Source: Clostridiaceae bacterium
Lineage (GTDB): Bacteria; Bacillota; Clostridia; Acetivibrionales; DTU013
Assembly: GCA_012799845.1 (NCBI GenBank)
Contig: JAAZKL010000164.1
Span: 1 to 24,260 of the forward strand
Reading direction: 5' to 3'
DNA length: 24,260 bases
Shown here: positions 1 to 24,260 of the stretch, in pieces
How the letters are laid out: every line of letters begins with the position of its first letter
Position numbering within the stretch: position 1 is the first letter of the stretch
Made by a program: the position numbers and the translations under genes
Notes under the pieces: model-generated
Databases searched by the model: none
Told to the model about the DNA's origin: nothing
Seen by the model: only the letters and a program-made list of their open reading frames with translations

Positions 1-1
1 C

Positions 2-580
2 CAGGATATCACCGAGCAGAAGCTGAGGGAAAACAGCCTCAGGGAGATCGGCGACAATCTCATCAAGCTGCAGAAGGTAGCGGGAGTAGGCAGTTGGAAA
101 TACGACGCAGTAAAAAACAAACTGTATTGCACTGACGAATTGCTGAGTATCTATGGTTTTGACCGCACGGAGGTCGCCAGTTATGAAGATGCCGTGAGGC
201 TGATACATCCGGAAGACCAGGGCAAAGTGCAGAATGCGATGGACTGGCTCATGCTGGGGCGATCCTGCTCGGCCGAATTGAGGATCATATCGAAGGACGG
301 GACCGTAAAGCATGTTGAAGGCAACGCGGAGCCCATTTTTAACGAAGATGGCGAGGTTACCGGCGTTTTCGGAACGGCGCAGGACATTACGGAGAAGAAG
401 ATCCTGCTCGAATCCCTGGAGAAAAGCTACAAAAGCCTTATCGAAGCCGAGCGCATAGCCAGGATGGGAAGCTGGGAAATAGACCTCGTTAACAGGAAAG
501 TGGTTTTTTGCTCTGGAGAAGTGTTGAAAATGTACGGCATTCCGAAAGAGATGAACCGCAAAAAGAGGTCAGTTGTCTGA
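2..580 (+). pseudogene. 5'-truncated (by window edge) multi-PAS sensor protein fragment; PAS homology is lost at about 550 and the frame ends in a short out-of-frame tail
   Basis: Frame 2 is open from base 2 (QDITEQK...GVGSWKYD...IHPEDQ...GTAQDITEKK...RMGSWEID...SGEVLKMYGIPKE), which gives typical PAS/PAC repeats. After KMYGIPKE the frame reads MNRKKRSVV-stop while receiver-domain homology appears in frame 1. Confidence 0.75.
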
Positions 581-2816
581 AGCTTGGCGCGGTTGACTGC
601 ATACACAGGCCGATCTGCATGGATCTGCTGAAAGCCAGGGTCGATGTGCATGCAGCCTTGTTGTGCGCCCAGCGTGCCCTCGTACAGCAGCTTGACGAAA
701 AGTCGCATTCCCTGGACCTGATTTTCGAACAGGCCCCCATCGGTATAGCTGTTTCACAGGGTTGTGATTCGGATCCCTCTGCCGATGTCATTGTAAAGGT
801 CAACTCGACATTTGAGCAGATAACGGGAATGACCAGGGAAGAACTCATGAGCTCGGGATGGCCAAAGATCACGCATCCGGACGACCTGGAAGAAGACATG
901 GAGAATTTCAGGAAGCTCCGGGCGGGCGAGATCAGGATGTATTCGATGGATAAACGGTATATCAGGCCGGACGGTTCCATCGTCTGGGTGCATATGGTCG
1001 TAGCCCCGCTCGATCTGCCTAATGAGCGGCAATATAAGCATATCTGCCTGGTGCAGGACATCACTGCGCGCAAAGAGATGGAAAAAGCCCTGGATGAGAG
1101 TGAACGCAGCAAGTCGGTACTTCTTGCAAACCTGCCGGGTCTGGCGTACAGGTGCTTTACTGATGAGGAATGGACGATGCAGTAAGTTTCCGAGGGCTGC
1201 TACAAGCTTACGGGTTACCCGCCGGAGAGCCTGCTGTACAACAGGGACCTGTCCTATAATGACATAATCTCCCCTGAATACCGCGAAGCCCTGCGGGACG
1301 AATGGAAACGGATCCTCGCGGCAAGGCATCCGTTCAAATACGAGTACGAGATCATTACCGCCGCAGGCGAGAAAAAGTGGGTCCTTGAAATGGGGCAGGG
1401 CATATATGACGATGACGGGAAGGTTGAGGCGCTGGAAGGGATTGTTCTTGACATATCCGACCGGAAAGCGGCAGAGGGCACTCTGAAATACAACAATGAG
1501 CACGACAGGTGGACAGGGCTGCATAACCGCGAGTATCTCGTGTCTCTGCTCGAAAATGATATCAGGATGAAGAGGGACTCCAAAAAAGCGCTGATCGGCA
1601 TCAACCTGGATACTCTCCAGGTGAAAGCATCCAATTACGGGTTCCATTACAGCCAGAACCTGGTAAAAAAAGCGGCCGAGGCTCTCAGCCGGTACTGTAC
1701 AGACAAGCGCCTGCTGTGCCACGCACGTGAAAACCGCTTTGCATTTTATATATCCGATTACGACGACAGGAGCGAAATCGCTGAATTCGCCAATGCCATC
1801 GTGAAGACCTTAAGGTCGGTGTTCGCTACGGAAAGAACAGGCGGCGGGATCGGGATCCTTGAGATCGGGCATGGTGAAGACGTGACCGACGTCGAACTCC
1901 TGATGAGAAGGCTCCTGATAGCCTCCGAAAGGTATGTCGGCCTGTTTGAAAATGACTTTCAGGTCTGTTATTACGATGAAGAACTGGAAGATCTCGTCAA
2001 CCGTGAAAGGGACATCGTCGAGGCTCTCAGCGCGATCGCGTCAGGCAGCCGGACGAATGACGAACTGCTATTGCTGTACCAGCCGATCGTAGATCTTAAA
2101 AGTTATTCGGTGCAAAGCTTCGAAGTCCTGAGCAGACTGAGGTCGGAAAAGCTCGGCCCTGTGTCGCCCATGGAATTCATTCCGATTGCTGAAAAACAAA
2201 ACTCATCCTTCCGGTCGGCGAGATCGTGATCGTCAAAGCATTCCGGTTCCTCAACAGGCTTAGGGAGCTCGGGTACGAGGAGATCTGCATTTCAGTCAAT
2301 ATTTCGGTCATACAGCTGCTGGATCCCGATTTTGTGAACAGGCTGCTGGAACCGGCGGGCAATATGCATATCGACCCGGATCATGTCGTTATCGAGATCA
2401 CGGAGTCGGTCTTTGCTTCTGATTTCAATCACATCAACAGTATTATTGGTAAGTTGAAAAAGTCAGGGTTCCATATTGCCATAGACGACTTCGGCACCGG
2501 CTATTCTTCCCTGGCAAGGCAGAGGGAACTGCATGTCGATTGCATGAAGATAGACAAATATTTCATAGACAAACTGGATACGGACCTGGACAGGTCAATA
2601 ACCAGCGATATCATCTCAGTTGCGCATAAACTGGGACACTGTACTGTTGCCGAAGGGGTCGAGAAGGAAACCCAGCTTCAGTATCTTAAAGAGCACGGTT
2701 GTGATAAAGTGCAGGGGTTCCTGATCAGCAGGCCGATCACTGAAGAGGATGTCGTAAGGTTCCTGGAAAATGAAGAAAAAATGTCCTGGAATGCAGTACT
2801 CATGGGCACCAGGTAG
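541..2816 (+). pseudogene. Disrupted REC(tail)-PAS-PAS-GGDEF(degenerate)-EAL c-di-GMP phosphodiesterase-type gene
   Basis: Frame 1 gives S-x11-LKLGAVDCIHRP...LLKARV (receiver C-terminal half), then PAS (THPDD, RYIRPDG, QDITARK). TAA at 1183-1185 lies inside WTMQ*VSEGC and the frame continues to the ORF at 1390. The GGDEF position reads ARENR. EAL motifs are EVLSR, DDFGTGYSS, KIDK, AEGVE and QGFL. Adding one A to the A5 run at 2192-2196 restores AEKTKLILPVGEIV and joins ORFs 1390-2229 and 2226-2816. Confidence 0.85.
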
Positions 2817-2864
2817 AACGTTCAACCACTTTGTAATATTAGTTGAGAAATTTTTTCTAAGTTA

Positions 2865-2893
2865 TAGACAAATGCGAAATTGTATTATATAAT
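2865..2893 (+). promoter_or_regulatory. Sigma-A/70-type promoter for the ABC transporter operon
   Basis: TAGACA (2865-2870), 17 nt, TATAAT (2888-2893) in an AT-rich intergenic region. Confidence 0.65.
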
Positions 2894-3090
2894 TGTGGCG
2901 TAGCAGTTAATACTGAAGTCTTGACAATACATAAATCTGAAGCACAGATATTTTAAGATTCATAGTTCTGTGGAACTACTTGGGATTCATTAGGCATCAT
3001 TTTCATAATACTGCAGTCGATAGGTTGTGCCAGGGATTTGGATAATTTTGTTTTTTAAAACCCAAAATAAAAAAGAAAGGGGATCAAATA

Positions 3091-4827
3091 ATGAAAAAAG
3101 CAAAATTACTCGCGCTGCTATTGGTTGTTGTTATGGTATTAAGCGTCATAACAGCATGCACAAGGTCGGGCCAGGGCGGAGATACACCGGCTGATCCGTG
3201 CAGCAGCACCACCACACCTTCTACTTCTTCGGGAGACGGTGACAAACCCGCCGATTCAGGCAGCAAGCCTGTTCAGCCGATCACGTTCACGATGTTCCAG
3301 GCTGACCCGGGCGAAGCTCCTCCGGCAGACAACAAGATCGTCAAGTATATCCGGGAAAAGACAGGTGTCACCATCGACATCGAATACCTCGTAGGTGACA
3401 TGGAACAGAAAGTCGGTATCATGATCGCCGGCGGCGATTATCCCGACCTCATCGGACCCGGCCAGGCTCGTGGTCAGTTCCTGAATGCAGGTGCATTCGT
3501 GGCACTCGACGATCTGCTTCCCAAATACCCGAACCTCTGGAAGCACTATGAGCCCTTCCTGGACGTTCTTAAGAGCGTTTCATCGGATGGCAAGATCTAC
3601 ATCATGGACATCTGGAGCCGTAACTACTGGCTGAACGACGGAGAAGACACAGCATATCAGGCAGGTTACAACGGCCCTGCTTTCTGGACACAGAAAGACG
3701 TGCTTGCATGGGACAATTATTCATATCCGGCTTCGCTGGATGGATACTTCGATCTGCTTGAGCGCTACTTCAAGGCTCATCCGACGATCGACGGCCAGCC
3801 TACACTGGGATTTGAAGTACATTCACAGGATTGGCGTTCGTTCTGTCTGAAGAATGCGCCGCAGCACCTGATCGGCGGACGTAACGAAGGTGACGTCGTT
3901 GTCCATCAGGATACACTTAAAGTTGAGATCTACCAGAACAAAGATTATGCAAAGACCTACTATAAGAAACTCAATGAAATGTACAAGAAAGGCCTGATCC
4001 ATCCTGAGACATTCTCAAGGAACTATGACGATTATCTGGCAACCATATCCACCGGCCGTGTTATGGCAATGTTCGACCAGCAGTGGAACTTTGGAAGCGC
4101 AGAAAACGTTCTGATTTCCGAAGGCAAGTATGAACGCACATACGTACCCCTCGGTGTCAGCCTTGACGGAACACCCGCTTCTTACAACAGGTATAAGGAT
4201 GCAGGTATCGTAGGCGGTAACGGAATGGGCATCAGCGTGAAGTGCAAAGACGTCGAGCGTGCTCTTGAGTTCCTTGATTTCATGCTCAACGAAGATATCC
4301 AGAAGCTCTGCTACTGGGGTATCGAAGGCGAAGACTACTATGTTGAAAACGGACGTTACAGACGTACTCAGGAACAGAGAGACAACTTCAACAATCCTGA
4401 CTGGGTAAAGGCTAACTCCGGTATCAACTTCGCCAACCTGTTCCCGAAGATGCAGGGTCGTTACTCCGACGGAAATGCTTGCGGTGCAGGCAACCAGCCG
4501 GAAGAGTTGCTGGAAGGCATGTCCGATTATGACAAGGCATTCCTTGGCAAGTATGGATTCAGCGACAAGTCGGAATTCCTGCCTCTGGCAGAATATGCAG
4601 GATATCCTGAAGTATGGTCCATCTTCTCCACCATGGATGAAGACAACCCGACAAAAGCTATATTCAACGAGATCACAGACCTCCAGAACCGTTATCTGCC
4701 GGGCGTGATCATGTCTGACAACTTCGATGCAGCATGGGCTGAATATGCAGCAAGATATAACAGTGTCGACAGTGCGACACTTGAAGCAGAGATCGAGAAA
4801 GAGATCAAGGCACGTTACAAAAAGTAA
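3091..4827 (+). CDS. Carbohydrate/oligosaccharide ABC transporter extracellular solute-binding lipoprotein (LplA-like)
   Basis: RBS AAAGGGG. Basic N-terminus and hydrophobic stretch, lipobox ITA-C, Ser/Thr/Gly/Asp-rich linker, KTGVTIDIEY and IAGGDYPDL motifs. Lies directly upstream of two sugar permeases. Confidence 0.92.
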   Translation: MKKAKLLALLLVVVMVLSVITACTRSGQGGDTPADPCSSTTTPSTSSGDGDKPADSGSKPVQPITFTMFQADPGEAPPADNKIVKYIREKTGVTIDIEYLVGDMEQKVGIMIAGGDYPDLIGPGQARGQFLNAGAFVALDDLLPKYPNLWKHYEPFLDVLKSVSSDGKIYIMDIWSRNYWLNDGEDTAYQAGYNGPAFWTQKDVLAWDNYSYPASLDGYFDLLERYFKAHPTIDGQPTLGFEVHSQDWRSFCLKNAPQHLIGGRNEGDVVVHQDTLKVEIYQNKDYAKTYYKKLNEMYKKGLIHPETFSRNYDDYLATISTGRVMAMFDQQWNFGSAENVLISEGKYERTYVPLGVSLDGTPASYNRYKDAGIVGGNGMGISVKCKDVERALEFLDFMLNEDIQKLCYWGIEGEDYYVENGRYRRTQEQRDNFNNPDWVKANSGINFANLFPKMQGRYSDGNACGAGNQPEELLEGMSDYDKAFLGKYGFSDKSEFLPLAEYAGYPEVWSIFSTMDEDNPTKAIFNEITDLQNRYLPGVIMSDNFDAAWAEYAARYNSVDSATLEAEIEKEIKARYKK

Positions 4828-4840
4828 AAACTTGATCCAT

Positions 4841-4889
4841 CTCTTCTTTGGATGAAGAAGAGGCGACCGCAAAGCCGGCCGCCTCTTCT
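4841..4889 (+). other. Intergenic stem-loop (no U-tract) between binding-protein and permease genes; probable mRNA stabiliser or processing site
   Basis: AGAAGAGGCG (4856-4865) pairs with CGCCTCTTCT (4880-4889), plus inner CCG/CGG. An alternative pairing is CTCTTCTT (4841-4848) with AAGAAGAG (4855-4862). Confidence 0.7.
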
Positions 4890-4953
4890 GATGTAATACA
4901 GCAAAAAAGAAAAATTTAGAATTGGTTGAGTTTCATAGCCGGGGGGATAGCAT

Positions 4954-5931
4954 ATGGCAACCACCAATATTGCAACAAGCAGAGCGATATCTGCAAAGCC
5001 TAAGAACACCTTTTTTCAAAAGGTCGTAAAGCAAAAAGAACTTGTGCTGATTACGATTCCTTACCTTGTGTACTTCTTCATATTCAATTATATGCCGTTG
5101 TGGGGCCTTACGATGGCATTCCAGAACTATAAGCCTCACCGGACTTTCTGGGAACAGGAATGGGTCGGATTTAGGCATTTCCAGAAACTGTTCACCGATC
5201 CTGCTTTTTACCGTGTATTGCGGAACACTTTGGCAATGAGCCTGATAAATCTTGTATTCGGCTTTGTTACTGCCATAGTTTTTGCTCTTCTTTTGAATGA
5301 AATACCCAAGCAGTTATTTGGATTCAAGCGTGTCGTGCAAACCATATCATATATGCCCCACTTCCTTTCGTGGATAATCGTCTGCGGACTTGTTTCGACC
5401 ATACTTTCGATGGAAGACGGGATCGTCAATAATCTGCTGGTGGCAATGGGGCTGATCAAAGATAAGATACATTTCCTGGGTAAACCGGAGTATTTCTGGT
5501 GGATCGTAGGTTTTACCAATGTGTGGAAATCAATGGGATGGAACAGTATCATATACCTGGCGGCGATCACTTCGATAGACCCGTGTCTGTATGAAGCTGC
5601 TGCTATCGATGGCTATGGACGTTTTGGAAGGATATGGCATATTACGCTTCCCGGAATCAAGTCGACCATAATCGTCCTTCTTATAATGAACGCAGGCTGG
5701 ATCCTCAATGCAGGGTTTGAGATACAGTATATATTGGGTTCTAACGGACTTGTCCTGGATGTTTCTGAAACCATCGATATTTACGTACTGAAAAAAGGCT
5801 TTGCCGGAACCGCCGGCAGCGGTTTTGCTTTCGGTACCGCGGCAGGCATGTTCAAGACCGTGGTCAGTGCCGTGATCCTGATAGTGTGCAACAATGTCTC
5901 CAGATGGTTGGGCGAAGAAAGGCTCGTTTAA
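4954..5931 (+). CDS. Carbohydrate ABC transporter permease (LplB/YteP-like)
   Basis: Multiple hydrophobic helices, WVGFRHF motif, SYMPHFLSW, and EAA loop LYEAAAIDG...RIWHITLP. Confidence 0.93.
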   Translation: MATTNIATSRAISAKPKNTFFQKVVKQKELVLITIPYLVYFFIFNYMPLWGLTMAFQNYKPHRTFWEQEWVGFRHFQKLFTDPAFYRVLRNTLAMSLINLVFGFVTAIVFALLLNEIPKQLFGFKRVVQTISYMPHFLSWIIVCGLVSTILSMEDGIVNNLLVAMGLIKDKIHFLGKPEYFWWIVGFTNVWKSMGWNSIIYLAAITSIDPCLYEAAAIDGYGRFGRIWHITLPGIKSTIIVLLIMNAGWILNAGFEIQYILGSNGLVLDVSETIDIYVLKKGFAGTAGSGFAFGTAAGMFKTVVSAVILIVCNNVSRWLGEERLV

Positions 5932-5974
5932 GTGAACGAGATCGCGATCCTATTTGGCGTGGAGGTATATAGAG

Positions 5975-6865
5975 ATGAGAAAGTCAATTGGTGACAAAAT
6001 TGTCGATGTGATAATCGTGCTATTTATGCTTTTTATCATCATTGTGATGCTGTATCCGATGTGGAATACACTGGCCGTATCGTTCAACGATGCAAGGGAT
6101 TCCATAAAGGGCGGGATCTACCTGTGGCCGAGAAAATGGTCTTTTTACAACTATCAAAGTGTGTTCAGGACAGATAAAGTGTTCAATGCATTTTTGATAT
6201 CAGTAGCGCGTACGGTGCTGACAACGATACTGAACGTATTTTTCTCGGGTCTCCTGGCATTTGTATTGAGCCACAGGGATTTCGTCCTCAAAAGATTCAC
6301 TACGATATTCATGCTGATGACGATGTATATCAACGCGGGCTTGATACCGACTTACTTCCTGTACCGGAACCTCGGTCTGATCAACAAATTCTGGGTCTAT
6401 ATATTGCCGGCATTGGTAGGAGCGTTCAATGTCATAGTCATCAGGACATATATAAACTCACTGCCGCCATCACTTACGGAATCGGCCAAGATCGACGGCG
6501 CTACTGAAATGAAGACGTATTTTCACATCATTATACCGATGTGTATGCCGGTACTGGCCACTGTTGCCCTATGGGTAGCAGTTGGCGCATGGAACTCATG
6601 GTTCGACTCTTATATATTCGCAACGAAACAAAGCTTGAGCACACTTCAGTATGAGATGATGAAAATTATTTCTTCTTCGATGCAGCAGGGTGCCAGCCAG
6701 CAGCCTGACTACCTGCAGAAGTCGTCGGAGGCGCAATCGAGCATGGTCACGCCGAACTCATTGCGCGCTGCCATGACCATGGTTGCGACCGTGCCTATAC
6801 TGGTCGTGTATCCGTTCCTGCAGAAGTATTTCGTGACTGTCAACATAGGCAGCGTCAAGGAATAA
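5975..6865 (+). CDS. Carbohydrate ABC transporter permease (LplC/YtcP-like)
   Basis: GGAGGT RBS at 5961-5966 supports ATG 5975 rather than TTG 5954. EAA loop ESAKIDGA and C-terminal VYPFLQKYFV...GSVKE. Confidence 0.93.
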   Translation: MRKSIGDKIVDVIIVLFMLFIIIVMLYPMWNTLAVSFNDARDSIKGGIYLWPRKWSFYNYQSVFRTDKVFNAFLISVARTVLTTILNVFFSGLLAFVLSHRDFVLKRFTTIFMLMTMYINAGLIPTYFLYRNLGLINKFWVYILPALVGAFNVIVIRTYINSLPPSLTESAKIDGATEMKTYFHIIIPMCMPVLATVALWVAVGAWNSWFDSYIFATKQSLSTLQYEMMKIISSSMQQGASQQPDYLQKSSEAQSSMVTPNSLRAAMTMVATVPILVVYPFLQKYFVTVNIGSVKE

Positions 6866-6885
6866 TCTTAATACACGCAGCCCCC

Positions 6886-6938
6886 GTGCGGTACCGCATA
6901 CCGCACTGAAGCGCCGCTGATCATCCAGGCGGCGCCTG
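6886..6938 (+). repeat. Two adjacent GC-rich hairpins in the 3' region of the ABC operon
   Basis: GTGCGGTA/TACCGCAC (6886-6893/6899-6906) and GCGCCGC/GCGGCGC (6911-6917/6929-6935). Confidence 0.55.
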
Positions 6939-7021
6939 ACAGCTATGAAACGGTAGATTGAGTTCATTTAGCGCAAATATGAGGAAAGAGCAAGCATTAA
7001 AATTCAGTGATGCGATATGTC

Positions 7022-7057
7022 AGGGCGGCGATCCAATCCGGAGCCGCCTTCTTTATT
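7022..7057 (+). terminator. Probable intrinsic terminator of the ABC operon
   Basis: AGGGCGGC (7022-7029) pairs with GCCGCCTT (7043-7050, one G-U) and is followed by CTTTATT. Confidence 0.6.
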
Positions 7058-7108
7058 ACTTGTTTGATCGACCGGCTTTTGCACATTTTGACTTCCCTGT
7101 AAATTAAA

Positions 7109-7137
7109 CAGACAATGCAATGCCGAGGAGTTAGAAT
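7109..7137 (+). promoter_or_regulatory. Possible sigma-A promoter for essC
   Basis: CAGACA, 17 nt, TAGAAT (7132-7137). An alternative is TTGACT (7088-7093), 17 nt, GACAAT (7111-7116). Both are imperfect. Confidence 0.3.
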
Positions 7138-7155
7138 AGAACCGGGGGAGAACAG

Positions 7156-10100
7156 ATGAGTTTTATTATTTCAGTACATTTTAAAAACAGTTTTTATGAA
7201 ATTTTTACACCAGGCATAAACAATAGAAAAATTTCCATAGAAATTCCTTCAGACATATCCGGGTTCGCATCCGATTTTCCGCTCTCTTTCGAGGTCTGGA
7301 ACAACAACTGGAGCATATTGGAGAATGAAGCCGTCGTGTTCCTGAAAGGCAACGATTCAAAGAAAACCGTTCCTCTTGAGTCGGGCCTGACGATAAGCTG
7401 CGAACTCCGCCCGACACGTGAGAGATTCTCCCTCATAGTCGAAAAAAGTTATAAAGGATACTCGGATTTCGACAAATACGTATTGAAACAGGGGAAGATC
7501 ACTATAGGCAGCGCTGACGGGAATATGGTCCGGTACAACACCCGCAATCTTGTTTCCGGACATCATGCGGTCCTGGATGTAGGTCCGGACGGCATCTGTA
7601 CGCTTACCGACTCCAGCCGGAACGGCACGTTCGTAAACGGGAAAAGGATATCGGGAAGCTGCAGGCTGAACTACGGTGATGTGGTCTACATAATCGGACT
7701 GAAACTGATCTGTCTGGGGAACGTTATCGCGGTCAACCGTCCATTCGAGCCAGTCAGGCTGACAGGACTGGAATCGTTCGTGCGGGATGCGGAAAGCGGA
7801 CCTCAGCCGGATGCTGATGCCGATGACGGGTATTATCAGCGTTCTCCCCGCCAGATCGAGCCCCTGGACGATGAGACGATCGAGATAGAGGCGCCGCCGA
7901 ACCCGGCCAGGAGCCGCAGGCAGCCGCTGATGTTCACCGTTGGACCGTCCCTGACGATGGTCATCCCAATGGCGGCCGGCGTGCTGTTCACCATATGGAG
8001 CCAGCAGCAATCAAACAGCGGAATGGCCAGCCCGTTTATGTTCATGGGCATCGTAACTTCCGTTACAGCAGCTGTCATAGGAGTATTCTGGGCGCTGACA
8101 AATTACAGGTACAACATGAAGATGGAGCGCGAAGATGAGGCGCGGCGCCGTGACATGTACGGCAAATACCTGGAAAAGATCCGCCGGCTGCTGATTCGTA
8201 AGCACATGTTCAATAAAGAAGTGCTTGATAGGAAATATCCTGAAACGAGAGAGTGCCTGCGCTTTGTTATGGAAAAGAGCCGAAGAGTGTGGGAACGCAA
8301 TGTCAATCATCCTGATTTCCTGACTGTCCGGCTGGGACAGGGACAGATGCCTTCTCCCAATATCATCAGTATTCCTAAGGAAAGGTTCTCTCTCGTGGAC
8401 GACAACCTTGCAGAAGAACCGGCCAACATTAAAAATGAATACGATATACTGAAGGACGTTCCCGTATGCATTTCTCTGACCGAACACAACCTGGTCGGTG
8501 TGATCGGCGAACCGGCTGCAGTATACGGGTATATTCCACAGATCATGGCTGCTCAGATCGCGACCTGCCATTCATATACGGATGTACGCATGGCCTTCAT
8601 CTATAACGAAAAGCACGCCCGCAGCTTTGAATTCGCCAAATGGCTGCCTCACACGTGGAACGAGGACGGCAGTTTCCGCATGATAGCGTGCGACAAAAAC
8701 GGGGTAGGCGAACTGTTCTACAACCTGTCCTCCATGCTGAGGACCCGGCTTGAGGAAAAGGAGGATCCCTCGGAAGCTGTGCGTTCTCTTCCTCACTATG
8801 TTATATTTATCGCGGATCCTTCACTGGTCGAAAATGAGGCTGTCATGAAATATATATCCGCACCGACGGCACAGATGGGAATTACGACAGTACTGCTTTA
8901 TGAACAGATCGACAGGCTGCCGAACAACTGCACCGTGATCATCCAGAGCGATGAGGATTACCGCGGATATTACAGCCTGGACAGCAGTTTTGACGGTTTC
9001 AGCAATGTCATGTTCGATGGCGTGTCCATCGAAGAGCTTGAGGAATACGCCAGGGAAATGTCGAGCATCCGTGTGCGTGAGACTCAGTCCGCGGGCGCCA
9101 TACCGCAGATGCTCACTTTTCTTGATATGTACAAAACTTCGGTGGTCACTGACATCGATATTGAAAGGCGCTGGCTGGAGAACCGCACATATGAGAGCAT
9201 GAGAGCCATGATCGGCTACCGCAGCGCCAATTCTCCGCTGTATCTCGACATACACGAAAAATATCACGGCCCGCACGGCCTTGTCGCCGGCACCACCGGT
9301 TCGGGCAAGTCCGAGACGCTTCAGACCTACATACTGTCGATGGCGCTCAGCTACCATCCTTATGAGGTCTCCTTCATACTGATCGACTATAAGGGCGGCG
9401 GCATGGCAGGGAGCTTTGAGAAGCTGCCTCACGTCGCGGGCATCATCACGAACCTTGGAGGCAACCAGACGAACCGGGCGCTCGCTTCCATCAACAGCGA
9501 AATCAAGCGGCGCCAGACTGTTTTCAACGAATACAAGCTGAAGCATATCGACGGCTATATCGAGCTTTTCCGTGCCGGGAAAGTGTCACAGCCAATGCCT
9601 CACTTACTTATAATCGCCGATGAATTCGCGGAACTGAAAAAGGAACAGCCGGAATTCGTACGTGAACTCGTCAGTGCGTCCCGTGTCGGGCGCAGCCTCG
9701 GAGTCCATCTGATACTGGCGACACAGAAACCTTCCGGCGTGGTGGACGAAGAGATCTGGGGCAACTCCAAATTCCGGCTGTGTCTGCGTGTCCAGGACAA
9801 GCAGGATTCCAACGAGATGATAAGGCGTCCTGACGCGGCGTACATAACAAATGCAGGACGCGGATACTTCCAGGTAGGCAATGACGAGATATTCGAGCAG
9901 TTCCAGTCAGGCTGGAGCGGTGCGAGATATGAGCCGGATATCCCGTACAGCGATGCCGGACAGAGCGACGCAAAAATGATCAACCTCTGGGGCAAGCCCT
10001 GTGTGGTCGGCAGCACGAAGAAGGTATCGAAGCAGGAAGACGGGAAAAAGACGACCCAACTTGAGGCAGTCGTGCAGCATATATGCAGCATTGCCGAGAG

Positions 10101-11808
10101 ACAGGGGATCAGACCTGTCGACAATATCTGGCTTCCGCCGCTGCCCAAAACGCTGTCGCTGCCGCATTTGCAGGAGTATGGAGATGTTGCCTGGAGAGAC
10201 GGCATCTGGCGGGCACCTTCCGGAGAACTGGATCCTGTTGTCGGCCTGATCGATGATCCTGTTAACCAACGCCAGGCAGCACTGTCCGTCAACCTGCTCA
10301 TGGAGGGGCACCTGCTTGTGACAGGTTCGGGTTCGGGAGGAAAGACGACTTTCCTGCAAACGCTTTTATATTCACTTGTCACGACATATTCGCCCAAACA
10401 GCTCAACATATACATAGCCGACTTCGGAAGCCGGACGATGGGAGTATTCTCCTCGCTGCCGCATGTAGGCGGCGTCGTGTATGACAGCGAGACCGACAAG
10501 GCGGACAAGCTGGTCGCGATGCTTCTGAAGGAACTGAGCCGGCGCAGGCATATGTTCTCGGAAAAAGGAATCGGCTCCGTAAGAGAATATGTCCGCCTCT
10601 ATGACGATGTGCCGTTCATAGTTTTTGCCATCGACAACTATGCCGCGTGGAATGAAAGCTGTCCAAAGCAGGAGGACAATCTCATCCTGCTGTCGCGTGA
10701 AGCTGCAAGCTACGGCATATACCTGGTCATCACCTGCTCCAACTCAGGGGACATCCGGGGCAGGATCCGGCAAAACATCAGTTACGGCATCGGCCTGCAG
10801 CTTGCTGACCGGTTTGAGTACGAAGAAGCCATAGGCATGAAGACGGAAATCGTTGCTGAGGACCATACTCCGGGGCGCGGGCTCGTTTGCTGCCCGAAGC
10901 CACTTGAGTTCCAGACAGCGCTGTGCATGGACGTCAACGACCCGGTCACCCTCAATATGAAGCTGAAGGAACAGTTCGAGCAAATGGCGGCCGCATGGAG
11001 TGGAGAGGCAGCTACGGTCATACCGCAGGTGCCGTCCGACCTGTCCCTGGACAATCTCCTGTCGCTGCCCGAGTTCAATGAGGCTGTAAGTTCGCACAGG
11101 TACATCCCGTTCGGGTATGAGCTGTCAATGGCGCAGATTTCAAGCGTCGATCTGGCGAGGACCTTCTGCTATACCATAAGCGGCACGTCGAGAAGCGGAA
11201 AAACCAATCTGCTCAAGGTATACATGAGACTGGCTAAAACGCGGGACGGCAAGATATATGTGTTTGACGGCCCTAACCGCGAACTGGAAGCATATTCACG
11301 CGAAATAAGTGCAGACGGCTACATGACGAAATCCGACGAACTGTTCGATTACATGCAGACGGTCATGGTCCCGGAATTTGCGCGCAGGAACAGGGCAAAA
11401 GCTGAATTTGTAAGGAGCGGGAGCAGGAACGTTGATGAGTATATCGCCTCCGAACAGAAAATCTTCCTGTTCATAAATGACATGAGCGCGTTCTGCGAGG
11501 CGGTTTACGAAAGTGAACGCGATATGAAAGGCTTTATGGAGCAAATGATCGTCCGGGGCGACAATCATATGATCTACCTGTTTGCGTGTGTATCAGTGGC
11601 TGATATGACCGGAGAATACAATTCCAAACGCCTGATGCGCGGATTTGTGGGCTGGAAGGAAGGCATTCACCTGGGAGGCAGGCTGGAAGACCAGAAAGTG
11701 TTCGACTTCGATGTGCCGATACTGCAACGCGGGAAAAAGCTGCCTGCCGGCTATGGGCATATATCTGCTGACGGAGCAACATTGCGTGTCGTTACAGCTA
11801 TTGCATAA
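7156..11808 (+). CDS. essC: Type VII secretion FtsK/SpoIIIE ATPase, EssC/YukB type (N-terminal FHA region, two TM helices, three P-loop domains)
   Basis: FHA motif (ITIGS...VSGHHA...SRNGTFVNG). Two hydrophobic helices (PSLTMVIPMAAGVLF; FMFMGIVTSVTAAVIGVFW). Walker A motifs GTTGSGKS, GSGSGGKT, GTSRSGKT. HGPHGLVAG, IDYKGG, IIADEFAEL and LILATQKP motifs. Adjacent EsaB and WXG100 genes. Confidence 0.95.
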   Translation: MSFIISVHFKNSFYEIFTPGINNRKISIEIPSDISGFASDFPLSFEVWNNNWSILENEAVVFLKGNDSKKTVPLESGLTISCELRPTRERFSLIVEKSYKGYSDFDKYVLKQGKITIGSADGNMVRYNTRNLVSGHHAVLDVGPDGICTLTDSSRNGTFVNGKRISGSCRLNYGDVVYIIGLKLICLGNVIAVNRPFEPVRLTGLESFVRDAESGPQPDADADDGYYQRSPRQIEPLDDETIEIEAPPNPARSRRQPLMFTVGPSLTMVIPMAAGVLFTIWSQQQSNSGMASPFMFMGIVTSVTAAVIGVFWALTNYRYNMKMEREDEARRRDMYGKYLEKIRRLLIRKHMFNKEVLDRKYPETRECLRFVMEKSRRVWERNVNHPDFLTVRLGQGQMPSPNIISIPKERFSLVDDNLAEEPANIKNEYDILKDVPVCISLTEHNLVGVIGEPAAVYGYIPQIMAAQIATCHSYTDVRMAFIYNEKHARSFEFAKWLPHTWNEDGSFRMIACDKNGVGELFYNLSSMLRTRLEEKEDPSEAVRSLPHYVIFIADPSLVENEAVMKYISAPTAQMGITTVLLYEQIDRLPNNCTVIIQSDEDYRGYYSLDSSFDGFSNVMFDGVSIEELEEYAREMSSIRVRETQSAGAIPQMLTFLDMYKTSVVTDIDIERRWLENRTYESMRAMIGYRSANSPLYLDIHEKYHGPHGLVAGTTGSGKSETLQTYILSMALSYHPYEVSFILIDYKGGGMAGSFEKLPHVAGIITNLGGNQTNRALASINSEIKRRQTVFNEYKLKHIDGYIELFRAGKVSQPMPHLLIIADEFAELKKEQPEFVRELVSASRVGRSLGVHLILATQKPSGVVDEEIWGNSKFRLCLRVQDKQDSNEMIRRPDAAYITNAGRGYFQVGNDEIFEQFQSGWSGARYEPDIPYSDAGQSDAKMINLWGKPCVVGSTKKVSKQEDGKKTTQLEAVVQHICSIAERQGIRPVDNIWLPPLPKTLSLPHLQEYGDVAWRDGIWRAPSGELDPVVGLIDDPVNQRQAALSVNLLMEGHLLVTGSGSGGKTTFLQTLLYSLVTTYSPKQLNIYIADFGSRTMGVFSSLPHVGGVVYDSETDKADKLVAMLLKELSRRRHMFSEKGIGSVREYVRLYDDVPFIVFAIDNYAAWNESCPKQEDNLILLSREAASYGIYLVITCSNSGDIRGRIRQNISYGIGLQLADRFEYEEAIGMKTEIVAEDHTPGRGLVCCPKPLEFQTALCMDVNDPVTLNMKLKEQFEQMAAAWSGEAATVIPQVPSDLSLDNLLSLPEFNEAVSSHRYIPFGYELSMAQISSVDLARTFCYTISGTSRSGKTNLLKVYMRLAKTRDGKIYVFDGPNRELEAYSREISADGYMTKSDELFDYMQTVMVPEFARRNRAKAEFVRSGSRNVDEYIASEQKIFLFINDMSAFCEAVYESERDMKGFMEQMIVRGDNHMIYLFACVSVADMTGEYNSKRLMRGFVGWKEGIHLGGRLEDQKVFDFDVPILQRGKKLPAGYGHISADGATLRVVTAIA

Positions 11809-11861
11809 CAGGAGTTAATGGCGGCACTGGTCTTACCGATCGTTGAGAAAGCGAGGACAGC

Positions 11862-12599
11862 ATGCTAAGCATAATCGTGTTGGACACAATGCATGACGAA
11901 GAACCCAATATATCGGATATACTTGAGGAGGCGTATTCAAAACGCGACCTGCCTGTCAAACGGCTTGCCGTTTTCAGGGAACCTGCGCCCCTGTTTGGAT
12001 TTGCGGAGGAGCAGTCGGACAGGTTCAATGTTTTCATAGCATCATTTTCCTGGCTCCGGGATGAGTACATGGAACTGGCGCAAAATCTCAGGAGGCGCAG
12101 GAAAAACCTGTTTATAGTATTCGTGGTCGGCAGGAATGTGGACATATCATGCTGCGTGCGGCCGTCAGTGAGGCCCTCCGGCATACTGTTCATCCCCCTG
12201 GAGAAGCAGCGGATCTATCAAACGCTCAGCGAGATCTACGTTGAACTGCTGAGATCGGCCGAACGCGGGGAACAGCCTGTGTTCACCATCAGGTGCGGCG
12301 GCGAATACTACACCATCGATACTGAAGATATATTCTTCTTTGAGGCGCAGGGCAAAAAAATCGCTGCCAAAACACGCAGCCAGGAGATCGCTTTTTATTC
12401 GAACTTCGAAGCTGTGCTGGAGCAGCTTCCCGAATGGTTTGTGAGGTGCCATAAGGGGTTTGTGGTGAATACGAAGCAGATCGTCCAGGCAAGTTTTACT
12501 GAAATGACGCTGACATTGAAGGACAGGTCGGTGGTCCCGATATCGCGGACATACCGTGACGAGATCAGGACGATCGTCGAGTCGAAAGGGGCTGTATGA
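11862..12599 (+). CDS. LytTR-family DNA-binding regulator with atypical (pseudo-)receiver domain
   Basis: The C-terminal LytTR signature is IFFFEAQGKK...FVRCHKGFVVN...VPISRTY. The N-terminal about 120 aa has receiver-like spacing but lacks the phospho-Asp (FIASF), Thr/Ser (VFVVG) and Lys-Pro (LFIP) residues. Confidence 0.85.
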   Translation: MLSIIVLDTMHDEEPNISDILEEAYSKRDLPVKRLAVFREPAPLFGFAEEQSDRFNVFIASFSWLRDEYMELAQNLRRRRKNLFIVFVVGRNVDISCCVRPSVRPSGILFIPLEKQRIYQTLSEIYVELLRSAERGEQPVFTIRCGGEYYTIDTEDIFFFEAQGKKIAAKTRSQEIAFYSNFEAVLEQLPEWFVRCHKGFVVNTKQIVQASFTEMTLTLKDRSVVPISRTYRDEIRTIVESKGAV

Positions 12600-13090
12600 T
12601 GGAGGGACTGAAAGCATCATTCATACTTACAAGGCCTGAAATGCTCTTCCTGCTGAACAGTGCTGCCGGCACTACTCCCTCTGGTCCGATGGAGCATTTA
12701 CTGAGCAAGTGCTTCTCCAGCGCAACAGTGTCGGAGGAAACTGTCGGAGGGCTCGCGGACAAGGGACTGATCACGAAAACACCGGATAAGGTCTCGCTGG
12801 AGCCTGTGATCGGGCTGCTGGCGCGTTCTGCGATGACAGCCGGGAAGCTGTGGATCGTCAACGAAGGCGCCGAAGATAAGATGATGATACTGAGATCCGA
12901 TGAAATGTACCTGCACATAAAGAGATATCCGCTGATCGCTGACTCATGGCGCATCGCGCCGTACAGGACAGCGTCCGGGCTGCATGACGAGTTCGGGGGC
13001 ATCGCTGTCAGGAATGTAAGGATCATTGGTCAGCAGGGTGAAGAAGCTTTTATTGAATCACCGAACGATTTTGCATGGCTGGAGGTTTGA
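12596..13090 (+). CDS. Hypothetical protein in the T7SS operon, possibly EspG/EsaE-like chaperone
   Basis: ATGA overlap with the LytTR stop, followed closely by esaB. The N-terminal pattern LTRPEMLFLL...GLADKGLI...LEPVIGLLAR resembles EspG-family N-termini by eye only. Confidence 0.6.
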   Translation: MMEGLKASFILTRPEMLFLLNSAAGTTPSGPMEHLLSKCFSSATVSEETVGGLADKGLITKTPDKVSLEPVIGLLARSAMTAGKLWIVNEGAEDKMMILRSDEMYLHIKRYPLIADSWRIAPYRTASGLHDEFGGIAVRNVRIIGQQGEEAFIESPNDFAWLEV

Positions 13091-13095
13091 TTTGA

Positions 13096-13350
13096 ATGGC
13101 AAAAATCTATATCGATGTGAGCACGCCGGGTAACGGCAAGGTATATGAGTTCCGTCTCGACAACTCCATGACGGTCGGCCAGGTCAAGGCCAGGATGATC
13201 GAGGAAATAACCGAATTCGAGAATGGGAACATTACTCTCGATCCTGAAAAGATCATACTCTGCAACCAGGATACCCGGACAATGCTGCCGGAATCCCAGA
13301 CACTGAGGCAGTCGGGAGTCAGGAGCGGGCACAGGCTGCTGCTTGTGTGA
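13096..13350 (+). CDS. esaB: EsaB/YukD-family ubiquitin-like T7SS protein
   Basis: 84 aa with a beta-grasp pattern (IYIDVS...VYEFRLDNSMTVGQVK...TLRQSGVRSGHRLLLV), RBS GGAGG, located in the essC operon. Confidence 0.85.
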   Translation: MAKIYIDVSTPGNGKVYEFRLDNSMTVGQVKARMIEEITEFENGNITLDPEKIILCNQDTRTMLPESQTLRQSGVRSGHRLLLV

Positions 13351-13455
13351 CATATGCCCGTCCACCCATGCCGGTGAAATGCCGCTCTGACATTCTGGCC
13401 AATTTTTTTGAGTACTGCAATTCATTCCAAAAAACATGCAGGTTGTCAGAATCTA

Positions 13456-13484
13456 TTGAAATGGTATGAGAAAGCAAGTAAGCT
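13456..13484 (+). promoter_or_regulatory. Possible internal promoter for the WXG100/effector genes
   Basis: TTGAAA (13456-13461), 17 nt, TAAGCT (13479-13484) in a 165-nt intergenic gap ahead of RBS GGAGGTG. Confidence 0.45.
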
Positions 13485-13515
13485 ATATACAGAAAGCAAA
13501 CGGAGGTGACAGGCC

Positions 13516-13827
13516 ATGCCGGATTTCAGGTCAACGGATGTGGACAGCAGACAGATCGAAAATACAGCCGCCAGTCTGGACGAAGACATTAAGGCGTTGT
13601 CATCTGTATGCACTTTCATCCGGAACGATGTGATGGCGAACCTGGACCCTTACTGGGAGGGACAGGCAAAGCAAAGTTTCGAGCAGCGGTTCACCCGGTT
13701 TGCAGAGGCCCTGGTAAAGCTCGTTGACGAATACAGGGTGCTCAACGACCTGCTGAAGAGAGCCGGTGATACGTATGGCAAGGCAGACGATTCGGTAAGG
13801 AACACAATTGCGAAGCTGCCAAGGTAG
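13516..13827 (+). CDS. WXG100 family protein 1
   Basis: 103 aa helical protein with central W-E-G and C-terminal YGKAD (YxxxD/E). RBS GGAGGTG. Confidence 0.9.
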   Translation: MPDFRSTDVDSRQIENTAASLDEDIKALSSVCTFIRNDVMANLDPYWEGQAKQSFEQRFTRFAEALVKLVDEYRVLNDLLKRAGDTYGKADDSVRNTIAKLPR

Positions 13828-13838
13828 GGGGTGTTGGT

Positions 13839-14222
13839 ATGGCCGGGAAAAAGAATATGAAAATGCCGGATCCTGCTGTGGGAGCTGCATTGATTACTTT
13901 GCGCCAGGATTTTATAAAATTTGACCCGGAAAAGATCATGGAGGTTTCGACCGGGCTTGAACAGCAGCACAAGAAATTCACCCAGGCTGCCGCAACGATA
14001 AAGAGGCGGGCTGAAAGCCTGATGGCAAGCTGGAAGAGCGACAGCGCCGATTTATACATGAAGAAGATCGGGGAACTGGATGCACAGAGCAATGAAATTG
14101 CCGGTGAATTGCTCTCATTAAGCCAGGACCTGGCCAAAGCATCCGGGATCTACAAGACCGGCGAATCGGAAGCGAAGAAGAAAGCAGAAGCGTTGCCTAC
14201 TGAAGGCGTGTTTCTCGTATAG
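13839..14222 (+). CDS. WXG100-like protein 2 (WKS variant)
   Basis: IKFDPEKI...SWKSDSA...YKTGE...LPTEGVF. Paralogous to 15033-15353. The start codon is uncertain (13839 or 13857). Confidence 0.85.
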   Translation: MAGKKNMKMPDPAVGAALITLRQDFIKFDPEKIMEVSTGLEQQHKKFTQAAATIKRRAESLMASWKSDSADLYMKKIGELDAQSNEIAGELLSLSQDLAKASGIYKTGESEAKKKAEALPTEGVFLV

Positions 14223-14243
14223 TGAGGGACGGTGAGTGCGAAT

Positions 14244-14642
14244 ATGGCGATAATGAATTTCAACTATAACCAGGCAATCAGGCAGGCGGACCAAATCGAT
14301 TCCGCGGCAGGCGAATTGCTGAACACGGCGAACAGGCAGCTCCAGACGACGCTGGAATCCGTTGCCGCCTGCTGGAATGGCGATGCCTCGGCGCAGTTCA
14401 TCAGCTACTGCAGGACTGTCCAGGAAGATATCCGAAGAGAGGCGGGAAAACTCCAGGACCTGGCCCGCCGGATAAGGCAGGTTGCCAGGATCATCAGGGA
14501 AGCTGAAGAAAGGGCAAGAGAACTTCAGCGGCAGAGGGAAGCCGCAGCCGCTGCAGCAGCTGCTGCCGCCGCAGAGCAAAAAGGGAACTTTTCATCGGGA
14601 GGCGGCAGCTTCAGCGGTGGCGGCGGCGGTGGCTCATTCTGA
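14244..14642 (+). CDS. WXG100 family protein 3 with poly-Ala and Gly-rich C-terminal extension
   Basis: Central W-N-G, tail A11-EQKGNFSSGGGSFSGGGGGGSF. ATG 14244 is preferred over GTG 14232 on RBS spacing (GGTGAG at 14231-14236). Confidence 0.85.
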   Translation: MAIMNFNYNQAIRQADQIDSAAGELLNTANRQLQTTLESVAACWNGDASAQFISYCRTVQEDIRREAGKLQDLARRIRQVARIIREAEERARELQRQREAAAAAAAAAAAEQKGNFSSGGGSFSGGGGGGSF

Positions 14643-14707
14643 CAGGAGTTTGATATCATCTCATATTTCATATATCAGAATCCATATTTCTTAAGGAGGG
14701 AATTTCA

Positions 14708-15010
14708 ATGGCAGGAACTGAAGTTTTAACCGGGCGATTGATCGATGTCGCCAAAAACCTTGAGGACATAATCGGACGTTACAATACGACTGTCAACAAG
14801 GTTTACCAGATCGGAGGAGAAATCGATGCAATGTGGGATGGTCCGGCCAGCAATAAATTCGTGTCCATCCTCGGCAACGACAGGGAACGCTTCAATGCTC
14901 TTGCGAAAATGCTCAATGCATATGTCGAGACGCTCCGCAGGGACGCAGCCATCTATGCGAAAGCTGAGAGCGACGCTCTCGATATCCTGAACACGAACAA
15001 AATCCGATAA
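14708..15010 (+). CDS. WXG100 family protein 4
   Basis: 100 aa with central W-D-G, C-terminal YAKAE and RBS AAGGAGG. Confidence 0.9.
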   Translation: MAGTEVLTGRLIDVAKNLEDIIGRYNTTVNKVYQIGGEIDAMWDGPASNKFVSILGNDRERFNALAKMLNAYVETLRRDAAIYAKAESDALDILNTNKIR

Positions 15011-15032
15011 TCTATGAAAGGAGTCGTACATA

Positions 15033-15353
15033 ATGGATATCATATTAAAAGTACAGCCTGATGTTCTTCTCTCCAAATCCGGAGAGCTATCCAACGAAAA
15101 GAACACCATCATCAGCCTCATGGACCAGGCAAAAAGCGAGATCAACTCCCTGACCGGCGTTTGGAAGAGCGAGGCTTCGGATGAATTCCAGGCCAGGTTC
15201 AAACAGGTATACGACGACATAGACAATATGCTCGCTATCGTTTCCGAGTATATCAGTGACCTCAACGAGGTCGCCAATGTCTATACCACAGCGGAAAAAG
15301 CTGCAAAGAGCGCAGCGGAAGGACTTCCGACCGACGGTGTTTTCAGAGTTTGA
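15033..15353 (+). CDS. WXG100-like protein 5 (WKS variant)
   Basis: ILKVQPDVL...VWKSEAS...YTTAE...LPTDGVF, with RBS AAAGGAG. Confidence 0.9.
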   Translation: MDIILKVQPDVLLSKSGELSNEKNTIISLMDQAKSEINSLTGVWKSEASDEFQARFKQVYDDIDNMLAIVSEYISDLNEVANVYTTAEKAAKSAAEGLPTDGVFRV

Positions 15354-15359
15354 ATTCAA

Positions 15360-15403
15360 GTATACCCGGTACATCCGGGAAACGCCGGATATGCCGGGTA
15401 TAC
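15360..15403 (+). other. Long near-perfect intergenic hairpin without U-tract
   Basis: GTATACCCGG-TAC-ATCCGG / loop GAAACG / CCGGAT-ATG-CCGGGTATAC: 19 paired positions with one mismatch and one G-U. Confidence 0.75.
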
Positions 15404-15420
15404 AGTAACCAAGGTGCATA

Positions 15421-15852
15421 ATGATGCAGTATATCAAGTTTAACTGTTATGATCTGGCGGCACAAAATGCCGAACTGCAAAACATTCACAACAGGATCCG
15501 GAGATTGTCCGACGAACTGGCAGGTGTTTTGAATGCGCTGGATCCCCAGATCAGGAGTTACGAAAATCTTCAGCAGCAATTACTGGCGGTCCGGAATGAG
15601 ACTGCTGAGACCAGTGTGCGCATTTTAAGGGCTTGCAGCGCGCTTGACCGGATAATAGACATTTATTACGCGGCAGAAAGCAAAGTAAAGCAATCGGCCG
15701 AGGAACTGCCGGCCAGCACTGTCGGAACATCGGGCCGCCCGGCCGGCAGCACGGTAAAGATAGAAACATCCTCGATAAGCAGGGGTGACCTGGTTTTGGA
15801 AGATTGGATCGCGGAACTTTTGTATAAGGAAGACAACAACAGGAAGGGGTGA
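15421..15852 (+). CDS. WXG100-like helical protein 6 (no WxG motif); probable effector-targeting partner
   Basis: Helical heptad pattern, YYAAE motif, Ser/Thr/Gly linker and C-terminal LVLEDWIAELLY segment. Its stop overlaps the next start (GTGA). Confidence 0.75.
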   Translation: MMQYIKFNCYDLAAQNAELQNIHNRIRRLSDELAGVLNALDPQIRSYENLQQQLLAVRNETAETSVRILRACSALDRIIDIYYAAESKVKQSAEELPASTVGTSGRPAGSTVKIETSSISRGDLVLEDWIAELLYKEDNNRKG

Positions 15853-17132
15853 GCGTTGTGGCCAGGTATTCTATAAAATACAATGAACTGAAGAATCACG
15901 CAGTGGCATTGCAAAACATCGGCAAAACGCTTGCCTCGTTCGAGAACCGTTTATATTCGATAACTGCTTCCATGGACACAAGGGACAGCAGTATGGAATC
16001 ACTGAAGAGGCAAATACTCGCTGCCGGCAAAAACCTGCCGGTGATCAGCGGGAAATTGGCTTCGGCGGGCACAGCGGCGGAAAACATTTCGAATATATAC
16101 TCGTTGGCCGAAAAATACAGTTACAGCAGTTTCGAAAACTCAGTGCCGTGGGCTGCAGCCCAGGCATTACCGGCGGTTACCGGCCAGGCACAAAGTGTAT
16201 TTGATCCGGCAGCTTCCGGCGCAGGTTTTCCGGGAGTAGCGGCAGGTTCTGCGGGAGTAGCAGCAGCAGGTTCTGCATCACTGCTCGGGGAGCATCTTGA
16301 TGAGGACACCGCTGTCAACAGTATACTTAATCCGTTCGGCCTGTCCAAAGTCGAATATGGCAAATACGACGATAAGAAAAAGTTCAAGGAGATTGAACAG
16401 GAGGACAGGACATTCTGGCAGCAAGCCTATGAAAGGGATACCGGCCAAATGGTAATTCCTGACCTGGCACCGAAAAACGCCAGGAAACTGGCAACGATCT
16501 ACAGTGTAGGGACAGAAGCAAAGGCTGAGTACGCATGGCGTGAATACAAGGCTTCCGGCAAAACCGACTGGGCGGAAGGAAGCGCAGAATTAAAAGTCGC
16601 GGCAGCAGAGGCGCACGCTGAACTTTCTGCCGGCCTTTACGTGTTTGATAAAAACGGAAACAAGAGGTTTGCACCGGGGGTTGAGGCGGCAGTAGGCGCC
16701 AGTTTCTCTGCCCTGGCCGCGTCGGCGGAGGGAAAAATCGGCAATGACATGCTGGGTGCATTCGGCGAAGCCGAACTGGAAATAGCAAAAGCCGAAGCGG
16801 AAGGCAAGTTGAAGCTTTCGCTGTTCGACAAGGATGGCAAACTGGACATCGATGCACATGCGGAAGCCAGCCTTGAAGCAGTTGCTTTTGAAGTTGGAGG
16901 GAAGGCCGGAGTATCTGTTCTCGGTACAGATGTCGCGGTCAAAGGCGAGTTTAAGGTCGGTGTCGGAGTACATGCGGAAGTCGGATATGCTGACGGCGTA
17001 TTCAAGTTCGATGTTGGAGCTTCTTTGGGAATTGGCGCAAGTATCGGCTTCGAGGTCGATGTTTCCGGTACTGTCGACGCGATCTGCAGCAAAGCCGAGG
17101 CAGCATGGGATGCTATAAAAGGATGGTTCTGA
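15849..17132 (+). CDS. Candidate T7SS-secreted effector: N-terminal WXG100-like helical domain, Ala/Gly linker, Gly/Ala/Val-rich C-terminal domain
   Basis: The N-terminal about 95 aa is helical with YSLAE, followed by a low-complexity linker. The C-terminal half has alternating small/hydrophobic residues and an internal repeat ending FDK[ND]G. Followed by a small membrane protein and DUF4176. Confidence 0.75.
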   Translation: MSVVARYSIKYNELKNHAVALQNIGKTLASFENRLYSITASMDTRDSSMESLKRQILAAGKNLPVISGKLASAGTAAENISNIYSLAEKYSYSSFENSVPWAAAQALPAVTGQAQSVFDPAASGAGFPGVAAGSAGVAAAGSASLLGEHLDEDTAVNSILNPFGLSKVEYGKYDDKKKFKEIEQEDRTFWQQAYERDTGQMVIPDLAPKNARKLATIYSVGTEAKAEYAWREYKASGKTDWAEGSAELKVAAAEAHAELSAGLYVFDKNGNKRFAPGVEAAVGASFSALAASAEGKIGNDMLGAFGEAELEIAKAEAEGKLKLSLFDKDGKLDIDAHAEASLEAVAFEVGGKAGVSVLGTDVAVKGEFKVGVGVHAEVGYADGVFKFDVGASLGIGASIGFEVDVSGTVDAICSKAEAAWDAIKGWF

Positions 17133-17149
17133 CAGGAGGATAGTATCTG

Positions 17150-17587
17150 ATGGAACAATTGGTAATTGGCGGAGTGTTTTTGTTCTCTGCGGTTATTTTC
17201 ATAGTAACGGCAGTCTTGTATTGGAGATCAGAAAAAAAGTTTCGCAGGGACTGTGTACGGTGTAAAGCCATTGTCGTTGACTATGTCGTGCAGGATTACT
17301 CACGGTGGCAGACTCCCAGGGTGGCGCTTGAGGGAGAAGGCCGGAGACTGGCTTACCGCTGCAAATCAAGACGCATGAATTCCGAGGTCTGTCCGAGGGG
17401 AACGCAGGTAACGGTAGATTATAGTGTCAAAAAGTTTCTGGGCATGGATTTTTATGACATCCGCATCGTCGACCCTCCCCAGTTTGCAGCAGAACCTGCA
17501 AAGACGGTCATTATAATGCTTGGCGTGATGACGCTTATTAGCCTTATCATATCGGCCGCGCTTATTGCAGCCGGAATTAGGGGATAG
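17150..17587 (+). CDS. Two-TM membrane protein (DUF3592-like); candidate immunity protein
   Basis: Hydrophobic helices at both ends (LVIGGVFLFSAVIFIVTAVLYW; VIIMLGVMTLISLIISAALI) flank a soluble beta-type segment (KAIVVDY...GTQVTVDY). RBS AGGAGG, 17 nt after the effector stop. Confidence 0.7.
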   Translation: MEQLVIGGVFLFSAVIFIVTAVLYWRSEKKFRRDCVRCKAIVVDYVVQDYSRWQTPRVALEGEGRRLAYRCKSRRMNSEVCPRGTQVTVDYSVKKFLGMDFYDIRIVDPPQFAAEPAKTVIIMLGVMTLISLIISAALIAAGIRG

Positions 17588-17640
17588 AGATATTTTGACC
17601 TGTATGAAATAGCTGACACTAATTTTAAGGAGGATTGACT

Positions 17641-17958
17641 ATGTTTAATGGTCTCTTACCGATCGGTTCAGTAGTCTTGCTGAAAAACAGCACCAAAAGG
17701 GTTATGATCATTGGCTTCTGCCAAAAAGAGATCAATGATAATGAAGAAGCGAAAATTTGGGATTATGCTGGCTGCCTGTATCCAGAAGGCTACCTGGGAC
17801 CCAATCAGACATTCCTGTTCAATGGCGACCAGATAGAACGCATTTTTGCCATTGGGTACCAGGATGAAGAGCAGTTTGAGTTCAAGAAAAAGGCCGACTC
17901 TGTGATCGAGCAACTGAGGAAGAAGTCTGCCGGTCAGCAGGAAGAACAGCCACAGTAA
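17641..17958 (+). CDS. DUF4176 family protein
   Basis: LLPIGSVVLLK...VMIIG...WDYAGCLYPEG...FLFNGDQIERIFAIGYQDEE is the recognisable DUF4176 pattern. AAGGAGG supports ATG 17641. Confidence 0.9.
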   Translation: MFNGLLPIGSVVLLKNSTKRVMIIGFCQKEINDNEEAKIWDYAGCLYPEGYLGPNQTFLFNGDQIERIFAIGYQDEEQFEFKKKADSVIEQLRKKSAGQQEEQPQ

Positions 17959-18022
17959 AAGCAGAAGAGTCAGAGGGCCGGTCATGAAGCTTTGCCTGGT
18001 TTCCGTAAAGTGCCCATTCAGT

Positions 18023-18104
18023 ACAGGTACAGTACAATATTGACCCCAGGAACAAGTCCTGCCCAGTTTAGGCATATTCCTGCTGATCCGGGTACTGTAC
18101 CTGT
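18023..18104. repeat. Long inverted repeat / nested hairpin in the convergent intergenic region
   Basis: ACAGGTACAGTAC (18023-18035) is the exact reverse complement of GTACTGTACCTGT (18092-18104). Inner CAGGAA/TTCCTG and TGCC/GGCA stems are also present. Confidence 0.7.
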
Positions 18105-18234
18105 TTGGATTGCTGCAATGCACCTGTGGATCCAGGTGTGGTTTCAGGACTGCCCCTTATCTCCGTATTTACCTCATGGTTTCGCATCAAGGCATGATAA
18201 CTTTGCCTCATGACAACATTACTTCACGACAGCT

Positions 18235-18450
18235 TTACTTAAGCACTTCGAATCCAAGGGCAGTTACGGCCTTTTCCACGTCCTGGACCGATACTTTTTG
18301 CTCATCATAATCAAATTTCACCTTGCTTGCGTTGAACAGCACCCTAACGCTCTCTTTAACTACTCCGTCCAGGGATTTTACCGCGTTTTCGACCTTTTGC
18401 ACACAGGTTGGGCAGGTCAGTGTTTCCAATTGGATAGTTGCATTTTTCAT
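18235..18450 (-). CDS. CopZ-like heavy-metal-associated (HMA) domain protein
   Basis: 71 aa with LTCPTC (CxxC) and the HMA pattern ending ALGFEV. RBS AAAGGAG. Confidence 0.9.
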   Translation of the reverse strand: MKNATIQLETLTCPTCVQKVENAVKSLDGVVKESVRVLFNASKVKFDYDEQKVSVQDVEKAVTALGFEVLK

Positions 18451-18492
18451 ATTTCTGGTCTCCTTTCAGAACCGTTTTATATGGTTATCTTT

Positions 18493-18524
18493 ATTCTATC
18501 TGCATAGCTATGCTCTGCATAGCT
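18493..18524 (-). promoter_or_regulatory. Candidate operator and promoter upstream of the HMA gene
   Basis: Perfect 12-bp palindrome GCATAGCTATGC (18502-18513), 11-bp direct repeat TCTGCATAGCT (18499-18509, 18514-18524), and minus-strand TAGAAT at 18493-18498. Confidence 0.4.
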
Positions 18525-18561
18525 TTACTTTATCATTTTAAAAATATCATGCATATGTCCT

Positions 18562-20436
18562 TTATTTCGTTTCATCCGAACTGCGGTTCCTAAGCTTGTA
18601 GCGCAGCAGCCTCATGCCATTCAGGATGACCGCCAGGATGCTGCCTTCGTGCACGAGCATGCCGATGGACATGTTCATCCAATTGCTGAAAAATACGCCG
18701 GCAAGCAGGAACAATACCACACCGACAGCGATGGATATATTTTGCTTCATATTTCCGGCTGTGGCTTTTGCCAGGCCGAGCGCATGGGGCAGGCGGCCAA
18801 AGTCCGAATTCATGAGCACCACGTCGGAGGTCTCTATGGCGACGTCTGTACCGGCACCCATGGCGATACCTGTATCAGCCAGCGCCAGGGACGGGCTGTC
18901 ATTTACGCCGTCACCGACGAAAGCGACGATCCGGCCCTCTTCGATCAATTTCCTGATATACGCGGCCTTATCCTGCGGCAGCATGTTGCCATGGGCTTCG
19001 CTCAGGCCCAGTTCGCGGCTCACAGTGTTCACTGTGCCCTGGTTGTCGCCTGACAGCATCACGAGATTCCTGATGCCAAGTTTTTTAAGCTTATAAAGGT
19101 TTTCCTTCACCCCGGGGCGTACCTGGTCACGCACCCCCATCAGGATCTTTAGTTCTCCGTCCACGGCAGTCAGTACGAGCGAGTTCCCGTTTTTCTCAAA
19201 ACGGGCAATGTCGGCTTTTGCCTTCGTGTCAAGCTTTATGCCTTCTCTTTCCATAAGGGCGGCATTGCCGACGGCGACCATGTGTCCATCCACGCTTGCA
19301 ATGATACCGCTGCCTTTGACCACTTCCGTGTTTTCGACAGGGCGTAGCTCTGTTTCGCCGATCTCGTCCAGAACCGCTTTGGCCAGCGGATGGCCGGACT
19401 CGCGCTCCACGCTTGCGAGATACATCAGCGCCTTATCAGTATCATTCCCGTAGTACGCCTTTTCAGCCACTGATGGATTTCCCGCGGTCAGTGTTCCTGT
19501 TTTGTCGAACACGATCGTATCTGTCCTGCTGAACTCGTTTATCACCTCGCTGCCTTTGAACAGGATGCCGTGGCGCGCTCCGTTCCCTATGCCTGCTACG
19601 TTGGATACGGGGACGCCAATCACCAGGGCGCCGGGGCAGCCGAGGACAAGGATCGTGACTGACAACTCGATGTCCCGGGTGATCAAAAGAACCAGCGCAC
19701 CGAGAACAAGAACTGCCGGAGTGTAATATTTTGCAAAGCGGTCGATGAACCTTTCCGCCTTTGACCTGGAATCCTGTGCTTCCTCCACCAGTTCGATGAT
19801 CTTTGCGAATGTGGTGTCTTCACCCACACGGTCTGCTGTTATCCGGAGAGTTCCGCTTTCAAGGATCGTACCGGCAAATACCTTTGTTCCTTCGCTTTTC
19901 AGTACGGGAAGGGACTCTCCGGTAATGGCGGCTTCATTGACACTGCCTTCCCCGGATAAAACGGTTCCGTCGACCGGTATTTTGGCACCGGTTCTCACCA
20001 GCAGTATATCACCTGTATCCACTTCACTGATGCCGACCTCATCGAATCCACCATCCGGCATTTGTTTCAGGGCATTTTCCGGCGCCATTTCCGTGAGTTC
20101 CTTAATGGCTGACCGTGTTTTGTTCAGCGTACGCTGCTCCAGGTATGCGCCAAAAAGGAACAGGAATGTCACGATGGCAGATTCTTCAAAGTTCCTGATG
20201 AAAAATGCGCCGATCACAGCAATGGTCACCAGCAGATCGATGCTGACGACCTTTACTCTCAGTGCCTGGTACGCCTGGATAGCGATCGGCGCGGCGCCAA
20301 GGACTGAAGCGATTATGAAGGCTGTGTCAGCCGCCGTTCCATTCCTGAAAACCAGTGCGCTGATAAACCCGATGACTATCAGGATCGCACTGACCAACGC
20401 TGCCTGGTTTTTCCTGCTGAGTATGAACCGCTGCAT
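18562..20436 (-). CDS. P1B-type heavy-metal-translocating ATPase without N-terminal metal-binding domain
   Basis: TGES, GCPGALVIGVP, DKTGTLT, SGHP, GDGVNDSP and HEGS motifs. RBS GGGAGG. Confidence 0.95.
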   Translation of the reverse strand: MQRFILSRKNQAALVSAILIVIGFISALVFRNGTAADTAFIIASVLGAAPIAIQAYQALRVKVVSIDLLVTIAVIGAFFIRNFEESAIVTFLFLFGAYLEQRTLNKTRSAIKELTEMAPENALKQMPDGGFDEVGISEVDTGDILLVRTGAKIPVDGTVLSGEGSVNEAAITGESLPVLKSEGTKVFAGTILESGTLRITADRVGEDTTFAKIIELVEEAQDSRSKAERFIDRFAKYYTPAVLVLGALVLLITRDIELSVTILVLGCPGALVIGVPVSNVAGIGNGARHGILFKGSEVINEFSRTDTIVFDKTGTLTAGNPSVAEKAYYGNDTDKALMYLASVERESGHPLAKAVLDEIGETELRPVENTEVVKGSGIIASVDGHMVAVGNAALMEREGIKLDTKAKADIARFEKNGNSLVLTAVDGELKILMGVRDQVRPGVKENLYKLKKLGIRNLVMLSGDNQGTVNTVSRELGLSEAHGNMLPQDKAAYIRKLIEEGRIVAFVGDGVNDSPSLALADTGIAMGAGTDVAIETSDVVLMNSDFGRLPHALGLAKATAGNMKQNISIAVGVVLFLLAGVFFSNWMNMSIGMLVHEGSILAVILNGMRLLRYKLRNRSSDETK

Positions 20437-20519
20437 TTACCTTCCTCCCCGATCCGCTTCTGCTGCGTTTTGCGTTGTTTTACTTTGTTCTGCTTTACTT
20501 TCATGGCCTTTGCTCTCAT
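20379..20519 (-). CDS. Possible 46-aa basic leader ORF overlapping the ATPase start
   Basis: ATG preceded by AAGGGT. Reads MRAKAMKVKQNKVKQRKTQQKRIGEEGKCSGSYSAGKTRQRWSVRS and contains a 15-nt imperfect tandem repeat. No family recognised. Confidence 0.2.
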   Translation of the reverse strand: MRAKAMKVKQNKVKQRKTQQKRIGEEGKCSGSYSAGKTRQRWSVRS

Positions 20520-20654
20520 GTATGTTGTTACCCTTATTTTTGGTTGCTAAACTTTGTCTTACATATCTGAGTCTAGTATTTAATCATTTGCCGGATAATA
20601 TAAAATTTCTGGCCATGCTGCGGACCAAATCCCCCAGGCGCCGCTGTCCGCCGC

Positions 20655-20683
20655 TTTACGATAAATTTCCTGTACTGTATAAT
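20655..20683 (+). promoter_or_regulatory. Sigma-A-type promoter for the WYL regulator
   Basis: TTTACG (20655-20660), 17 nt, TATAAT (20678-20683). Confidence 0.55.
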
Positions 20684-20716
20684 TGATGTAACTGCAGAAA
20701 GGTAAGATGATTTTCA

Positions 20717-21613
20717 ATGAACAGGCTTTTTGAAATCGTATATATATTGCTGGGCAAAGAAAAGATAACGGCAAAGGAACTGGCTGAGCGCTTTGAAGTG
20801 TCTCAGCGGACCATATACAGGGATATTGAGGCGCTCAGTATTGCCGGTATTCCTGTGTACACCGAGAAGGGCAAGGGCGGAGGGATCGGTCTGCTGCCCG
20901 GTTTTACCCTGAACCGGTCTCTGCTGAGCGAGCAGGAACAGGAAGATGTGATCTCTGCCCTGCAGGCGCTGGAAGCTGTCAATCCCCGCAAAACGGCTCA
21001 GGCTTTGACAAAGTTGTCGGCTGTCTTCAACAGGAAACTTGTCAACTGGATCGAAGTGGATTTTTCAAGCTGGGGCCGTATGGAGGACGACCTGTTTGGC
21101 AGGCTGAAGACGGCGATATTCAATAAAATGGTAGTGGAATTCGATTACTACAGTGGAAAGGGAGAAAAAACGCATCGAAAAGCCGAACCTGTCCAGTTGT
21201 TCTTTAAACACCAAGCCTGGTATCTGAAGGGATTTTGCCTTTCAAGGCAGGATATGAGGATGTTCAAGCTGACCAGGATAAGGAACCTTGTCCTTACGGA
21301 TCAACACTTCGATGAAAGGCGTCCGGCAGAAGATTCCTCCAATGATCTGCAGGACGAGGGAAATTTCAGCGATGTCGAACTGCAACTGAAAATAATGCCG
21401 GAGATGGCATATCGGGTCTATGATGAATTCGATCCTCAGAATATCCGCAGGCTGCCGGACGGAAGCTTTGTCGTCTCTGCTGTCTTGCCTGTGGACGAAT
21501 GGATGTACGGTTATATCATGTCATTCGGAGAATATATCGAAGTGCTCGGACCTGAACATGTCCGCGAGTCTGTCCGAAAAAAGCTGGAATGTGCATATAA
21601 TAAATATATTTAA
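20717..21613 (+). CDS. YafY-type HTH-WYL-WCX transcriptional regulator
   Basis: N-terminal HTH (TAKELAERFEVSQRTIYRDIEAL...GIPV...GKGGG), WYL core (AEPVQLFF...WYLKGFC...RMFKLTRI), C-terminal WCX-like segment (IMSFGEYIEVLGP). Confidence 0.93.
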   Translation: MNRLFEIVYILLGKEKITAKELAERFEVSQRTIYRDIEALSIAGIPVYTEKGKGGGIGLLPGFTLNRSLLSEQEQEDVISALQALEAVNPRKTAQALTKLSAVFNRKLVNWIEVDFSSWGRMEDDLFGRLKTAIFNKMVVEFDYYSGKGEKTHRKAEPVQLFFKHQAWYLKGFCLSRQDMRMFKLTRIRNLVLTDQHFDERRPAEDSSNDLQDEGNFSDVELQLKIMPEMAYRVYDEFDPQNIRRLPDGSFVVSAVLPVDEWMYGYIMSFGEYIEVLGPEHVRESVRKKLECAYNKYI

Positions 21614-21649
21614 TATGACATACAGTTGGCATATTTGGTATTCTATAGT
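21612..21649 (+). promoter_or_regulatory. Candidate WYL-regulator operator over the -35 position, with -10 TATAGT
   Basis: AATATGACA-tacagt-TGGCATATT (one mismatch from a perfect inverted repeat), TATAGT at 21644-21649, and no canonical -35. Confidence 0.55.
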
Positions 21650-21679
21650 AATGCTATAACTTATTGAGGAGGTATTGCT

Positions 21680-21943
21680 ATGGAAGAAAGATTTTGCCAA
21701 TCCTGCGGAATGCCGATGGGGGCGACGGATGAATTGTACGGGACGAACCAGGACGGGACCAGGAACAAGGACTATTGCAAATACTGTTATGCGGACGGGG
21801 CATTCACGTCTGAGATCTCCATGGAGGAAATGATCGAATTCTGCGTTCCGCACATGGTTTCATCAAGCCCCGGCATGAGCGAGGACGATGCCAGGGATAT
21901 GATGAAGAAGTTTTTCCCTGGATTGAAGCGATGGAAGAAATAA
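21680..21943 (+). CDS. Putative zinc-ribbon domain protein
   Basis: FCQSCGMPM...YGTNQDG...DYCKYCY...GAF...MEEMIE pattern with two CxxC pairs. RBS GAGGAGG. Confidence 0.88.
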   Translation: MEERFCQSCGMPMGATDELYGTNQDGTRNKDYCKYCYADGAFTSEISMEEMIEFCVPHMVSSSPGMSEDDARDMMKKFFPGLKRWKK

Positions 21944-21951
21944 AGTAAAAT

Positions 21952-21972
21952 GGTGCCAGGCACCTTTTTTTT
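21952..21972 (+). terminator. Intrinsic terminator-like hairpin after the zinc-ribbon gene
   Basis: GGTGC-cag-GCACC followed by T8. Confidence 0.6.
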
Positions 21973-21986
21973 CGGAGGTTTTGAGC

Positions 21987-22430
21987 TTGCTGATCAGGGA
22001 AGTAAAAGAATCGGATCTTGACGGGCTGCAGGAGTTGTACCTGTACCTGCATGAAAAGGAGAAGATGCCGGAAACTCCGGAACTGGTTTCGCTCTGGAAG
22101 GAGATTATAGCTGATAAGGATTATCATATCCTGGTCGGAGAGGTTGAAGGCAGAATAGTATCAAGCGTCACGGTCATAGTTATAAAGAACCTGACGCGCT
22201 GCATGAGGCCATATGCCATCATCGAAAATGTCGTGACGCACGGGGACTTCAGGTGCAGAGGTTATGCCCGGTCTCTGATGCAAAAAGCCGTCGATATCGC
22301 CGAAAACAGCGGATGCTATAAAGTGATGCTGCTTACCGGGGCTAAGGATGAGAACACTTTGAGGTTTTACGAAAAGTGCGGATTCAACAGCAAAGATAAG
22401 AAGGCGTTCATCAGGTGGATCGGGATATGA
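21987..22430 (+). CDS. GNAT family N-acetyltransferase
   Basis: IENVVTHGDFRCRGYARSLM (motif A), YKVML, FYEKCGF. TTG 21987 fits GGAGG spacing better than TTG 21981. Confidence 0.88.
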   Translation: MLIREVKESDLDGLQELYLYLHEKEKMPETPELVSLWKEIIADKDYHILVGEVEGRIVSSVTVIVIKNLTRCMRPYAIIENVVTHGDFRCRGYARSLMQKAVDIAENSGCYKVMLLTGAKDENTLRFYEKCGFNSKDKKAFIRWIGI

Positions 22431-22479
22431 TGCCGTATGGGCTGAGTTCGTGAAGTCATAGGGATCGAGGTTTGAGATC

Positions 22480-23406
22480 GTGATAATCAGTGCATCCAGA
22501 AGGACAGATATCCCGGCGTTCTATTCCGGGTGGCTTGTCAACCGGCTGCGTGCAGGTTATGTTCTGACGCGTAATCCGATGAACTATTCCCGGGTCAGCA
22601 GGATAATACTGTCGCCCGAAGTCGTCGATTGTATCGTGTTCTGGACGAAAGATCCGCTGAATATGCTCGATAAGCTCGACATCATCGATGATATGGGCTA
22701 CAGGTATTACTTCCAGTTCACGCTGACTCCATATGACAGATCCGTGGAAACAGGACTGCGCGACAAGGAAGAGATAACCAGGACGTTCTGTGAACTGAGC
22801 GGCAGGATAGGGAAAGAGAGGGTCATATGGAGGTATGACCCCATCATCCTGAATGATGTGTATAGCCCCGAATATCACAGGGAACAATTTTCGAGGCTTT
22901 GCAGCAGGCTCGGCAGGTACGCAGAGCAATGTGTTATAAGCTTTGTTGATAAGTACCCAAAACTCAGGACGGATGCAATAAGGGAAATCAGCATGGATGA
23001 AATGGCTGAGATCGGCAGGATGATATCATCCGTTGCTGGAGATTTCGGCGTCACTGTAAAAGCCTGCTGTGAAGGATCGTTCCTGCAGGCGTACGGCATA
23101 GGGCAGGCACATTGCATCGATAAAACACTGATAGAGAAAATCTGCGGATACAGCTTCAGTATAAAAAAAGACAGGAATCAGCGTGATTCCTGTGGATGTT
23201 ATGAAAGTGTTGACATTGGCGCGTACAATACGTGCAGGAATGGCTGCATATATTGCTACGCCAACTTCAGCGATGTGTCCGCCGAAGGGAATGTCAGGAG
23301 GCACGATCCGCGTGGTGAACTTCTGATCGGCCATATCGGGGATAGCGATATAATAACATTAAGAGAATCGAAATCATGCATAAGTGGGCAACTGCTGCTT
23401 TATTAA
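22480..23406 (+). CDS. DUF1848 family protein (radical-SAM / spore-photoproduct-lyase-like)
   Basis: MIISASRRTDIPAFY, VFWTKDP, WRYDPII, DIGAYNTC and C-terminal CRNGCIYCYA (CxxxCxYC). Confidence 0.88.
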   Translation: MIISASRRTDIPAFYSGWLVNRLRAGYVLTRNPMNYSRVSRIILSPEVVDCIVFWTKDPLNMLDKLDIIDDMGYRYYFQFTLTPYDRSVETGLRDKEEITRTFCELSGRIGKERVIWRYDPIILNDVYSPEYHREQFSRLCSRLGRYAEQCVISFVDKYPKLRTDAIREISMDEMAEIGRMISSVAGDFGVTVKACCEGSFLQAYGIGQAHCIDKTLIEKICGYSFSIKKDRNQRDSCGCYESVDIGAYNTCRNGCIYCYANFSDVSAEGNVRRHDPRGELLIGHIGDSDIITLRESKSCISGQLLLY

Positions 23407-23448
23407 GGCGCTTCCATCCTCTGAATCGTGTTTCAATACCTGTACTGC

Positions 23449-24090
23449 TTATTGTTCATTATCCCATGTCCCTTTTGAGTGGGTTTCATCGACCAGGTCG
23501 CAAATGCCGGCCAACAGCATGATTATGCCCTGGACCTTATGCGACTGGACCACATAGACGCCTTTGCTGTTCGTATCTTCGATGATCAGGTCCGCGGCAA
23601 GCAGCGGCTTCATGTGGTGATATGCCTGACCCGTGGAATTAAGGCTGCATTCGCTCACTAATTCCGCTACAGACATGGGCCTCTTCAAAAGGGCAAGCAG
23701 GATATTCAGCCTGTCGCTGTTTCCTATACAGTTCAGAACTTTTTCCGCAGTGCGGTCCTCGATGAGCGCCAGCAGGTCATCTGTACAGACCTCGTTCCTG
23801 ATCCAGTTCGATTGCCTGCCGCCTGAGGAGTAGACGCCAAGATAGGTTATCAGCCCGGTGACGTCCTTTTTGTCCGCCAGCGCGCACAATTCTTCCATTT
23901 TTTCGCTCAGGCGTTTGTCCGGATGCATGTTCCTCATCTGGTAGACTCTTTTCAGGAGTTTTGAATCAGCCTGGTTCGCCTGGCCCTGCATGAACGATTT
24001 GATCGATTCCGTGAGTTCCTGCAGTTCATTCTTCAGTGAACTGATTTCCGCATTCAGCAAGTCGATTTCTTCGCCATGATTTCTTTCCAT
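23449..24090 (-). CDS. ArsR-like winged-helix transcriptional regulator with N-terminal coiled coil
   Basis: RLNILLALLKRPMSVAELV...STGQAYHHMKPLLAADLI wHTH and N-terminal heptads (LNAEISSLKNELQELTESI). RBS AGGAGG. Confidence 0.8.
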   Translation of the reverse strand: MERNHGEEIDLLNAEISSLKNELQELTESIKSFMQGQANQADSKLLKRVYQMRNMHPDKRLSEKMEELCALADKKDVTGLITYLGVYSSGGRQSNWIRNEVCTDDLLALIEDRTAEKVLNCIGNSDRLNILLALLKRPMSVAELVSECSLNSTGQAYHHMKPLLAADLIIEDTNSKGVYVVQSHKVQGIIMLLAGICDLVDETHSKGTWDNEQ

Positions 24091-24107
24091 GATATTACCT
24101 CCTAAAA

Positions 24108-24173
24108 TACGATAATTCGTAATTACATAATAGCATAAATCATTTTGTAATGCAATACGTAATTACGTAAAAT
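24108..24173. promoter_or_regulatory. Overlapping divergent promoters with repeated TACG-N6-CGTA palindromes
   Basis: Minus strand: TTGCAT (24155-24150), 17 nt, TG-c-TATTAT (24132-24127). Plus strand: TTGTAA (24145-24150), 17 nt, TAAAAT (24168-24173). Perfect palindrome TACGTAATTACGTA (24156-24169), with variants at 24108-24121 and 24116-24129. Confidence 0.7.
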
Positions 24174-24260
24174 TTTAGAAAGTAATCATGCCAGGAGAAT
24201 CTTTTCAAATCAAGCTTTCTATGTTCCTTCTGTTCTGTATTATATATTTCAGCATCCTGC

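Follow-up and report, generated by a model that had tools for sequence, protein, structure and literature searches.

Genes and features of the locus

The window, i.e., the whole stretch of 24,260 nucleotides that was analyzed and that makes up the complete contig, contains a type VII secretion (T7SS) locus with the following genes and protein domains:

7156..11808, + strand: EssC/TsiC-like ATPase of 1550 aa, with one FHA domain and FtsK/SpoIIIE ATPase domains, heading the operon of the regulator
11862-12599, + strand: regulator ORF of 245 aa, with a REC-fold N-terminal half and a LytTR domain
11862..12281, + strand: pseudo-receiver (aspartate-less REC fold), regulator residues 1-140, assigned by an AF2 model, Foldseek, a match to the ComE REC domain, and alignments
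12303..12575, + strand: LytTR DNA-binding domain, regulator residues 148-238 (Pfam PF04397)
12596..13090, + strand: EspG-like (TsiG-like) protein of 164 aa, with a start overlapping the regulator stop, assigned by AF2, VIA-align, and Foldseek
13096..13350, + strand: YukD/EsaB-like ubiquitin-fold protein of 84 aa (Pfam YukD, E 3.9e-08), kept in related loci
13516..15353, + strand: five WXG100-family genes with Pfam WXG100 matches in all five, the presumed regulated operon

The EssC-like protein matches FtsK_SpoIIIE (E 4e-55) and FHA (E 5e-11) in Pfam. The match of one WXG100 gene (13839-14222) lies below Pfam's own cut-off, at 23.6 vs. 27.3 bits. The WXG100 operon probably continues through position 17958 with genes for proteins of 143, 427, and 145 aa and then a DUF4176 gene (Pfam, E 5e-30). 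The order of genes is EssC, the regulator, the 164-aa protein, the YukD-like protein, five WXG100 proteins, the proteins of 143, 427, and 145 aa, and DUF4176; the YukD-like gene is the last one before the candidate regulated promoter. The first-pass annotation had placed the regulator gene between essC and esaB: it does lie downstream of essC, but the 164-aa ORF intervenes before esaB/yukD. The translational overlap reported there is present, with the regulator stop codon sharing the ATGA at 12596-12599 with the start of the 164-aa ORF, and so are all four motif strings from which a degenerate receiver had been read, located in the 245-aa translation at residues 6-9 (VLDT), 58-62 (FIASF), 86-90 (VFVVG), and 109-112 (LFIP).

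The LytTR domain is matched by Pfam with an E-value of 4e-19 and 69.1 bits, vs. a curated cut-off of 22.6. [quoted passage not shown]

The order EssC, regulator, EspG-like protein, YukD, WXG100 is the same around homologues of 36-62% identity in five unrelated assemblies, and it recurs around two further homologues in species-representative genomes. EssC is encoded at 26 of the 29 distinct related loci; at these 26 it lies upstream of the regulator and is 33-69% identical to the ATPase of the window, and 23 of them also contain YukD, WXG100, or DUF4176 genes. Among the 24 loci of species-representative genomes, EssC is directly upstream of the LytTR gene in 21, with YukD, WXG100, or DUF4176 downstream in 18 of the latter. 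The sources are Lachnospiraceae, Oscillospiraceae, Ruminococcus, Coprococcus, Agathobacter, Eisenbergiella, and Anaerovoracaceae. Members of the close family are uncommon: in a sample of 400 further genomes of the phylum, one is matched by the N-terminal profile. The proposed tie of the orthologues to this EssC type is borne out by these counts and, to judge from gene context, the regulator gene is a conserved part of an EssC-type locus and not a passenger.

The receiver-like half of the regulator and its lost catalytic residues

Neither Pfam nor NCBIfam yields a receiver match for the N-terminal half of the regulator: residues 1-140 are unmatched, with no Response_reg (PF00072) match in Pfam even at E 0.1. 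In the same genome, three further LytTR regulators give Response_reg matches with E-values of 4e-15 to 6e-25; hence, the missing match is a trait of this regulator and not of the genome. The initial description of a LytTR protein with an atypical receiver agrees with the outcome for the two profiles, as LytTR is matched and Response_reg is not.

The AF2 model of the regulator, with 61 homologues in the alignment, has a pLDDT of 90.4. Its secondary-structure elements follow in the order b1-a1-b2-a2-b3-a3-b4-(loop)-b5-a5, and then comes the all-beta LytTR domain; helix alpha4 is absent, and a long conserved loop, CVRPSVRPSG, takes its place before b5. The best Foldseek match to this model is full-length ComE (E 1e-13); the N-terminal half is also similar to dozens of REC domains (TM 0.7-0.8). 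A profile made from the N-terminal half only has the ComE REC domain as its best PDB sequence match (E 0.004). Searched against 1.84 billion representative proteins, the N-terminal profile finds only 73, nearly all of them 230-245 aa long, and the weakest of these matches include canonical REC-LytTR receivers with the usual Asp and Lys-Pro. As judged by the modeled fold and by remote homology, the N-terminal half is a receiver.

The catalytic sites were mapped by MAFFT alignment, for which canonical REC-LytTR proteins and this genome's three canonical LytTR regulators served as references:

acidic pair: D8-T9, only the first acidic residue being kept
phospho-acceptor Asp at the end of beta3: S61 (12042-12044)
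Thr/Ser after beta4: V89
Lys after beta5: I111
Pro following the Lys site: P112, kept

Among the 61 close homologues, the acceptor position is occupied by Ser in 54 and by Asp or Glu in none; Lys or Arg is found in 0/61 at the Lys position, an acidic residue in 0/61 at the second acidic position, and Thr in 2/61 at the Thr position; and P112 is invariant. If ComE is aligned without gaps by HMMER, its Asp falls two residues before S61. The MAFFT alignments were preferred, and the two-residue shift in register is immaterial, because no residue between D52 and D67 is acidic. The formal alignment does not recover Asp, Thr, or Lys, and the reduced acidic pocket and the loss of these three residues, first noted by eye, are thereby confirmed. 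The domain is an aspartate-less receiver (ALR) by the definition of this subfamily, a REC fold in which the phospho-Asp is replaced (PMC4395418). Strongly conserved motifs of the pseudo-receiver are MLSxLxLDT, LPIKRL, NVFIASF, and the CVRPSVRPSG loop, and the domain is evidently not decaying freely.

The sister proteins of Lachnospiraceae type retain Asp at the acceptor position, as well as Lys or Arg and Pro after b5; they have neither the second acidic residue nor Thr, and their b3-a3 loop is shortened. This sister clade is large (476 protein clusters), and no linked histidine kinase was found in it with a home-made HATPase profile. The two clades look like parts of one T7SS-dedicated family, in which decay has gone further in the clade of the window.

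There are no matches to HATPase_c, HATPase_c_5, or His_kinase on the window. Elsewhere in the genome, HATPase_c is matched 22 times, and the canonical LytTR regulators on two other contigs (C411 and C300) do adjoin genes with histidine-kinase domains. The home-made HATPase profile HMM was also run on the loci of the homologues: no histidine kinase adjoins the T7SS-linked homologues at any locus, and each of the three homologues that have no T7SS linkage adjoins one. The earlier observation that no histidine kinase is nearby thus holds for the contig and for all T7SS-linked homologues. As read from the alignments, Asp phosphorylation of the receiver is impossible, which excludes control by a histidine kinase through this residue; the regulator is kinase-independent, as had been proposed, in the sense that it has lost the acceptor and has no linked histidine kinase. 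If the protein were an ordinary orphan response regulator that receives its phosphate from acetyl phosphate or an unlinked histidine kinase, the REC fold and LytTR output of AgrA and ComE would be expected, and the 22 HATPase_c matches would offer candidate partners; nevertheless, Asp and Glu are absent near the end of beta3, and Lys, Thr, and the second acidic residue are missing too, a pattern seen also in the 61 close homologues, so that the sequence itself contradicts this reading, which keeps hardly any probability.

Phosphorylation might instead take place on a conserved serine, either S61 or S102/S106 in the RPSxRPSG loop, with a Hanks-type Ser/Thr kinase in control. S61, S102, and S106 are kept in 54, 55, and 51 of the 61 homologues, respectively, and Ser at the acceptor position is a known ALR substitution, speculated to be phosphorylated (PMC4395418); ComE, itself a LytTR regulator, is reported to be phosphorylated by StkP (PMC6010298). 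An orthologous kinase of ~820 aa adjoins the locus in three relatives (L007, L008, and L011), and kinase-domain genes lie within 10 kb at 9 of the 29 distinct loci. Most loci, however, have no nearby kinase; a full-length orthologue of the ~820-aa kinase was not found in this genome (91% complete), which shows generic kinase-domain matches on other contigs only; and the ~820-aa kinase could act on the FHA domain of EssC instead. We therefore regard serine phosphorylation as an unlikely mode of control.

Candidate operator and predicted chaperone contact

The gap of 165 bp between yukD and the first WXG100 gene holds a block that is aligned without gaps in all eight close loci (8/8). The features of this gap are:

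13416..13446, + strand: candidate operator of two 10-nt direct repeats with an 11-nt spacer and a 21-bp period, the half-sites being TGCAATTCAT (13416-13425) and TGCAGGTTGT (13437-13446)
13456..13484, + strand: promoter-like elements read from the sequence, with the -35 hexamer TTGAAA (13456-13461), a 17-nt spacer, and the -10 hexamer TAAGCT (13479-13484)

The two half-sites agree in the window at only 6 of 10 positions, and the -10 hexamer is weak; both hexamers lie at a constant distance from the repeats in 8/8 close loci. A leave-one-out PWM gives 42 bits at the site of the window (13420-13452); no other site exceeds 13 bits in the window or 19 bits in the 2.5-Mb genome as a whole, in which the element is unique by this measure. 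Upstream of essC in the window, no second operator scores above 13 bits; one relative (L034) has a copy of the element there.

Across 21 loci, 27 sites carry the conserved element, including loci in which the identity of the regulator drops to 25-30%, and the consensus of these sites is a direct repeat, GGTCATTCAT-N11-GGTCATTTGT. A shift by 21 nt makes 6.3 of 12 bases identical, vs. 1.7-4.9 at other shifts (27 sites); a repeat period of 22 bp, which was the first reading from 8 sites, is not supported, the 27 sites clearly giving 21. In distant loci of Lachnospiraceae type, the same element is located just past yukD, and extra copies in distant loci often precede further WXG100 or effector modules. 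Published LytTR sites consist of two repeats of 9-11 nt with a spacer of 11-13 nt, e.g., GGCATTTCAT for YpdB (PMC4847170). The 10-N11-10 layout of the window fits this description, and the YpdB half-site is similar in sequence too (PMC4847170).

From the layout and the co-conservation, the regulator most likely binds the repeats at 13416-13446 and activates, rather than represses, the WXG100 substrate operon. It would be made from the essC operon, together with EssC, and would sit as a dimer on the two direct repeats abutting the -35 element of the WXG100 promoter; once bound there, it would activate the WXG100 substrate genes. Alternatively, the protein might not be a transcription factor at all, but a structural or adaptor subunit of the secretion system, with the LytTR fold co-opted for chaperone binding. 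The position of its gene among core genes (essC, yukD) and a predicted chaperone contact that uses the LytTR domain (see below) speak for such a role; against it, the basic DNA-contact residues are kept as described above, and the LytTR-type direct repeat is co-conserved with the regulator in 21 loci, and we consider it very improbable.

For the 164-aa protein, no family match was obtained with Pfam or NCBIfam, and a word-based homologue search yielded only three matches; its relatives were gathered by gene position in the related loci. The AF2 model (pLDDT 88.3, pTM 0.83) is globular and has no long hydrophobic helix. VIA-align gives Z-scores of 10.3 for EspG3, 9.7 for EspG1, and 8.4 for EspG5, with 5.5 for the next fold, and the best 16 Foldseek matches are all EspG. 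The protein is shorter by ~100 residues than the matched EspG chains (260-300 residues), and hhalign shows it to be homologous (93%, E 3e-7) to the protein of 211-243 aa that occupies this position in the sister clade. In 25 of the 26 distinct T7SS-linked loci, the EspG-like gene is the next one after the regulator gene; in one clade (L008, with its short duplicate L009) it is absent altogether.

The complex prediction for the regulator and the 164-aa protein has a score of 0.67, and the best of three controls has 0.00. Of 80 solved complexes, 58 attain this mark, as do 2 of 110 mismatched pairs; these counts hold only roughly, since custom alignments were used. The agreement of contacts in the complex runs is at least 79%, and the pLDDT of the partner is at least 80. 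We know of no solved complex of EspG with a LytTR protein; hence, it seems unlikely that the prediction reproduces a memorized structure. On the regulator side, the predicted interface is formed by residues 143, 145, 150, 161, 166, 170, 172-179, and 221-225 (LytTR domain); on the partner side, by residues 3-11, 55-58, 111, 113-115, and 119, which include the invariant I10, K56, and Y111. The modeled contact lies off the strongly conserved pseudo-receiver (S61, RPSxRPSG loop) and so gives this domain no function, which speaks against the model. In the alignment with AgrA, regulator residues 167 and 177 correspond to L171 and E181, which are close to DNA in AgrA and whose alanine variants lose DNA binding (PMC4227749). 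By this mapping, the predicted interface may be DNA-proximal, so that the chaperone and DNA may be competitors, or the chaperone may enlarge the surface that contacts DNA; in the model, it would dock by beta-strand addition onto the LytTR domain, beside the DNA-proximal face.

In light of these models, the regulator most likely takes its input from the EspG-like chaperone, whose gene follows and overlaps the regulator gene. That a partner protein provides the input had been suggested in the first-pass annotation, and this part is plausible given the EspG-like fold, the almost constant position as the next gene, and the controlled complex prediction; the place of action is another one, with the contact on the LytTR domain and not on the degenerate receiver. 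Likewise, the modeling of the complex with the 164-aa protein, which had been proposed at the time, supports binding, but does not place the receiver at the interface. One tentative form of such an input would be a partner switch, in which the chaperone pairs with one of two partners, WXG100-type cargo or the regulator's DNA-binding domain, and thus couples type VII secretion to transcription of the substrates. Because the chaperone would bind one or the other, the amount of free chaperone would report cargo export. We hold this switch to be possible, though short of probable.

The regulator could also be a constitutive activator that receives no signal, the pseudo-receiver serving only for dimerization and control being exerted via the level at which the essC operon yields the regulator. 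Constitutive DNA binding is described for many aspartate-less regulators (PMC4395418), and this reading goes along with a loss of all catalytic residues; in addition, the operator copy upstream of essC in some relatives (L034, site at 4006) would give simple autoregulation. It leaves aside that the EspG-like gene is tightly kept beside the regulator and that the complex prediction passed, and the surface motifs of the pseudo-receiver are conserved more strongly than a plain dimerization module needs; we find it rather unlikely. With these alternatives weighed, the explanation that we favor, and consider fairly probable as a whole, is that of a LytTR-family transcription factor with a decayed aspartate-less receiver, forming a dedicated part of a T7SSi-like locus, acting on the candidate operator as an activator, and taking its input from the chaperone.

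To our knowledge, the first description of T7SS variants that have no EssA, EssB, and EsaA dates from 2024, and we know of nothing on their control. The regulator described here has no classical phosphorylation switch and belongs to a system common in gut Clostridia; the candidate operator, with its two 10-nt repeats, would define a regulon across many genomes; and the predicted contact of chaperone and regulator could explain how the synthesis of substrates is matched to secretion. If this contact is real, the principle of a chaperone as the signal, known from flagella and type III systems, extends to type VII secretion; if the partner switch is real as well, type VII secretion would have its own equivalent of FliT-FlhDC or IpgC-MxiE, one that is widespread among gut Lachnospiraceae and related Clostridia. 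If the contact is not real, the regulator still shows, in a clear-cut case, a decayed receiver that has been retained on a LytTR protein as a scaffold.

Comparison with known systems

AgrA and ComE have the same two-domain REC-LytTR fold, ComE being the best structural match and the LytTR domain of AgrA reaching TM 0.89, and their operators, in the manner of the candidate operator of the window, consist of two direct repeats ~21 bp apart next to the -35 element. They differ from the regulator of the window in that the latter has no phospho-acceptor Asp, Lys, Thr, or cognate kinase, and in that its alpha4 is replaced by the conserved RPSxRPSG loop.

Regulators coupled to export chaperones are known from other secretion systems: FliT-FlhDC, IpgC-MxiE, SicA-InvF, and ExsC-ExsD-ExsA. 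As in these, a secretion chaperone is found here beside a dedicated transcription factor, which it is predicted to bind; unlike in these, the proteins belong to other families, the secretion system is a different one, and the link to the chaperone is a prediction. The regulators of HdrRM and BrsRM reportedly have no receiver-like domain, and their partner is said to be a membrane-bound inhibitor, whereas the regulator of the window has a REC-fold domain and its neighbor is of a soluble globular EspG fold. In both of these LytTR Regulatory Systems, the LytTR regulator is controlled by an adjacent protein, not by a kinase (PMC6193735).

Aspartate-less receivers account for a few percent of REC domains, with Ser as a common replacement (PMC4395418). 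The regulators that carry them, e.g., RitR, resemble the one described here in having a REC fold without Asp, and Ser is a common substitution among them (PMC4395418, PMC5965902). The characterized ones have OmpR-type or other outputs, and the terms "LytTR" and "LytR" are absent from the main text of the survey (PMC4395418), whereas the regulator of the window has a LytTR output and has lost four of the five catalytic residues.

The closest likeness by components is to the T7SSi of Vallitalea (Garrett, Higginson and Palmer, 2024), which comprises the YukD-like TsiB, the FHA-EssC protein TsiC, the EspG-like TsiG, TsiM, and TsiN (PMC11217815). TsiN is termed a "LytR-like transcriptional regulator" and suggested to regulate the secretion genes; T7SSi is reported from Vallitalea only, and TsiM is a P-loop NTPase with one C-terminal transmembrane helix (PMC11217815). 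TsiN, a LytR-like and CheY-like protein, likewise belongs to a locus with genes for an FHA-EssC, a YukD-like, and an EspG-like protein, a likeness based on the descriptions of the components, since no Vallitalea sequence is among the matches of the homologue searches. The account of TsiN is one of domain annotation alone and mentions no missing Asp, operator, or chaperone contact (PMC11217815). T7SSi has TsiM, whereas no TsiM-like gene is found among the scanned ORFs of the locus in the window. The regulator fits the TsiN type, with an aspartate-less receiver on a LytTR output.

The first-pass annotation had seen in such control a new mode of T7SS feedback, which cannot be upheld in that form: secretion-dependent transcriptional feedback is known in mycobacterial ESX-1, via WhiB6 and EspM (PMC6343904, PMC7002343), and the LytR-like TsiN has been published (PMC11217815). 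A switch between the chaperone and the LytTR regulator would therefore be a new mechanism, not a new concept.

Clades of regulator homologues

Among the related loci carrying regulator homologues, the EspG-like gene is missing in one clade only, that of L008 (10001-10984) and L009; because of this absence, yukD directly follows the regulator gene. The acceptor position of the regulator in this clade is Tyr. The Lachnospiraceae-type sister clade, represented by loci L017–L034 and L036 (e.g., L033:9788-10504), is large, amounting to 476 protein clusters. Its proteins retain Asp at the acceptor site and, after beta5, Pro preceded by either Lys or Arg, but neither Thr nor the second residue of the acidic pair. 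No histidine kinase gene adjoins the regulator in the sister-clade loci.

Ser/Thr kinase genes near related loci

Orthologous Hanks-type kinases of about 820 aa, with NHL-like repeats and full-length identity of 37–41%, adjoin the T7SS locus in three relatives; no orthologue is present in this genome.
L007:7521-9980, Hanks-type kinase
L008:15342-17807, Hanks-type kinase
L011:7202-9691, Hanks-type kinase

In two Lachnospiraceae loci, the regulator is followed by the EspG-like gene and then by a gene with a Ser/Thr kinase domain; neither YukD nor WXG100 matches were found at these loci.
L020:11126-11878, in a locus with this gene order
L024:11271-11897, in a locus with this gene order

A split GGDEF-EAL gene

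A GGDEF-EAL gene in the window (1390-2816) is broken into ORF 1390-2229 and ORF 2226-2816, which overlap. The break falls within the EAL domain, between positions 58 and 68 of the profile, and points to a pseudogene, a frameshift, or an error in the assembly.

Direct-repeat sites in related loci

The candidate operator, scoring 44 bits with the weight matrix, is also present in Candidatus Contubernalis alkaliaceticus (CP054699).
L006:11549-11581, candidate operator

The 9 kb downstream of it yielded no WXG100 gene; zinc-ribbon (DZR), TPR, beta-propeller, and FHA proteins are encoded there instead. Additional copies of the direct-repeat element occur within related loci, at L034:4006, L011:5505, L022:15622, L031:19435, L028:12885, and L033:12873. 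The L034 copy lies upstream of essC, and others precede additional WXG100 or effector modules; these extra copies suggest a multi-promoter regulon, with autoregulation in some species.

Follow-up and report, generated by a model that had tools for sequence, protein, structure and literature searches.

Six small genes (g1 to g6) lie in a row behind a type VII secretion ATPase in the window, by which I mean the whole 24,260-nucleotide stretch of DNA that was analysed. EssC and YukD are encoded directly upstream. The six reading frames reported by the first-pass annotation are all there, on the + strand and where it had placed them. In what follows, p1 to p7 denote array positions across loci, s3 to s7 the genes of short arrays, and p7N the N-terminal domain of the effector. 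WXG100 scores refer to the Pfam family PF06013, whose cut-off is 27.3 bits.

7156-11808, + strand: EssC with an FHA domain (TIGR03928, 1189 bits; FHA and FtsK domains)
11862-12599, + strand: LytTR regulator (LytTR domain, E 4e-19)
12596-13090, + strand: 164-aa protein with no family match
13096-13350, + strand: YukD/EsaB (YukD, E 3.9e-8)
13516-13827, + strand: g1 (p1), 103 aa, with W-E-G and YxxxD-x9-LP (WXG100, 44.8 bits, E 1.6e-11)
13839-14222, + strand: g2 (p2), 127 aa, with W-K-S and a YxxxE-x9-LPTEGVFLV tail (WXG100, 23.6 bits, below the cut-off)
14232-14642, + strand: g3 (p3), 136 aa, with W-N-G, then Ala11 and a Gly-rich tail whose last residue is F (WXG100, 29.7 bits)
14708-15010, + strand: g4 (p4), 100 aa, with W-D-G and YxxxE, no LP tail (WXG100, 30.2 bits)
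15033-15353, + strand: g5 (p5), 106 aa, with W-K-S and a YxxxE-x9-LPTDGVFRV tail (WXG100, 44.0 bits, E 2.7e-11)
15360-15403, + strand: GC-rich stem-loop in the g5-g6 gap (MFE -32.9 kcal/mol, z -5.85), no U-tract after it
15421-15852, + strand: g6 (p6), 143 aa, with YxxxE-x9-LP, a disordered linker and a C-terminal EDW[LI]AEL[LV]Y helix
15849-17132, + strand: g7 (p7), 427-aa probable effector, whose first 100 or so residues (roughly 15849-16150) make a conserved helical hairpin and whose C-terminal part varies
17150-17587, + strand: 145-aa protein without a family, candidate immunity protein
17635-17958, + strand: DUF4176 protein (DUF4176, E 4.7e-30)

The last two genes end the conserved block. 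At its other end, the order EssC, LytTR regulator, 164-aa protein, YukD is found again in L008, L011, L013, L015, L016, L044 and L045. An EssC with an N-terminal FHA domain, a LytR-like regulator and a ubiquitin-like YukD are the components described for T7SSi (PMC11217815). All are found here, and by this component set the locus is T7SSi-like.

The order p1 to p6, effector, DUF4176 occurs in about 17 metagenomic or MAG loci, which all carry this T7SSi-like component set as well. No related locus of sufficient length departs from the array order, identity to the window being about 29% to 82%, and DUF4176 follows the effector in those that reach that far. In L046 the block is detached from the EssC-LytTR-YukD order. 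The gaps in the window from g1 to g7 are 11, 9, 65, 22, 67 and -4 nt. In seven closer loci they are 9-18 nt for p1-p2 (six of the seven), 9-17 for p2-p3, 34-65 for p3-p4, 17-22 for p4-p5, 21-112 for p5-p6 and -4 to 59 for p6-p7; of the three divergent loci L044-L046, not all keep this pattern. The stem-loop between g5 and g6 holds its position in related loci while its sequence differs (z -4.2 in L008, -6.9 in L011, -3.4 in L018, -2.6 in L015); it is absent from the short p5-p6 gap of L013. By spacing and by the conserved hairpin, the genes fall into the sets (1,2,3), (4,5) and (6, effector). Each of g1 and g4 had been said to follow an AT-rich gap with a strong ribosome binding site. The binding sites are indeed strong (GGAGG, AAGGAGG) and the g3-g4 gap is 31% GC, but the gap between YukD and g1 is just mildly AT-rich, at 44% GC.

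All six genes had been called WXG100-like. This holds for g1, g3, g4 and g5, which exceed the Pfam cut-off, and nearly for g2, just below it, but g6 is unmatched. Mean orthologue identity is 72% for p4, 69% for p5, 54% for p3, 48% for both p2 and p6, and 41% for the fast-evolving p1, which has orthologues in all long arrays (W-x-G in 13/13) and whose representative g1 scores 48 bits against TIGR03930. The most conserved member, g4, has 46 invariant columns among 7 orthologues and more than 130 homologue clusters in metagenomes, and W-[DE]-G is found in all 21 p4 orthologues. By sequence match, the closest solved structures are Geobacillus EsxA (3zbh, E 1e-4) for g4 and B. anthracis EsxB (4j41, E 2.4e-4) for g5. 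The conservation of g4 and g5 could stem from constraints other than a role in the core machine.

The motif YxxxD/E-x9-LP is distributed unevenly: it is present in 7/13 orthologues of p1, 17/18 of p2, 17/18 of p5 and 14/14 of p6, and in 0/18 of p3 and 0/21 of p4. The W-K-S and LPT[E/D]GVF tail reported as common to g2 and g5 are real. Between these two, though, W-x-S is the rule for g5 only (17/18 p5 orthologues). The p2 orthologues have W-x-G in 10/18, W-Q-S in 6/18 and W-K-S in 2/18, W-Q-G and W-Q-S being the usual forms, and the W-K-S of g2 is thus uncommon. The canonical W-N-G of g3 had been overlooked. Since g3 carries it, g3 is an ordinary WXG100 protein plus a tail; W-x-G is present in 18/18 p3 orthologues and the Gly-rich tail in 12 of the 18 C-termini examined. 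Since its orthologues open with M-A-I-M-N-F, g3 itself probably starts at the ATG at position 14244.

What history could have produced such an array? The first-pass annotation saw a module of a WxG protein, a WxS protein and an extended partner, tandemly duplicated to give [g1,g2,g3] and [g4,g5,g6], each triad forming a heterodimer with a third partner or cargo. The order of motifs is as it described, and one of its three pairings is firm. In 11/11 complete loci p2 and p5 are each other's best match within the locus, their profiles align at 99.6% (hhalign, E 1.3e-24), g2 and g5 match at E 6e-9 (BLASTP) with a shuffle z of 16.9, and p2+p5 is supported at 98/94 in the 70-row tree. (That tree includes outgroups; another one had 55 rows; the deep nodes are based on about 106 columns.) The timing of the duplication is indicated by short arrays of the form s3-s4-s5-s6-effector, without p1 and p2, in two genomes of the same genus and one of the same family. 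Because p2+p5 exclude s5, whose position beside them is weakly supported (67/38), the p2/p5 duplication postdates the split from the short-array lineage. Judged from sequence, 2 and 5 are the only clear duplicates among the six genes.

With genes 1 and 4, tree and profiles diverge. In the 70-row tree p1 groups with p4 and s4 at 80/74 but branches outside (p4,s4), and making p1+p4 an exclusive clade costs 2 lnL (AU p 0.27; 0.27-0.52 over both trees), so that this pairing of the triad stands unrejected. In the divergent locus L046, p1 matches p4 at E 3e-11 (BLASTP) and scores 38 bits on the p4 model. The profile of p1, on the other hand, scores alike against p2, p3, p4 and p5 (95-96%, hhalign), the best within-locus match of p1 is p3 in 6/11 loci and p4 in just 1/11, and the shuffle z for g1-g4 (5.6) is no better than that for g1-g5 (5.2). 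Gene g1 may be a duplicate of g4. One could instead suppose that no module was duplicated at all, that g5 gave rise to g2 and the array grew gene by gene, with g1 an independent older WXG100 lineage, lost from the short arrays or never in them. The equidistant profile, the preference for p3 and the branching outside (p4,s4) all suit this view, as does the extra p4 copy in L008, 88% identical and with a Gly-rich tail added, a single-gene duplication caught in the act. Against it stand the joining of p1 to p4+s4 in the tree with outgroups, the L046 matches, and the adjacency of p1 and p2 (9-18 nt), in the same order, WxG then WxS, as p4 and p5; moreover, the fast rate of p1 could have erased a specific signal. 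On balance I consider this full single-gene account rather doubtful. Taken separately, the narrower event of g5 duplicating alone has a little under an even chance, and a two-gene duplication, g1-g2 from g4-g5, is only slightly less likely than that.

It is at genes 3 and 6 that the triad comes close to refutation. The two show no similarity either pairwise or by profile: in the window BLASTP reaches E 21, in L046 it aligns nothing, hhalign gives 1-4%, and the shuffle z is 0.7. In 0 of 11 loci is p3 the closest within-locus relative of p6. In the tree with outgroups p3 falls with s3 (98/92) and p6 with p7N, s6 and s7 (91/93), where the idea had called for 3 with 6. The best that can be said for it is that the 55-row tree sets p3 beside (p6,p7N) at 81/79, that an exclusive p3+p6 clade is not formally rejected (AU p 0.23 in the 55-row tree; 20.35 lnL and AU p 0.084 in the 70-row tree), and that there is a weak p3-p6 mirror-tree residual of 0.43. 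The features of the two proteins are opposite, g3 having the canonical WxG without YxxxD/E and g6 the YxxxE without WxG. Short arrays possess both gene 3 and gene 6 types yet a single 4/5 pair, and therefore the 3/6 split predates the 2/5 split and was a separate event. By spacing g6 belongs to g7 rather than to the g4-g5 pair, and one relative, L008, has seven small genes.

The resemblances that had suggested the pairing of g3 and g6 are slighter than they looked. The string F-N-x6-Q-x-x-[Q/E]-[I/L] is literally present in both, but similar N-termini occur in other paralogues (K-F-D-P-E-K-I in g2, I-K-Y-N-E-L in g7). The C-terminal extension of g3 consists of Ala11 and the Gly-rich tail, but that of g6 is more than low complexity, since a conserved helix comes after a disordered linker. 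Thus the duplicated module keeps its 2+5 pair, has an ambiguous 1+4 pair and fails at 3+6, by the grouping test that the first-pass annotation had itself proposed. I regard it as very improbable.

If g6 is not a copy of g3, what is it? It has no Pfam or NCBIfam family, no sequence match in the PDB and no significant Foldseek match, and it lacks W-x-G, its turn having no W and reading D-P-Q. The AF2 model has helices at residues 9-44, 48-94 and 125-142, the hairpin spanning 9-94. Its kin is the gene next door. The stop of g6 overlaps the start of g7 by 4 nt, and in every locus p6 is the gene just ahead of the effector. Compared with residues 9-111 of g7, g6 gives a BLASTP E of 3e-7; the profiles of p6 and p7N match at E 4.7e-12 (hhalign), and the two group at 96/96 in the 55-row tree. 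The p6 profile also finds the N-termini of open frames of 365-1046 aa in other genomes of the class. The N-terminus of g7 is alignable across 10 loci while total lengths run from 169 to 427 aa. Protein g7 has no Pfam family: at E up to 1 a Pfam search gave it two chance-level rows only, and no LXG domain.

The model of g6 with the g7 N-terminal domain reaches an ipSAE of 0.75, against 0.00 for the best of three controls, a mark that in calibration 58 out of 80 solved complexes attained, as did 2 out of 110 mismatched pairs; WXG100 heterodimers are plentiful among solved structures and a pair may pass for that reason, and close cousins of a true partner pass too, so that any specificity of g6 for g7, as opposed to g2 or g5, is tentative. 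No fewer than 82% of contacts are common to the runs, the partner has a pLDDT of 66 or higher, and the predicted interface takes in residues 4-78 of g6 and 10-80 of g7. According to this model g6 most likely pairs with the g7 N-terminal domain, and with 2 and 5 as the sole clear duplicates the six genes are therefore not one set of three that was copied. The notion of a third partner does not survive in the form given, as g6 appears to serve the effector g7 and not g4 and g5.

I think it probable that g1 to g6 form a fixed substrate/adaptor array of a T7SSi-like locus, made of three tight units and no duplicated triad; five of the products are WXG100 proteins and the sixth is a hairpin protein that lacks WxG. 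Being the slowest-evolving (72% and 69%), g4 and g5 are candidates for the core Esx pair. They would form an EsxA/EsxB-like heterodimer in which g4 supplies the WxG and g5 the C-terminal export signal, YxxxE-x9-LP...GVFRV. In the next unit g2 is a faster-evolving duplicate of g5, and g1, possibly derived from g4, would join it in a second secreted heterodimer. Both candidate WxG/WxS heterodimers, g1-g2 and g4-g5, are plausible. The old, unduplicated g3, a WXG100 protein with a Gly-rich tail, would perhaps form a homodimer. The hairpins of g6 and the g7 N-terminus would pack into a WXG100-like four-helix bundle, with YxxxE-x9-LP and the conserved C-terminal helix of g6 as targeting signal, in the manner of Lap and of the EsxBCD partners of LXG and EsaD toxins. 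The conserved order of genes, the pattern of paralogy, the spread of the motifs, the spacing, the hairpin and the presence in RNA libraries are observations; I infer the pairings, the secretion and the signal roles throughout, the pairing of g6 with g7N from the predicted complex.

A quite different picture has g1 to g5 forming no autonomous secreted dimers, all six small proteins assembling on g7 as one pre-secretion complex, as do EsxB/C/D-EsaD-EsaE-EsaG of S. aureus or the seven proteins of the TelE assembly. There are published precedents for toxin complexes with several partners (PMC10653861; bioRxiv 10.64898/2026.03.12.711312). It would explain why p1 to p6, the effector and DUF4176 travel together even when detached from EssC, as in L046, and the 164-aa protein upstream stands in the position of an EspG/EsaE-like chaperone, a candidate by position; there is besides a weak p4-p7N mirror-tree residual of 0.61. 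But with some 100 aa the N-domain of g7 amounts to one hairpin only, and because the g6 model covers residues 10-80 of it, little surface is left for five more hairpins. It is also hard to see as cargo-specific adaptors proteins that are, like p4 and p5, about 70% identical across loci whose effectors vary from 169 to 427 aa, and in L008 this N-domain is found on a second effector too, with no extra set of small genes. I find the single complex improbable.

Repeated duplication of mycobacterial EsxB-EsxA pairs is classical. The array has in common with these pairs (CFP-10/ESAT-6, e.g. 3fav) adjacent, different WXG100 genes, one with YxxxD/E and a C-terminal tail, and there are sequence matches to Esx structures for both g4 and g5. 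Unlike them, the WxG-type gene comes first here, and the member with the signal is W-x-S with an extended YxxxD/E-x9-LP...GVF tail.

Helical targeting domains of T7SS toxins are bound by small WXG100-like partners (PMC10653861; bioRxiv 10.1101/2023.07.21.550046), and g6, a small helical hairpin directly upstream of an effector, has the form and the position expected of a Lap- or Esx-type partner, although it belongs to no described Lap sequence family in Pfam. With EsxB/EsxC/EsxD-EsaD of S. aureus (Yang et al. 2023, PMC10653861), the locus shares small WXG100-like genes just upstream of a toxin gene, a helical N-terminal domain of the toxin, an immunity gene, and small proteins that bind the transport domain (here g6, as predicted). 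EsaD has an LXG-type domain and three partners, whereas g7 has at its N-terminus one hairpin of some 100 aa that gives no LXG match and for which g6 alone is the predicted partner; a further difference is that g6 and the domain it is predicted to bind are paralogues. The LXG-Lap systems, such as TelA-LapA3-LapA4 of Streptococcus intermedius (Klein et al., bioRxiv 10.1101/2023.07.21.550046, 10.1101/2022.07.06.499029), likewise have a WxG-less hairpin upstream of a polymorphic effector, with a proposed composite helical secretion signal that includes the effector N-terminus. They differ in that g6 and g7 are both without a Pfam match, and hence g7 shows no LXG domain, and in that a two-hairpin bundle is predicted, not a tripartite elongated one.

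A further comparison is with the T7SSi that Garrett, Higginson and Palmer (2024) describe from Vallitalea, in which WXG100 genes are variably placed (PMC11217815). Shared are the EssC-type ATPase with N-terminal FHA, the LytR/LytTR-type regulator (TsiN) within the cluster and the ubiquitin-like EsaB/YukD, the lack of EssA, EssB and EsaA, and the clustering of WXG100 genes beside candidate toxin genes. Unlike Vallitalea, the loci described here, about 17 in number, have five WXG100 genes and g6 in a fixed order right after YukD, and one pair, g4 and g5, is far more conserved than the others. The single published survey of T7SS variants knew T7SSi solely from Vallitalea and named no core EsxA equivalent; TsxA was not assignable (PMC11217815). 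A speculative extension, which I rate as possible but unlikely, joins the two ends of the array: g4 and g5 would be the missing TsxA pair of T7SSi machines, and a g6-type protein with a g7-type N-domain would be a previously undescribed, self-paralogous targeting module. The N-terminal hairpin of the toxin would have been copied into a free partner that bears YxxxE-x9-LP and the EDWLAELLY helix, either independently in different lineages or with later homogenisation of the copies. In the trees (s6,s7) group at 97/99 and (p6,p7N) at 85/51.

The appealing idea of a duplicated three-gene module is thereby corrected: as far as the sequences can tell, what the locus has is not a copied triad but a fixed array with an apparent effector partner, g6, its gene order widely conserved in uncultured Bacillota of anaerobic digesters. 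The array singles out the slow WxG/WxS pair g4 and g5 as the candidate core pair and sets it apart from the faster-evolving duplicate and from the proposed effector-specific partner g6. It would permit the pair needed for the function of the machine to be separated from the one needed just for the toxin.

As for expression, contigs from four metatranscriptome studies cover the array; such RNA-library contigs indicate presence and are no proof of transcription or of its level. The stem-loop at 15360-15403 was not called in a terminator scan. RNA contigs span it in three of the four runs, and the hairpin is therefore no strict terminator.

The six small genes lie on the + strand where the first-pass annotation had placed them, and its observation of them is largely right. 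Its reading of g1-g3 and g4-g6 as two copies of a three-gene module, pairing 1 with 4, 2 with 5 and 3 with 6, is not supported. The locus instead carries a conserved array of WXG100 genes belonging to a T7SSi-like system. One gene duplication in it is firm and may have involved a pair, and one member is a paralogue that is probably the dedicated partner of the effector.

Genes of the array, with motif tallies and mean identity among orthologues at the same array position (p1 to p7)
13516-13827, +, g1: loop W-E-G; p1 W-x-G 13/13, YxxxD/E-x9-LP 7/13; identity 41%
13839-14222, +, g2: loop W-K-S, C-terminus LPTEGVFLV; p2 W-x-G 10/18, W-x-S 8/18, YxxxD/E-x9-LP 17/18; 48%
14232-14642, +, g3: 136 aa, loop W-N-G; p3 W-x-G 18/18, YxxxD/E-x9-LP 0/18; 54%
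14708-15010, +, g4: loop W-D-G; p4 W-[DE]-G 21/21, YxxxD/E-x9-LP 0/21; 72%
15033-15353, +, g5: loop W-K-S, C-terminus LPTDGVFRV; p5 W-x-S 17/18, YxxxD/E-x9-LP 17/18; 69%
15421-15852, +, g6: 143 aa; p6 no W loop motif, [D/E/N]-P-Q turn 11/14, YxxxD/E-x9-LP 14/14; 48%
15849-17132, +, g7: probable effector, 427 aa, no family; p7N (N-terminal helical hairpin, g7N in the window) 34%

The loop motifs claimed for g1, g2, g4 and g5 hold, as do the C-terminal tails given for g2 and g5 and the greater length of g3 and g6; what the motif reading overlooked is that g3 has a canonical W-N-G of its own and that g6 has no WxG. The Pfam WXG100 cut-off (27.3 bits) is passed by g1, g3, g4 and g5, with g2 slightly under at 23.6 bits, and g6 has no family match whatsoever in Pfam and NCBIfam profile searches. 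The W-K-S of g2 is a minority state at its position, given the p2 tally. The g3 frame opens with GTG at 14232; orthologues start with M-A-I-M-N-F, which makes the ATG at 14244 the likelier initiation codon (protein of 132 aa).

The case against a triad begins with similarity within the locus.

Similarity between array members (shuffle z and BLASTP E for genes of the window; hhalign profile-profile comparison of enlarged alignments for array positions)
g2-g5: z 16.9, E 6e-9; p2-p5 hhalign 99.6%, E 1.3e-24
g3-g5: z 11.5, E 7e-6
g6-g7N: z 10.3, E 3e-7; p6-p7N hhalign 97.6%, E 4.7e-12
g3-g4: z 8.9
g5-g6: z 8.3, E 2e-6
g1-g4: z 5.6, E 5e-4
g1-g5: z 5.2
g3-g6: z 0.7, E 21; p3-p6 hhalign 3.8%, E 0.011
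p2-p6: hhalign 96.2%, E 2.3e-9
p1 with each of p2-p5: hhalign 95-96%, E 4e-9 to 3e-8

Among the 11 complete loci, p2 and p5 are mutual best within-locus matches in all 11, while p4 is the best match of p1 in only one; p6 is closest to p7N in four, to p2 in three, to p5 in three and to p3 in none. In the divergent locus L046, p1 matches p4 (E 3e-11) and p2 matches p5 (E 1e-20), and p3 and p6 give no alignment.

Phylogeny points the same way. Quick maximum-likelihood trees without outgroups were unstable and were left aside; constrained quick trees outscored the free search, and for that reason careful searches were relied on. AU tests without outgroups rejected nothing (p1+p4, p 0.52; p3+p6, p 0.23). 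The careful tree took in short arrays, whose members are called s3 to s7, as well as long ones. It groups p3 with s3 (support 98/92), p2 with p5 (98/94, with s5 outside at 67/38) and p4 with s4 (89/74), joins p1 to the last group at 80/74, and gathers p6, p7N, s6 and s7 at 91/93. On this tree, the lineages of genes 3 and 6 would have been distinct before short- and long-array lineages split, and the 2/5 duplication would have come after that split; the two could then not belong to a single triad duplication. Of the three claimed pairings, 2+5 is firm. The pairing of 1 with 4 finds some favor in the tree and in L046, but the p1 profile is as like p2, p3 and p5 as it is like p4. That of 3 with 6 is disfavored on every measure: an exclusive p3+p6 group costs 20.35 lnL (AU p 0.084, no formal rejection), as against 2.05 lnL for p1+p4 (p 0.27). 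Mirror-tree residual correlations over eight loci (p1-p2 0.57, p4-p5 0.46, p4-p7N 0.61, p3-p6 0.43, p6-p7N -0.02) represent 28 non-independent pairs and are given no weight. A triad duplication is thus not supported: on the tree the two events differ in age, and g3 and g6 show no appreciable similarity.

The related loci, metagenomic and MAG contigs reached via g6 and g4 homologues, present the order p1 to p6, effector, DUF4176 wherever they are sufficiently long, with positions confirmed by HMM classification. Some carry an immunity-size gene between effector and DUF4176, and in L046 the block is separated from the usual EssC order. A p4-profile search of species-representative genome contigs found one locus only, already in the set, and a p5 query gave only distant matches (25-28% identity) in 3 of 37 same-family genomes. 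Short arrays occur in two same-genus genomes and one of the same family.

Short arrays, each with three WXG100 genes (p3-, p4- and p5-like), a p6-like gene of 170-192 aa, an effector and DUF4176, without p1 and p2
G005:C14 (L042:404-5158)
G012:C21 (L003)
G021:C37 (L002)

This is likely the ancestral type of layout. In G005, no YukD shows up in the interval that separates s3 from the genes on the regulator side.

Gly-rich C-terminal tails at p3 (14541-14642 in the window) are present in 12 of 18 listed orthologue C-termini, usually with W, F, R or K as the last residue, and are missing from some orthologues (L011, L016, L045). In the related locus L008 the small genes number seven; the additional one (8861-9229) is a recent copy of p4, 88% identical to it, that has acquired a Gly-rich tail resembling that of p3. 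Such tails therefore move between array members or repeatedly arise on them. Within the Ala run of g3, position 14575 is C rather than A in all four of four RNA runs.

I propose that g4 and g5, read as the core pair because they evolve slowest in the array and lie close together, would form an EsxA/EsxB-like heterodimer with the signal tail on g5. A second, faster-evolving pair would be g1-g2, of which g2 appears to derive from g5, and g3 would be an old, unduplicated member of the WXG100 proteins whose tail is rich in Gly. Finally, g6 and g7N would make a two-hairpin bundle that presents the g6 signal for export of the effector, for which EsxBCD-EsaD and LXG-Lap complexes are published parallels (PMC10653861; bioRxiv 10.1101/2023.07.21.550046).

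In the predicted model of g6, a helical hairpin (residues 9-94, pLDDT 81-91) is joined by a disordered linker to a short helix at the C-terminus, which bears a nearly invariant EDW[LI]AEL[LV]Y motif. Across genomes of the class, the g6 profile matches nothing beyond g7N, g2 and g5 in its own genome and, in the others, the N-termini of large open frames; against PDB sequences it returns only coiled-coil noise. Foldseek finds nothing for the model at E 0.001 or better, WXG100 hairpins being intermixed with generic ones. A modeled complex of g6 with residues 1-120 of g7 scores ipSAE 0.75 (the best of its three controls scores 0.00), with contact agreement between runs of at least 82% and partner pLDDT of at least 66. 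In the tool's calibration, 58 of 80 solved complexes attain this ipSAE mark, as do 2 of 110 mismatched pairs. The modeling supports binding of g6 to g7N, though part of the score may come from resemblance to WXG100 dimers of known structure. A second effector gene in L008 (13099-13980) carries the p7-type N-domain, is followed by a second DUF4176 gene and lacks its own set of small genes, so that the domain behaves as would the conserved head of a family of polymorphic toxins.

The array is preceded, in order, by an EssC that carries an FHA domain (TIGR03928, 1189 bits), a LytTR regulator, a family-less protein of 164 aa and YukD; downstream of g7 are a 145-aa protein and DUF4176. All five WXG100 matches in the genome, a 2.5-Mb MAG, are confined to the window, and no match to YukC/EssB is found in this 91%-complete assembly. 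The component set fits the T7SSi variant described from Vallitalea, whose core TsxA its authors could not identify (PMC11217815). Genes for Ser/Thr kinases (Pkinase with TPR or PASTA) flank four related loci (L008:1-922, L016:7154-9343, L044:10741-13284, L045:12026-14306), with PP2C phosphatases also flanking L045; the window has no kinase gene and has sugar ABC transporter genes upstream of EssC.

The genes stand close together within p1-p2-p3 and within p4-p5, with wider gaps ahead of p4 and p6, a pattern less well kept in the three most divergent loci; g6 and g7 overlap by 4 nt in the window. Between g5 and g6 stands a strong GC-rich stem-loop (15360-15403, -32.9 kcal/mol, z -5.85), with hairpins of different sequence at the equivalent place in four relatives. 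No U-tract follows the window's stem, and a promoter and terminator scan called sites no more numerous than in shuffled sequence and left this hairpin uncalled. It may be an element of mRNA processing or stability.

Near-identical DNA occurs in metagenomes of anaerobic digester, biogas, manure and sludge (11 studies in all among the runs containing the stretch), and also in six RNA runs from four studies. RNA-library contigs, which cannot prove transcription, span the array, and in three of four runs they also pass across the hairpin. In three runs they start at 13506-13547, near the start of g1, though contigs cannot establish transcript ends, and depth is greater over the array than upstream, which in contigs cannot prove expression level. 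Starts and depth together amount to no more than a weak hint.

Elsewhere in the window (1390-2816), a GGDEF-EAL protein is apparently split: one frame (1390-2229) ends with EAL profile positions 9-58, and an overlapping one (2226-2816) holds positions 68-236, a pattern that points to either a frameshift or a mistake in the assembly.

Follow-up and report, generated by a model that had tools for sequence, protein, structure and literature searches.

A candidate T7SS effector with an all-beta, potentially membrane-acting C-terminal domain and a small DUF4176 partner in a clostridial secretion locus

To our knowledge, the membrane-acting T7SSb toxins that have been characterised (TspA, TelD, TelE and EsxX) are all helical, and we know of no described route by which T7SSb toxins cross the membrane of their target. 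Among beta pore-forming toxins, staphylococcal alpha-hemolysin and the aerolysin family are Sec-exported and act mostly on eukaryotic cells. Proteins of the Ltc/Lcp (DUF4176) family function as T7SSb toxin chaperones, and the small DUF4176 genes typically adjoin membrane immunity genes of membrane-depolarising toxins (PMC12478183). DUF4176 proteins stabilise the pore-forming TelE (10.64898/2026.03.12.711312) as well as a TspA-like toxin (PMC12482557).

Our analysis concerns a T7SS locus on a window of 24,260 nucleotides (the whole stretch of DNA that was analysed), where a candidate effector gene stands after the genes for EssC, YukD and five WXG100-like proteins. This arrangement, along with a WXG100-fold head that carries [YF]xxx[ED], bears out the proposal of the first-pass annotation that the gene encodes a candidate T7SS-linked effector, which is probably a cargo of the system as judged from sequence. 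The genes of the locus are as follows.

7156 to 11808, + strand: T7SS motor, an FtsK/SpoIIIE ATPase of EssC type that includes an FHA domain
13096 to 13350, + strand: YukD/EsaB ubiquitin-like T7SS protein (PF08817, E 3.9e-8)
13516 to 15353, + strand: five WXG100-like genes (PF06013 / TIGR03930 matches), singly at 13516-13827, 13839-14222, 14232-14642, 14708-15010 and 15033-15353, all + strand
15421 to 15852, + strand: 143-aa helical protein, its stop overlapping the listed start of the effector
15849 to 17132, + strand: effector gene, 427 aa as listed
17150 to 17587, + strand: two-TM protein, 145 aa, with a TM helix at each end; candidate immunity protein
17635 to 17958, + strand: small DUF4176 protein, 107 aa (PF13780, E 4.7e-30)

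The effector probably begins slightly downstream of its listed start. The in-frame GTG at 15858, which would yield a 424-aa protein, is the likely start codon because a ribosome-binding site, AGGAAGGGG, ends at 15849, some 8 nt 5' of it, and because the two closest homologues both start at query residue 4. The identical protein is recorded in 209 contigs. Furthermore, contigs with at least 99% identity over the cassette occur in four metatranscriptome runs from four studies, and metatranscriptome depth rises at the first WXG100 gene. All of the motifs quoted earlier were recovered in the 15849-17132 (+) translation, that is, YSLAE, the GVAAGSA/GVAAAGSA duplication, the two repeats, the Gly-rich end and the amphipathic helix. 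Models suggest an architecture consisting of a head, a disordered linker and a C-terminal beta domain with a helix.

15879 to 16121, + strand: N-terminal helix-turn-helix head, residues 11-91, WXG100/EsxA-like fold without WxG or LxG
16098 to 16112, + strand: YSLAE (residues 84-88), which fits the [YF]xxx[ED] pattern of T7SS-type export motifs
16140 to 16502, + strand: disordered linker, residues 98-218, pLDDT <50
16221 to 16276, + strand: tandem repeat of a 21-nt unit (2.5 copies) that codes for the linker's GVAAGSA/GVAAAGSA duplication
16503 to 17060, + strand: all-beta C-terminal domain, residues 219-404, seven antiparallel strands in a meander
16926 to 17060, + strand: Gly-rich amphipathic terminal hairpin, residues 360-404, candidate membrane-inserting element
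17064 to 17126, + strand: C-terminal amphipathic helix, residues 406-426, ending W-F (AF2 models)

The head (pLDDT 78-91 over residues 11-91 in the AF2 model) resembles EsxA in structure. It superimposes on EsxA 3zbh with Z 10.4 and rmsd 1.4 A over 88 residues (VIA), and Foldseek gives TM by target of 0.73-0.85 to EsxA/EsxB, so that both tools find the helix-turn-helix of about 100 aa that marks a WXG100 hairpin. The first-pass annotation had noted that the N-terminus lacks both WxG and LxG, and the translation agrees, with no WxG in residues 1-100. PF06013 was not matched by the effector at E up to 0.01, or by residues 1-110 at E up to 5, and weak matches to it appear in only 2 of the 66 homologues. 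Assignment to the LXG domain (PF04740) is not supported either, given no Pfam or NCBIfam match, no LxG in the head, and a helical head of only about 90 aa against about 200 aa for that domain. What the head does share with T7SS substrates is the YxxxD/E export motif, here YSLAE; in the [YF]xxx[ED] form, Y/F is found in 61/66 homologues and E/D in 61/66, in heads that are otherwise variable. The 143-aa helical protein weakly resembles the head of the effector (phmmer 5e-4 and 9e-5), has a homologue in the syntenic locus L013, and is probably the partner of the head. WXG100-like arrays lie 5' of the effector in many related loci as well.

The tandem duplication that had been pointed out in the linker is real, with a Tandem Repeats Finder score of 71, 85% matches and 2.5 copies at 16221-16276. 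From about residue 167 on, the linker is kept in many homologues, though not all: BLAST alignments start at residues 166-170 in most of them and at 213-245 in others.

Beyond the linker, AF2 models and moment analysis agree with the earlier description of an all-beta, amphipathic C-terminal domain. The domain-only model (mean pLDDT 86, pTM 0.71) contains seven strands, each of 20-28 residues. Two repeats 62 aa apart had been reported, and they hold up at 40% identity over 55 residues (E 1e-6, single comparison); they occupy residues 244-298 and 306-354, each corresponding to one long beta-hairpin of the model, and a third repeat within the domain could not be demonstrated at the sequence level. 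Database searches returned no characterised or solved relative in the PDB, the Swiss-Prot AFDB or the viral BFVD. Specifically, neither Pfam nor NCBIfam contains anything that matches the beta domain of the effector or of 66 homologues, which means that the effector fits none of the recognised families of nucleases, deaminases, lipases or NADases, in keeping with the motif-based statement made at first reading. PDB sequence profile searches gave coiled-coil and EsxB-type matches only, all to the head, and Foldseek against the PDB yielded nothing at E 0.001 or better for the full and domain-only models. MACPF/perforin pore states formed the top insignificant Foldseek rows for the domain and were discarded because TM was <0.1; ESM Atlas feature-based matches were all <0.9 and were disregarded. 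Nearly all top structural neighbours of the domain are walls of transmembrane beta-barrels (Z 8-10), matches which at rmsd 8-12 A show only a shared long-strand meander, and seven strands are insufficient to close a barrel alone.

The terminal hairpin of the domain has in its sequence what is expected of a beta pore-former: an amphipathic, Gly-rich beta-hairpin capable of spanning a bilayer. Residues 360-404 present a conserved hydrophobic face of V/F/I/L opposite a face of G/S/K/E/D/H, and each strand directs 10-11 hydrophobic residues to a single side. The family-averaged beta hydrophobic moment of this last hairpin is 2.1 and 2.6, compared with 0.45-0.52 in shuffles, and none of 2000 shuffles reached the observed value. 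Three glycines (G371, G394 and G396) are invariant in 147 sequences, and G359, G373 and G390 are likewise invariant in the 66-sequence set. The C-terminal helix that follows is conserved in the consensus of two alignments (A1 and A5).

When the family is considered as a whole, the suggestion that this is a new toxin stands in part. The protein is unnamed and uncharacterised, but it belongs to a large existing family, the beta-domain profile covering 1203 representative clusters. The beta domain is always C-terminal, with a median tail of 1 aa after it, whereas head lengths range from 0 to 655 aa; by sequence, the heads include WXG100-like, T7SS_signal and LysM domains and a lipase, the lipase-fused member having a middle region without identifiable match. 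Such strict C-terminal placement behind variable heads would be the behaviour of a toxin cargo domain. Predicted-structure searches alone show LXG, PAAR, VgrG and Rhs-core proteins ending in this fold too, while no PAAR or Rhs fusions were found at the sequence level. Members are common in T7SS loci of gut, rumen and digester Clostridia and extend to Actinomycetota, where homologues have WXG100 or T7SS_signal heads and adjoin EccC-type ATPases, and to Myxococcota, where the one locus examined had no T7SS context. Variable C-termini on one N-terminus, a check recommended at the outset, were found in a related genome (G499), in which the neighbouring gene follows the effector directly and combines a shared head (39% identity over 114 aa to the effector-type head, E 4e-19) with an unrelated C-terminus that has no identifiable match. 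Divergent members together with DUF4176 occur in three of the four other EssC-positive genomes of the same taxonomic family. In the EssC-positive relative G484, whose genome is 100% complete, a genome-wide search gave no DUF4176 hit and the A2 profile matched nothing either, and the effector cassette thus appears to be accessory rather than universal. The A2 profile under-detects divergent members, and its tallies are lower bounds because it missed same-genus proteins that hhalign links to the family (probability 96%, E 4.6e-9).

Conservation downstream of the effector is uneven. The cassette of effector, two-TM protein and DUF4176 is conserved across distant loci, and a small DUF4176 gene lies within about 1 kb downstream of the effector in all 35 of the 35 Bacillota species loci that include downstream DNA, with 57-66% identity between distant loci. 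The 107-aa protein belongs to the Ltc/Lcp family, whose members act as chaperones of T7SSb toxins (PMC12478183), and a cognate gene in the same operon is what is seen for DUF4176-chaperoned toxins. Prediction of a complex between it and toxin residues 160-427 left the toxin chain at pLDDT 33-34, not folded by the model. Of 37 related loci, about 17 have a two-TM gene at this position, with 19-25% identity between loci, and the product in our locus, in which a central domain of some 95 aa is placed in the cytoplasm by prediction, matches no Pfam family, including DUF443 even at E up to 5. The remaining loci, about half, run from the effector to DUF4176 and then to a VWA-TM-FHA protein that looks like a part of the secretion apparatus; no immunity gene is obvious in same-genus loci. 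The order of genes would fit that of an LXG-type polymorphic toxin (putative small helical partners upstream, variable C-terminus, adjacent candidate immunity gene), with the qualification that the two-TM gene is absent in about half of related loci. For the same reason, the membrane protein as next gene, which had been taken as consistent with a membrane-acting effector, is present here but lends weaker support to toxicity than was assumed.

Taken together, our results lead us to favour, with modest confidence, the interpretation that the effector is a T7SS-exported, membrane-inserting toxin accompanied by an immunity protein and a chaperone. The WXG100-fold head with its [YF]xxx[ED] motif would pair with the 143-aa helical and WXG100-like proteins for recognition by EssC, and the disordered linker would connect it to the payload, a predicted seven-strand sheet ending in the Gly-rich amphipathic hairpin and the amphipathic helix. 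Until export, the small DUF4176 protein may keep the hydrophobic or aggregation-prone part soluble in the producer, a holding role that we infer from the action of DUF4176 on TelA, TelB, TelE and the TspA-like toxin. Outside the cell, the sequence and model suggest that the terminal hairpin would insert into the cytoplasmic membrane of a neighbour and that several copies probably form a beta-barrel-like pore, dissipating the membrane potential; membranes are the most likely target of the beta domain. The two-TM protein, whose domain would face the cytoplasm, could shield the producer and its kin, as its position and fast divergence suggest.

The main rival, on account of the many loci without an obvious immunity gene, is that the protein is a conserved non-toxic or helper substrate of the T7SS (a translocator pore, or a surface or cell-wall-spanning element) exported with the help of DUF4176. 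We consider this unlikely, yet several observations speak for it. The DUF4176 gene follows in every informative Bacillota locus, the effector gene usually sits directly after the WXG100 array inside T7SS clusters, and many loci continue with the VWA-TM-FHA protein where an immunity gene would be expected. The presence of divergent members with DUF4176 in three of the four other EssC-positive genomes of the taxonomic family is like that of a near-core substrate, the second effector with the same head in G499 would suit a helper-plus-toxin arrangement, and it has been speculated that the parts of T7SS toxins to which chaperones bind have a role in membrane translocation (PMC12478183). A helper is harder to reconcile with heads this variable in front of a strictly C-terminal domain, with predicted-structure relatives that form the ends of PAAR, VgrG and Rhs proteins, where toxins are normally located, and with the fusion of a lipase to some members. 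Nor would it account for the fast-evolving membrane protein next to the gene in about half of the loci, for G484 being EssC-positive without DUF4176, or for Myxococcota homologues, with no T7SS context at the locus examined.

Alternatively, the toxin could act on something other than the membrane, either as an enzyme or by binding a target in the cell envelope or the cytoplasm, and its amphipathic elements would then serve for entry only. Residues H375, D382, D388, E402 and D404 are conserved at >=90% and could be functional groups, predictions put the middle domain of the two-TM protein in the cytoplasm, and Ltc-type chaperones, the large ones, serve cytoplasm-acting toxins too (PMC12478183). 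Yet these polar residues are displayed along the exposed side of the long strands and not in a pocket-like arrangement, the domain is composed predominantly of A, G, E, V and K, and no library offered an enzyme family or fold match, which makes this explanation improbable. Least probable is a fibre or amyloid-like extracellular assembly, in which the Gly/Ala-rich strands of secreted monomers would pack together to give filaments or aggregates at the surface, in the manner of the CdzC/D bacteriocins. The strands are indeed long, Ala/Gly-rich and repetitive, the last one has a flat Gly/Ser face, and CdzC/D are cited as glycine-zipper aggregating toxins (PMC10434224). Against this, the monomer is confidently modelled as a closed meander sheet (pLDDT 86) and no filament or amyloid structure is among the top 50 structural matches; nothing specific favours the fibre-forming effector that the first-pass annotation had entertained.

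We also put forward, only tentatively, a broader proposal: the beta domain may be a membrane-permeabilising module of beta type (barrel-forming), the first for the T7SS, and if so an ancient shared cargo with a dedicated DUF4176 holdase. One cargo module would then span the T7SSb, the actinobacterial T7SS and, by predicted structure, T6SS effectors (PAAR, VgrG, Rhs), and the dedicated small holdase would prevent insertion of the hairpin in the producer itself. More boldly, the domain may form the pore, long looked for, that lets other T7SSb toxins pass the membrane of their target. Whichever applies, a large unnamed family of all-beta cargo is a testable candidate for a new toxin mechanism or a translocator, and it would identify a client for the "small" DUF4176 proteins, a subfamily with a role that was left open in PMC12478183. 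With a host that is an uncultured anaerobic-digester bacterium, the interest of the system lies in mechanism and ecology.

Several named systems were considered as identities. Ntox38 (all-beta, actinobacterial and WXG-linked; Zhang et al. 2012) was a possible name, and no Ntox model matched the Herbiconiux homologue. Tox-WTIP, the only pore former in that survey, was rejected because it has two TM helices. VasX/Tke5 (BTH_I2691) differs in architecture, with a MIX motif, a large helical region and a colicin-like TM domain (PMC13133200), and had no Pfam or NCBIfam match here. TelE is ruled out by its helical payload, although the TelE/LcpE/TipE system of the Streptococcus gallolyticus T7SSb shares several features with our locus. 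TelE likewise has a C-terminal Gly-rich motif, which it needs for membrane damage (PMC10434224), the DUF4176 protein LcpE stabilises its middle and C-terminal parts (10.64898/2026.03.12.711312), and small helical partners are encoded upstream. It differs in that its LXG domain is genuine and its C-terminal domain helical, where our effector has a short WXG100-like head and an all-beta payload; its immunity protein is a soluble DUF5085 protein, and no DUF5085 was found among the cassette genes from 13096 to 17958.

The order of toxin, membrane immunity and small DUF4176 is shared with TspA/TsaI, TelD and S. suis LXG1-CT3/Imm3 (PMC7456083, PMC12482557, PMC12478183), and the membrane is the presumed target of the TspA/TelD-type toxins and of our effector. 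Those toxins have transmembrane helices and multi-pass DUF443 immunity, whereas here the domain is all-beta, the neighbour is an unrelated two-TM protein with a predicted cytoplasmic domain, and no DUF443 was detected at E up to 5. The head shares with EsxA/EsxB the helix-turn-helix fold and the YxxxD/E-type motif, but the effector has no WxG or PF06013 match and carries a 330-aa extension. With beta pore-forming toxins the likeness is a working analogy, namely a Gly-rich hairpin of strictly alternating hydrophobic and polar residues on a soluble beta scaffold, and there is no sequence or significant fold match. True homology extends to Actinomycetota "putative T7SS-secreted proteins" (PF21725 T7SS_signal or WXG100 head), whose C-terminal domain gives a nearly full-length profile match; their genes adjoin those for an EccC-type ATPase and WXG100 proteins, their strands are Gly-richer, and they are without DUF4176, the Herbiconiux homologue being followed by an LpqN-like lipoprotein instead. 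Finally, TelA/LtcA and TelB/LtcB of Streptococcus intermedius are DUF4176 chaperone-dependent, as our effector may be, and like it have a disordered region between targeting head and payload (PMC12478183), but the DUF4176 protein described here is small, has its gene downstream, and goes with the payload family irrespective of the head.

Our analyses support the view that the effector, the 427-aa translation product of the open reading frame at 15849-17132 (+), is associated with the T7SS and carries an export-type head. In an AlphaFold2 model built from 66 homologues, residues 11-91 form a helical hairpin (pLDDT about 80-90) that matches EsxA in structure comparison with a Z score of 10.4 and an rmsd of 1.4 A over 88 residues, followed by a disordered stretch at residues 98-218. 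The motifs quoted in the first-pass annotation are all present in the translation, and the YSLAE that it had picked out in the head is one case of a family motif, [YF]xxx[ED], which is kept in 61 of the 66 homologues despite otherwise variable heads. The duplication it described in the linker is likewise genuine, being a 21-nt tandem repeat (16221-16276, 2.5 copies, score 71). No part of the effector matched Pfam or NCBIfam. Because the ribosome-binding site AGGAAGGGG ends at 15849, an in-frame GTG lies at 15858, and the two nearest homologues start at query residue 4, the true start is probably this GTG rather than 15849, judging from sequence.

The C-terminal beta domain is, on the evidence of our analyses, confidently modelled, unnamed, widely conserved, and in the position of a cargo. 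Seven long strands occupy residues 219-404, and a terminal helix spans residues 406-426. When the domain was modelled alone from 147 sequences, the mean pLDDT was 86, the pTM was 0.71, and the strands were 21-28 residues long. The two repeats 62 aa apart that had been noticed in the sequence gave a 55-residue alignment with 40% identity (single-comparison E 1e-6), and BLAST found no third internal repeat. By family-averaged hydrophobicity, the two halves of strands 2-5 are each amphipathic, and the phase changes mid-strand. In the last hairpin (residues 360-404) alternation is strict, with V/F/I/L on one face and G/S/K/E/D/H on the opposite one; its family-averaged beta-moment of 2.1-2.6 was attained by none of 2000 shuffles. 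G371, G394, and G396 are invariant in the 147 sequences, which include Myxococcota and Actinomycetota, and G359, G373, G390, and D404 are invariant as well in the closer set (n=66). There was no significant match to the beta domain among solved structures, and none in the Swiss-Prot and viral structure libraries. Nearly all matches from a Foldseek-independent structure search were transmembrane beta-barrels (TonB-dependent receptors, autotransporter beta-domains, porins, and Omp85), with Z scores of 8-10 but rmsd values of 8-12 A, so the model resembles a curved piece of barrel wall and not any particular family.

At an E cut-off of 0.001, a profile search with the domain returned 1203 representative clusters, of which 367 reached 1e-30 or lower; every source name is "hypothetical protein". 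The domain is C-terminal in every member (median tail, 1 aa), preceded by heads of 0 to 655 aa. The close relatives are encoded in metagenome-assembled genomes of Clostridia, many of them derived from animal gut or rumen samples (Oscillospiraceae, Acutalibacteraceae, Lachnospiraceae, Blautia, and Hungatella), while distant homologues in Myxococcota and Actinomycetota span the full domain. Sequence-verified heads include WXG100-like ones, found also in Herbiconiux and a Propionibacteriaceae MAG, as well as PF21725 T7SS_signal, LysM, and a lipase. In predicted-structure searches, LXG, PAAR, VgrG, and Rhs-core proteins also ended in this fold, links that sequence searches did not confirm. In two Bacillota members of about 870 aa (P0099, at L010:3031-5670, and P0104), an Mbeg1-like/phospholipase-like hydrolase lies N-terminal to the domain, with two-TM and DUF4176 genes still downstream; these may be double-warhead, membrane-directed effectors. 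The Herbiconiux gene adjoins an EccC-type ATPase. There, an LpqN-like lipoprotein gene (L049:5468-5989) follows in place of the DUF4176 and two-TM genes, and its product may be an actinobacterial partner or immunity protein.

The genes around the effector in the window are as follows.

7156-11808, + strand, EssC-type ATPase, upstream
11862-12599, + strand, LytTR-domain protein, upstream
12596-13090, + strand, 164-aa hypothetical protein, upstream, with a homologue in the syntenic locus L013
13096-13350, + strand, YukD/EsaB, upstream
13516-15353, + strand, five WXG100-like genes, upstream
directly upstream, + strand, helical protein of 143 aa, its stop codon overlapping the listed start of the effector
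17150-17587, protein of 145 aa bearing a TM helix at both ends, downstream
17635-17958, 107-aa DUF4176 protein (E 4.7e-30), downstream

A convergent P-type ATPase gene closes the unit beyond DUF4176. On the stretch that separates the ABC transporter genes from the WXG100 array, only EssC, the LytTR protein, the 164-aa protein, and YukD were seen; EssA, EssB, and EsaA had no family match among the open reading frames scanned in the T7SS locus (7156-13350). One WXG100-like protein (14232-14642) has an 11-alanine run and then a Gly/Ser-rich tail at its end, which is unusual among Esx-type proteins. Elsewhere in the window, a GGDEF-EAL gene is apparently split at 1390-2816: ORF 1390-2229 carries GGDEF and EAL profile positions 9-58, and the overlapping ORF 2226-2816 carries EAL positions 68-236, a pattern that suggests a frameshift, pseudogene, or assembly error.

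Identical DNA occurs in samples from anaerobic digesters, biogas, sludge, and manure. In four metatranscriptome runs from four studies, contigs at least 99% identical cover the cassette, one of 5.1 kb spanning 13547-18600 by itself, and depth rises stepwise near 13520, the start of the first WXG100 gene. This fits transcription of the cassette as one unit, with DNA carry-over an alternative source of the contigs. At 14575 the window has A and three of the runs have C, most likely strain variation.

DUF4176 is supported as an obligate neighbor in Bacillota. Among 37 loci from different species, all 35 that include DNA downstream of the effector have a DUF4176 gene within about 1 kb. Many have WXG100-like arrays upstream, and synteny between L013 and the window runs onward from the 164-aa gene. 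In about 17 loci, as in the window, the order is effector, two-TM protein, DUF4176. In the other layout, one or two DUF4176 genes follow the effector, often with a VWA-TM-FHA protein of about 510 aa next and with no obvious immunity gene. Examples with C-terminal FHA (L022:5874-7406, L024:5967-7523, and L034:4941-6482) all come from loci without the two-TM gene, and the protein may be an apparatus or regulatory component of Lachnospiraceae-type T7SS loci. Between loci, DUF4176 is 57-66% identical, whereas the two-TM protein, which matches no Pfam family and whose central domain is predicted by the positive-inside rule to be cytoplasmic, is 19-25% identical.

Within the taxonomic family, the first family profile gave no same-genus match, and its tally is a lower bound. 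DUF4176 is present in three of four other EssC-positive genomes, and in each it is preceded by a gene whose 347-362-aa product combines a helical head with beta-hairpin repeats; one of these products joins the family by hhalign (probability 96%, E 4.6e-9). DUF4176 was not found in one complete EssC-positive genome. The proposed search for variable C-termini on one N-terminus was positive: in genome G499, the next gene but two after the beta-domain effector encodes a 343-aa protein (L078:4509-5540, -) whose head matches that of the effector (114 aa aligned at 39% identity, E 4e-19) and whose C-terminal domain is unrelated. This C-terminal domain contains a Cys...His pair and has no Pfam, NCBIfam, or PDB match. 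Same-genus and same-family genomes also carry second DUF4176 copies beside the cytoplasmic one, with an N-terminal signal peptide and a lipobox of LTGC or LAGC (L075:992-1438, -; L076:973-1416, -). Such a surface-anchored DUF4176 could be an extracellular immunity factor against the beta-domain protein.

DUF4176 proteins are toxin-specific chaperones, and the small ones are encoded next to immunity genes for membrane proteins that counter depolarising toxins (PMC12478183). Toxins stabilised by DUF4176 proteins include the pore-forming TelE (10.64898/2026.03.12.711312) and a TspA-like toxin (PMC12482557). We lean modestly toward a reading in which the terminal hairpin would insert into a membrane and form an oligomeric pore, DUF4176 would shield that hairpin until export, and the two-TM protein would confer immunity. 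Since an immunity candidate is missing from so many loci, the chief rival holds that the effector is a near-core substrate that does not kill, for instance a translocator; we consider this rather unlikely. We regard an enzymatic or cytoplasm-acting toxin as improbable, and a fibre-former as very improbable. Database and literature searches found no named family, structure, or descriptive paper for the payload domain. Compared with known systems, a T7SS effector cassette with its chaperone is a familiar kind, but the payload is not.
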